A DNA stretch of 63,982 nt, the filler included, from Intoshia linei (taxonomy: Eukaryota; Animalia; Orthonectida), in the NCBI GenBank assembly GCA_001642005.1. It is 11 parts of 11 records of this genome, joined end to end, with 100 filler letters (N's around TTAATTAATTAA, not from the genome) between each part and the next. Parts side by side here need not be neighbours in the genome. Positions count along the whole stretch, not along the records: positions 26,681 to 30,516 come from LWCA01002026.1; 10 more parts are not named here. One strand, 5' to 3'. Numbering within the stretch: position 1 is the first letter of the stretch; every line of letters begins with the position of its first letter. Shown here in pieces: positions 1 through 63,982 of this stretch. The notes under the pieces are model-generated. The model did not search any database. It had not been told where the DNA came from and saw only the letters and a list, made by a program, of their open reading frames with translations. The position numbers were made by a program, and so were the translations under genes.

Positions 1-59
1 TACATCAATTACTTTATGAAAAGTTATTTTTAAGTATATATTATTTAAATTTTTTATTA

Positions 60-390
60 TTGGTGTAAATAAGTAAATAACATGCAAATTGTGACGGAAT
101 TAAGCATAAAACGAGAATAAACGTGTTATACATTAGTTTATATATATAATACTAATTTTATATTTATTTTTTTTAAAATCTTAATTATTAGTGTAAATGA
201 GTAAATAACATGCTAACTGTGACGGAATTGAGCATCAAACGACAAAAAATGTATTATAAATTAATTTACTTATAAAATATAATATATATAATATATATTA
301 TAATGTAAAATAGAATAGTAAATAACATGCTAATTTATGCCATTATTAGGTGGGCGGAATTGAGCTGAAAACGATAAAAATGGTATAATT
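60..390. repeat. Degenerate tandem repeat, 3 units of about 117-128 bp
   Basis: GTAAATAACATGC recurs at 73, 201 and 318, each followed by a CGGAATT(A/G)AGC...AAACGA core. Confidence 0.75.
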
Positions 391-680
391 ATTATTTTTT
401 TTATAAATACGATTGATATTAGGCATTATTAACATTTTTTTGTGATGGACGTTTAAGATTATATGATTTGTTTATTATTAAAATAATTAATATTAATGAC
501 ACTTTAATAAATTATTACATATGGGGTGAAATTAGATATGATTAATTGACATGGTGTAATTTATTTTTGCGATGTGATAAACTTAATAATTATTAATATT
601 TACATTTGTTGCGTCCATGATTTTTTAAAATTTTACATGTATTACTTTTAATAAAATAGTTAAATAAAATTATCGCTTTT

Positions 681-840
681 AAAATAGAACAATGGAGGTT
701 ATGTAAAAAGTTTATATAATGGTAAGTAATTTCATTTTTATACTAAAGAGTTACTTTTACATGATTTTTACGTTATATATTAGAATTTCTAAGCTTTTAT
801 GTTTTAAAAACGATTTTATGTTACTGAAAATGTTGATAAA
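681..840 (+). repeat. Dispersed repeat with intron-like signals; second copy inverted at about 51150-51310
   Basis: AAATAGAACAATGGA...GTAAGTAATTT...TACTTTT(T)ACATGATTTT...TATATTAG..TTTCTAAG..TTTATGTTTTAAAAA..TTTATGTTACTGAAAATGT is shared with the reverse complement of 51150-51310. Confidence 0.7.
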
Positions 841-1410
841 ATGCAATAAATGTATATAATTAATATCTAGTTTTATACTCTTCTTTTTTTAAAAAGTGTT
901 GTGAACACTGTTGGGATTGGCTGATTTAAGCGATGATAAAATTTTATAATTTTCGGACGGGTTTGATTATAAAAACACAGGACAAGTGGGTTTTTAACGT
1001 TTAAAGACTTTATTTTTGTTTTTGAATATAGGCAATAAAACTAAACTTTGGAAAAACGGTTTAAAGAATATAGATTGTGTAAAACTCGACTTTTTTACTT
1101 TTTTAAATAAATATGAATAAGTAAATAAACAAACATTTATTTTTAACCATTTGACTTTATATAATAAGAATTAAATGTTTTGTTTTTTTTTATTTACTAA
1201 AACTTTAAGACATTTTCATCGAAGTTATTAAGATTTAAATAAAATTTTGATGGATATTTTATCATTCTATTGTTTAATTTTATTATTTTTCGATTATTAT
1301 TAAAAAATTTCGATTTCAATACTATATAATTAATACTACCAATTGATTAAAACAAATTTATTTACATAATTTGATATTTAAATTTGGTAGAATAGAAATG
1401 GAATAAAAAA

Positions 1411-1850
1411 TTATTTCGTTGAGTTAATAGTTTTAAAAGGTGCTGTGATCGTTATACTGGGTCTTTTTGTAATTTCATTATTAATTTTGTTAATTGGTTT
1501 TATTTTGGTATTTTTTAAATTGTTTGGTACATTAAATATGGTGTTTGATATTCTACGTACTTTAGTTATTATCGACTCTGATCGAATTATTGATGTTTTA
1601 TTTGCAGGAGTATTTGATGGGTCGGGTGAACTTGCAGATTTATTGCTATTGTCTTTATTTTCATTCTCTGCATTAAAAAGATTCAACTTGGGGCGTTTGT
1701 ATAGGTTTGTCTTTAATTTTTTTTGTCTTTCTGATTCTTCATTTATCAGTCTCCGTTTTTCTTTATAATTCATAAACAAAATAATTACAATAACTCCTAC
1801 AAACAGTAATATTCCACAAATTATTCCAATTGAAAGTTTTGAATTTAACA
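1411..1850 (-). CDS. Terminal exon encoding a single TM helix plus cytoplasmic tail; possibly the last exon of the CUB gene
   Basis: Phase-1 acceptor tttag at 1852-1851. Open frame LSIGIICGILLFVGVIVIILFM followed by the basic stop-transfer KEKRR and a ~115-aa Ser/Asn-rich tail ending in TAA. The phase matches the CUB exon ending at 7759. Confidence 0.65.
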
Positions 1851-1929
1851 CTAAAATTTAAAAATAAAGTTGTGATAATGTGATAATTATATATGATAAT
1901 ATATATTATCATAAATTATGATTCATAAT

Positions 1930-2990
1930 ATACATTTAGTACTAATGTAATAAATACTTAAAAATACGAATTATGTATTATAATTAACAGAATCAGCACT
2001 TTAGAAACATATTTCAGGTTAATTTTACCAATATTGCAAAGCCGTGTAATGAAAATACAATTGATAATAACAAAGTTGTATTACTTTTAGTATTTCGTTA
2101 TTTTAGTTATTTTAGTTAAATTTTAAACAAAATGTTTTGAAACTGAAAATTAGATTGAAAATTTGCGTAGCAATGAAATAAATTCTGATGGAATGAATTA
2201 TATAGATTTTCACCCATATTTCTTTATTGGAAATATGTAGACGTCGATGCACATTTTTTTGAAATTGTAGGAATCAATATTTACATTTTAAATTTTTATT
2301 TGAATCGAAATATTTGAAAAATATTGGTGGATAATATATTTAAAAATTATTTTTGACCGGCAATGCGTTGATTTCTGGAGTTAAATTTTTGGACAGTTAA
2401 TTATTGCTTATTTGTTGTTTTAATAAACTTTCGGAAAAAAAAGATATATGAATACTAAAGTGCTTTTTTGACAGTGAAGGCGTCACTTCTTCAGATTGAA
2501 GTTTTTGGTGTGTCTTAACAGAATACAACTGTACTATCTGTAATTATTTTTAAATTCTAGGGCTGTTTTCATTTTAAAAAAAAATGGTAAGTGGGGTTTT
2601 GTTCGTGAAAATTATTTTTTTTGAGGTTTCCATTTATGATAATGTTTATGATTTTAAAATCTATCCCAGAATTTATGTTAAAAAAAATTTTAGAACATGT
2701 TTAATTTTTAAAACATAGGGTAATTTGGGTTTTTAACTATGAAGGTATGCGTTTTTGAGGCTGTGATTAACGCCAATCTCAATGATTTTAATATGTGCCT
2801 CAAAATATATGTTTTATTTCATTTTTAGGATGATTTCTTTTTATACATAAGGGAAACTTTCGTTTTTGACCATGAAAGACTTAAATTTTAATACTGAAAA
2901 ATAGATAATAACACGCTGTGGGAAAAACTGTATTAGAAATTAGGTTTTTTGATATCCTACGACTGTTAATTTTTTCAATAAATACTTACA
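1930..2990 (-). mobile_element. Internal portion of the non-autonomous Helitron-like repeat
   Basis: The reverse complement matches 54100-55150, and the + strand matches 43900-44600 (e.g. AATATTGATTCCTACAATTTC, CTAGGGCTGTTTTCATT, ATTTATGATAATG). Boundaries are approximate. Confidence 0.6.
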
Positions 2991-5059
2991 CACACTCACA
3001 AATTCATTTTTATATATGTAAGAATAATTCGTTTGCAAAATTTTTTAAGATCCTATTTTTAATTTTAGGGGTGGCCATAAGCTTGCTAGCTTCGGCTGTG
3101 GGAATTACTATCGACTAAATTAAATCGTTACATAGATTAAATTTCATGCACGTGAAAATAATTCAGGTTATTCAGTAAAACTCAATTTGATAAAATGATG
3201 TTAAAGTTCACTAATAATAAAAAATATTCTAATTTAATTTTATTATTAACAAAGGTTATCTTCATTTTATTTAAAATTTTTCTTGTGAAGCACCTAGAAT
3301 TTCCTGTGGACCACTTTGGGAACTACTGCATTAGGGTGTTTTACATCGCAATACTTTTTAAAATATTACTCAGAGATTTATTTTGGCAATTATATTCATC
3401 ACATTGTTTACCGACACAACCACAATCATTAATACCATTGCATATGTACGCCCAAGGTATACATTCATGATTTCGACACTTTAGCTTTATTGAAATATCG
3501 CAAAATTCTAATTAAATATAAATGAAATAATAGAATATTGATTATTACGACTTGGATGCTTGCTTTGATATTCTAATTTATATTTATTAGTTTCACATTA
3601 TTATTTTTTTCTAAAACCACGCCAATGTGAAATAAGATAATTTTTTCACATACCTATATATAGGTCGCCCTCCCAAATACATACGTTTTAACGCTACCTC
3701 TCGTAATTACCAAAAAATTAACACAGTATAAATATAATAAAATAGTAACAACTATAATACACACAGACAGAGTTTTATATAAGTTAGCATGGGTAATTTG
3801 TGGTTTTAACCATGAATATACAATTTTTTGAAATTGAAATGTATTATGTTGATAATTTTAAAATATGTATGAGAATTTAGATTCTAAATAATTCTAGGCC
3901 TTGTTTGACTTTTAAAAACAAATATAATTCGGGTTTTTTTATCATGAAAGATTCAATTTCTGAAATCACATTGGCAATACAATCTTATCATCTCAAAAAC
4001 TATTAAAAATTCATGCATTTAAAACTCTACACCTTTTACTTTCGTAAATAAACTGGAACAAAATTAAAATTTAAAACCTGCCACCCTCTTTAAATTTTTC
4101 TTAAGTTCGGGAAACACTACAGTAAATTACGGAGTGTATCATTAATGTTGGAAAAATTAATTAAATTATCGATTTATTTATAATTGTCGCATACCAAGAT
4201 GTTGCGCAGCGAATGTCAATTTGAAAATTAGCAAGTTCAATTTGGAACATTCGTTGGTTTGAATAAAATAAAATTTTTCTCTCCTCTCCTACTATCCTCC
4301 CTATCTCCCTCTCATCCATTTCTGTGGTCGGAATCTGTTTGTCTATCCATATCTTTCGATATATGTATTTGTTTGAAAAATTTGACAGGTAATAGATCCG
4401 AACCGACTACTTCTTAAGGTTACAGTTTGTCATAGTAATAACTGTACTAAATCGTTTTTAAAACTGATTTTTTATCATTATATTTTGAAATTTTATCAAT
4501 ATAGAATTAGAGCAATATTTTAATTTTTCTGTTAAAGTATTAAACTAATTTTTAAATTGCAAAGTTGATTAAATATCGTAATCATGAACTTCATAGTATA
4601 CTTTCCTAAATGTCAAACTTGAATATTAGAAACAGATTAATTTAATTTAAATATAATATTTAAAAACACCAGTATGGATTTATAAGTCAAAGCTCTTCAC
4701 CACATATATTTATATCAAGTGTAATTGTGAAAAACATTTTTTGGTATAAACACCATAAAATGGTTTTATATTGTAATATTAGTTGGTTCTGCAGTTATTC
4801 AGTGTTAACTTTGGTTTTTAGGTAGTACGGTACTACTAGGTATCACTTTGATATTGAATCGTTTATTCGATATCGAATATAGACAGTGTCTATAGTTTTG
4901 GTTGATTGACACAACATTGGTTGATACCAGTGATGGAAACCAAATCAAATGTGGTGTGTTAATTTTGAGATTTTATTCGAAAATTATTTTCTGGTGTATT
5001 ATAAAAAAAAATTACTCAGCCCTCCAATTAAAACAAAATCTAAATTTCCTACCTATATA

Positions 5060-5770
5060 CACTGCGTTCCAAGTTATTATGCAACGATTAAAAACATTAA
5101 TAATTAAAAAAGTAGTCACTTAATTCTATTAATTTTTTATCACATTTTATCATTGATCATATAAAACTTTACTTTGACAAAAAAATTTATCACGTTTCCA
5201 AAATAGCATGCTATTTAACATTTTATATTTTTGGGTAATTTTTAGTGTGCCAAATTACTATGCTAATCAAAATTTAGGATTATGAGTAAATCAACATCAC
5301 TTACTGTTGACAAAAAGGATAAAATTCTGAAAATGTTGGATAACGGAATATCAATAAATGAAATAGCTTCAAATTTAGAACGCGATCATTGCACAAACCT
5401 TCCATACATAGAAAACCCTTTCAACAAGAGTAAAAGAAAGGCAAAGGGATCATTCAAAGAAGTATCTGTTAAATATATCCATATTAAACTAGAAATGCTT
5501 AGAAACCCTCTTACAACTTCTCTAGAGATATTTAAATCATCAGATTAATTGATATACCTAAAACTACGAAATGCCAAATAATAAAAACGGTTGGTAAAGT
5601 CGGGCAAGCTAAAGGTAAACCAGGTTTAACCAAATGACACATGGAATTACGACTATCCTGGGCTAAAAATTACCTAAAGATAAATTTTTCAAATGTAATT
5701 TTTACCAATGAAACCAGAATATCTTTAGATGGGCCAGGTTAGTAGAGTAAGGGTTGGTTAGTGCATAACA
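5060..5770 (+). mobile_element. Truncated Tc1-superfamily transposon (TRT/DD37E-like) with decayed transposase
   Basis: TA|CACTGCGTTCCAAGTTATTATGCA terminus. HTH MSKSTSLTVDKKDKILKMLDNGISINEIASNLERDH, then VIFTNETRISLDGPG**SKGW around the first catalytic-Asp motif. Stops and frameshifts present; 3' half missing. Confidence 0.75.
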
Positions 5771-6135
5771 TGTAACATGTAACATGTAATTGTTTATCAT
5801 TTGTTACCAAAAAAAATGTGATAATATTGTCCAATCCATTAAATGCATCTTTTGGTTCAGGATTAAGAGTAGATATTTATTTTTGTGATGAATTAGACTT
5901 GTGGTTGATGAATTGAATAATTTTTTCATGAGACCACAATATCAATAGAATAAAGAGCATCATAGTTTTTTCATAAATTTTTAAAAATACATCTCCACGA
6001 TATTAATGATCCGTAGAAAAAACTAATTTTTTATTTCATATTTTGTTTTTAAACCAATTATCTATATAAAATACTAAATGTATTACGAAAGGCATTAGTT
6101 TAACAGATTAATTTACTAAACCTAATTAGATATAC

Positions 6136-7047
6136 AAGTGGGGGATTCAAGAGGTGCAGAAGGTGCAGTTGCACCCCTAAATTTAAAAAATAAATTTAAT
6201 TAAGTTCTGTAAAATAACTGAAAAAGGTTTTAATTTATTAAAACAATATAGATGGCGCATAACATGTCATTACATGAACAATTGATCATGTGGTTTGAGG
6301 CCTTTTGTTACATGCACATCTACAATTGATAATTTTATACAGTAATATCTCCATTTAGTCACGTTCGATTACTTAGAATTTATTTAGAAACAATTTTAAG
6401 CCAAAAATATTTTTTGCAAAAAATTAGAAAGAATTCGCAGAAAAATATGAATTATTTTTAACATGCATATCATTAGATAAGGATTTCAAAGCAGAATATA
6501 CTAGATGAAAAAAAAAGAACTTGATTCAAAGACAACTATCATACAATTAATCGAAAGCTGCAATTCTAATTTGTTTCCAAATATTTATCAACTTTTAATT
6601 ATTTTGACAACATTGCCAATCGTGACACATGTCAACATGTGAACGTGAACGCTCCATTATCATTTTGAGAAGATGGAAAACCTTTTAAAGATCAACAATG
6701 ACTGGTAATCGTCTATGTGGACTGGCCCTCATGAATTGCCACTATGATTATAATTTTTATATTGAAACTTTGGTTAATGAATTTGCAATACTTCATCCAA
6801 CAAGACTGGACCTAATTTATTTAAGATTATTTAATGAACAAAATTAATTAATTAGATTTTATGCTGATCATTTTTTTATTTTTGCGAAAAAATACAAATT
6901 TGGAAACTATTGTATTAACATTTTTAAATGAAATTAAAAGAGACGCTTTAAAATCAAACTAGACGCCGTGATATTAAAAGAGACGCACTAAAAAAAATTC
7001 TTGATATTGAAATTGCACCCCATTAACTAACCTCTTGGATCCACCCG
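6136..7047 (+). mobile_element. Internally deleted hAT transposon remnant (ZMYM1/THAP12-like dimerization domain)
   Basis: 6570-6820 translates, with a frameshift, to FPNIYQLLIILTTLP..STCER.....LRRWKTFLRSTMTGNRLCGLALMNCH...VNEFA. Degenerate inverted ends GGGGATTCAAG / CTTGGATCCACC with TGCACCC subterminal motifs. Confidence 0.75.
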
Positions 7048-7758
7048 AGTATATTCCACACATAAAACATAATTTATTTTAATCGGTCGAGTCATGTCCA
7101 TCCATTATAATTCTTGGTTTAAATCTTGTTTAAATGATTCGTGAGAATGTAATTATCAAATTCACTCATCGCTTTAATTAATTAAAAGATGTAATAAAAA
7201 CATTATTTGACATGTAAAACATGTAACTATGTTTTTTTATGGTAAAAATTTAATAGAATAGCCAAATTACGTATTACAATTTAATTGTTAATAAAATTAT
7301 TTTAATATATGTTAAATTAAGTGTCTTTTTGTAATGTTGGACAGTGTAATATAATTAATGAGAGATAATAAACTAATTTTAGAATTTGTTACAATTCACT
7401 TATATATTATTGTAGCGAACCTGAAGGTAATCCAATAATACACCCAAGGACACTGTTCAGTGAACAATGTTGGATTTACTGAGTGTTTCCCAATTCATGC
7501 GCTGTGATATTTAAATTTTTATTTTTTATGAAATATTTAGCATCTTATATGGTCGGCATAAAATGTAGACAACGACCACAGAAAGATGTTAAGGTAAACA
7601 AAAACGTATTTAAGTATTTTTTTGTATTATCTTTTTATATTTCCTTGAATTACAATAAAAAAATATAGTTGATATTATTACATATTGAAGAAATACATGA
7701 ATATTTTAAAAATCCGTCACATTTTCTCATTATTGTATACAAAACTAGATATGTTTAC

Positions 7759-10600
7759 CTAACAAATGAAATGAATACTCTGCCTTGAATCCACCATTAT
7801 TTATGTGAGTATCAGTAAATAATTGTATCCACATATTTTCCGTGTTTGATGATATATTTATTCGTTTATTAGTGTAACAACCTTTATACAATTCTCTTCC
7901 GTTTGACGAAGTTTCATGTACCTAAAATTAAATAAATAAATAAACCTAAATTAAATTTAGTTAAAACATTTCTTTGAATTTAAAATGTAAATACAAATGT
8001 ACTATAAAAATGGCTCAAATTTTAATATTACAATTATATTTACATATTATAATATACATTTGTTTATGTCATCAGGGATGAGAGAAAGATTAAAAATTAA
8101 GAAAAATGACAGAAAAGTTTTTTCACATTAAATTATAACCCGATTATGGACAAAATTAGCTAGGAATATTGCGCATTTTGGAGTAATTTTTTGATATCAT
8201 TTTATAATATAATTTTATAAAATTTATTTTCTAATCACAGGGATTTTCTTGTGTCAGCATTCAATAATGTAACACTAAAATTATTATGCATTTTCAACAG
8301 ATATTTTATTTCTGCTATTAATAATAATAAAGCATTCATATATTTTAATGTCAATGATAATGTATTCTCATGTGTGTATTCATAATTAATGTAAAATAAA
8401 AAATATTTATTAATTAAGAATTGATAACCATTCAATTATTACTGTATTCAATTGTCAATTTGCCTTTATGTCAAAAATTTTTTAATATAAATAAAACAAT
8501 GGCTATTGTAAAAAAGATTGTATAGTGAATATATGTATTATATAGATATATTAGGTTGACTGTTATGTACTACGTACAAATAGGACCTAGCTTTGCCGAG
8601 GGCACATTTTTATTATACTTAAAAAATAAGTTCACGTTGAAAATCTAATGTAAAAATCATACTATTCACTATTATCAATGCTTTAAAGGAGTGGTTCCCA
8701 AATTTGTTTCAGGTGGAACCAACATATCACATTAATTTTTACTTTAAAGTGAATTATTCCATCTTAATTTATTATTTGCGTATCGAATTTTAAATTCAAT
8801 TGTTATCCCATTTTTTTAATATTATATATTTTATATATACTAACGGCTTAAAAAAATATATTTTATAAAAATTTCACTTTTTACATGCTGATTTTTTTTA
8901 AGCTTATGTTAAAATAAATTTAATATTGTTAAATCTATCAAACGGTTTTAATTAAATTAAACATTTAAAATTTATTAACATGGTCAAAACACATTGAGAT
9001 TCCGAATTTCACATTGGGAATAGAGACCAACAAAATGTTTTAGAATTGTCGAGTGCAGAAAAATTTAATATGTATAAATTAAATAAAAACATTGAAAATA
9101 ATTTATAACTGTTTTAGCATTAACACAACTACATTTTGTATTTGGTGAATGATTTTCTTCGATACGGTTACCACGATAAAATAAGAAATTTCCAAACATT
9201 TTTAATTAATCTCATATTTTTTTTTTAATCTCAATATTTTTTAATTTCGTGATGGACAATGAGTAAATTAAATACATATATTTTATATACAAATACTATA
9301 AAAATGATAGAAACGTTTTTTCACACCGCATTATATCCCGATTATAGAAAAAATTAGCTAGGGACAACGCGCATTTGTATATGTATATTTTTTATTTTTT
9401 GGTACACAGTTCATAGAATAGACTTATATTTATTGGAATAAATTCTAAAAAAATAGCTTTAATTTTAAAACTAATCTTGAATATTTTTTATTTTTCAACC
9501 AAAAATTCGCAAGAATTACTATAACCAATCGGTGACTTTGTTCGTAAAAAGTTCAAATTACTTAGAAAAAAGTACATCAAAATAATACAAAATACAAGGA
9601 AATTGACAAATCTTCAATATAGATCAGTGTTACCCAACATTTTTTATGATAGGCCCCACTGAAAAAAAATTTGAGCGAATTATAATAAAATCATGATAAA
9701 AACAATAATAATGTATTTATTTTTTAGAATTAATGAGACGATTGAGCCTGACGATTCTGACAAAGTTTATTAATAGTAGTACTAATGTGGTATGCTTTAA
9801 TCGTAGATCTTCCCTTTTTGAAATTTTTAGTCTATTTATTTATTTTGTCAGTAAGTCTAAAACTGCACTATACCCACATTCTGCTAAATAAGAGGATGGA
9901 AATGGCAACAAAGAAATCCTAGCAAAAGTAGATAAAGTCGGATAATTTTGTAAATTTAGCATTTTGCATATACTCATCAATTTAGTTAAAATTGAATTCA
10001 ATAAACCACGATTATTAAATATATATTTGTTTTTTGTCATTCTAATAAATTAATAATACAATTAATTGGTTCAAGTATTACATAACCACTTATAAACCGA
10101 AGAATATTATATAAAATTAACAATAAATTAATCTAAAGTTTCATAATCCTATACATTTGTAATATTTCCCAGGACCCACAAAAAAGTCGTAGGCCCCACC
10201 AAATTTCCAATGTCCCACCAAAAATGTCGTCATTCCCCACGGTTGGGAAACACTGATATAGATGTAGCTAAGGATTATAAATATAGAATAGGTTTTTACA
10301 TCAGTTTCTATAAGTTTTGATTTTCATAAACATATCACAGTACTGATTACAAACATGATAAATGTATTGAAAAGCCCAATATAAAAAATACCCGTAATAT
10401 ATCGTAGCAATAATTATTAGATTTATTTCGTTCCAAATCTAATAAAACTATATGTAATTTGACAGAATATCCCACGGGAGGTTGAATACGCCATATACAG
10501 TTTTGATTGTTTTGGTAGGTATTATAACCTGTCATATTTGATGATATATAACCAGTAGAATTTTCCGATAAAGAGGAAATAAAATTGCCGCAGCCAATAA
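7759..10600 (-). CDS. CUB-domain protein, two exons (10600-10392 and 7921-7759); partial gene
   Basis: Spliced product CGNFISSLSENSTGYISSNMTGYNTYQNNQNCIWRIQPPVGYSVKLHIVLLDLERNKSNNYCYDILR|VHETSSNGRELYKGCYTNKRINISSNTENMWIQLFTDTHINNGGFKAEY is a complete CUB domain with canonical GT-AG sites and phase 1-0-1 introns. Confidence 0.85.
8551..8820 (-). mobile_element. 3' end of non-autonomous Helitron-like element
   Basis: The minus strand ends ...TTTGTACGTAGTACATAACAGTCAACCTAA|T, i.e. CTRR|T with a hairpin about 11 nt upstream. Near-identical to 22140-22457, 41697-42000 and 58720-58948. Confidence 0.75.
9625..10255 (-). mobile_element. Non-autonomous Buster-type hAT element with perfect 8-bp TSD
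   Basis: TIRs CAGTGTTACCCAAC / GTTGGGAAACACTG and TSD ATATAGAT on both sides. Internal remnant YPTLSTFARISLLPFPSSYLAECGYSAV is the hAT dimerization motif. Lies in the CUB intron. Confidence 0.9.
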
Positions 10601-13425
10601 CTAAAATAAAAGGTGAAAATTATGTTTTAGGTTAAGGCGATATAATGGTCAAATTTTTCAAAAATTAAATTAATTTCATTCAAAAATAAATTTAATAATC
10701 ATAAGGTTTCTAATAATAATAAGTCCCGTAATAATAAAAGTAATAAGCTATAATTTATAAAAACAGAAAATATAAATTAAAGTATTTAGCTAATAGTTCC
10801 AGTTCTACAATATAGTAGTATATGTAGTATAATATTTTTAGTATTTTCTATTTTGATCCTAATAATCGCAGTATAATTTTAATTATTTTCAATGTAATGA
10901 TTTTGTGTAATTGTTATATTATTTTGGCAAAATATTATCTTTTTTACTATTTATTATTATATATTTATTACTAATTAATTTTGATAATAAATATGAAGTT
11001 ATATTTCCAAATTTTCTTATGAAATTAATTTCATCTCCATTAGTTTGCTAACCCCCTGGTAGGAAACATTGATCTATATTATATAATCTTTAGTTTAGAA
11101 TCTAGATCAGTGATTCTCAAACTTTTTACCAAAGCGTGCATTTATCATTAATATAAAATTTTGGTGGGCAACATGTATAATATATTATATACTATATTAA
11201 AAGTTTATACTACCACTGTATATAACTATACATATAATAATAAATATTCTAGTCAGGAATGGGAACTAATATCTTAAAGCAGTGGTTCCCAACTTTTTTA
11301 GTATTGCGTTCCTCTAATAAAATTGTAATAAAAATGTTTAAAATAAAATTGTTATGAAATTAAAATTTATTTTAGATGTTTCTGCTGAAACTGATATAAT
11401 GAAACTGACTAAATGCGAGCTCACCATTTATATTTGTCAAGGTGCTATACCATTACGACCACTCTAACCGTTATTACTATATTTACTATTTAAATAATAT
11501 GATATTGAAAATAATTTTTTTATCTTAACAGCAATATTACCCATATCAATTTGTTTGATTATTAAGAATATCAGTGGACAAATCGGAATGTAATATATCA
11601 TTAGTTTTGTATATTTTACAATTCAAAAAATTGTAAAACATTAATACAATTGGGTATTATATGCAATCAATTCCCCACTCGTGTATCCTATGAAATAATG
11701 ATTAAAAATTTACAAAAACTACCGAAATTGTGTATTAATTTTAAATATATTGTGCACACGAGTGAAGATGGCAGGCATTATCGTTTATTATTTTCTCCAT
11801 ACATTGAATTAAAATTTAATTTGAAATAAATACAACAGTAACTAATTTAGATACTATTTGCTTAAAAATATTTTTTATTTAGTATTGTCGCCATTAGAGC
11901 TAATGTAATATAATTGTATTTACATAAATTAGTATTTCTCGCAAACACAATCCATTATATTTATTTATGCTGCAACAAACTGTAAGATTCAAACAAGTTC
12001 AAAAATAAAATAGGTAAACAAAACAAAGTAATATTGACTACATAACAATTCAACAAAGTATAATTGTCAAGTGGTACTCTTTATATCAACTTTACCTTAA
12101 TTTCAACCAAAGATAAGCGAATTAATTTTGTTTGTATTAATTGTAAATTTAAAAAAATGTTCAAATTTAAATTTCATCATTTGAATTTAAATAAATATTT
12201 ATATAAATAAATCTAATTAATTTGCCAATTACATTCTAATTATTCAGTCAATAAATTTCTTGTGTTATTTTTGTTAAAAATCTGTTCAACCTGGATATGC
12301 ACTTGGTTATATATCACATATCCATTAATTAATTGTACTTGTAGAATAAGAAAACGTTTCAATCACGCTGTGTTCAATTAACATTCTATATTTCATATTT
12401 GTTATAATACAGTAGTAAATTTACAATATATTCACCAATTCAAAATCTTTAAATTTACTTTTTAGTAAATTTAGTAAAAACGAGTAGATTTAGCATTGGT
12501 TACCTTTTCATGTATATTCATCACAAAAAAGATGTTTTAGGGTTTAGCTAACGTCGTACTTTCCATCCAACCCGTCTGCTCTACTAATTTACTAACGTAG
12601 TCTGCAACACGAGGCTCTCACCTTGGATAATCCATTACCAATTCAACGATAATGGAAATGAAGAATAAATAACATAATGACAGGACTTTCACTGTTAATA
12701 GTTTCAATTTCAATGATAATCAAAGTTGGACTGGATTATATATAATTATGACATTAGTGATATTGCTCGGGAGAAATACCCGGAAAAAATTCCTGGGATT
12801 TTTATGATTTCTCGGGATTCCGAATAAAATTGTAGAACAAATTAAAAAATAAATAATTTTCAACATTTGGTTAAAATATGAATATAAAAATGATAAAGCT
12901 GTGTATAAGGTTAAAAAAAAATATGCTGAAGTGTAAGTTCGTAATAACTATCGGTTATTAGCATCACTTAGTATGGTATAACTAGGATTTATTAATAGCA
13001 TTAACCTGGCACTACCTGTACTAGATTGAATTTTTTATACTAGCATATTAGATAAATAAATTTTTTTAAATTTCCCTGGAAATCACAATCGGTAATTAAC
13101 ATATATCAGTCTATAAGTTAAACATTACAATCATGTTCAAATATTTTTATTTTAAGGTGTATTATAAATAGATTACCTGACTATCCAATGACTGTGGACT
13201 GACAAACGTGAAAACAAAAAACTACGAAATAGTAATTGATTCATTTTGGATTAGAAATTAAAAAAGATCATCCATTGTTAGCAAAAAAAGCACTGTTAGT
13301 TTTAATCCAATTTTCTACATTTAAGCCGGTGATTCCCAAACTGTGTGCGTTGAGAATAAGGTTGGACTGTCGCTAAAAAAATTAATATTTTAAAATAAAT
13401 TTTATATAAAAAAATATAGTTATAA

Positions 13426-13504
13426 TCCTTACTTATATAATATGCTTCTTAATATTTGTTTATGTCTGAGTGTGTGTGTTCCACTTTATTTCAATAACTA
13501 CCAG
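13426..13504 (+). mobile_element. 5' end of Helitron-like element, cut by linker
   Basis: A|TCCTTACTTATATAA followed by a (GT)n tract and TTTATTTCAATAACTACCAG, as at 21200, 34909, 54026 and 57204. Confidence 0.65.
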
Positions 13505-13604
13505 NNNNNNNNNNNNNNNNNNNNNNNNNNNNNNNNNNNNNNNNNNNNTTAATTAATTAANNNNNNNNNNNNNNNNNNNNNNNNNNNNNNNNNNNNNNNN
13601 NNNN
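13505..13604. other. Artificial assembly linker N44-TTAATTAATTAA-N44 (also 26581-26680, 30517-30616, 39461-39560, 45388-45487, 50861-50960, 56398-56497, 60182-60281, 61501-61600, 62660-62759)
   Basis: Ten identical 100-bp blocks. The 12-mer places stop codons in all six frames. Confidence 0.97.
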
Positions 13605-14406
13605 CCAACCCTGTTTCATCCATATTATAAATTTGGCATTCTGTCAAATTTTCTTGTAGCTTCGACATTAGCACCTTCTGAGTCTCCACAAAGTTTGTAG
13701 GATTTAATTCCATTTCGTCGTTTGAATTTATTTAACCAACCACGAGAAAATTGACAATCATTTCTTTCAACATTAGAACCAGTGTCACTACAATTATCTA
13801 TGGATTTAGCTTCAACTATTAGAGTTTCTTCACTTATTGAGACATCATTGTGTCTTTGTTTAACAAACATTCCGTACAATTTATTTTCAACTTCCTTACA
13901 ATTTGCTAGTCTCATTCTCTTGAATGACCCCATACTTTCAGGAACGTTGGAATCTTGGTAAATATTCATTATTTTTGGTTTACATCTTTTGACACTATAT
14001 ATTGTGTTAATGGATTTATTCAAAGTTTCTGCAATTTGTTTAACTGATATACCTTCATTTAGCATTTTAATAATGTTTAATTTTTCATTTAAAGTTATAT
14101 TTTTCTTCATTCTGGTAAATTTTCAATTTTAAACTATAATTTAAATTCAACTACAATACAATATAAACAGTAATTTAACTGTAATAAATATTAAGGTAGT
14201 GTTAGAGCAACTGTATAACCATAAAATTTTTATTACTTTTTGATAGTATAATAGAGTAGGATGCATAAATAATCTTAACACGCTTTTATTATAAAAATAA
14301 TCATGCAAATAAATAATCAAATTTATAAAAACGCGCTTTTTGTTTACTAACGAAACATTTACAAAAATTGTTTACTAATGAATCGTTTACTAACGAAACT
14401 TGACTG
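13605..14406 (-). mobile_element. pogo/Tigger transposon 5' part (transposase ORF 14110-13625, HTH_psq plus CENP-B-type HTH)
   Basis: MKKNITLNEKLNIIKML...VENKLYGMFVKQR...FSRGWLNKFKRRNGI...LCGDSEGAN. Terminus TA|CAGTCAAGTTTCGTTAGTAAACG at 14406 with repeated TTAGTAAAC motifs. Confidence 0.88.
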
Positions 14407-15304
14407 TATATATAAATTTGTCATTGACGTCATCACTCTCATGGCTACTGACGATATTTCTAATATTAAATAATAATTAACTGGTGATAATTAGCGTTTT
14501 ATTTAAATGCACCTAAATAAATATTGATTTAATATAAGCTATACAAAATGAGAATAAAAAGACAATTAATTTCAATTTTACAAAAAAGAGAAATAATATT
14601 TGATTGATAAAGGAAATAAATATGCAACATTTCCAACAGATTTAACATACACAGGATGACTTTCAAGGAATAAAAAACTGTAAAACAGAAATTTTATCCA
14701 TGAAAAATGATTATGTTAAAATAAAGAGAATCACACTGTTATCTCAACAATTTAAAATGAAAAATAACAAAAATCTATAGTTGAAACCGATGACATTATA
14801 ACTACGAAAATAGATGATAAAACAGAACAGGTCTTTGAAGTTTTCAAAGAAGTAAGTTGCGTACTTCTACTGGGAATAAAATTGTAAAAGCAACAAAACT
14901 GACTGATAATAGAGAATCAAAAATTACTCTATGATGATGATAAACGACATTGCAAAATGTAAAAAGTGTTGATCAGACAGACACATTTTTAATTTCATTA
15001 TTTTAAGTTTTTAAACATTTGTTGTGATCCATTTAATAATTTAATTAATTAGTAATAATAATAACATAATTAGAAAATTATAAACAGTGTTGACTAATAA
15101 AGGGCTTAAATGGTTGAGAATGCAAAAAAAATTCTGACGGATGTAATTGCCCTATATATTACGTATGTGACAGATGTGAAAATTATCAAATTAATCAGAT
15201 GGATTTATCCAATAATCAAATTATCATAATCGTATTTTCAAGTCTGGTGATTATTGCAATTATAATTAGTATTTGCGTTTTAATTCAATTTTGTTGTAAT
15301 ATAA

Positions 15305-16410
15305 AATCGGAATCGGCGCTGTATTGCTACAGAACAACCATCCAGTATATTACTATAGTAAAGCTCTTTCTCCGGCTCAACGTAATTATTCAACAGACAA
15401 AGAATTAACTGCTGCATCCACTTCAATTAAAAAATTCCACCACCTGTTACAAGGAAAACACTTTAGGGTCATCACCGACCACAATCTCCTTGTCCACATG
15501 CGAAACTCAAAAAACTTATCTAAACGACAATTCCGTCAATTCCAATCTCTTGAAGACTTTGACTTCGACTTCGACATTATCTATTGACCTGGAAAACTCA
15601 ATATTCAAGCAGACCTCCTCTCACGCGATTTCATCAATAACCAAATAACACAACCTAATTCTATTTTTCCACTACAAGAAACAAATCAATCAAACTCCCA
15701 AACCAAATCTCACATTCGCAACAAAACAGAAATTCCACAATCAAATCCTCTTTATAGATATAGAAAAGACTTAACCGTTCAAAACGACACTCTTTTTATT
15801 AAAAAAGAAAATAAATAAATTCCTATCATATCAAAAGAACAACGTAAGGACTTAATTAATTATCATCATTTTTCTGACATTTTTTTCCATCCTGGGACGT
15901 GGTAAACACGCCAGAAAATTAAAAATGACTACTTTTGATCAAACGTATATGAAGACGTCAAAGAAATAATTGAAAAGTGTCATAAATGCAACACATCAAA
16001 TATTCGAAATCTCCATATCACAAAAAAATTAAAACAGGTAATCTCTGACCATTTCAATGATCTATGACAAATAGACATAATAGGTCCGTTACCCCTCACA
16101 TCGAACAAAAATAGATTTCTAATTGTCATGATCGACCACTTCTCAAATTACCCTGAAATAGTTCCTATTTCCAAAATAACCACAGAAAACATAGAAAAAG
16201 CAATATTAGACAATATAATTTGTCGATAAATTTGGCCCTCCTAATCGCATACGAACAGACATGGGCACACAAATGGAAAACCAAATAATATGAAACCTCT
16301 GCCAACATTTTACTATAGACAAATCAGTATCTAAACCTTATCGTTAGCAAGAAATTGGTAAAGTTGAACGACTCAACCGCACCATAAGACAGAAACTTAT
16401 CTTCAAAAAA
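15305..16410 (+). pseudogene. Ty3/gypsy RNase H-integrase fragment
   Basis: GIGAVLLQNNHPVYYYSKAL..AQRNYST.KEL, FRVITDH, PGKLNIQADLLSR, an H..H..C..C zinc finger, QIDIIGP and GKVERLNRTI, with multiple stops. Confidence 0.88.
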
Positions 16411-16789
16411 ATCCAGAATGCAATCAAAACAACGCAATCTTCAACAGCATACTTTTTCAAAATACTATACAAAGTAAATCCAATAAATATTAAATAATGT
16501 AGACCGATTATTTTAGCGTGTGGATAAGTGCAAATATTATCAAGTTTATAGGATTACTAATATTTATACCCGCATTGATTGATTGTACTGAAAATAAACG
16601 TCCCGCTGTAGGAAGTCTTGTTTCATTGTCTGTCATCGTATTACCGAAACATAAAGTTGTTTTATACACTATGTGTGCTATCTTACTTCATACATATTTC
16701 AGAGTGCGTTTACGTACATCGAGATTTCTTGTATTGGCTGTCATTGGTGCAATGCTATTCACAGGTAACATAAGAGTGAATGCATGATC

Positions 16790-17350
16790 ATCAATGATTA
16801 TTTAAATTCTTCAATTCTACCACAACTCTCTTTCACACCCGGGTATGACCAAAATGATTCAATTACTAAAAAAATCTTATTTTTGTTTATACATGAGAAA
16901 GGACAGCAGAATTTGTGAAGAAGTGTACAAAATGTAGTTTAAATAAAGCTAGAAATCACAATAAATGGAAACCTTTAAAACCAGTTAAATGTAAGACATT
17001 TAATGATCTATGGCAACTTGACATTCTCCGTCCTTTTCACGAATCTACTATGGATTTAAATACATCCTTTATATGATCGATCATTTTAGATCCTATCCAA
17101 TAGCTATCCCTATAAGGGATATTGAAGCAACTACGATAGCATCAACGATATTTGAAAATTTGATATGTGTCTTTGGACCCCCAATAACGATACAGACGGA
17201 TATGGGTACTCAATTCGAAAGTGCAATTATTAAAGAATTGTGATATATTTAATATAAAAAAAGGAGTTACAAAGCCGTATGTTCATGAAGAAATCTGTAA
17301 AGTCGAACGCTTAAACAGAACTTTCCGAGAAAAATTACATAATTTAATAC
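16790..17350 (+). pseudogene. Second Ty3/gypsy integrase fragment
   Basis: FVKKCTKCSLNK, FNDLWQLDILRPF, MIDHF, FGPPITIQTDMGTQFES and KVERLNRTFREKL, with frameshifts. Confidence 0.85.
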
Positions 17351-17576
17351 TTTAAGTAAACATAAAACCGACGCTGTGGGAATATTTACAAGTAATAGAT
17401 TGGGTTACCGAAAGAATTAAAACAGGGTATATTGAAAAAAGGTGAAATTTGGGCCCTTTATCAAAACAGAATTATGGTGTTGAGATGGAAAGATAAGAAA
17501 AACGTGTACATCATGAATCCTACCATAATGATTCAGTTAAATATAGTATCAATATAAAGCAGCGAAAATTTAACGA

Positions 17577-17790
17577 GATGTTACTATTGACTATAATGAC
17601 TCAATGGGAGGTGTAGATTTAAGTGACTCATTCATGGTATACTATTGTACTACCAGAAAGTAACTTAAAAGGTATTACATCAAACAATTCATAAGAATTA
17701 TCGATATGTCCACTTTGAATGCTTATATTGTGTATAAAAAAATGGCGATTCTATGGAAAGAGTTAATTTTATATTGAAAATATTATAATC
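17577..17790 (+). pseudogene. piggyBac transposase C-terminal fragment
   Basis: DYNDSMGGVDLSDSFMVYYCTTRK*LKRYYIKQFIRIIDMSTLNAYIVYK matches the piggyBac YN..MGGVD..D....F..LD....NA motif. Confidence 0.8.
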
Positions 17791-17798
17791 AAATATAG

Positions 17799-18029
17799 AC
17801 GAAACTAATATCAAGGCTTCCCTTTGCAAGACTTGTGAAACAAATCACAAGTGAAATTACCACTCAAGATATACACCATCAAGCTGATGCTTTGGGAGTC
17901 TTGAAAGAGATAAGTGAAATATATCTCACCACGATTTTCACACATTTAAGACAATATGCGGATCATGGGTTACGAGACACAATAGATATAAAAGATTTTT
18001 ATTTTTTACATCAACTAAATTTATTATGA
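17799..18029 (+). CDS. Highly divergent histone H3-family histone fold (CenH3-like features); terminal exon or gene fragment
   Basis: TKLISRLPFARLVKQITSEITTQDIHHQADALGVLKEISEIYLTTIFTHLRQYADHGLRDTIDIKDFYFL aligns to H3 [67 protein letters not shown]. It is preceded by an in-frame TAG that could be a splice acceptor. Confidence 0.7.
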   Translation, partial: TKLISRLPFARLVKQITSEITTQDIHHQADALGVLKEISEIYLTTIFTHLRQYADHGLRDTIDIKDFYFLHQLNLL

Positions 18030-18249
18030 TTAAATGTATTAGAAATTAGGTTTTTTTAAATTATACTATTAAATGACACTTGAATTGTAATAGTAGTAAT
18101 AGTAGAAAATTACGATCAGGGCCGGACTATAACAGATAACACAAATACTAAACCTGCCAAGAACTACAACTCAGAATGTAGTAACCTTATACAGAATTGA
18201 AGGAAGAATTGAACACAAAAACACAAGGAGGTTATATGATTAGTAAAAC

Positions 18250-18470
18250 ATTTGAAACATTTAATGTAAGGCTATTAACAACCAGTGTTCATCAATGCCT
18301 CAAAAATTTACATTACACCTTTACGAGGATCAGAGTAGTTTGTCAAAGAGCATTAACACAATAAAATCTTCAAAACATAATTGAGTACTCAGCGGAATTC
18401 CAAGATCTTAAGACAGAAAAATGTGCAAGAAAGTCTTTTTTTGAACAAGTTGGATTTAATGTATCTATAA
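18250..18470 (+). pseudogene. IS630/Tc1-like transposase fragment
   Basis: FNVRLLTTSVHQCLKNLHYTFTRIRVV...IEYSAEFQ....FF/EQVGFNVS resembles the winged-HTH and F.DE.GFN motif of IS630-like DDE transposases. Strongly decayed. Confidence 0.5.
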
Positions 18471-18826
18471 ATCTATCGTTGAAAATTCTTGATTCAAAAC
18501 AATAAATATTTCACACAAAACAATGTTTTGCACCTATTACCGAACGAACAATTTCGCTCAGGATCTCGAAATATCTAAAAACATTTTAAAAAAGTGTCAC
18601 AAAAAAAGTTGGTATCCAGGGTATACTAGCCACAGTAATAAATAATTAAATTGAAAAATACCCATAACAAGCAAAACTGCAATTCGGTGATATTGAACAA
18701 GAACATATCCACTTATCTTCAGATCCAAATATAGCTTCCTAAACGAAAAATATATAAATATACAATCACACCTCTCAATAAAGAATCCCCATTCGTAGTT
18801 TCGAAATGTGATATGAATCATTAGAG

Positions 18827-19192
18827 CAGGGTGGCCAATCTATGGCGCATGCACCACAAGTGGCGAATTACGTCATTCGAGGTGGCGCATTGGAAATTTT
18901 GATAAATTAAAATTTAAATTGTGGGATAACTTTAATTTTAAAATTAAATTTAATTTGTGAAAATGAAATTTTAAATTGTAAGTAAGATTCATTTTCTTTC
19001 ACTAATCCGTGGTAGATGAAAAATAACCTGAACCACATACAGAATATCTTTATATTGTAAAAAATTAAAATAGTTTATATTTCTATACGTATAAATTATT
19101 ATAGTAGCCGGAGTTTCACAAAAAAATTTGGCGCATCTGATATCGCATGATAAAAATGTGGTGCATGGTATGTAAAAGGTTGGCCACCCCTG
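18827..19192. mobile_element. hAT MITE
   Basis: TIRs CAGGGTGGCCAA / TTGGCCACCCCTG. Flanks CATTAGAG / CCTTAGAA match 6/8 with a central TA. Confidence 0.8.
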
Positions 19193-20163
19193 CCTTAGAA
19201 CCTTAAAAAATCTACAAAATATCAAGTTTTTTAGGATTGCTACTTATGATAATACTTATGATTTAAAAAATTCTATAACCTTTCTCATTTTAACAAAAAG
19301 GTAATTTGTCGTTTTGACACTAAAGATATACCTTTTTGAAATTAAAATTTATAATAATGTTAAAATAATTTTAAAATCTGTATCAGAGTGTATATTTTAT
19401 TAAATTCTAGGATTAGTTCAATTTTTAAAAAAAGGATATTTGGGGTTTTTGACCGGGAAGAACCACGTTTCTGGGGTTGATATTTATTTTAATTTCTACC
19501 ACGAAAAAACTGACTTAGTATTTGTGTTTGTTAAAATTCTAGGACTCTTAGTTATTGAAAAAAACGGTAACACAGATTGACATTAAATTTTATATAAGTA
19601 AGGGTTTTAAAAATAGTGTATACTCAATTTTTCTGTATATTGAAAAATGATGCCACCATTTTACAAAAAGTTCGTATTATGTTATTAAACCTTAAACACC
19701 AAAATGCAAATACATGTATATGCGACAGAAAAATGTCATGCTTTTGAATAAGTTTATTAAGTGTATTTCAATTGTTATATGCACGTTTGGCAATATTTGG
19801 TATATTTAAAATAACTCGAGCGATTACGTTTCAAGTTGTGTTAATGGAAGTATTTAACATAAATTTAATTTTTGACATTTATATTTTAAGCAAATTTATC
19901 TTCTGTGTATTTCATGTAAAAAAACAATCAAAATGTGTGAAGGTTAAAAATCTGTTGGAATTTAGAAAATTTGGAAAGAAACTATAATATATATTTGCAT
20001 GTAACTAATAAATATTATATATATATTATGGGAAAACAAAGTATCTTTTAATCGTACTTTACACGGTATCACGTGTATAAATAACAAACAATGAAAAAAG
20101 TATACTTTACAAGAACCGTAAGCATCCCAATATGAAACTCCTCCTTCCTACAATATAAAATAA

Positions 20164-20595
20164 TCAATACCACGTCAATATATTATAATATAATTATACA
20201 ATGCAACTACAACTGTAGTTAAACAAAATAATACATCTTGTGAGGCTAGAATGTGACGACAGTCCGATCCCCATTGAAAATGCAATTTTTTTTTAGTTTG
20301 AGTAGTGAGAATCCTTCTACTTAAAAGTTCTATTACTTCGATTGGTTCAACATTCTGACATGTCTCATTGACTAAATATACGCGAAATATACTTTTATAT
20401 GTATATAAAATTATATAAAGTTTATCATAAAAAATTCATTTTGTAAACTAAATTTATTAATCTTTTAAACTTACTTGAAACATCGATGAATTTTTTTTGC
20501 TCTTTTCGAATATCTGATATTAAATGCTGTGCTTCACACATTAGCCTATTTTTAAGTTGTTTTAAAGAGTCGTCAGATATAGCTTCGCGTGACAT
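20164..20595 (-). CDS. Possible small spliced gene of unknown function
   Basis: ATG at 20595; exon 20595-20475 (MSREAISDDSLKQLKNRLMCEAQHLISDIRKEQKKFIDVS) with a GTAAGT donor; in-frame acceptor at 20371 continues an open frame. No recognised domain, and the 3' structure is uncertain. Confidence 0.35.
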
Positions 20596-21199
20596 GTTAG
20601 GAATGTATTGAAAAAAATTTATTAAATAATGAGATATATGAAATTAAATAAATTCAGTTTAATTAATGCAAATTTTAGCAAGTAAATATGTACAATATTC
20701 ATTTTATATATCAGCTTAAAATAACTTTAGGATCAGTATTGATTTTTGTAGACTCTGTATAGTAACGATTAGTGTTTTCTAATAGGTGATTTAATTATAT
20801 ATTAATAGTAGGCTTGTAAATCATTAGATGATTCAATTGTACGGTTTTGTTAATGTAATAATTAAACTGGAATTAACGTGGGCATTGTTTCAATCTATTC
20901 ATAAAGTTTAAGAACACCATTTTCAATTTTTATTCGTCAAAATATAATTACATTATATTGAATTTTGGCTTCATTTATTCGGATATTGAAGTTATCATTA
21001 AAATAGTACATCATATTATTATTTACCTTGGATATACGCGATAAATAATTAAAATCTTGACTTTAGGGGTTAATAATTTATCCATATTAATTTTTGATTT
21101 TTATACTACATATAAGATAATTTATAATGATATTATCGATAACCTGTTTATAATAAATGTTTATGTCGAACTAAACTATTTTTACTCTCTTTTGTATAA

Positions 21200-22457
21200 T
21201 CCTTACTTAAATAATATGCTTTGTTTGTCTGTGTGTGTGTTATCGTTTATTTCAATAACTATCAGTTTTAGAATTTTATTAAGTCTACATTTCAATTACA
21301 GTTTTTTCCGGAGTGTTAAAAAAATAAATTTCAACCTCCCAAACTCACATCTTACGGGTCAAAGAGCCCAATTGTCCTTTTTATATGATTTATTATCTTA
21401 AATTTAAATTTAAATAAAATATATCTTCAGGAGCAAAACCCAAAATTACTCTAATTATCTTATTAAATTAATTACTTTAATCTCATTGAAAATTTTAGCA
21501 ATTATGTATAAATTTTAACCCACTTTGAGCCAAAATAGGTATATAATGAAAGCTCCCATGTCACCAATTTTCGGTTTAGTCTCTTCTGATGAGAAGATGT
21601 ACATAACTTCTAATTTCTTCAAACATAATTGTTATTTCGATTTTTCAAAAGTTTGTACACTGATGAAACGAGGACGCATTATTTAAAAACTTAAATAGCG
21701 GATCTTCAAGTTCCTCATCAGAATCTAGCAGATGGTCAAAATCATTAATTTCCTCTAACTTCAGTTCATTTTTTTCAATTGATTAATTTAAAAAATTTAA
21801 ATCCATTAAATTTAATGTATTTGTAAATTACAGTATATTATGATAAAAAATAGAGTATTATGACATTCTAATGAATGCATTTCAAATTAGTCAAATTTAT
21901 TATAACCATATCATTTTATCACGTCTATTGCATAATTTTAAGTAAGCAATCAATTTTGTAATCAAATGAATAATTTATGGAATACTTTATGGTAATCAAC
22001 AGACCGCGGTTTCATTGGTATCATCAATTAATTTTCAAAATATAATTTATTTTAAGTTTTACATAATCATCTAATTTGATGACTAATTAGTTTGAAATGC
22101 AATAACATAATATAAAAATTTACCTTATAAAACAAAAAATACCAAGAAATTGTTATTTTTTATCCATTCTGTCTAATAAATTGAAAAAAATGGGAAAAAA
22201 ATTGTTTTTTAATTTCTTTACGCAAATGTTAACAAAAAAAATTAAGATGGAATAATTCATTTTAAAGTAAAAAGTGATGTGATATAATGGTTCCACCTGA
22301 AACAAGTTTGGGAACCACTCCTTAAAGGATTGATAATAGTGAATAGTAGGATTTTTAAATTAGATTTTCAACGTGAATTTATTTTTTTGGTATAATACAA
22401 ATGTGCCCTCGGCAGAGCTAAGTGCTATTTGTACGTAGTACATAGCAGTCAACCTAG
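21200..22457 (+). mobile_element. Full-length non-autonomous Helitron-like element
   Basis: 5' A|TCCTTACTTA with a (GT)n tract; 3' TGTACGTAGTACA hairpin, 11 nt, then CTAG|T. Inserted between A and T with no TSD. Confidence 0.78.
21490..21810 (-). pseudogene. N-terminal fragment of PIF/Harbinger/ISL2EU-like transposase inside the Helitron
   Basis: ...FHQCTNF*KIEITIMFEEIRSYV...KIGDMGAFIIYLFWLKVG resembles PKMCTLDSVKVFLYWLKHG of the transposase at 61500-61400. Confidence 0.5.
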
Positions 22458-24039
22458 TACAATTATAATTTGTTGGGAATAAGATTTTACATCACATAAT
22501 ATTACAATAATGACTTAAATTTGACCAGATTGCATGAAATTAACAAATGTATATTCAAATAAATATAAATATTACCTATGCCAATATTTATGGCATAAAT
22601 TGCGCCTTACATTTTTGATAATGTTAATGTGGTAACTTGATGCAAATTAAATTTACAATTCCAACTGGTTTCATTAATATCTTTTTAATTAATCATCTAT
22701 TTTTATATTTCTTAATTGAGGATTATAATTTGTAAAAATTGTCACCTACAAAACTATTATAAATTATAAAATGGTTATAAAACATTCAGAAAATATATAC
22801 ATAGTATAATATACATTGTATTTTATACATGTAATAAATTAAAATTTACTATTAATATTAATAAATTGCGCAATTTTAAAAAATTTCAAAACAGGTAATA
22901 TTTTAATGTTACAATATCTGCAAGTTTTTAAAAGTGAATCCAAATTTGATAAAATTAGATGCATTTAAATCTTTAAATGTTGAGATTATTGCTAGTATTT
23001 AATAAAATTGAATAATTAAATATACATGTAATTAATACGTAGTAGCTTTTTATTTTAAAGAAAATAAAGAAATATCTTTTGTATTACTACAGTATTTTTT
23101 AATTTTAAAATTTTTTGGAATAAACTTTTTAACTTTAATTTATGTTAATTGATTTATTAAATTTAGCTAAAAGAAAAAAATATTGAACTTTCAAAAGCCT
23201 ATAGTAAAATTTACAATCCGGAATAACAGCTAGCAATTAAAAGAATTGATAAAATGTTTCCAAATACATCTTCTGATGTATGTTTTAGAACATTTTACTA
23301 ACATTTATCGTAAACTTAGTCCGGGTATTAACTTTTTAATAAATATCAAGTAAATAATAATAATAAGTAAGTAAATTTTTGATAAATAATTTTTAATTAC
23401 AAATACCGGGCGTACAAACCTTAAAAAGTAATTAAAATGTATGTTTACATTATATCCATTTTAAGAAATATGATTCTTATAATGATAATGCTTACATCGG
23501 AAAAAATAGAAAATGTGGGTACTTGGATTTTAAGAACGAAAATGGTTATTCTTTTCCATGCTTGATTTACTAGATTATGTTACTGAATATTCAAATGAAA
23601 TTAAAAATCTCAAAGAACAAATTGAAAAATTAACTTGTAGTAAACTGTCCAACAAAATGACAACAATTTAAAAAACCCTTATTTTTGTTAATATAACATT
23701 ATTTTTTAAATATTAAATTGGGTTGTTGTGATAATATATACCTTAAATAACAGTCAAATAAATTAGTTCATATATTTTTTTTACAAACCCTTGTTTGGAT
23801 TGGATTTTTTTCTGCCTTCCTGAAAATGAGATTTAGATGTTACATCAAGTTATTCTCCTTCTAATGAACCATACAACATTATTTATCCAAGTCAGATTAA
23901 GCGTAGATATAAAAATATGTAAAAAATTCACATATATTAATTATAAAAATAACAATACTGACCAATTCAGATTGGAAACTAAAATGACATTAATAACATA
24001 AATATACATAAAATTTTATTCAATACATAAAAAATTATT

Positions 24040-24170
24040 TAGATAAATGAGATCCATGAATAATCTCCCATCATATTCTTAGGATTTTTCCTTTATATCT
24101 CGATTCAAATGCCTTCAATTATTGATGAAATCTTTCACCATGTTCATCAGCAAATATAGCAAAATTTATT
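24040..24170 (-). pseudogene. DNA transposase C-terminal remnant (DEHGERFHQ family, tentatively Sola-like)
   Basis: ADEHGERFHQ*LKAFESRYKGK/NMMGDYSW. Same family as 45860-46250. Confidence 0.6.
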
Positions 24171-24671
24171 AGCAATTTTATAACATTTCATTTCAAATAA
24201 ATGCAAAAAAGATATTGACAACAATCAATTTAATTTTAATTTATTTAATAAATTTTACGCGTTGTTTCATAACAACAATTCTAAAATTGTTTACCCTATA
24301 GCTCCTTTATTTAACTTGGAAATAAACTCAAATTTTAGAGAATTATAGATATTTCCATGTTAATTATTATAATATGAAAATCTTCGGAAAGGCATTTTTA
24401 GTGTTGGACAGTGTATAATATACATACAATGAAACAGCGAAAAGCACAATTACACGAATAAATGAGACTTGGGAAAAAGTTGAAAAATTCTGATAAAGAA
24501 GCAATTATCAAAATGGTTGAATATAAAACTAATTATGCGAAGAGGAATCTCGGTAAGGTAAATTTGACACTGTCAAAATTTCCTCCCTCAGCAGAGCTAG
24601 ATACTATTTGTACAAAGTACATAACAGATAAGCCCGTGTATATAAGTTATATTAAAAAATTTATTTAAACA

Positions 24672-26035
24672 CTACACAATATTAAATAATTCTTTTTTAA
24701 TTATACTTTTTTCTCTGAGGTTTCTTATGAAATCGTAGGGATATTGACTTTCCTATATTTATAATTATATTTATTAACCTAAAATGTCACCCAAAAATGG
24801 CTCATAAAAATGAATATGCCAATAAATACGATTATTAAAATATTATGAAACGCAATTACTTTATTTTTAATTATGAGCGCCCCGTGTTCTAAAAGTATCT
24901 TGACACTTTTATAATCTTCATTTTCACAAGCTATATGTCTAATAAATATTAAAAAATGATTAAAATTATAAACAGTAAAGAATTTCCAGATTTATCGGGC
25001 ATATCAATGTCCACTTTTAATTTCAATAATTGCGAAATTATATTGTAATCCATAACTGAAACAGCTCTCGAAATTGGCGTTACATTCATTTCGTTTTTAC
25101 AAGCATTTACATCAGCTCCACTGTTTATTAATAGTTGCATTATCTATTATATGTAGATATACAATAAATAAATGTACTTGAGGCTTATGCTTTGAAATTG
25201 AAACATGAATACACTGATATCCATTAATGTCAGGAATGGTAACATCGGCGCCGTTCTCAATAAGATACTCTACAATCGGTACAGAACCAACACTAGTTGC
25301 TACCATTAAAGCGGTCCATCCAACCTTCATATAACATAATTTTTAAAGGAAATTAAAATTACATCATCTTTAGCGTTTATGTTGATATCTGAAGAAATTA
25401 AATGATCCACTATTCTTATGTGGTTGCCACTACATGCCCAATGAAGAGCATTACGACCAGACTAAACTATAAAATAAATTATTCACTATATTAAAAATAA
25501 TGTGGATAAAGAACGTAAACCCTAGTTTCCAAGTTCGTTTATTTTAAAAATAATGGAAAATCATTTAGAACAATTTTGGGTAAACTGCGATACCCAACAT
25601 AATTTACTCAATAGCAAATATCACATGTACTATTGAATTTTGATTTAAAACCCTTTCATCATAACAATAAAAATTATTTGATATTTTTTATTGAAAAATT
25701 ATCTTAAAATGCAGTTTCATTTTTTAAAGTTAAGAGATTTCAACCACCACATTGCCTTCAGAATGTTTCATATTTATTTGATGATTACTTGTTTTTTTGA
25801 ATAGGGGAAGTTAAAACTCTACATAGGGTAATATGAATATTTATGAATATTATTTATACAAGTTATGGTAACTTTTATATTTTGAAACACTAACATTATC
25901 ACACTCATTAATTTCAAAGTTATCAGTGTCTAAATATTCAATTATTCCATCCACGTTCCCGGCAAATGCCATTTCATGAAAAGGTTTTGAAGAAACTTTG
26001 GTATCAAACTTTTTATATAGTTTTGTGTTTGTCAT
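24672..26035 (-). CDS. PSMD10: Gankyrin-like ankyrin-repeat protein (26S proteasome assembly chaperone), about 238 aa, 6 exons: 26035-25895, 25461-25363, 25324-25178, 25143-24974, 24938-24860, 24752-24672
   Basis: SGRNALHWACSGNHIRIVDHL..INAKDDVGWTALMVATSVG...GYQCIHVSISKHK...TPISRAVS...DKSGNSLLHIACENE parallels gankyrin RTALHWACSAGH..DDAGWSPLHIAASAG..LHYAASKN..MHRAAAKG..GNTPLHLACDEE. Includes introns of 38, 34 and 35 bp. Confidence 0.8.
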
Positions 26036-26680
26036 TCCTTTTCCTAATACAATTAAAATTATTTATAAAATTATATATTCATATTTACGGGTTATATGAA
26101 ATTTAATTATGATAATACTTGGGATTGAAGAAGTAGTTTTAAATTTATTGCGTTTCTTTGAATTAATATTTTATATTGCTATGCCAATTTAATTTTTTTT
26201 AAATGTTATATTTATTTGTTATTAATTTTAATTGTTTTTGACCATCAAAAACAAGTTGTTAATTGTGCAAGCTGTCAAAAAATATTAATATGGTTGTTTT
26301 TTCAGCTTTAGAGAAATTTTTTACATTTACTGTACATTAGTGTTGACCTACTAATTGGTCAGATAGATACATGTATTTAAAATGAATTAATCTCTATTAA
26401 AAAAAGTATTAAAAAGTTGATACCATTATTTTACTTCTGCCACCTTTATATGAAAAGTTATCACACAAATTGCTAATTAGCCGCAAAATAAACATTAGGG
26501 CACTTCAAATTAAAATCAATTTTTTATACTATTAGGTCGTTTCATAAGTAATGTCGTTTTTATTGTAACTTTATTATAAANNNNNNNNNNNNNNNNNNNN
26601 NNNNNNNNNNNNNNNNNNNNNNNNTTAATTAATTAANNNNNNNNNNNNNNNNNNNNNNNNNNNNNNNNNNNNNNNNNNNN

Positions 26681-26804
26681 ATCAAATGTTTAAATTTAAA
26701 ATACGTTTACAATTAAGTTATGTTGATTGTGATTATTGTTCTTTATTATTGTTCCTAAGGTAATAGTTAGATATTAGATATAATAGTGGTGTATGGACAC
26801 TACA
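26681..26804 (-). repeat. 3' LTR (truncated by linker)
   Basis: Begins TGTAGTGTCC on the minus strand right after the PPT. Matches 30062-30203 apart from about 6 substitutions and 18 nt of indel. Confidence 0.92.
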
Positions 26805-26815
26805 GCTCCCCCGTC
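26805..26815 (-). promoter_or_regulatory. Polypurine tract
   Basis: GACGGGGGAGC lies immediately 5' of the 3' LTR TG. Confidence 0.8.
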
Positions 26816-29800
26816 AGGATCAATGTCTAGTTATAGTGTATGGTAGCTGTTGTTTTTGTGTAAATGGTTTATTTGGTTTAAAATTTTCGTAATGGTATGA
26901 TTTTGATTTCTGTGCACTTTTGTCATGATTTCTTTGTATTCGATTTTTGTATTGGTTGAAACTTGCTTTTGCCTCTTTGAGAATGTCCTTGTGTTGATTA
27001 TCGTCAGTGAGTGCATATTTCAGATTTTCTGTACGCCCGAACATCATTTCTATTGGCGATTTTTGTATTTTTTCACTAGGCGTTAAGCGTAAGGTGCCTA
27101 AAATAGTGCGTATCTGATCGTCCCACTCAACATTGTCATTGCTCATACAGCGTAATTTTTTACGGATTGTCCTGTTGAGTCATTTGACTTTTCAAATTTC
27201 TTGGTGGCGATAGGCCTGCGAGGAGCTTTTGTTAATGCCAAATCTTTGACACAATTTTTTAATGATGTCACTGTCGAACTGTTTTCCCTGGTCAGTTTGT
27301 ATTTAACCTGGGGGACCATACTTCAGGATTATATTATTGAAAATCACTTTTTCCATTATATCTGCTGTTATTTGAAGGATTGCAAATGCTTCAGGATAAC
27401 TAGAGAAGTGATCTGTCATTGTAACTAGGTACTTGTTTCCCTTTGTCGTGATATTAAAGGGTCCTAATATATCTATCTGCCAGAGTTGGTTGAAATGATC
27501 GGTTGATACAATTTTCAGAGGTTTGTTTAAAGAGTGATTCCTCGTCTTTAAGAGATTGCATTGTTTACAAAGCAATACATGATTTTTGATTCTGGCAAAC
27601 AGTTTTGGGATGAAGTACTTCCTGTTTATTGTGTAAAACATTTTAGTAATTCCAACATGACTAAACAAAGCGGAGTTGTGAAAGTATTTTAATACATCAT
27701 CCACACGATGCTCCGAAACAATTGGAAGCAATGTGTTTTTCGTTTTGAAACAAATCGTGTCGTTATGGATTAATAATTTCCTTCTCGTATATTGGTTGTC
27801 ATCTAAAGGTGTTATATTGTTTTGTAAGTCATATTTCAGTTTCTTCAGAACTTCGTCACTGTTTTGTTCCATCGATATGTCAAATATATGGTCTTCAATG
27901 ATATTTTTGATTGTAGGATAGCGAGAAAGAAAATCGGCAGTTACATTCTGTGAGCCTGGTAGATAAATAATGTCAAAATTAAAATCTTCTAGACTCTGTA
28001 CAATTCTGAAATGAAGAGAAGTGATGTTTTTTTGGTTTACGAATAGTAGTAAGTGAGTTATAGTCCGTTAAAACCGCGAAATGACGTCCTTTGAGGTAAT
28101 ATTTCAGTTTTAATATGACCCACTGTATCGCTAACAGTTCTTTATTGACGGTACTATAATTGTTCTGAGCACCAGACAGTGTTTTGCTGGCAAATTCAAT
28201 TATCTTGTTAATTTGTTTAAGAACGGCACCAATCCCTGAATTCGAGGCATCAGTTTCGAGAGTAAATGGTTTGTTTAGATCAGCAAAATTTAGGATAGGT
28301 GTTGATGTTAATACATGTTTCAGGTTGTCAAAGGCTTGTTGACAATTTGGAGACCATTCAAACAAAACATTTTTCTTCAAGAGAGATTGTAAAGATTGGA
28401 TGATAGAGGAGTAGTTTTTGATGCACGAGCGTTGATAATTGCACATTCCCAAGAAGCTCCTAAGTTTCTTTATACCTGTCGGTGTTGTAATGTCTTTTAA
28501 AGAAGATATTTTGTCAGGATCTGACTATTCCTTAATTATTTATCAACCTTCCAAGAAATTTGAATTGGGTTACACCTATTTTAAACTTGTCATTGTTTAA
28601 GGTAAGGCCGGCATTCCTTATTAATGTGAAAACTTTTTGTAGGTCCGACAAATGTTTATGAACTGAAGATGATGCGATTACTACGTCGTTAACATATACG
28701 AATACATTGTTTATTTTAGAGAATAGTTGATCCATTATTCGCTGGAAGGTGGCAGTGGCATTTTTTAGCCCCATTGGCATCACTTGGAATTGGTAGAGTT
28801 TTGAACCATAATGACTGGCAAAGGCATTTTGTGTCTATCAGATTTCCGAATTGGTATTTGCCAAAAACCTGTAGTAAAGTCAAGAGTAGAAAATATTGTT
28901 TTGGAGTTCAGAGAATTAAGGATTTCAGATTGACTCGCGGTCGGATAGTTGTCTTTAATGGTAATTTCGTTTAATTTACGAAAATCGCTGAGGAAGCGAT
29001 ACGATCCATTATTTTTGCGTTTCAGAAATTTAGCAGAGCGAAAATTACTTGTCGATGGTGCGATGACGCCATTATCGAGCATGTGTTTAATTAATTACAC
29101 AGTTTAAAAATCACATGTTTCATGGTTATTGTTTAAACGCAATTTTATTAAACTGAAGTGTTTAATAGTGTCATTGTTATATGATTTGAGGACTATGTTT
29201 GACTTAGAAGTTGGTGTGTGTTGGAAATGCTTTTTTATGGATGACAAACTAATGAGGTTGACTGGGGAACCTCATTTTCGTTCCTAGCTTCAGTTTCCAT
29301 TTCCAAATTGAGTTTTTGAAATGACTGTTGAACAAAATTTACTTGTTTCGAATGACAAACTGTGCTAAAATGACCTTGAATTCCACACTTTAAGCATTTC
29401 TTTGACCAGGCTTTACAGTTTGGTCTAGTGGTGCAGTTGCCACCACATTTATGCATTTATTCACAGTATTATTTGAGAACGTTTTTGTCTTTTGAAATGA
29501 TAGTTTCAATTGTTCGTGGGCTTCACACTTCATGATGCAGTCATCTAGTGATCAATTATTTGTCGTCAGTATTTTTTTTGCAATTCTGTGTCATTAAGAC
29601 TAAATATAATTTGATCCAATAATAATTCGTTGTGTAACGAATTATATTTACACCTGTTTATAAGTTTACGTGTTCTGCAGAGAAATTCGTTAAATTTTTC
29701 ATTAGATATTTTTTTGACTTCATGAATTCATATCGATTTAAAAGGTTGTTTCAAATCGAATATAGTATTTTCTTTTTAATTGCTGCGTAACTTTCCGTTT

Positions 29801-30013
29801 CATTGATATCCAGTCGCTCCACTGCTTTACTACCTAAAAGATTTTTGCATATGAGTGATTGGGTGCTCGCTGCAAGTTTCTTTTCGACAGTATTGATTTT
29901 AATCAAGGCCATGTAATTTTCAAAATCTTTTAACCACCTGTGAGGATCACATGAGAATTTTCCACTAATTATCCGTTGCTTTGGTTTATTAATGAAATTT
30001 TCATATTAATTTG

Positions 30014-30025
30014 GTATTTTAAATT
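30014..30025 (-). promoter_or_regulatory. Non-tRNA primer-binding site (candidate self-priming PBS)
   Basis: AATTTAAAATAC directly follows the 5' LTR CA, with no TGG. It is complementary to GTATTTTAAATT inside the LTR. Confidence 0.55.
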
Positions 30026-30203
30026 TGTAATGATTCAATATTTGAAAGTAAGACTTTAATGATCAAATGTTTAAATTTAAAATATGTTTACAATTAAGTT
30101 ATGTTGATTGTGATTATTTTTATAGTGATTGTTCTTGTTTTTTATTATTGTTCCTAAGGTAATAGCTAAATAGTAGATATGATAGTGGTGTATGAACACT
30201 ACA
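30026..30203 (-). repeat. 5' LTR, 178 bp
   Basis: TGTAGTG...CATTACA termini form a 6/7 inverted repeat with TG..CA. The gag start lies about 22 nt downstream. Confidence 0.88.
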
Positions 30204-30757
30204 TGTATCAACAACATATATGCAAAATATATACAATACAAAATAAATTTTTACTATCACAATGATATTAATGTGATCATTTAGTATAAGTGAAAAAGAA
30301 GATGATCAGTCATGTCGTTGTATGTGTTCAATTTTTGTAATTTTTGAAGAATTGATTAGAATTGGATACACGGATGAAATATCTCTAAAGGCTGCCGTAG
30401 AAAATCGTGCAAAATATGAATTAACTAGTAAATTTTCAAATTTTTAAAATTGTCTTTTATTTAAAGGAGTGGTTCCCAAACTTGTTTCAGGTGGAATCGT
30501 CATATCACATTACTTTNNNNNNNNNNNNNNNNNNNNNNNNNNNNNNNNNNNNNNNNNNNNTTAATTAATTAANNNNNNNNNNNNNNNNNNNNNNNNNNNN
30601 NNNNNNNNNNNNNNNNAAATTGAATATTTTCAAAATTTTCATATGGTGGAAGGGTGCACTTTTGATATAATAATTCCTTTATACCTCTAATGTACATAGT
30701 ATAGAATACAACAAAAATATATGATAAATTATACATAATCGATATCTAAATAATTAC

Positions 30758-32105
30758 GCTGTTAAATGTTGATCCAAATGAAGATGTCTTTGGTGGGCCG
30801 GGTGTTGGATTCTCCTAAATAGAAATTATATAATTTTTAATAGTTGATAATATTTAATAAAAAACTAAGAATAATATAGAACACTCAAAATAATAGAATA
30901 TACTAATAAACTGTATATGTTTTATTAAGAGCGCCAACCCCAAAACACGTTCAAAATTTTTTGTTTAAATAAAACGTCAAGCGTCATAGAAAGATGTTTT
31001 AGTTTAATCGGAATAAATCTATAAAGATTTAAATAAAAGAGATCTTCTGATCACGCCTTCAAAATTGAAAATACACTTACTCCACAAAATGAATCATGGT
31101 AGCGCAGTGAAATACTATAACGAGTGTAAACTTTACACTGTAAAGTTAACACATTAACTTTGAAAGATTATTATAATAATAACTAAATTTAATTACAATC
31201 CCTGTTAATAACTAAAGAGTTGAAAATTCAATAAAATTAATTACTAACTTATTCTTGTTTCAAACCAACAACGTACAAAACTAAAGCAGTCATAATATTT
31301 ATTAGCAATAACTTTATAAAAAATGGCCTGCGAAACATTTAATGTGAAATGACTGGCCTATGACAAAATTTGGTTCGATAGCCTCTGCTTTAAAGCGTTG
31401 GTAAATGTGATTGTAACATGTTGAGTAATACTGACATGTCTATACAAGATTAAATTTATTTTTTAATTTAAGTTAATAATCCAAAAAACTTCCCCTTGAA
31501 CTAGACACTGTTTGTACAATAAATCTAAATCAGGGTTGTCAATTATGCGTTCCGCGGGCCATTTGCGGGCCCTAATTATAGAATGTGCTTTATAACAAAA
31601 TTTTTTACCCATATTTTTTTTTTTACATATTTTTCATAGATTTATTTATTTCTGATTACAATTAGCATTACTTATGCTCATATTTCATTATTGTTTTTTA
31701 TTTTATTTTATTAATTAATTAAAACTGTTAGTTTAATAATAATTTGAGTTAAGATATTTTTTTTGCGGCCCGTCAAGCAAATTGAGTCTGACACTCTGAT
31801 ATAGATATACAAAATAGTCAATTTATAGTATATTATACACGTATTGCTCGTTGTCCAAAGGTGACTCGATCTTTCTGGTCCACACCGTTTCCATTGATTG
31901 ACTTAAGTAATTTATAAATTATAATATATTTTATTTTTAATATACATTTATTATGTATTATGTATTTATTATAATTGTTCATGTAATTAATAAAAAATTA
32001 ATAAAATTAATAAAAAAATACTTTATTTGTAGTAAAAATAGATGGTAAAGGAATTTGTGGCGTTTCAGTGTTCGATTGCTTCATGTTTGTAACATTTGTA
32101 ATTTT
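30758..32105 (-). CDS. Candidate small exons of an unidentified gene (32105-32022, 31901-31841, 30814-30758)
   Basis: Short, relatively GC-rich open segments bounded by ag/gt (KITNVTNMKQSNTETPQIPLPSIFTTNK; SINGNGVDQKDRVTFGQRAI; ENPTPGPPKTSSFGSTFNS). Phases are not fully reconciled. Confidence 0.3.
31531..31798. mobile_element. hAT MITE
   Basis: CAGGGTTGTCA / TGACACTCTG ends with GCGGGCC subterminal motifs. Flanks ATCTAAAT / ATATAGAT match 6/8. Confidence 0.7.
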
Positions 32106-32651
32106 CTAAGTAGAAAATTGTAATTGTAAAATTACTTAGTAAGTTGTATAAATTTATTACATGTAAAAATAAATTTTTAATTATCCTTATTATTAGCGAC
32201 TGATTTTCGATTAATCGATTGTTCAAAAAACTGACTAATTGCTTTACAATAATCGGAAAAAAATCATTGGAATAAAAATTTAAATTTTAAATAAACGTTA
32301 CATTGATAATTATAAATTTGTTAATTGATTATTGTTTATAAACGATTTTTATTAAATCACTAATATTTGGTTTGTTGTTATAATTGCATCGTATATGAAG
32401 AATCTCATTGAACGCTTATTGAAGATAAACTACTCTACTCGAGATAATTTGTTTATGTCGTATAATAAGATGGAATTGTCTTGAAATAAAATGATTGAAC
32501 GATTCTATTTAATTAAATGACTTATTAAAATTGCCATGATTGATTTAAACATAAATGGCACATGATATACTCGATATCATCAAGCCTAGAAGGAAAAAAC
32601 TATCTCCCATCTTTGTAAATTTCTGATTTAATTCATTTCATTAGTTTAAAT

Positions 32652-33187
32652 CAGTGGTTCCCGATTCAAATTCTGCACAGACACCCTTTAAAATATTTAT
32701 TTTTTGGACCCCAAAGTAAACATACAATATATAAAATTTATGAAAAAATTAAAGGCTTTTTCTCATAAGATTCGGTCAATTCGAATTTTAAAAAAAATAT
32801 TGGAAAAATGGAATTTCCACTTAAGTTAGGTTGGTAAAATTAATTTATTATCTTGGATTAAGAAGTTGTTGTTCCTAAGATTTTAGAAAAATGGTATTTT
32901 ACCTTAAGGGTTGGTAAAATTGGATTTTTTTCATAAGGTTAAATTTTTCAAAAAAATATCGGTAAAAGTCGATTTAACCCTGAGGGTTTTAAATGGTATT
33001 TTTAATTAAATTTTATTAATAGTGGGTTTTTTGAAATAATAATGTAGTGGTCGTCTAGGCTTTAGGATGAATTCGCAACTCTGTAATAAATAATAAAAAA
33101 TTTTATATATTTTATTTGAATCTCACAGACCCAATGCATATAGGTTTGGACCCCGTGGGATGCAGGGACCTCAATCAAAAACCACTG
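32652..33187. mobile_element. hAT MITE carrying internal minisatellite
   Basis: CAGTGGTT / AACCACTG ends and flanks GTTTAAAT / CTTTATAT. Internal AGGGTTGGTAAAATT repeats resemble 39690-40200. Confidence 0.65.
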
Positions 33188-33624
33188 CTTTATATTCACT
33201 AAATATGATTATATAGGAGTCATGTAAATTAAATACATATATAAAATAAATACATATATATAACTGTACTTTTGAAAAATTAGTAATACATATAGATATT
33301 TTATCGAATTTAGTCACTGAATCATATCTAATTGAAACCAATTCTAATCATGATGAAGAAAGTAAAAACTTAATTGAGATTGGACTGAAATATAAAAAAT
33401 ATTTATGCGAAATACTTTGTGTGGCAAAATCTTTCAAATGAGAATGACTGAATGATAAAAAATGGTAATAGAGCACAAAGACATAAAGTTCATACATTTT
33501 TGAAATAGTGTCGATGCAGAATCTCCATTTAAAATATACCACTATTTTTAAATATAAGATGGTTAAGTGCGGGTAAATCTCTGCAACAATTTAATTTTTA
33601 AAATTTTGGAATACACCTAATATA

Positions 33625-34022
33625 CAGTGAGTATAGATTAAGCGGACATTTTGTTTTTAGGCTTTATATGTGGGTAACCATAGTTATAATATACAATTGA
33701 ATAATAAAAAATGTTAAAAATTAACAAATATTATGAACGAAATGACAATTTTGAAAACATTTTTTTTTCTTTTAACCCGTTACTAGTAGCGCATTTTTAT
33801 AACGTAAACAGTCGCAAGATTACAAAAATTTAAGTTTTTAATATTAAATTTATTTAGATTTTCATAGCACATGGTTCTTTTTTTTTGTCAAAAGTTTACT
33901 TTTTGCCTGATATATTTCATTTTATATACAGAAATAGTGTAAATAGTGAAAATGTTAAAATTTTTAAAAAATGGGCTAATTTTTCTTAACTAATGCATGG
34001 TCCGCTTAATCTGTTGCTACTG
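33625..34022. mobile_element. Tc1/mariner-type MITE
   Basis: TA|CAGTGAGTATAGATTAAGCGGAC ... GTCCGCTTAATCTGTTGCTACTG|TA: imperfect TIRs with a TA TSD. Confidence 0.75.
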
Positions 34023-34164
34023 TATTCCATGTAGACTTCGAATCAATTTTTAATTTTGTTGTTTCGTGTAATAGTTTAAAGTTTAAAAATTACTTTGAAT
34101 TTTTTCAATAATAATTTCTGACTAATTATACGACTTTTCTTTTTCTATGCTATATATTAATTTA

Positions 34165-37100
34165 TCATTGTATTACTGTTAAATTTTGAACAGTATTTAT
34201 TAATATAATGTATAATGTAATAACCTTTGTTTTTAACAGTTCATTTGCTTCCATACTATCAATTTCCTCTGTTTCAAATCTCCTCAACTTTTCCAAGACA
34301 TTTTCAGTCGTACGTTTCAAATTTGACAATTTTTTATCGATTTTTGATGAAATCAATTTAGTCCACAATTCTTCATTTTCCTTCAACATGTAACATTGAT
34401 TTGAGACGAGTTTAACCTTAAGTAATTACATTATTTCCAATATATTCTAAATTGACACAATTAAAAAGTACCAATCCAGTGTCGCAATTTTTCACATAAA
34501 TTCCCTTATCTACACTGAGAACATGGGTTTCACATTTATCAACAACTTTAACATATAGCGGTGGCATATAAAGTCTTGGACCTTTGACTAACCATTTTTC
34601 TCCAGCTTTTCGTTCGACTTTATCCTAAACATACGATAATGATTATCTTATTTATATTTACTTATACAATGTTAAAGTATATAAATATGTGTGTTTGCTT
34701 TGTCTGTGTTACCATTTATTTAATAAACTGACTGTCCTAGAAATTTAAATAAACGAAATATACGTTAGTTTTTTTCGGCAACTTTTTTATAGCTTGCAAA
34801 TTTTAAAAAATCGGATCTCCACCGCCAATTACATAACTTACCTATTAATTTCAAGATCAACTAAAATATAACTTTGTAATGATAATTTTGAGAATATATA
34901 TAAATACATCGTTACTTATATAATATAATACGCAATATTTGATTGTGTGTGTTACCGTTTATTTCAGTAACTACCAGTCTTAGAATTGTATAAACTCCAC
35001 ATTTCAATTACAGTTTTTTCCGGTGTTATCAAACTAAATTTCAACCTCCCATACTTACATCTTATGGGTCAAAAAGACCAATTGTCCTTTTTTTGAAAAT
35101 CAAACGAGTTTGAGAATTTAATAAAATATATACGCTGATCCGAATTTTAAAATTATAAATATTATCATAAATTTAAATTTAAAAAAATTATATCTTCAGG
35201 GCCAAAACCTCAAATTACCTTTTTTTTTAATGAAAACAGCCCTAGAATTTAAAAAAAATTACAGGTGGTACAGTTGTATCCTGTTAATACACAAAAAATT
35301 TCAATCCGAATAAGTGACGACTTCACGGTAAAAAAAGCATTTTAGTAGTAATAAATTTTTTTTCCGAAATATTTTATTAAAACAAAAAATGTGAAATAAT
35401 TAACGGTTGTGAGACAGAATATTATTTCAATATCAGAAAAATATATATTAATTCTGTAATTACCTCATCAATTATATCTTTTGATGCAATAACCTTAACT
35501 GCCTCATATCGTTTCAATAAAACCATTTTTTCTTGAGGTCCTACAGTACTACCTATCGACCAATGATAATAACATGGACCTATTATTCTTTCCAGTTTTG
35601 GCTTTGAAAATTCTGCATCCTTGTTCTTTTCCATGATTGTTACATTTAAATATTGATCAATGTCAAGATACTTTGGATTAACTGTTTCTAATATCTATTT
35701 AAATATTATAGATTAGTATAAAAAATAGAATTTAAAATAATGACAGGCAGTTTGATTGATCTAATAAGTTAAAATTTAATTATTAAAATAAATGTGCCTT
35801 AGCAAATTAATTAATTTAAGTGGTTCGTGAAAATTTTTTATGTTAGTGAGTTAACCGCCGGTAAATAAAAAGTTTGACAGGACACACTCCAACAAAATTT
35901 GAATTTTTTCAATTTGTTGTGCGCAATCATTGAAACTGCAAAATTATAGAAACAAGTATTTTAAGATTATGCAAGAAAAAGCTGCGAAAGCTTGAAAATG
36001 AAAAATGAAAAATGACACGAAACATGTCGTATCTTATCTGCATAACAAACTTAATGTTGTGTAATATAAAATTAGATCATTGACCATTTCAACTTTATTT
36101 GCTGTATATTCAGTGTAAAGGGCCAAATAATTAATATTTTTGGGGATATAATTTGTTCCAAATTTTAATTTTATTGATGATTTCAAGTTTTAGAAATAGG
36201 TGGAACTAGAATTTATTTATTATTAATATTTTTTTTTAACATCTGCTAACCCTCCATATTTATTTCGCACTTTTATGGTATGCAATAGAAGGCATTATTA
36301 AAGTATAATTTTAACCATTTTAATAGATTTTTTATTTATTTCCAGTATCTAACAAAATCAGTAATGTTAATATCATTGTTGGTAATACATCATTTATTAT
36401 ATTTGGTAGTTTGTACCAAGCTATTATAAACTTAAAATTTCTAAGTAGTATCAATTGTGCATAAATAATTTACAGTTTCATTGTTGGACTTATAATAAAG
36501 TAGTGTATCTTCACTTGAAACGACCCATTGATCTCCAGCGACTCTAGCTATACCAAACATGTCTTCAAAATTTGAGGTACATTGAATGAATAGGAAATGC
36601 TAAACAATGGATAAAATAAATGCGTCCATCTGAATAAAATACATCAATGATTCTATCACAGATCAATAAGTTAAATTAAGTATATTCAATGATTATTGTG
36701 TAAAGCCCTTGAAAGGGAAGGAATACAGCCAAAGCTACAGGCTTGAGGGCCACCGATAATCAAAAATAGTCCCTACATAAATTTTATCAAAAGATGCGAA
36801 ATGTTATACAGCATCCAGTCACCTTCCGATGAGTCTAGATTGGACATTTTCAATTTAAGACATAAATATTTATGATATTCAAAAAATGAGTCACGTAGAT
36901 GGGTCTCGGTACTGTACTTCGGATAAGAATATTATTGTATGTATGGACGGTGGGCATGGGCGCTTAGTCAAAAATTTAAAAATGTACTTAAATTTGATTT
37001 TTGTACATGTCATGTATGTGTAATGCATAATACACCGGTAAATTAATGCGGATATTGGTTATGATTAATCAACCAATCAATAAAAAATCAAGGAAAGTAT

Positions 37101-37991
37101 TGATAGATGAAAAAATTGAAAAGAGGGACCAGCTATGGCCAACAAATAAGGGAACGGCTTCTAATATATCAATATAAACTTTACATTATAAAGTTAACAT
37201 TTGATATATGAAAAATTACATTGTTTCTAAAAATTTCAATTGGAGTCGTAGTGTACAAATAAAGTATATCTCGATGAGGATAGAATTTGTTGGGTCCCAA
37301 AATCATCCATTCTTCACCTTTTATCCTTGATTTTCCAAAACCGTCATCATCAACGTCATTTAAGGCCTTGAAATGGGCAGCACCGGCGTTTTTAATTGTA
37401 ATACATTTTAATATTTCCACAAATTTCAATTCAATTTTTGGAACATACAATTCTATTAATATAAATAAAATGGTGTTAAAACTTACGTGGTCCAGATAAA
37501 TAAAACTCATTTCCAGGTTTCATAAGCTTGTCACCATCTACATATTCCATCAACACTTTAAGTCGTAAAATTGTATTTCGTTTAATATAATGCATTGGCG
37601 TTACTTCCTGTATGAGTTTTTCTCCGGGGTACAAAGCAAAAGGTTCTTGATGGAATAATATAACTCGTTTACCATATTGCAATTTGGGCATTCCATTATT
37701 ATTCATAACAATTTCATTTTTATTAATTAAAATTGGGTTTTCGAGTATACAGTAGTGGTTTTTAGGTATCACTACATAACGTTCTACTTTACCGAATTCT
37801 CTATAGTTTTATAAATTAAGTTATTTATAATTATTTACATTTCATCATTTTTAAGTGTATATTTTTGAGGTCCTGTGATAACTGTTATAATTCGAGTATT
37901 TATGTTCTACGGTATTATATAATGTCATAATTACAAAAGATACCTTAATATAGATATAAGTATTTGTATACAAATTTTTCGTTTGTAACAT
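34165..37991 (-). CDS. MVP: Major vault protein-like gene; 8 exons (37991-37944, 37906-37839, 37800-37487, 37452-37220, 36599-36474, 35694-35464, 34624-34472, 34416-34165), about 474 aa covering the N-terminal repeat domains
   Basis: The spliced product has the MVP repeat motifs in order: YIYIKNINT..VITGP, IPKNHYCILENP, QEPFALYPGE, GNEFYLSGP.LYVP, GEEWMILGP, GDQWVV, AGEKWLVKGP.LYMP, GIYVKNCDTG, YMLKENEELW.K and KTKVITL. All splice phases are consistent; the first three introns are 37, 38 and 34 bp. Confidence 0.9.
34909..35400 (+). mobile_element. 5' part of Helitron-like element in MVP intron
   Basis: A|TCGTTACTTATATAA, a (GT)n tract, and a body near-identical to 54026-54560. Confidence 0.7.
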
Positions 37992-39221
37992 TTTGATTAT
38001 ATTTTGATTATGTTTTGATTTTGTATTTAAATAAGAAATTAAATACGAAGAAAAATATTTAATGTTTACTAGTTAAATTCAAATAAATTTGAAATTTATT
38101 AATGTTAACATAAGCAATGGCATTGAGTTAAGTAAACAGTTATGTATGTATTTAAGAGAATATTGTGCAGGTGTATCATATATTCTATGAATCATCAAGT
38201 TAATCATTAATAATAACTTTATACAGTGAATAATTCGTAAGAACATGACTCACAGTAACAACATCACAAGATAAGAAAAACTTAAATGTTATATGACATG
38301 AGCCTTGCGCCAATTGTCGCCAAAATAAGGCTCTTTTAATTAGTTTTTGGGTTATTTTCAGGATTGTATAAAAATATTTTTTTATATTTATGAGTTTTTT
38401 TATAACCTTATGTTTTGTTGAATTAAGAATTGGTTGTTTAAATAAATAAAAAATTAAATAACATATTTTTTAAAATTATATCAGAAAAAAACCTAAACTT
38501 CTTTGAATGTGTTAAGACATTACCCAACTTATATTTGAAGTTTGTCAAATATTCTATAATTCAAAATACATTCCAAATTAAAAATATACATATTTATAAT
38601 TATATATAATGCAATTTTTGTACATGCCTGAGCGTTCATTATTCAACTATTGAGACTATGAACAATGAAAAAATAATTATTAGTTATTATCTGTAAGTTT
38701 TATCAAAAATCAAGATAAAAAATTTAATTTTTAAGATGAATTTGAAATTAAAAAACCTTTAACATGTATGAATACTTTTGAATTTCATTTTATAATGAAA
38801 AAAAAAATTAAATCTTAAACAATATTATTCAATTTTATCAATAAAATATCAATCGTAATTATTTACTGAGAATACAAAAATCAGTTTCAATTTCTAAGAT
38901 TAAAATTTGTTTATTAATAACATTTTTTCATTTAATTTTAATTTTATTTTGTCATCAATTTAAAAATTTTTGTAACTATCGAATTTCAATTTATATTTAG
39001 TTTATTTAAATTTTTCTATTATTTAAAATAAAAAATATTAAATTATTAATAGTCGTAGAACTTTAAAAAATTATTCTGAAAATTAAATTCAATTTATCAA
39101 CAAAAAAGATTTTAACTATAGAAATTTAAATATTTTCAATGACTAACGTATTTTAATCTTTTATCAACTACTATTTCATTTTTTGTTAACCCTAATACTC
39201 CCAGTGTGACCATATGGTCAC

Positions 39222-39460
39222 TAGGGCTGTTCAAAAAAAAAAAAAATTCAGACAAATTAGCAGCTATAATTGATGCGTGCAAATTTGTTGTCGATTACTG
39301 GGCGCCTGCTTGGTTCACTTGTAGAAGACAAACTGAATCAATTGAATTATTACGAGGAATACTTGAAAGTAAAACATTGGAATGCTTTAATCTGAATTAT
39401 ATGTTCCGATCATATCCTATCAATGTGGATGTTACAAATGAAATTTGTGAGAGATCTCTG
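39222..39460 (+). mobile_element. hATm-like non-autonomous element end with transposase remnant
   Basis: Starts TAGGGCTGTTCA and encodes WAPAWF...VDVTNEICERSL. 39370-39458 is near-identical to the reverse complement of 45296-45387. Confidence 0.6.
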
Positions 39461-39689
39461 NNNNNNNNNNNNNNNNNNNNNNNNNNNNNNNNNNNNNNNN
39501 NNNNTTAATTAATTAANNNNNNNNNNNNNNNNNNNNNNNNNNNNNNNNNNNNNNNNNNNNTTTTTTAATATAATGATAAAAAGTCCGGCCACCTTTCACT
39601 TTGAAAAATCACACTTTTTATTATGATTGATTGTTTATTATTCCTATATATTTATTAGAAATTGTATAATTGTAAAATTGTATTTTTTA

Positions 39690-40200
39690 AAAAATATTGG
39701 AAAAAGGGATTTTTCGCTTAAAGGTTGGTAAAATTGCATTAAGAAGTGTTTTTAAACATGGTTTGGTAAAATCGAAATTTTTAAAAAAAAAATTAGAAAA
39801 AGTTGATGTCTCCCATTAGGGTGATAAACTTGGATTTGTTCTTTTGGATTGGATTAAGTGGTTTTTTCCTTTAGATTTGGTAAAATTTTATTTTTTAAAA
39901 AAAAATTGGAAAAAAAGGATTTTCTCTTAAGGGTTGGTAACATTGGATTTTTTATCATACGGTTTCACCTTAATTATGTTTTTTTTGTGTTTAGATTTAA
40001 TATTAGCTTTTTTCTTTTAGATTTGGTAAAATTTTATTTATCAAAAAAAAATTAGAAAAAGTGGATTTCTCCCTTAAGTGATGTTGATAGTGATAAGTAA
40101 ACTTTTATTTTTTTTGGTCAGGTTTATTAAAAACCGATTTTTCAAAAAAATATTATGAAGTGGAATTTTCCCTTTAGGGTTGGTAAATTTGAATTTGGAT
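39690..40200. repeat. Degenerate minisatellite
   Basis: Recurrent AAAAAATT(A/G)GAAAAAG.GGATTT..CC.TTAAGGGTTGGTAAAATT units. Confidence 0.65.
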
Positions 40201-40370
40201 TTAATGGTGTTATCTCTTTAATAATATTAAATTAATTTCTGAAATATTCAATTTATATAATATATATTTCAATATATAAGCATTTAATATGGTCATATCA
40301 AATACAAACATGACCTTATTTAGTTCAAACATGACTATATAAATAGAGAACATCTATATAACCGTTTTAG

Positions 40371-40637
40371 ATTAAAGTTACAGATGGATATAGCAATAAC
40401 ATTTATTTATCATTTGACGGAAAAGGCTCAATTAGATTAGGTCCTTCTGACTCGTAATTTTTTTATAATTTAAGTTTATAAATATCAGGTTGGTATTACT
40501 ATTTATTTAGAATGATTATTAACCAAAGCCAGTACCCAATTCAATGCATTAGCTATAAAGATTCTTTACAAGAATGGTTTACTCAATTAGCTTCTTGCTT
40601 ACATTGGAATGCTAGAATAAACCAAAAACCTAAATAG
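40371..40637 (+). CDS. NADK: NAD kinase, last two exons (40371-40453, 40511-40637)
   Basis: IYLSFDGKGSIRLGPSDS|MIINQSQYPIQCISYKDSLQEWFTQLASCLHWNARINQK* matches the NADK C-terminus VSFDG...GDS.I..S.YP.......DWFESLAQCLHWNVR.KQ. Missed by the ORF track. Confidence 0.88.
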
Positions 40638-41288
40638 TATTTTAATAAATTTTTAATTTTTTCTCTATTTTGACGACTATTCAATTATAATTATATATTG
40701 CTGTATACAGGCTTTTAACCTAATTAAACCCTGCACTAAAATCGAATAAATATTTTCATTAATTTATTTAAACTAAATTTAAATTCATATACAAAAATTT
40801 AAACGATGAAAAAATAAGTAAATAGAGTCACAGGTTAATATTTTTTTTAATATTTTTGTAAAAATTATCATTCTTTGCAAATTGATAGTTATTTTTAGTA
40901 ATAAAAAGATATTATTTGAAACTTTTTGGAGGCTTATTAAAGTTTGAGAAATAACTCGAATCGTTAAATGTTTAAAGTTTATTAATTTAATTAATTTTAT
41001 TGTAGTTTATACAGCAAGTAATATAATATTTTTATTTCTTTAATGATATCCGAATCCAAGCAAACTTGAGATTCATAAAAGTCACAAAGTATTTGGTACA
41101 ATTAGTGAAAAATTTGATTAATTTGAATATTTATAATTATACTGCAAAAATTACCAGATTAATTTTTATAATAAACTAATTTAACTGCAAATGTTTTGCT
41201 TGTAAACAATACAACACTGAGCGACGTAATGAAAACAATAATATATAAATCAATACCTCACAATCAAGCACACGGAAAAAATCTCTAA

Positions 41289-43277
41289 ATGAGTAGAATT
41301 GCACCACAATGGTCTCGTATTAAAAAAATTGAAAATACAAATTTAGAATATGATAACCTAGAAAAAATTTCTGATGTAAGGTTTAGCAATGATACATTAT
41401 CAACAAATTTAACTTCACATATTAAATCAAAAGCAAATGCTATAGACGAAGTTGAATTCTCAAACAGACATTTAATTGAAAAATACAAAGCTGAAAACAA
41501 TAATTTAGAAAACAATATGAAATTTATAAAAACTAAACACTCTGAAATGTTAATTTTGCTTCAAAACGAAATTGATACACTTAAAAATAGAAATAAAGGT
41601 ACATGACATTAAATATAAAAATACATAAAAAAGCAAAGCGGGGTATTTATAGATTAAAAAATTTTATTTAATGTAATGACTTTTTTTATATAAACACTAG
41701 GTTGACTGTAATGTACTACGAACAAACAGCACCTAGCTCTGCCGAGGGCACATTTCTATTATACCAAAAAAATAAATTCACGTTCAAAATCTAACATAAA
41801 AATCCTACTATTCACTATTATCATTTCTTTAAAGGAGTGGTTCCCACATTTGTTTCAGGTGGAACCATCATATCACATTACTTTTTACTTACGTAAGTGA
41901 ATTATTCTATTTTAATTTTGTTTTGTTAACATTTGCGTAAAGAATTTTAAAAACAATTGTTATCCTATTTTTTTAATTTATTTAACAGAATGTGTGTATA
42001 ATATTAAAAATAAAGTAAAAACAGTCCAATCCTAAAAATTGTCATATATAGCATAAATTCCAGAAAAAATATAATTAGGAAATTATAATAAAGTCAAATC
42101 ATATAGAATCTATATATTATATTATAGATAATAAAATTAAAATAACAATAATAATTTTTAATTAGTATTCGATAAAGCTAGCAAATTTTATAAATAGTGG
42201 ACCAGATAATCAATTTATGAACTTTGGAACATCACATTTACTTTTTAATAATTTTAAAAATAATGCTTATATGATCATGATATAACGTACAAACTTTATA
42301 TTTGTTAAAAATTTATAAAAATAAAATAAATTTAGCAGAAATGGAATAAATCGATTTTTAAGCTGTTTTTTTTAATCAGAGCCGAAACTAGACTACTTGA
42401 AACCCTCCTCTGCGGACCTCGACGAGATGTTTGCAAAATTAAGCATTTAAAAAATTATATTGAATATCATAACTTCTTCATGTGGTAGATTTAAAATGTC
42501 AAGTTAAATTTACATTAACAACAGTTAAGAAAGGATTTAAGAATTATTTTGCCATTATATATAATGCCGGCACTGTATGTATATTAGGGTGGACATAATT
42601 TCAACATTTATGAACTTTTGATAAGACAAGATCCAAAAGTTTTCGTTTTGATTAGCAGACATAAAATCCAAAATCTTAACAAAATTCAAAAAGTTTATAA
42701 GGGTGCTCAAGGGCACAGAATATCAAATTATTATTTAAATATGAATATTAAGAGTATTACTTACTTAAATTATCAAATTAATTCTAGGAAAGCCAAATAA
42801 GGTTCAATTAATAATTTTAAATGTAGAATAAAATTTAACTTGTTAAATTTTAATTAATTAACAATGAATTTTAAATAAAATTGTGATATTTTTTATACAT
42901 AATTATTAAATTTAGTCAAAACTCTATTTTCTAAATTTTTGAAGTTTTTGCATGTCGAGACAACGTTATCCATCAATGTAAGAGATCTTTCGCATATCTC
43001 ATTGGTGAAAGATATATCCATAAAATCTGTGCTAAGGTCAAAATATTTTTATGACAAATTTGAAAAGTTGCGAAATAATGCTGTAATTGCGCATTTGTTC
43101 GGAGGTGGTCGGTGATGTCTTGATAAAGTACAACTATTTTGCAGAGCATAATAGCTGTCGCGCACTGTAAATAAAATTAATATAAAATGTAATATTTAGA
43201 TTTGCAAGTTAGATTGTTGATTTTATCTAAAACACCCAATGATTCACTTGTTTCAAAATCCAAACAAAACTATTATG
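41289..43277 (+). CDS. CCDC74/CCDC92-like coiled-coil protein, exons 41289-41598 and 43200-43277 (3' incomplete)
   Basis: LENNMKFIKTKHSEMLILLQNEIDTLKNRNK|DLQVRLLI matches the CCDC92/74 motif LEKNL.FLQ..HS..L..LH.EIE.LK..NKDL..KLI across a phase-1 intron. Confidence 0.7.
41697..42100 (-). mobile_element. 3' end of Helitron-like element
   Basis: The minus strand ends GTCAACCTAG|T with the same subterminal sequence as the other copies. Confidence 0.75.
42585..43150 (-). mobile_element. hATm-like transposase remnant
   Basis: DISFTNEICERSLTLMD and ILWIYLSP motifs. TAGGGTG-type terminus near 42585. Confidence 0.5.
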
Positions 43278-43346
43278 GTAAAATTTTATTGAAATATATA
43301 TTGAAATATATACAATGTATATTATACATATTGTATATCAAATTAA

Positions 43347-44707
43347 CTAGCTTGACTGTTATGTACTTTGTACAAACAGAAACTAGATGCCGAGGATTGA
43401 CTTTTTTATTATAAACAGATTTTTTAATTGATTATAGGAAATGTCCAATGAAATATAATATTAAAATTTTACTTCAAATTAAAAAAGTTTAAATCAGATT
43501 TTATTCAATGCAAATTAAATTATTTTTATCAAAAAATGACAGTTTTGACTTTGGCTACTTTCTCAATGACTAAGTAAATTTTGTGCGGCCGTAGTATCAA
43601 TGAGTAAAGTAGCTTTTCTGCTGAATTTTTAGAAAGGTTGTACACGCCTGGACTAAAGTAACTAATTTACAGTAGTGAAATTTATTTGTATGTATACCAA
43701 CAGATTTGATCCAGATAAATTAATTTACTTTATGGCAGACATTCTCAACCCTTTTTCGGTATTGAATTCTAGGATGATATTGAAAAAACCTGTGCACCAC
43801 TAAAAAAAATTAGATATATTACATCCTGCATTTATACAGTTTAAATGAGTATTAACAGAATTTTTGTTAACGGAAATTCCATTTTAAGTTAAATTAATTA
43901 ATTCAAATTTTAAACGAAATATTTTGAAAATGAGAATTTGAGAAGGAAAAATTGCGTAGCAATCAAAAAAAATCCGAAAAAATCCATTACACTGGTTTCT
44001 GTACAATATGAATATGAATTAAGATAAACATATAATAAATTAACAAAAGCAATGAACAATAGTTTGTAATTTTGTTGCTATTTTCAATTTTTTGATAAGA
44101 TCAATGAATACTAAAGTGTTTTTTTGACGATAAAGGTGTCACTTAATCAGATTAAAAAATTTTGTGTGTGCTAACTGGATATAACTGTATCATTGGTAAT
44201 TTTTTTTAAATTCTAGGGCTGTTTTCATTTTTTAAAAAAAGGGTAATTTGGGTTTTTTACCGTGAAAATTATTTTTTTTGAGATTATCATTTATGATAAT
44301 GCTTATAAATTTAAAACTATTCCAGCATTTATGTTGTATACAAGTATAAGACTTTCTTAATTTTTACAAAAAAAAGTCATTTAGGGTTTTGGCACTGAAG
44401 TGATAAGATTTTGAAATGTAATACTTTTGATTAGAATGTGTAATTTTTATAATTCCAGGACCAGTTCAAAGCAGTTCAGGACTGGTTTGAATTTAAAAAC
44501 AAAGGACAATTTAAGTTTTTAACCTTGAAAGACTCAATTTATGAAATTAAAATTTGTGATAAAGCATCACTCTGTAAAAACTGTTATAAGAATATGGAAT
44601 TTGTAAAACTCGATTCCCCTTATTTTCTTAAATAAACTGGAACAATAAATAAATAAAAAAATAAACAGACATAGATTTTTAACCATTTTACTTTATATAA
44701 GTAGGGA
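43347..44707 (-). mobile_element. Degenerate Helitron-like copy, possibly full length with nested MITE pieces
   Basis: 5' TCCCTACTTATATAA at 44707 and 3' ...GTACATAACAGTCAAGCTAG|T at 43347. The body matches the family. Confidence 0.55.
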
Positions 44708-44717
44708 CTATATAGAT

Positions 44718-45387
44718 TAGGGCTGTTCATTTTTTACAAAATTTTCGATTCGAAAAAAATCCACCCCCTACCTTGAAGAGGGTACTTTAAAACCCATAAA
44801 AATGTGTACCCTGTTTGAATTTTAAGATTTTCGCGCGCTTTTTTCCCTTTTTCTTAATTGGCGCCATTTTTTTTTTTTTAAAGATGGATATGATTAATGT
44901 ATGATCCACTAAGACATATGTCAAATTTTAACGTTATTAACGTTTTAGACACATTTTAATGAAAAAAAGTAATATGAACTCTCTAGAAGCCGAACTAAAA
45001 AATTGAACTGTGTTTGTTCTAATCGATTAATTTTTATAATTTTTGTATGACAATATGTAAAATGTTATGCAGATTCGAGGCAATTAAGTGTAGTTTTTTT
45101 TTATTATTAGTTTCTTCGTTTTAATTAATTAAAATCAGGAAAAAAAACCAAAATACTTTATTATCTTGAAAAAATTACGATAAATCATGGATACAATAGT
45201 TTTTAAAATATTAAATATTTATTTTGTTAAAACTTAACAGTAATTTTGTTTCAATGTCAACAATATTACGGTCGACAAATTTTTTTACATATCTTAGAGA
45301 TCTCTTACAAATTTCATTTGTAACATCCACATGGATAGGATATGATCGCAACATATAATTCCGATTAAAGCATTCCAATGTTTTACC
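44718..45387 (-). mobile_element. hATm-like element end
   Basis: Terminus TAGGGCTGTTCA at 44718, the same as at 39222. The minus strand encodes VDVTNEICKRSLRYVK. Confidence 0.6.
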
Positions 45388-45859
45388 NNNNNNNNNNNNN
45401 NNNNNNNNNNNNNNNNNNNNNNNNNNNNNNNTTAATTAATTAANNNNNNNNNNNNNNNNNNNNNNNNNNNNNNNNNNNNNNNNNNNNTTCTAGGGTAAAA
45501 TTAACTGTAATTTACGATACCAAGGTTAAAAATATGAAAATTTTACTGCAAATATAACGGTTTTATAAAAAAGAGAAATGGGGTCCTAAAAAGTACTGAT
45601 CCCTAATTTTGATTTTAACGTCTTTTTTGCTATCTAAATGAACTTTCAAATTCAGAAATATAATTCCATTACAAGACTCTTAAATCGCTCATTTTTTTAA
45701 TTAATTTACAGTTGAAGTTACATATAAATATTTAATTTAATTTTTACAAAAATATATATAGTCACATCATATTTAATATTTCCATATTTTAATATTTTCA
45801 TATGTATTTTTCCGTGTACCGACGCTCAAAAACATTTAAAATTTGATTTAATTTTCAAA

Positions 45860-46250
45860 TTACAAATTGGAAACGCTCCCCATGCTCGTCTGACCAATTT
45901 CCGCAATTCTTTGCAAAGTAATCAAAATGGTCATCTAAATAATGCATCTTTATACTATACAGACAATCCATTATATCGTAACAAGTAAACATATCTTCAA
46001 TTGCAACTAAAATTAACTATAAATATGGTTAATTAAATATACTACCTTTATAATTCACAGTTCTACGATTTCCGAGAAACATATTCACCACCTTTTCAAA
46101 ACTATTAAATGCATTCAATTCAATTTCACTTAATGAGTTTCGAAATTCTGTACTCTTTAATAATGTTCTAATTTCTGGGCCATTTAAAATACCAGCACTT
46201 AATTTAGCCAATTTTAGGATTTAAGAATATTCTCATTAAAATTTAAATGG
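45860..46250 (-). pseudogene. DNA transposase remnant (GP.IR..FLGN..SDEHGERF family, tentatively Sola-like)
   Basis: AKLSAGILNGPEIRTLL...FEKVVNMFLGN...SIKMHYLDDHFDYFAKNCGNWSDEHGERF. Confidence 0.65.
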
Positions 46251-46600
46251 AAATTTTTCAAATTTGTTTATCATTCCGTTTTTTAATTTTTTTTATTGAT
46301 TTTTGATTCTTTTTATTTAACAGATAGGTACTGTAGTTGAAGAATTTAGTCTTTACGACGTATATTGTACGTCTAAACTTTAGACTCTAAAGTAATCATT
46401 TTAAAATGTCCGAAAGGGCCTCGGAAAAATCTAGGTTAGAGTATGGTCAAAGTGTTTGATACTTTATAATAAAAATCTTGTCATTTTATTTAATGCATTA
46501 AATTAATTATTATTAATTAATTATTTTGACACCTGATACCTACATTACTTTTTGAATACTTGAAAAATATGGCGGTATAATTATATTTTTATTAATTTAG

Positions 46601-49600
46601 AGAGAGGGGTATAACTATGGATGTTATGGAAATTGAGTTTGAACTTAAAGATAGAATAATTCATTTGGTTGATACTCCTGGACATAAAGATTTAATTCCA
46701 ACCATGATTAAAGGTCTGTGACATGTTTTCGTTATAAATAGTATATAATAAACAAAATAATAAATACAATACATTGCAATGTGCAATATAATTCAGTGGT
46801 TTGCGGACTATTTGTGTATACCATCCCTTGATTAGTAGATATCATTAGTGACCATCCTCTATTTTTAAAAAATAATATATTTTCTACCTATTTTATTTGA
46901 AAACAAAATTTCTATATAAAAAGTAATTTTCAATCTGATATTTGTTTTACTTTTTGGTAAATTCCTGCAATCTCCTATTGTCTGCCTGCTTATTTGATGA
47001 AATTATCCATGGGACACTGTACAATATTTATACATTATTTATTATTATTATTAACTGCTAATTTCTTGAAAATATTTTACAATAAATTATTATTTTATAG
47101 GAGTATGTGGAACAGAAGTTGGAATAATTGTTTTATCTGCACACACCGGCGAATTCGAATCAGGGTTTTCTGAATCTGGTCAAACACTGGAGCATTTAAA
47201 ATTGGCTAGAATTTTGGGGATAAATTTTTTGATTTGTTTAATCAATAAAATGGACACTGTATTGTATTCGCAAAATCGATTCAACCAAATTCAAAATAAT
47301 ATCAAGCAAACATTACAAAAATTATCATTTAAAGCTGAAAATATTCAAGCTATACCTATATCAGCTTTAAAAGGAGATAATGTTTCATTTAAATCAACGG
47401 AATCTCAGTTTTCTTGGTACAATGGACCCACGCTGGTTGATGCATTTTGTAAAAAAATTTTTAAATTTTTATTTAATTTTGTCTTTAGCCTCATTTCATT
47501 TACAAAGAAATGAAAGTTATTTAGATAAACCTACCCAAATTTATATTGATGATATTTATAAAAATGGATCGGTTAAAATATTGTCAGTTCAAATTATATC
47601 AGGTTGGCTGACCAACAATATGAATTTGACTATTTTACCTCATAATGAAAATGTGTTTGTTAAAAGTATATTCACATTAACTGTATAACCTGGTGGCTAA
47701 TTTGTTTTATAGTTGGGTCATTTGATATCATTTTTTAGAAGAATAACTTGATATGAGTCGAAATTATTCCACCCAACACCTTCATTTTAAGCCATAAGTT
47801 GAATTTATAAAAGAAGACGCATAAATGTAGTATACAATACACCTTAAACAAGGATTTGGCAAAATGAACCATATGTATCTTGGGCCCATGTATATTTTTA
47901 AGACTATTGAGGGGTCCAGGGACTAAAAAATTTAATTTTAAACTAAAGTTAAGAAAACTTACCTGACAGGTTCGTGATTATTGATTAATTATTAAAATTA
48001 ATGATGAGTTGATTGATAAACAAATACAATATTTTTGCAATGATGTAAAAGTTAAAATTTTCTGGCTCCTTATTTACGTTTTCATGATACCCGGGATGTG
48101 GAGAGCCCAAAGTGACTCCGGTCAGATAAAAATTAAAAATATACATTTTGGTTTCCTATTGATTTTTTAACTTTTGTTTCAGCGTTACCTTGCTGGAGTA
48201 AAACAATTTCGCCTCAAGATATAAAAAATTTTTCTAAAATGACTTGTTATTTTAGAATAGTAGTCCGAGTGATGAGTGGGTCCGTCATATAACCCAGTCC
48301 CTCTCCAAGACCCTGCATGTCACTTAACTTTTCAAATACATTATTTTAATTATCGCTGGAAATGATAAGTATTCTTAAAATCCCATTTGACCTTTAAAAA
48401 ACACTAGACATTTATGGTAAAAATATTTTTTCTGAGGGATCGTGAGTCATGACTCGTGACCTCAAGAAAACGAAAAATTTAAGTAAGCTTCACTATTTAC
48501 TTGTAATTATTTATTATTTTTGTATGAGATTGCAAGTTTCCATTATTTTTCTTTGGGTTTCCTTAATTATTTATATTATATCAATATCATCTATAAATTT
48601 TTTTATTTAAATATATAATCGTAATTTTTGATATTCATTTTACTCAACAAAATTTGTAAAAATCTAAAAAATTTAAAATTGAATAATTATACAAATTATA
48701 ATTTGGCCACCTTGTACGTTGCCGTCTGTTTTGAATTTCAGTAAATGTAAATAAATTTTTATTTCAATTTTAGAATTTTAGGCATATTTTAGATTTGTAA
48801 TCAATGTCAAAAGTGACAAGACATTAGATTTAGTTAACAAAACATTAACAATTGTTTTAAATGTTCATTTAATTGTTTTCCACGTAATGTAACCACCATA
48901 AATGTTATTCTAAATCAATTGTTCGTATTTATTGAAACCTTAAACAGACGATGACTTTCATATGCTTATATTATTTTATATATAATATATATTTTAAAGT
49001 CTTTATTTATATAGGCATAAGTAAAAACAATGAACCCGTCAATTTTGCGTTTTATAACGATTCTGTTGATATTACTGTCAAAATTGATGATAAAATTCCG
49101 ATATCAAGGGGTAATTTAAAATTATTCCAAAAACAATATTTATGGAATTTATGTTTAAATTTACATGATGTATAATACATCCTTGCCAAGGATTCATTGG
49201 TATATATCAGTGATTCTCAACCTGTGATCCGCGGGCCATTTTGTAATCCTTTTGAAATTTTTTGTGGCCCGCCAAATATTTTAAATAATTATTTAAAAAT
49301 TATAATTTTTAATTTATTCGTACTAAAGTGGTGTGACAATTTCTTCACAAATACATTTATATATTTTAACTGATGTTAGTGTAATTATGAATAATCCCAA
49401 CAAAAAATTGCATGAAAATTTAAAAAAATCATTGATATTTAGGAAACTAGATATTATTTAGAGAACAATTGAAAGTGTATAATTTCTAAAGTACGTCTGG
49501 GTAATATTATTTTTTTCTCCATCACTTCTTAAAAACGATTGTGATAATAATTTCAACGATAAATTATTATCATATCTTGAAGAAATACAAGACTCATTTG

Positions 49601-50756
49601 AATTTTGATTTAAAGACCTTCAATCTATTTGAATAATTTTTAATACTAAATACCATACAAAAATGAATAATGATTAAACATAACCAACTATTTTATAAAT
49701 TTCACTCATGTGTATTTAAATTATTGACACTTGGAACAAAATATTTATGTGAATCTGTTAATAATAAATGAAGTAATTAAAAATATAGTAATTGGATTTA
49801 CATTTTTTTGCAATAAAATAAAAATTGTGGTCCTTCTGAAAAAAAGGTTGAGAACCCCTGCTTTAGACTGTTATTTTTACTGACTTAACTAAATATTTTC
49901 ATCCGTCATCATTATATTTTTTAATTATAAAATGTTATTTATATAAAAAATTACCATTTCAATTAAAGGCTTCACAATACAATTTCTCAATTTAATTTAA
50001 CTCTTTCGTGATGAATGTATCAAATTTGATACAGGGCATTTTTTATGAATTTACGGAGTACCAGGACTTTAAAATTCACAATATTAAGTGGATATCATAA
50101 AGTTAAATGATAGCGAAAGAATTAAAGTTTAATTGAATAAAAAAATCAATTAATAAATACGCTAATCATTAATAAATACCTTATAAAAAATAATTAATAT
50201 CAAAATATTACCTGTGACCTAAAATGCGCCGTTTTAAATGATTGGAGCCTTAATAACTTAAAAAAAGTTTATAAAATAGACAAAAATATTACCTGTCACG
50301 TAAAATCCTCCATTTTATATAATTGTTGCTTTAGTAAATATAAAAAATTTTATTTATGTAATATTATATTACAACGTATTACATAATAAATTTATTCTTC
50401 TACTTACATAAGCGCAAATATATAGTTTTGATAAAAAATTTCAAACAGGCAATTTGTTATCTAATTTTAGTATTTAACTGAAACTAAATTTTATTTTAAA
50501 ATTTTAATTTTATAGGTAATGTATTGTCTTTTCCCAACTTGTGTATGAAATTAACGCAAAACATAATTGTAAAATTGCAAATTTTTAATTTGGTTGAAGC
50601 CATTACTAAAGGATTTGAGGTATCTTTATTAAGTTGTAATGTAAAATTATTTTAGTGTGAAATGTTTTGTCGTCTTTATAAAGGAGATGTCAGTGTGTCT
50701 AAAATTATTGGATATGCTCGTGAATTTAAAAAGCAATGTGAAAATAGAAAACCACG
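46601..50756 (+). CDS. HBS1L: HBS1-like translational GTPase (eEF1A/eRF3 family), internal exons 46601-46713, 47101-47448, 47489-47665, 49015-49110, 50516-50619, 50656-50756
   Basis: ERGITMD (G2), [15 protein letters not shown] (G3), GEFESGF..GQT.EH, NKMD (G4), [17 protein letters not shown] and AITKGF. The G1 exon and the last exon are absent from this contig. Confidence 0.8.
49208..49860. mobile_element. hAT non-autonomous element in HBS1 intron
   Basis: TIRs CAGTGATTCTCAACC / GGTTGAGAACCCCTG. The TSD is not preserved. Confidence 0.65.
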
Positions 50757-51989
50757 GTTAATTTACATACAGTGTATTTATATTTGTTTTTGCACTATGC
50801 AGAAAAGTTTTTGCACTTTATTGAAAAATATTATAAAATACATTTATTGTAAACTAAAAANNNNNNNNNNNNNNNNNNNNNNNNNNNNNNNNNNNNNNNN
50901 NNNNTTAATTAATTAANNNNNNNNNNNNNNNNNNNNNNNNNNNNNNNNNNNNNNNNNNNNATTAAGTTGTATGTCATACATTTCGGCTTGACAGATATTT
51001 AAATAATTTAATGTTATTTCAATTGAAAATGGAATTGTTCAAAGTTGTATAGAGTTGTCAACAGTTAAATGAAGTAGTTCCGAGGTACATTCGAGTAAAA
51101 ACGATATTATTTATTTTTGAACAATTTTATCCATTGATTACATGATATTATAGACATTTTCAGTAACATAAAGTCGTTTTTAAAACATAAAGACTTAGAA
51201 ATACTAATATAAAACGTGAAAATCATGTAAAAGTAAATTATTTGGTATTAAATTAAATTACTTACAAGTGTAAAAAATTATTGGGAAACTTCCATTGTTC
51301 TATTTAGGATATATTAGGATATTGTTAGCAGCGGTTTTATTTAATTATTTTATTAAAATTTATGACCGAGCCAAGTTTCTAGTCATAAAAAAAGGCTTTA
51401 AATTTCAAATTGAAAATGGGACAAAAAATCAGTCAATATTCATGATTTTATGAAACATCAACCAAGGGATATAAAATATTAATTCTTCACAGGGAAGATA
51501 GATAATATAGACTTTTTATTGATCTGATAAAATATGTGGTAAACAATTAATAATGTACTGTAAACAATACCTGAAAAACATGTTCCATTGTGGAACATTG
51601 ACGGGTTAAAGATTAATATTAATAGTTCATCAAGTTTATCACCTCGCAAAAATAAAGTACTCCATGTCTTTTGACCATCATTTGTTTCACCCAAATGTAA
51701 TGATTCATTTAAAAAAATTGTCATTATTATTAATTTTTTTGGGGTTCCACAGCGAAAAAGGGTTGAGAATGTTTTTGAGATATTGTATATGTTTTTCTGG
51801 TACTTTTTTTGTTATTTGCTGCTTCACACATATCTTAAATTTATCAAAATTATATTTAATAATTACAAATAATTAAACTTTTTATTATGTAAAAAGATTC
51901 CATGACTTCATAAAAGAGTCGATCTAATATTTAAAGCCATAAAACCATAACAATATTTAAAAAACAACTAAAAAAATAAAATAATATTG

Positions 51990-52121
51990 AATTTACGCGT
52001 TCGTTCAACAGAAATTCGTTAAACACCAGATATTTACGCATTTATATAGAAAATAAAATTTCGACGTTCGTTAAATGAAATATTCATTAAACAAAACATT
52101 CGTTAAATGAGATTTTGACTG
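51990..52121 (+). mobile_element. pogo-like terminus
   Basis: Repeated TTCGTTAAA motifs ending TTTGACTG|TA, resembling the end at 14406. Confidence 0.5.
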
Positions 52122-52291
52122 TATATATATAAAGTAGTAACCTATTTTGGGCCTGTGAATATGGATTATAATAGGCGTGCGTGGTAATATAAATGTTTTT
52201 TATTTTTTATTATTTTAGTGTACATTTGTTTCGTTTAAGTTTTACATTTTCTAAAGATACGATCGACTTAGAAATTAGAGACACTCTAGAC

Positions 52292-52653
52292 CAGTGGTTC
52301 TTAACCTTTTTTGACCTATGCACCCCCAAATATTGATCTTAATGACTGTGCACCCCTGATTAAAAATCAATTAATGCAATATTAATTACGTTATTATTAT
52401 TATTAATTAATGTCCTTGATTCAATGAGCGTTAATTATTAACTTAACTTAATAAGTATTAACAAGATGAAATTATATCTTAAATCTAATCTTTTTTTTGC
52501 TAATAAAAATATCAATTATGTAATTTTACTGATTTAGTAAATAAATGAATTAATAATTAATTTTTAATTATTTTATTAATGTAATTAAAAAAAATTGAAA
52601 ATAGCTCTGTGCACCCCAAAAATTGATTATGCACCCCCGGTTAAGAACCACTG
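52292..52653. mobile_element. hAT (Buster-type) MITE with perfect TSD
   Basis: Perfect 15-bp TIRs CAGTGGTTCTTAACC, TSD CTCTAGAC on both sides, and four TGCACCCC subterminal motifs. Confidence 0.93.
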
Positions 52654-52804
52654 CTCTAGACAATAAAAGGGCGCCATCCATTGAAATTTATTGATATAAT
52701 CAGAGTATCTCGTGCAAAATTATAGGGATCCTTGATAAAATATTTCTGAATTTAGAAATCTAGGATATATGCATATTTGGGAAGCCCTGTCTAAATAGAT
52801 TTAC

Positions 52805-53852
52805 CTCTTTCACCTTTATAACCTATTGTCCCTCTTTCACCTAAATGTTATGTAATTTTAAATTAATTTCAAACAAATTCTAATAAAATACCTCTTTCAC
52901 CTTTAATACCAAATCCAGGCGCACCTACTGAACCTTTTAGACCAATCTTTCCTTTTATTCCACGAACACCTGGTTGACCTGTAATAAATCGTAAATTAGT
53001 ATAAACTTTCTTGACAATTATAGTTCACATCTAAATTTACCTGGAGGTCCTTCAATTCCTTTAATTCCCATACCCATTGAGCCTTTTGATCCTTTCTGTC
53101 CTTTTCCATCATGGCCATCACGTCCTAATTATTTCGTCAGTGACATTTGAATATAAATTAAATACCATCTTGTCCACGGTCTCCTTTATAACCTCTTAAA
53201 CCCATCAAGCCTGGAGTACCAGGAAGTCCTAAATATAATTATAATCATTATGAAGGAGAATATGTATAATATACATTGTATATGTCATACAAGTATAAAA
53301 ACTATCAATAATTGTAATTCTTATAAGTAAAAAATATTTAAAATGTGCCTACGAATAGATTCATATTTATTATTCATAAAATGTAGAAATGAAATTATTA
53401 AATTTTATCCATGAAATAATTATAATTATTGTAACACATACCGTGATTTCCTTTTGCTCCAAAGCCAACATCCCCTTTGTCCCCTTTATTTCCACTAAAG
53501 CCTGGGAAACCTATTGAACCAACATCACCTCGACTTCCCTTTTCACCTCTATATCCAACTCCAGGTAAACCAATGTTACCCATTTCACCCGGAAATCCTG
53601 AAATTATATTGAATATTAATGACAATGATTAAAATTAAAGCTTAATTTAAAAATAAACCTCTCAACCCTTGTAAACCGGAAGCACCAATATTTCCTTTTT
53701 CTCCAGAATTTCCTTAATTTAATTTGTGTTAAAGTAATACACTTTTAATAAGCGTACCTTTCATTCCCGTAGGTCCAACGTGTCCTGCATTACCTTTCAT
53801 GCCAGGAAATCCCATGTTTCCTTTATCTCCTCTTGATCCCATGGAACCTTGT
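52805..53852 (-). CDS. Collagen triple-helix region, 7 exons (53852-53758, 53712-53659, 53597-53442, 53228-53166, 53124-53041, 52978-52892, 52840-52805); partial
   Basis: Continuous Gly-X-Y after splicing. Every downstream intron splits a Gly codon (phase 1), and several G-X-G imperfections are present. Confidence 0.9.
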
Positions 53853-54025
53853 CTAAAAATTAATTATGATTTGTTATACAGTTAATTTTTTATAAATCTA
53901 CAATACACTGGTACAATCCATTTAATGAATTATTATGAATTGGTGGGTGCACTGGTTGAGTAACTCTGATATTATAATATTATAATATTAATATAATATT
54001 AATATTATAAAATATAATTAAAATA

Positions 54026-55460
54026 TCGTAACTTATATAAAATGCGACGCGATTTCTGTTTGTGTGTCTGTGTGTTACTTTTTTGAAATAATTAGAACTC
54101 TTAGAATTTTTTAAAAACCATATTTCAATTACAGTTTTTTCCGGTACGTATAATAACATAAATTTCAACCTCCCAATTTCACATCTTAAGGGTCAAAAAC
54201 CCCTGTTGTCCCTCTTTTTGAAAATTAAATTAAATTTTTAAATTAAAGTTGGAGAATTTAAAAAAATATATACGCTGATACGAACTTTAAAATCATAAAC
54301 ATTATCATAAATTTAAATTTAAAAAAATTATACCTTCATGGCCAAAACCCTAAATTCTCTTCCTTTTTTTTGAAAACAGCCCTAGAATTTCACAAAATTT
54401 ACAGGTGGTAGAGTTGTATCATGTTAACACACATAAAAAATTTCAATAGTACAGTTGTATCCTGTTAACACACATAAAAAATTTCAATCCGAATAAGTGA
54501 CGACCTTCATGGTCAAAAAAGCATTTTAGTATTCATATATTTTTTTCTGAAATATTTTATTAAAAAAAGAATTATTCTGATAGAGTTTATTCCAGTTGAT
54601 ATAAATACAAAATTTCAACCCCAGAAATCTACGCATTCCCGGTGAAAAATAATTTTTAAATTATTATCAACCAATATTTTTCAAATATTTCGATTAAAAT
54701 CAAAAATTGAAAATGTAAATATTGATCCTACAATTNCCAATATTTTTCAAATATTTCGATTAAAATCAAAAATTGAAAATCAAATTGATCCTACAATTTC
54801 CAAAAAAAATGTGCAGTGAACGTCTACACATTTCCAATAAAGACATGTCGGTGAAAATCTACATAATTCATTCCTTCGGAATTTTTTTCATTGCTAGGCA
54901 ATTTATAAATTTCAAATTTTCATTTTCCAAACATTTTGAACAACATCTATGGCAACGAATTTATAAAAGTTTTGATGTTAATTTAATTTAACTTAATTTG
55001 AAAATGATAAAAAGAAAAGTAACATTCACAAGAAAAAAGGCCAAAAGTAGGGACACATTTTTAACATGAATCATTTTTATATTACAATCCTTTGCAATAA
55101 TAGTAAAATTAATTATTGATACAAAATTGGTATTTTTAAGTATTTATAAAATTGGTTCTGAATATATATCATCACATTGAAAATGACAAAATAGATTTTT
55201 ATAATTTTATTTCGCTGGAATTTATGCTATTTATGACAATTTTTAGTATTCGACTGAATTTACTTTATTTTTAATATTATTCACACATTCTGTCTAATAA
55301 ATTAAAAAAAAGCGATTATAATTGTTTTTAAAATTCTTTACGCAAATGTTAACAAAAAAAATTAAGATAGAATAATTCACCAAAGTAAAAAGTAATGTGA
55401 TATGACGGTTCCACTTGAAACAAATTTGGGAACCACTCTTTTAGAGAATTGATAATAGTT
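54026..55460 (+). mobile_element. Helitron-like copy lacking its final ~90 bp
   Basis: A|TCGTAACTTATATAA, a (GT)n tract, the family body and the GGGAACCACTC segment. Confidence 0.7.
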
Positions 55461-55524
55461 AATAGTAGTAGTAATAGTAGTATGTCAGTTAGGAGGTTTT
55501 TCGATATGTAACTACGAAGAACTT

Positions 55525-56397
55525 TAGGGTTAAATAGATGTAGTTTTATAAAACATAGACCATAGTTAAAAAATTTGTTGATAAAAACTTGTTTTGAAGT
55601 GGGGCAAGATAAAATAAAATTTAAACATTTATGTGGTAATAAAGTTCAATTTGGCAAATAAATTTTATTGTCAATATGTACGATTTTAAATTAAATTAAA
55701 CTTAATTAAAGATTCAATTATATATCAACGTGAATTTGCGAAATTTTGTAAATTATTGACTTAAATGAAGTTACGAAGTGAAAACATTAATGTGAAACAT
55801 TATATTGGTTATAATTTTGACCAGAAAAATTTTCCAACTAATGGTCAAGTATTAAAAAGAATTTTGGCATTAAAACACGATAAGGTTATAAAACCTTTTA
55901 GATTAATTTCTACAGAAATTAAAACAATTGGTATATTTCTGGCTTAAATTTTGTATTGGTCGATAGAATGGAAAGTAAGTTGAAAGAATTATGGAATAAC
56001 TACAGGAATGCAAAAAGGCGAATCAATTCTAGCAGATTTTGTTATTTAAAAGTAAAATTAAAATTTTGTTCAAATTTTACAAAGATGATCAGAGTATCAC
56101 ATTTAAAGAAGACCTAGAATTTTTTAAAATGCAAAAGAAAAATTCATCTGGTGTAATGACAAATATTCAATTAGAAAATCATCTTTATCTTGAAATAAAA
56201 TATTTAAAAACTGTCAAGCAAAAATATACTAAAAAGAAAAAAATTAAACAAATGGTAAGATAATATAGTAAAATTAAATACTCGTACTGTCTTAGCGAAA
56301 ATGAAGATATCGTTGAAGAAGAACAGACAAAATTAATAAATGAGGTGTGTCATTAAGAGGTGCCAGTTCACTTTTAAATATATCCTATTCAACAGTT
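55525..56397 (+). mobile_element. hATm-like transposase N-terminal remnant
   Basis: FPTNGQVLKR...EIKTI(W)...KLKELWNNYR..K....FK.KI..LF...EDLEFFKMQK..G.M, a pattern typical of hATm N-termini. Frameshifted, with TAGGG near 55525. Confidence 0.5.
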
Positions 56398-56497
56398 NNN
56401 NNNNNNNNNNNNNNNNNNNNNNNNNNNNNNNNNNNNNNNNNTTAATTAATTAANNNNNNNNNNNNNNNNNNNNNNNNNNNNNNNNNNNNNNNNNNNN

Positions 56498-59157
56498 TCT
56501 ATAGCGGCATAATATAAAATATGCATAATGATCTTTAAAATATTCTTGATTAGTATTAACAATAGTTTTTTTTACATCATTAATTTTTAATTCTAGAGTA
56601 TTTAAATGTTCATCATATATTTTACAGTCTACAACTGTAGATTCATTCAATGAATGCTTAAAATTATAGTGTATTTTCAATAATTCATTTTTATTAAATA
56701 TACACTTGGATTCATATGTGCCAAAACAGAAATTCATAATTATAATTGAATTTTTCTCATCAACTATAAATAAAATTTAATTATGATTATTAATAGTTGT
56801 GTGGAATGATTTAAAATGTACATTTTTTGACGCAGCCAATCGATAGGTTCTCGTATTCTGATATTTTGCAATCATCAACTGAATGTTTGATTAGATGATT
56901 AAAAATAATACTTTACCCCTACACTCAGAAGCTGATACTTCATAATAATGTCTGATATCATTACAAATACAATCATATTTTGTGGTCCTATTAATGCATT
57001 TACTGTCTTCTGAGCACATGGCAATGTTACAATAATTGACTAAATGTTAATATATTATAGTAGTAATTAATTATATACTATGAACAATGTACAATGTAAA
57101 CATTGATAATAAAATTAATTTTTACACATATACTACATGTTATTTCATATATATATATATATATGTTATATGCTCATTAAACAGTCATTTAAAAAAATAT
57201 TAATCCTTACTTATACACCCCGACAAAACGTTAGAGCACTCTTTAAAAATGCTATTAAAACCATTTTCTGGATAAAAATTAAATAAAAAGTTCCTCACCG
57301 AACATTCAACGAAGAGTCATGATAAAATTCCCAAATTTTCCAAAACTCCACATAGAAAAAAGGATACTTTTTGCACGTACCAATATGTCCATTAATTGGA
57401 ATCAAATATGTTTTTCCGATGAAAAACGTTTTAACCTGGACGGACCAAATGGTTATTCTTACTATTTCCACAATATTAAGACAGAGAAATTATGCAAATT
57501 AAAACGACAATGTGGAGGAAACAGTGTAATGGTTTGGGGAGGATTTGGAAAAAAATTTAAAACTAAATTGTTTTACAAACGAAAAATCTATAACAATACT
57601 AAATGAATTCTTACTTTTTTGCAAAACGAATTTTAGAATATTCCAACAAGACAATGCACCTATACACGCGTCTAAAATGACTAAAGAATGGTTAAATCGT
57701 AAAAATATTAATGTTCTTGCGTGGCCACTATGCTCACCGGATTTAAACCCAATAGAATATATATGGGGAATGATGACTAGGATTGTATATAAAGATGGAA
57801 AACAATATAAATTTTTAAAAGATCTGAGATCAGCCATAGAGAAACTTTGGAATTGCATTGACCAACCCAAGGTTAACACCTTAATTGCAAGTATGCCTTC
57901 TAGAATTTTTGAAGTTATTATAAATAAAAGTGGAAGAACTCATTATTAAAGTTATAAAATTAGATTTTAAATAAATTATTGTACCTATTTTGCTGTAAAT
58001 TAGAAAGCGTTAGAGCACTTTTGTCGCATATTTTTTTCGACTTTTTTTCATTCTTAAATTATAAGAAAAGTATACATAATTACACAATTTAAAATTCGGG
58101 GCAATAACTAATATACCATATTGTTTTAGTATTGAAAAAATTAGATTATATTTTTTTTAGTTTTTCTTATATTTCAATATCATACAGGTGCTCTAAGGTT
58201 TTGTCGGGGTGTATATATGCAATGCATATTATGCATATAATATATAGTGTGTGTGTTCAACTTTATTTAAATAACTATCCGTCTTAAAATTTTATAAAGT
58301 TCACATTTCAATTACATTTTTTTCCGGCGTGTTCGCAAAATATATTTACATAAAAAACTACAACAACAAAACTAAAACAACTTTGTTAATATCATTTTTA
58401 TATTACAATCCTTTACAATAATGGTAAAATTCGACTAAAATATGTTTATAAAGTGAAGATTCGGTTAATTATTAATACACAATTAGTATTTTTAAGTATT
58501 TATTAAATTGATATTGAATATATGTCATCACATTGAAAATGACAAAATATGTTTTTATAATTTTATTTTTTCTGGAATTTATGCTATTTTGACAAAATTT
58601 TTAATGAGTGTTTTTACTTTATTGTTAAGATTATACAACTCATTCTGTCTAATAAATTATTTCTTTAATTTTATTTTTTCTGGAATTTATGCTATTTATG
58701 ACAATTTTTAGGATTGGACGTTTATACTTTATTTTTAATATTATACACACATTCTGTCCAATAAATTAAAAAAATAAGATAACAATTGTTTTTAAAATAT
58801 GGGAACCACTCCTTTAAAGGATTAATAATAGTGAATAGTAGGATTTTTAAGTTAAATTTTCAACGTGAATTTATTTTTTTGGTATAATAAAAATTGCCCT
58901 CGGCAGAGCTAGGTGCGGCTTCTACGTAGTACATAACAGTCAACTTAGCTACACTATAATTTACTCTATATGTAACTTTATTTTAGAGATGGGCAACGTA
59001 GTATAAGGCAAACCAAGGTAAAATGTAATATGAAATAAAAAACCGCAATATGTTCCAAAAACACCTTCGCTGCATATACACGTATACTTAGGAAGTGTAT
59101 CTGTTGTTGTTTCCAGACAAGTTCCATCTTCGCATCCATTTCCCAAGCATTTGCTTT
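56498..59157 (-). CDS. EGF-repeat protein, exons 59157-59044, 57039-56917, 56878-56822, 56763-(56498); partial
   Basis: Phase-1 symmetric EGF exons CLGNGCEDGTCLETTTDTLPKYTCICSEGVFGTYC and YCNIAMCSEDSKCINRTTKYDCICNDIRHYYEVSASEC. After a 38-bp intron and a short exon, splicing continues in frame into ORF MNFCFG. Confidence 0.8.
57204..58948 (+). mobile_element. Helitron-like element interrupted by a Tc1 insertion
   Basis: A|TCCTTACTTATA, then the Tc1, then the rest of the family 5' end ((GT)n, TTTATTTAAATAACTA) and the 3' end GTAGTACATAACAGTCAACTTAG. Confidence 0.72.
57216..58211 (+). mobile_element. Tc1/Tc3-like DD34E transposon, internally deleted, 996 bp
   Basis: 24-bp TIRs CACCCCGACAAAAC(G/C)TTAGAGCAC (23/24) with a TA TSD. 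FSDEKRFNLDGP, QQDNAPIH and SPDLNPIE with 34 residues between D and E. The HTH is missing and the ORF is split. Confidence 0.93.
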
Positions 59158-60569
59158 CTACAATTTGGTATATATAATTCTAACTTTACGCAATTAAAAT
59201 TTGTCTATTTTTGTTAAGAATGTAATTTTTTGCCTATACATTAGTTATATAAGGTTTTAAATGATTATAATCGTTAATTAAATATTTAAATTTAATTTTA
59301 TCACATAAATTTAAAAAATTTTTGAGGGGTAATATCTGTTTAAAAATTAATTGTTTTAATTTCTTTAATATTATCGATTTCATTTGTAATATCAGATTTG
59401 TTCGACGGTAATTCTAAAATCATTATATCGATTTTTTAGTAATTTTTCTCTTCGAATTGCCTGCAGCAATTTTTTTTTGTTTTAATGAAATTTCAGATTT
59501 TTCAAAACTTTGGTCTTCTTCTCATTAAATTTCATTATGAAATGTTTATTTCTTGTATAGTTACACAAGTCATTTATATCGAAAAAACGTGGGATTAATG
59601 AAAATCTTGAAATTTTGAAAAAAGTGGTCCGTTTTTCACAACTGGTCCATGGTCTGCTTAATGCAGGGTCACAACCTGCGGCCGTTAGATTGTTTATGTT
59701 CGGCCGTCGGCAATCTATGTATCATCATAATACAATGTATCAATTTACTTTAAATTCAAGGGAAATATTTTTATAAAAATGTTACATTTTTGACTTCGCC
59801 CACTTTCTCAAAATAGATTTAAACTTTCTCGTTAAGTCGAAAAAGGTTGAGACCCATAACATAAGCATTTAATTAGAAAACTGACAATGACTAGAAATTA
59901 AAAAACATAAATTCTGAGAATTCTCTAGAAAATTTTAAATTACAGGATTTATATACTAATATATAATAAATATAATTATGCTTTTCTAATAAGGCTAAAT
60001 TTGAAAAATGATAAAATTCGCTATTTAAAATATTAATTCAAAAGAGATCAATTTACACATTAATTAATAGATTAATACAGTGGTTTTCAACCGGGGGTCG
60101 CGGGAATTTGAACACAGTATAAAATAAAAATAAAACTGAATATGCTTTTTTAATATTTTCATTTATGTGAATTGATAAGATNNNNNNNNNNNNNNNNNNN
60201 NNNNNNNNNNNNNNNNNNNNNNNNNTTAATTAATTAANNNNNNNNNNNNNNNNNNNNNNNNNNNNNNNNNNNNNNNNNNNNTATTGTTAATCAGTCATTG
60301 TTAGTAGAGCCTTTCACTTTTACAAAAACCCCATTGTAAAATTAAAATTGATACACATAAAAGAAAATAAAACAATTCATATTATTCATCTAATATGAAA
60401 TCACATTAATAACATAAGAAGTATTTAAATAATTCTTTTAGGCTATATTTAATTCATACATATACAATATTACAATTAATTATACATACAGCTTTCATAA
60501 CAATTATCATTATGATTTATGTAATGGAATATGAAATACAACTTATACTAGAACTACAATCACTATCAT

Positions 60570-61500
60570 TCAGTCTGATTTTTTTACTATTGAAATAATT
60601 GGTTGATTCTTTTTTTTATTTCAATAATTTTTCGTCTTGTTCACGTTTATTCCTTGTTATTAATTTTAATTAAAAATGAGTGCCATTTTCACACAAACCA
60701 GATCTTTGTATAATCTCATTTGTTAAAAAAAACACAAATATCGAAATCTATATTGAAATGACTGTGATCCCATCTGTAAATTTGAGAAAAAATAGAAAAT
60801 GATTTTTTTAATCTCTTAAAAAATCTTTCCACGCATCCACGCTTTGATGCCAATTCTGACTGATAGTGTATTTCGTCGGGTTTTACGAGTGAAGGACGAT
60901 TCATTGCAAATTTTCTCAATCCGGGAGTCTCACAACTATTACCCAAATAACCTGAATCCAAAACAACTCCCCATCTCGAATGATATTTCCAATGATATTT
61001 TTTCAGATGGTAATTTTTTAAGATAATCAAGGTAATTTATATAATAACGTTTAAAAGCAGAGAAATCATGCTCGCTTCCTAAAAAACCTTTTTGAGAAAA
61101 AAGGGCATAATGAAAACGAGTTTTCATCCTCCAACCTCCTTTTTAATAACATTCATTTTATTTTTAGAATCGTATTATTTCTTAGTCTTACTTTCAATTC
61201 CATGTGGTCTGAATACCTTCAATGAGGTACTATCAATAGCTAAAGCCAAATAAGAATAATTTCCTTCCATGGCTATTGGGGCTTTCTATGATTCCACCAT
61301 TTTTGCGACAAATATTGATAAAATGGAGAACGCATTCAATCTATACTCTTTTAAATTAGATTTGTCGTAAATTCAAATATTTTGGTGATTAATTTAAATT
61401 CATGGCCGTGTTTTAACCAATACAAAAAAACTTTTACTGAGTCTAAAGTGCACATTTTAGGCGACCTTCCTCTTTTCCCGGTTTGATTCATAACCCCTAA
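60570..61500 (-). mobile_element. PIF/Harbinger/ISL2EU-like (DDE_Tnp_4-type) transposase pseudogene
   Basis: LYWLKHG, LAIDSTS, GSEHDF, VLDSGY and LASKR..VERFFKRLK motifs, with frameshifts. Confidence 0.78.
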
Positions 61501-62759
61501 NNNNNNNNNNNNNNNNNNNNNNNNNNNNNNNNNNNNNNNNNNNNTTAATTAATTAANNNNNNNNNNNNNNNNNNNNNNNNNNNNNNNNNNNNNNNNNNNN
61601 ACTTCATAGCATATTTTTAAACATGATTGCAACAATGTTGTATACAAATTTTCACTCGCTGTAGTCGTAACCCACAACCGAAAAGTTGGTTTATCTTCCA
61701 AGTCTTTTACTATTTATATTGAAACATAAGCCAATAATCGTTTTATTTATTTTACATTACACATTAAGGTGTCTCACGGGTCGTTACAAAAAATATCCTT
61801 AGAGTTTAAAATGATTAACATGAGTACATGTATCTCTAAAATAATATCTATTTTAACATATTTTTAGCCAATTCCCAATAGTTTTGTTAGCCTGGCTATT
61901 TATAGTTTTTTTATATGTTTATTACATGTACATAGTCTATGAAAAAAATATTTCAGCGTTATCAAAATTTAGGGGGCGCTGCAACGAATATTATTAAAAA
62001 TGTCAAATATGTTATTTTTGACAAAAAAAATATAACCTTATGTATTTTGTATTATGGAGATGTTAGCCTTAAAAATGTCTTTATCCACTGATGTATTCTG
62101 AAATGTTAAGGATATTATTGTGTTTTCTAAAATCTTACATGGTTGAAAGTGGATTCAATTCTATAAACAAAATATTGAGTAAAGATAAAAACAAAATTAA
62201 TGTATGTCAAAGAAGAGATATTGCTATCAAATTAACCAGCATAAAACAAACAGAATTAAGGAGTTAGCACTAAATTACCAGGCACAAGTTCTAATAATTT
62301 TTGGGAATCACTATTAGATGTTCATTAGTCCTTAGTAAAGACTCTTGATTATATAAACTTAAAGAAAATTAAAAATTTCAGTCGGTATAAAAAATGCCAT
62401 TATTTGTAATTAGCCATTTATTTAGAATACTGACCGTTTTAAAAATTTAAAAAATATCAAGCATATGTCATTTTTTAATTATTTTAATTTCTATTTTATG
62501 GCGTAGAAAGTAAAATAAATATCAATTTGCATATTCAGGGTCAATATTCTAAATTTTTTTTATTTTGAAAAATAAAAAAAAATTACTATGCTATCATACT
62601 TTTTTCAAAAAAAATTTCTAAATATAAATACAATGTATGTATCTAGAAATGTTCTTAATNNNNNNNNNNNNNNNNNNNNNNNNNNNNNNNNNNNNNNNNN
62701 NNNTTAATTAATTAANNNNNNNNNNNNNNNNNNNNNNNNNNNNNNNNNNNNNNNNNNNN

Positions 62760-63631
62760 ATTATAATTGTCAGGAAGAAATGTTATTTACTATATTCTTA
62801 GAAACTGACACTATAGGTTTATCAATATTTAACGCTGTAAAAAGCTGGTTTGATGATATAAACATTCCATTTCAAAATATGGTATCCTGTGCCACTGACG
62901 GAGCTGCTTCAATGGTTGGACGACATAAAGGATTTTTATCCTATGTAAGGAATATTTTCCCAAACATTTTAGCTATTCATTGTATACTCCATAGACACAA
63001 TTTAGTTGCAAGGAAGATAAGTTCCATACTTCACGATTCATTAAATTTGGTTATTAAAATTATAAACAGTATTAAACGCAAAAGTAAATATGATCGTTTA
63101 TTCAGGAAATTCTGTACAGAAAGAAAAAATGATAATGTTAGACTTCTTTTGCACATTAAAATCAGGTGGTTGTCAAAGGAAAATTGTTGTCTCGTTTTGT
63201 CTCTTTATAATAGTATTGTAGAATTTTTTAAAAGAGGGAGATGAAAAATTATCTGAACAAATTAAATTGAATATGAACATTATGTATTATTTGTCGTTTA
63301 TTTTTGGTAAATTAAATGATATTACCCTGCGTTTACAAGGGACACTTATCACATTAATAGACTGTAAACCTGCAAAAGCATTCAAGGAAAAAATTATAGT
63401 TTTTCGCAAAAATATGAGATAGGAATTTTGATAATATGCTGGATATACAAAATTCCATATCTGATGAAGATATTTTAGTATTATTATTATTTAAGAAGTA
63501 TTATTTACCTTTTTTTTCCATTATTGATTTTATAAAAATTCTAGTTCATTTTATAATGGGGCCGTTAATTTTTGATTTTTTGCCGTTATGGTGTAATGGG
63601 GGCGTTGGTTGAAAAAGGTTGAGAACCTCTG
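62760..63631 (+). mobile_element. Buster/SCAND3/ZBED8-like hAT transposon, 3' part
   Basis: CATDGAASMVG, HCILHRHNL, LLLHIKIRWLSK and LRLQG. Right terminus GGTTGAGAACCTCTG followed by CATTAGAG. Confidence 0.9.
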
Positions 63632-63982
63632 CATTAGAGTGTTAACTTTTACTACTTTTGTCAATTAAAAAGTTTATTTCAGCATCTGGGTTTTTTGCTA
63701 TGCTAAACAAAATGGTAAAAAATTTTTTAATTTCATTAAAAATAACCTTCGCGCATTTGTCATTTATTTACAATTTTCCAAAAAATAAAAATAAAGTTAA
63801 TTTCAGTAAAAATTAGTAAATTTCCATCACTATTTGTGTACCTGTAGCCCTGGAATGGTGGGACTTCTATTATTTTCATGTGGTTACAACATTAATATAC
63901 ATTTCTTCGATTTGTGCTGTCAAAACTATTATATTCAAAAAGATATAGACGATAAATATTGCTGTTTGATATACCAATCATC

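What the first reader, a model, noticed from the sequence alone, without database searches (positions are those of the whole stretch)
30002..30203. Gypsy element with no tRNA PBS but an LTR-complementary PBS: candidate self-priming retrotransposon lacking a chromodomain
Seen: the 5' LTR ends ...CATTACA at 30026 on the minus strand and is followed at once by AATTTAAAATAC, then the gag start about 22 nt later. There is no TGG and no room for an 18-nt tRNA PBS. The LTR contains the exact complement GTATTTTAAATT: 12/12 in the 3' LTR at 26693-26704, and 11/12 in the 5' LTR at 30074-30085, which differs by one CpG-type transition. Known: S. pombe Tf1 and the Tf1/sushi chromoviruses prime minus-strand synthesis by folding the first ~11 nt of their RNA onto such a PBS. 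Seen: this integrase ends at the GPY-like motif next to the PPT with no chromodomain, and gag has a two-knuckle Cys pattern like Mag-type elements. Inference: self-priming in a non-chromoviral invertebrate gypsy lineage. Caveat: the match is AT-rich and could arise by chance.
Basis: partly seen in the sequence, partly recalled or inferred. Interest (0 to 1): 0.8.

Follow-up and report, generated by a model that had tools for sequence, protein, structure and literature searches.

The report
Possible self-priming gypsy retrotransposon in Intoshia
A dead gypsy-type retrotransposon in the parasite Intoshia linei has, where relatives carry a tRNA-binding site, a 13-base stretch that pairs exactly with its own terminal repeat, so it may have primed its own copying as yeast Tf1 does, but only this one decayed copy could be examined.

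Summary
The piece is a whole 3,836-nt contig of Intoshia linei (an orthonectid). It carries a degenerate Ty3/gypsy element on the minus strand.

- **The match.** The 13 nt at 30026-30014 (AAATTTAAAATAC) are the exact complement of 26704-26692 in the 3' LTR. They match 12/13 at 30085-30073 in the 5' LTR, which differs by one CpG-type G/A change.
- **Chance.** A match this long at this place occurs in about 0.1-0.2% (12 nt or more) or 0.005-0.06% (13 nt or more) of LTR shuffles and of positions in other Intoshia DNA.
- **No tRNA site.** The 21 nt between the LTR end and the gag ATG contain no TGG and only 2 G+C.
- **Relatives.** Three relatives with a readable 5' end have a TGG-type PBS 2-5 nt after the LTR. 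One of them (L007) has the same spacing from LTR end to a gag motif as the focal element (76 vs 78 nt). The PBS therefore looks replaced, not deleted.
- **No chromodomain.** The integrase stops 4 nt before the PPT, and seven relatives also lack one.

Tf1-like self-priming is the best reading (about 0.55).

Limits: the 3' LTR is cut by the contig end, so the LTR end is inferred. No second copy exists to test co-variation. The TSS is unknown. The duplex is weak (-7 to -11 kcal/mol). The "Mag-type" placement was not established.

The parts
30026..30203 (-). 5' LTR, 178 nt, TGTAGTG...CATTACA. The 3' boundary is inferred from the terminal inverted repeat only.
   Evidence: direct repeat with 26681-26804 (7 substitutions in 124 aligned nt plus an 18-nt indel).
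26681..26804 (-). 3' LTR, first 124 nt only. It is cut by the end of the contig.
   Evidence: One search shows the contig is 3,836 nt, which is the whole piece.
30014..30026 (-). PBS-position 13-mer AAATTTAAAATAC (last LTR base plus 12 nt). Candidate self-primer binding site.
   Evidence: I20: 13 nt, 100% complementary to 26692-26704.
30073..30085 (-). LTR copy of the complement in the 5' LTR (ATATTTTAAATTT, 12/13). Candidate 5' end of the transcript, preceded by C at 30086 (a pyrimidine-purine start).
   Evidence: The MFE fold pairs it with 30025-30014.
26692..26704 (-). LTR copy of the complement in the 3' LTR (GTATTTTAAATTT, 13/13).
   Evidence: duplex -10.6 kcal/mol.
30118..30124 (-). TATAAAA, 39 nt upstream of the 13-mer. 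It lies in an 18-nt stretch that is absent from the 3' LTR.
30055..30060 (-). ATTAAA, a possible poly(A) signal inside the putative R region. It lies 29 nt before the LTR end (hexamer end 30055 to 30026).
   Evidence: read from the sequence; its function is inferred.
26805..26815 (-). Polypurine tract GACGGGGGAGC, directly before the 3' LTR.
   Evidence: The same layout occurs in the sister element at L001:2259-2276.
29235..30004 (-). gag remnant. ATG at 30004-30002, several frameshifts and stops, one canonical CCHC knuckle and one degenerate one.
27979..29082 (-). RT and RNase H remnants in three ORF pieces. The protease region is largely deleted.
   Evidence: RVT_1 5.8e-07 and 8.6e-16; RT_RNaseH_2 1.1e-31; the internal region is 3.2 kb against 4.5 kb in L007.
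26820..27872 (-). Integrase remnant (H2C2 zinc domain, core, C-terminal part ending ..LPYTITRH). No chromodomain.

Best explanation
The piece is a dead, internally deleted Ty3/gypsy LTR retrotransposon of Intoshia linei that has no chromodomain. In the slot directly after the 5' LTR, where its relatives carry a TGG-type tRNA primer-binding site, it carries an A+T-only 13-mer. That 13-mer is the exact complement of a 13-mer inside the LTR.

The most likely meaning is Tf1-type self-priming:
1. Transcription would start at or just upstream of the LTR 13-mer, at the C|G pyrimidine-purine step at 30086/30085.
2. The 5' end of the RNA would fold back over a 47-nt loop onto the 13-mer after U5.
3. 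RNase H would cut at the end of the duplex.
4. The freed 3' OH would prime minus-strand DNA through U5 and R.
5. Strand transfer would use the rest of R. A possible ATTAAA poly(A) signal at 30060-30055 would leave R about 40-60 nt long.

Shown: the complementarity, its position, its rarity by chance, the lack of a tRNA-type PBS, and the lack of a chromodomain. Inferred: the LTR end, the transcription start, the cleavage and the priming itself.
For: - Exact 13-nt complement between 30026-30014 and the 3' LTR, and 12/13 with the 5' LTR. The single difference is a G/A at a CpG, as expected for decay after insertion.
- Chance levels: P(>=12) about 0.0005-0.002 and P(>=13) about 5e-5 to 6e-4, from LTR shuffles and from 49,564 positions in other Intoshia DNA.
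- The 21-nt leader has 2 G+C and no TGG. No tRNA or Rfam match was found.
- LTR divergence is only 7/124, so a G+C-rich PBS cannot have decayed away by point mutation.
- Three relatives with readable 5' ends have TGG 2-5 nt after the LTR. These are L007 (TGGTAGAGATGC), L009 (TGGTAGCGGAGC, followed by the ATG) and L004 (TGGTGACAGCGA).
- In L007 and L004 the best LTR complement at that place is only 4 and 6 nt; L009 could not be tested this way because its LTR is not in the contig.
- The distance from the LTR end to the gag motif DP..W is 78 nt here and 76 nt in L007, so nothing was deleted.
- The minimum-energy fold of 30086-30000 contains the 12-bp stem.
- The mechanism itself is established for Tf1 and inferred for Tf1/sushi, Tcn1 and copia TAR elements (PMC7175516, PMC4600332, PMC6317226).
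Against: - Only one decayed copy exists, so co-variation cannot be tested.
- The 3' LTR is cut before the relevant part, so the LTR end is inferred.
- The duplex is all A-U except one pair: -7.4 kcal/mol for the 5' LTR copy and -10.6 for the 3' LTR copy. The whole fold is no better than shuffles (z = -0.74).
- The only TATA box is 39 nt upstream, not about 30, and it is absent from the 3' LTR.
- All relatives examined use TGG-type sites, so this would be an isolated switch.
- The copy has other internal deletions (the protease is missing), so local rearrangement is possible.
- The spacing argument rests on one relative and a 10-residue motif match with E = 1.8.
Confidence: 0.55

Rival explanations
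1. The complementarity is a chance match between two A+T-rich stretches. The real priming mode of the family is then unknown, or this dead copy lost its PBS by a small local rearrangement.
For: - The genome is 27% G+C, and 12-nt anchored inverted matches do occur at about 0.2% of positions.
- The motif is built from near-palindromic AAATTT/TTTAAA units.
- The copy carries many frameshifts and a roughly 1.3-kb internal loss.
- The fold energy is not better than shuffles.
- All three relatives use TGG sites.
Against: - p is about 1e-3 or lower at the one place where a primer site is expected.
- The spacing from the LTR end to the gag motif equals that of L007, which argues against a deletion.
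- LTR divergence of 5.6% is too low to erase a G+C-rich PBS.
Confidence: 0.27
2. The inverted repeat is a real RNA stem with another role, such as packaging, dimerisation or a U5-leader-type stem. Priming would then use some other primer.
For: Retroviral leaders have U5-leader and U5-IR stems around the PBS (named in PMC7175516, reference 206). The stem appears in the MFE structure.
Against: No other candidate PBS exists between the LTR and gag. Such stems normally flank a PBS rather than replace it.
Confidence: 0.1
3. The primer is a host RNA other than a tRNA 3' end, for example an internal tRNA fragment or another small RNA that is complementary to the A+T-rich leader.
For: Half-tRNA and unconventional primers are known or proposed for other LTR elements (PMC6317226, PMC5006619).
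Against: The leader has 2 G+C in 21 nt, unlike any nuclear tRNA segment. No host tRNA set was available to test this: no tRNA genes were found in the 25 kb of Intoshia DNA held.
Confidence: 0.08

Closest known systems
Tf1/Tf2 of Schizosaccharomyces pombe, Tj1, and the Tf1/sushi group (self-primed chromoviruses)
   Same: There is no tRNA PBS. The sequence directly after the 5' LTR is complementary (11 nt in Tf1, 13 nt here) to a sequence inside the LTR that could be the 5' end of the RNA. The element is a Ty3/gypsy type with pol order PR-RT-RH-IN.
   Different: - There is no chromodomain.
- In the RNase H tree the focal element falls outside the group that holds a Tf2-named fungal protein (96/90 support), though the tree is otherwise unresolved.
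- The host is a spiralian animal.
- The transcript start and the RNase H cut are not demonstrated.
- The duplex is almost pure A-U.
Tcn1-clade chromoviruses and Ty1/copia TAR lineage (self-priming predicted from sequence, PMC6317226)
   Same: Self-priming is inferred in the same way, from LTR-PBS complementarity and the lack of a tRNA match. These cases show that the mode is not confined to a single clade.
   Different: Those predictions rest on many elements per lineage, whereas this one rests on a single copy. The superfamily or clade and the hosts (plants, fungi) are different.
Non-chromodomain metazoan Ty3/gypsy relatives found here (Cordylochernes L007, metagenome L004 and L009, Intoshia L001 and L002)
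   Same: - RNase H is 45-51% identical.
- Pfam domains are the same and none has a chromodomain.
- The 5' end is compact, with the PBS slot directly before or overlapping the gag start.
- The Intoshia sister element in L001 has the same LTR start TGTAGTG and a similar PPT.
   Different: The three relatives whose 5' end is readable (L007, L004, L009) carry a TGG-type PBS. In L007 and L004, the two whose LTR is in hand, the best LTR complement is only 4-6 nt. The focal element has no TGG and a 13-nt LTR complement.

Membership tests
Ty3/gypsy (Metaviridae) LTR retrotransposon | LTRs with TG..CA ends, a PPT before the 3' LTR, and gag followed by pol in the order RT, RNase H, IN | tested here: met
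   LTR pair. The PPT is at 26815-26805. Pfam hits RVT_1, RT_RNaseH_2, Integrase_H2C2 and rve occur in that order.
Tf1-type self-primed retrotransposons (mechanism) | No tRNA-complementary PBS next to the 5' LTR | tested here: met
   There is no TGG between 30062 and the gag ATG, and the leader has 2 G+C in 21 nt. The host tRNA set was not available.
Tf1-type self-primed retrotransposons (mechanism) | The sequence directly after the 5' LTR is complementary (about 9-13 nt) to a sequence within the LTR | tested here: met
   13/13 with the 3' LTR copy and 12/13 with the 5' LTR copy. p is about 1e-3 or lower. The controls L007 and L004 give 4 and 6 nt.
Tf1-type self-primed retrotransposons (mechanism) | The LTR complement is the first bases of the transcript (start of R) | not testable with these tools
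   No RNA data are available. Indirect evidence only: a C|G(A) pyrimidine-purine step at the start of the 13-mer, and a TATAAAA 39 nt upstream that is present in the 5' LTR only.
Tf1-type self-primed retrotransposons (mechanism) | RNase H cleavage after the duplexed 5' segment, and a supporting U5-IR-like structure | tested here: inconclusive
   The MFE fold has the 12-bp stem and a weak inner 7-bp stem. Total energy is -7.6 kcal/mol with z = -0.74. Cleavage cannot be tested.
Tf1-type self-primed retrotransposons (mechanism) | Complementarity kept among copies and related families (co-variation) | not testable with these tools
   No second copy of the family was found. The Intoshia sister elements L001 and L002 lack their 5' ends.
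Tf1/sushi chromovirus clade (phylogenetic membership) | Chromodomain at the C-terminus of the integrase | tested here: not met
   The integrase stop at 26822-26820 lies 4 nt before the PPT. Pfam finds no chromodomain in the integrase pieces or in seven full-length relatives.
Tf1/sushi chromovirus clade (phylogenetic membership) | RT/RH groups with Tf1/sushi references | tested here: inconclusive
   In the RNase H tree the focal element sits in an unresolved polytomy of animal and metagenome elements, outside a plant/fungal group that includes a Tf2-named protein (96/90 support). No curated Tf1, sushi or Mag references were available.
   The second knuckle is canonical and the first is degenerate. 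The LTR length of 178 nt is close to the mean length (174 nt) of the Mag C LTR training set in PMC3601003, but the terminal motifs do not match it. No reference sequences were available for a tree.

The most novel reading that the evidence does not exclude
A non-chromodomain gypsy lineage in a spiralian animal (an orthonectid with a very compact, A+T-rich genome) independently swapped its tRNA primer-binding site for a sequence complementary to the start of its own transcript. That would be self-priming arising by convergence outside the Tf1/sushi chromoviruses, among relatives that still use tRNA.
Probability: 0.45. Interest if true: 0.6.

Novelty: new variant of a known kind. Interest (0 to 1): 0.45.

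Why it matters
Self-primed reverse transcription is proven only for Tf1. In gypsy elements it has otherwise been inferred only for its chromoviral relatives, and it has also been predicted for one plant copia lineage.

A case in an animal gypsy element without a chromodomain, nested among tRNA-primed relatives, would show two things. The primer type can switch by a simple replacement of 12-13 nt. And self-priming would then not be tied to the Tf1/sushi lineage or to special features of its enzymes.

It would also give a rule for annotating elements that have no recognisable PBS in A+T-rich genomes. As it stands, the case is one dead copy and is a lead, not a demonstration.

Tried and rejected
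**Searches for more copies of the family**
- The word-based protein search with the integrase piece found only the contig's own gene model.
- The full HMMER search with the RNase H piece found nothing above 51% identity.
- A search with the Intoshia sister element's ORF found no further Intoshia copies.
- Two exact-pattern scans of metagenome contigs found nothing.

**Intoshia sister elements**
- L001 is cut at its 5' end by the contig end. L002 has no gag or LTR. Their PBS could therefore not be read.
- Apart from the TGTAGTG terminus, the L001 LTR does not align with the focal LTR.

**Other checks**
- The PBS-deleted scenario was considered and is judged unlikely, because the spacing to the gag motif equals that of L007 and the leader is as long as in relatives.
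- Decay of a tRNA PBS by point mutation was rejected, because LTR divergence is 5.6%.
- Clade assignment by the RNase H tree was unresolved. The literature gave no clade for the 'K02A2.6-like' name.
- Rfam and ARAGORN found nothing.
- The bacterial-type promoter scan is irrelevant to a eukaryote.
- The original Tf1 papers are not held in the library. Reviews and later papers were used instead.

Broken frames were searched piece by piece.

Full report
**What the piece is**

The range 26681-30516 is a complete 3,836-nt contig of the orthonectid Intoshia linei. The only close protein in 5.8 billion is the NCBI model A3Q56_08090, whose longest contig is 3,836 nt.

On the minus strand lies a Ty3/gypsy LTR retrotransposon with these parts:
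- a 5' LTR at 30203-30026 (178 nt, TGTAGTG...CATTACA);
- a gag remnant starting with ATG at 30004-30002;
- RT, RNase H and integrase remnants (Pfam RVT_1, RT_RNaseH_2 at 1.1e-31, Integrase_H2C2, rve);
- an integrase stop at 26822-26820 and a polypurine tract GACGGGGGAGC at 26815-26805;
- a 3' LTR that starts at 26804 and is cut by the contig end at 26681.

The copy is dead. gag and pol are broken by many stops and frameshifts. The protease region is mostly missing: the internal part is 3.2 kb, against 4.5 kb in an intact relative. The two LTRs differ at 7 of 124 aligned positions and by an 18-nt indel.

**Check of the observation**

- The 12 nt after the LTR (30025-30014, AATTTAAAATAC) are the exact complement of 26704-26693 in the 3' LTR.
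- They match 11/12 at 30085-30074 in the 5' LTR. The difference is G versus A in a CpG.
- Counting the last LTR base, the match is 13/13 and 12/13 (pair I20).

I estimated chance in two ways, asking for an exact complement in the 178 nt upstream that starts within 6 nt of the LTR end.
- 20,000 dinucleotide-preserving shuffles of each LTR gave P(>=12) of 0.0005-0.001 and P(>=13) of 5e-5.
- 49,564 positions on both strands of two other Intoshia contigs (27% G+C) gave 0.002 and 0.0006.
- Even without anchoring to the chosen LTR end, scaling these rates over the 73-nt stretch of uncertain status gives a p of about 0.01-0.02. This is my own rough scaling, not a separate computation.

Three details need correction.
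- The 3' LTR ends at the contig edge before reaching the LTR terminus. The LTR end at 30026 therefore rests only on the inverted terminal repeat (TGTAGTG versus the reverse of CATTACA, 6/7).
- There is room for a short tRNA PBS (21 nt). What is missing is any TGG or any G+C: the leader has 2 G+C in 21 nt.
- Only the second gag zinc knuckle is canonical.

**Relatives**

The family has no other copy in any collection I could reach. The nearest RNase H relatives are 45-51% identical.

Two are from Intoshia itself.
- P0075 (locus L001) is cut at its 5' end by the contig edge. It shows the same layout at the 3' end: PPT AATGGGGAGG followed by an LTR that starts with the same TGTAGTG.
- P0120 (locus L002) has no gag or LTR.

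Three relatives have a readable 5' end.
- A young element of the pseudoscorpion Cordylochernes (L007) has LTRs that are 100% identical. It reads ..GCAACA AT TGGTAGAGATGC...
- A metagenome element (L009) reads ..CTCCACA AAT TGGTAGCGGAGC TTC ATG.
- Another metagenome element (L004) reads ..ACAACA TAAAT TGGTGACAGCGA.

All three have TGG 2-5 nt after the LTR. From memory, two of them resemble the 3' end of initiator tRNA-Met; this was not tested. In L007 and L004, the two whose LTR is in hand, the best LTR complement at the PBS place is 4 and 6 nt.

L007 and L009 share the compact layout of the focal element, with the PBS slot directly before or overlapping the gag start. The gag N-terminal motif DP..W lies 76 nt after the LTR in L007 and 78 nt after it in the focal element. 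That motif match is weak on its own (E = 1.8).

Together with the low LTR divergence, this argues that the focal element did not lose a PBS by deletion or decay. It has a different sequence in the same slot.

**Mechanism**

The best reading is Tf1-type self-priming. [quoted passage not shown] The same mode is inferred from sequence for Tj1 (PMC4600332), for the Tf1/sushi and Tcn1 groups, and for the copia TAR lineage (PMC6317226).

Here the LTR 13-mer starts at a pyrimidine-purine step (C30086 | G/A30085). It would be separated from the post-LTR 13-mer by a 47-nt loop. An ATTAAA at 30060-30055 could set a poly(A) site shortly before the LTR end, which would give an R of about 40-60 nt and a very short U5. 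The minimum-energy fold of 30086-30000 contains the 12-bp stem.

Weak points:
- The duplex is nearly all A-U: -7.4 kcal/mol with the 5' LTR copy and -10.6 with the 3' LTR copy.
- The fold as a whole is no better than shuffles (z = -0.74).
- The only TATAAAA (30124-30118) is 39 nt upstream rather than about 30, and it lies in the 18-nt stretch missing from the 3' LTR.
- The transcription start, the cleavage and the priming are all inferred.

**Comparison with known families**

The element works like Tf1 on paper, but it is not a member of the Tf1/sushi chromoviruses by the one defining feature I could test.
- There is no chromodomain. The integrase stop is 4 nt before the PPT, and Pfam finds none in the integrase pieces.
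- Seven full-length relatives have none either.
- An RNase H tree of 32 sequences leaves the focal element in an unresolved polytomy of animal and metagenome elements. It falls outside a plant/fungal group that contains a Tf2-named Rhizoctonia protein (96/90 support). The root is arbitrary, and no curated Tf1, sushi or Mag references were available.

A literature search found self-priming reported or predicted only for Tf1/sushi, Tcn1 and copia TAR, and 'unconventional' priming for Skipper. I found no report for a non-chromodomain animal gypsy element. That is only an absence within the held library.

**Verdict**

It still rests on one decayed copy with an inferred LTR end, no RNA data and no possibility of a co-variation test.

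I put self-priming at about 0.55, chance or local rearrangement at about 0.27, a structural stem with another role at about 0.10, and another host primer at about 0.08. If true, it is a new variant of a known mechanism.

Broken frames were searched piece by piece.

Noticed in passing
window 26820-27872: The NCBI gene model on this contig (A3Q56_08090, P0001, 325 aa) is stitched from integrase pieces. It includes an out-of-frame stretch (VKYKLTRENSS...KNYA), so it is an annotation artefact of a dead transposon rather than a host gene.
   Followed up: partly
window 30114-30131 against 26733-26742: An 18-nt indel separates the two LTRs. The 5' LTR version carries the only TATAAAA of the LTR. Which state is ancestral cannot be told.
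   Followed up: partly
window 30460-30516; L002:4394-4451, 1409-1631, 2273-2365: The flank upstream of the 5' LTR is 78% similar to a short sequence that is itself repeated three times in another Intoshia contig. This may be a small dispersed repeat into which the element inserted.
   Followed up: no
L001:2259-2276: The Intoshia sister element (RNase H 51% identical) has PPT AATGGGGAGG followed by an LTR starting with TGTAGTG, the same terminus as the focal LTR. The rest of the LTR does not align.
   Followed up: yes
L001:1491-1709 and 1779-1997: A perfect tandem duplication (219 nt, period 288) lies inside the integrase-coding part of the sister element. It is either a recent duplication or an assembly artefact.
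   Followed up: no
L001:3333-3371: A 23-nt palindrome TGTAGTACATAGTATGTACTACA looks like two LTR termini joined head to head. It is preceded by AAATTTTAAATACC, which resembles the focal post-LTR 14-mer AAATTTAAAATACC. No LTR or coding context was found around it, so it may be coincidence.
   Followed up: partly
L004:1-141 and 6489-6629: The ends of this metagenome contig are identical over 141 nt. The assembler has closed the element into a circle through its collapsed LTR.
   Followed up: partly
L003:5570-6778: A 402-aa ORF with a NADAR domain lies directly downstream of the pol of a gypsy relative, in a contig where no LTRs were found.
   Followed up: no
P0129 residues 48-110: A 1,410-aa gag-pol relative carries a SAM domain near its N-terminus (Pfam SAM_2, 1.4e-05).
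   Followed up: no
L007:15358-15440: This pseudoscorpion element has 100% identical LTRs, yet no in-frame ATG precedes the gag motif. The only nearby ATG sits inside the PBS in another frame.
   Followed up: no
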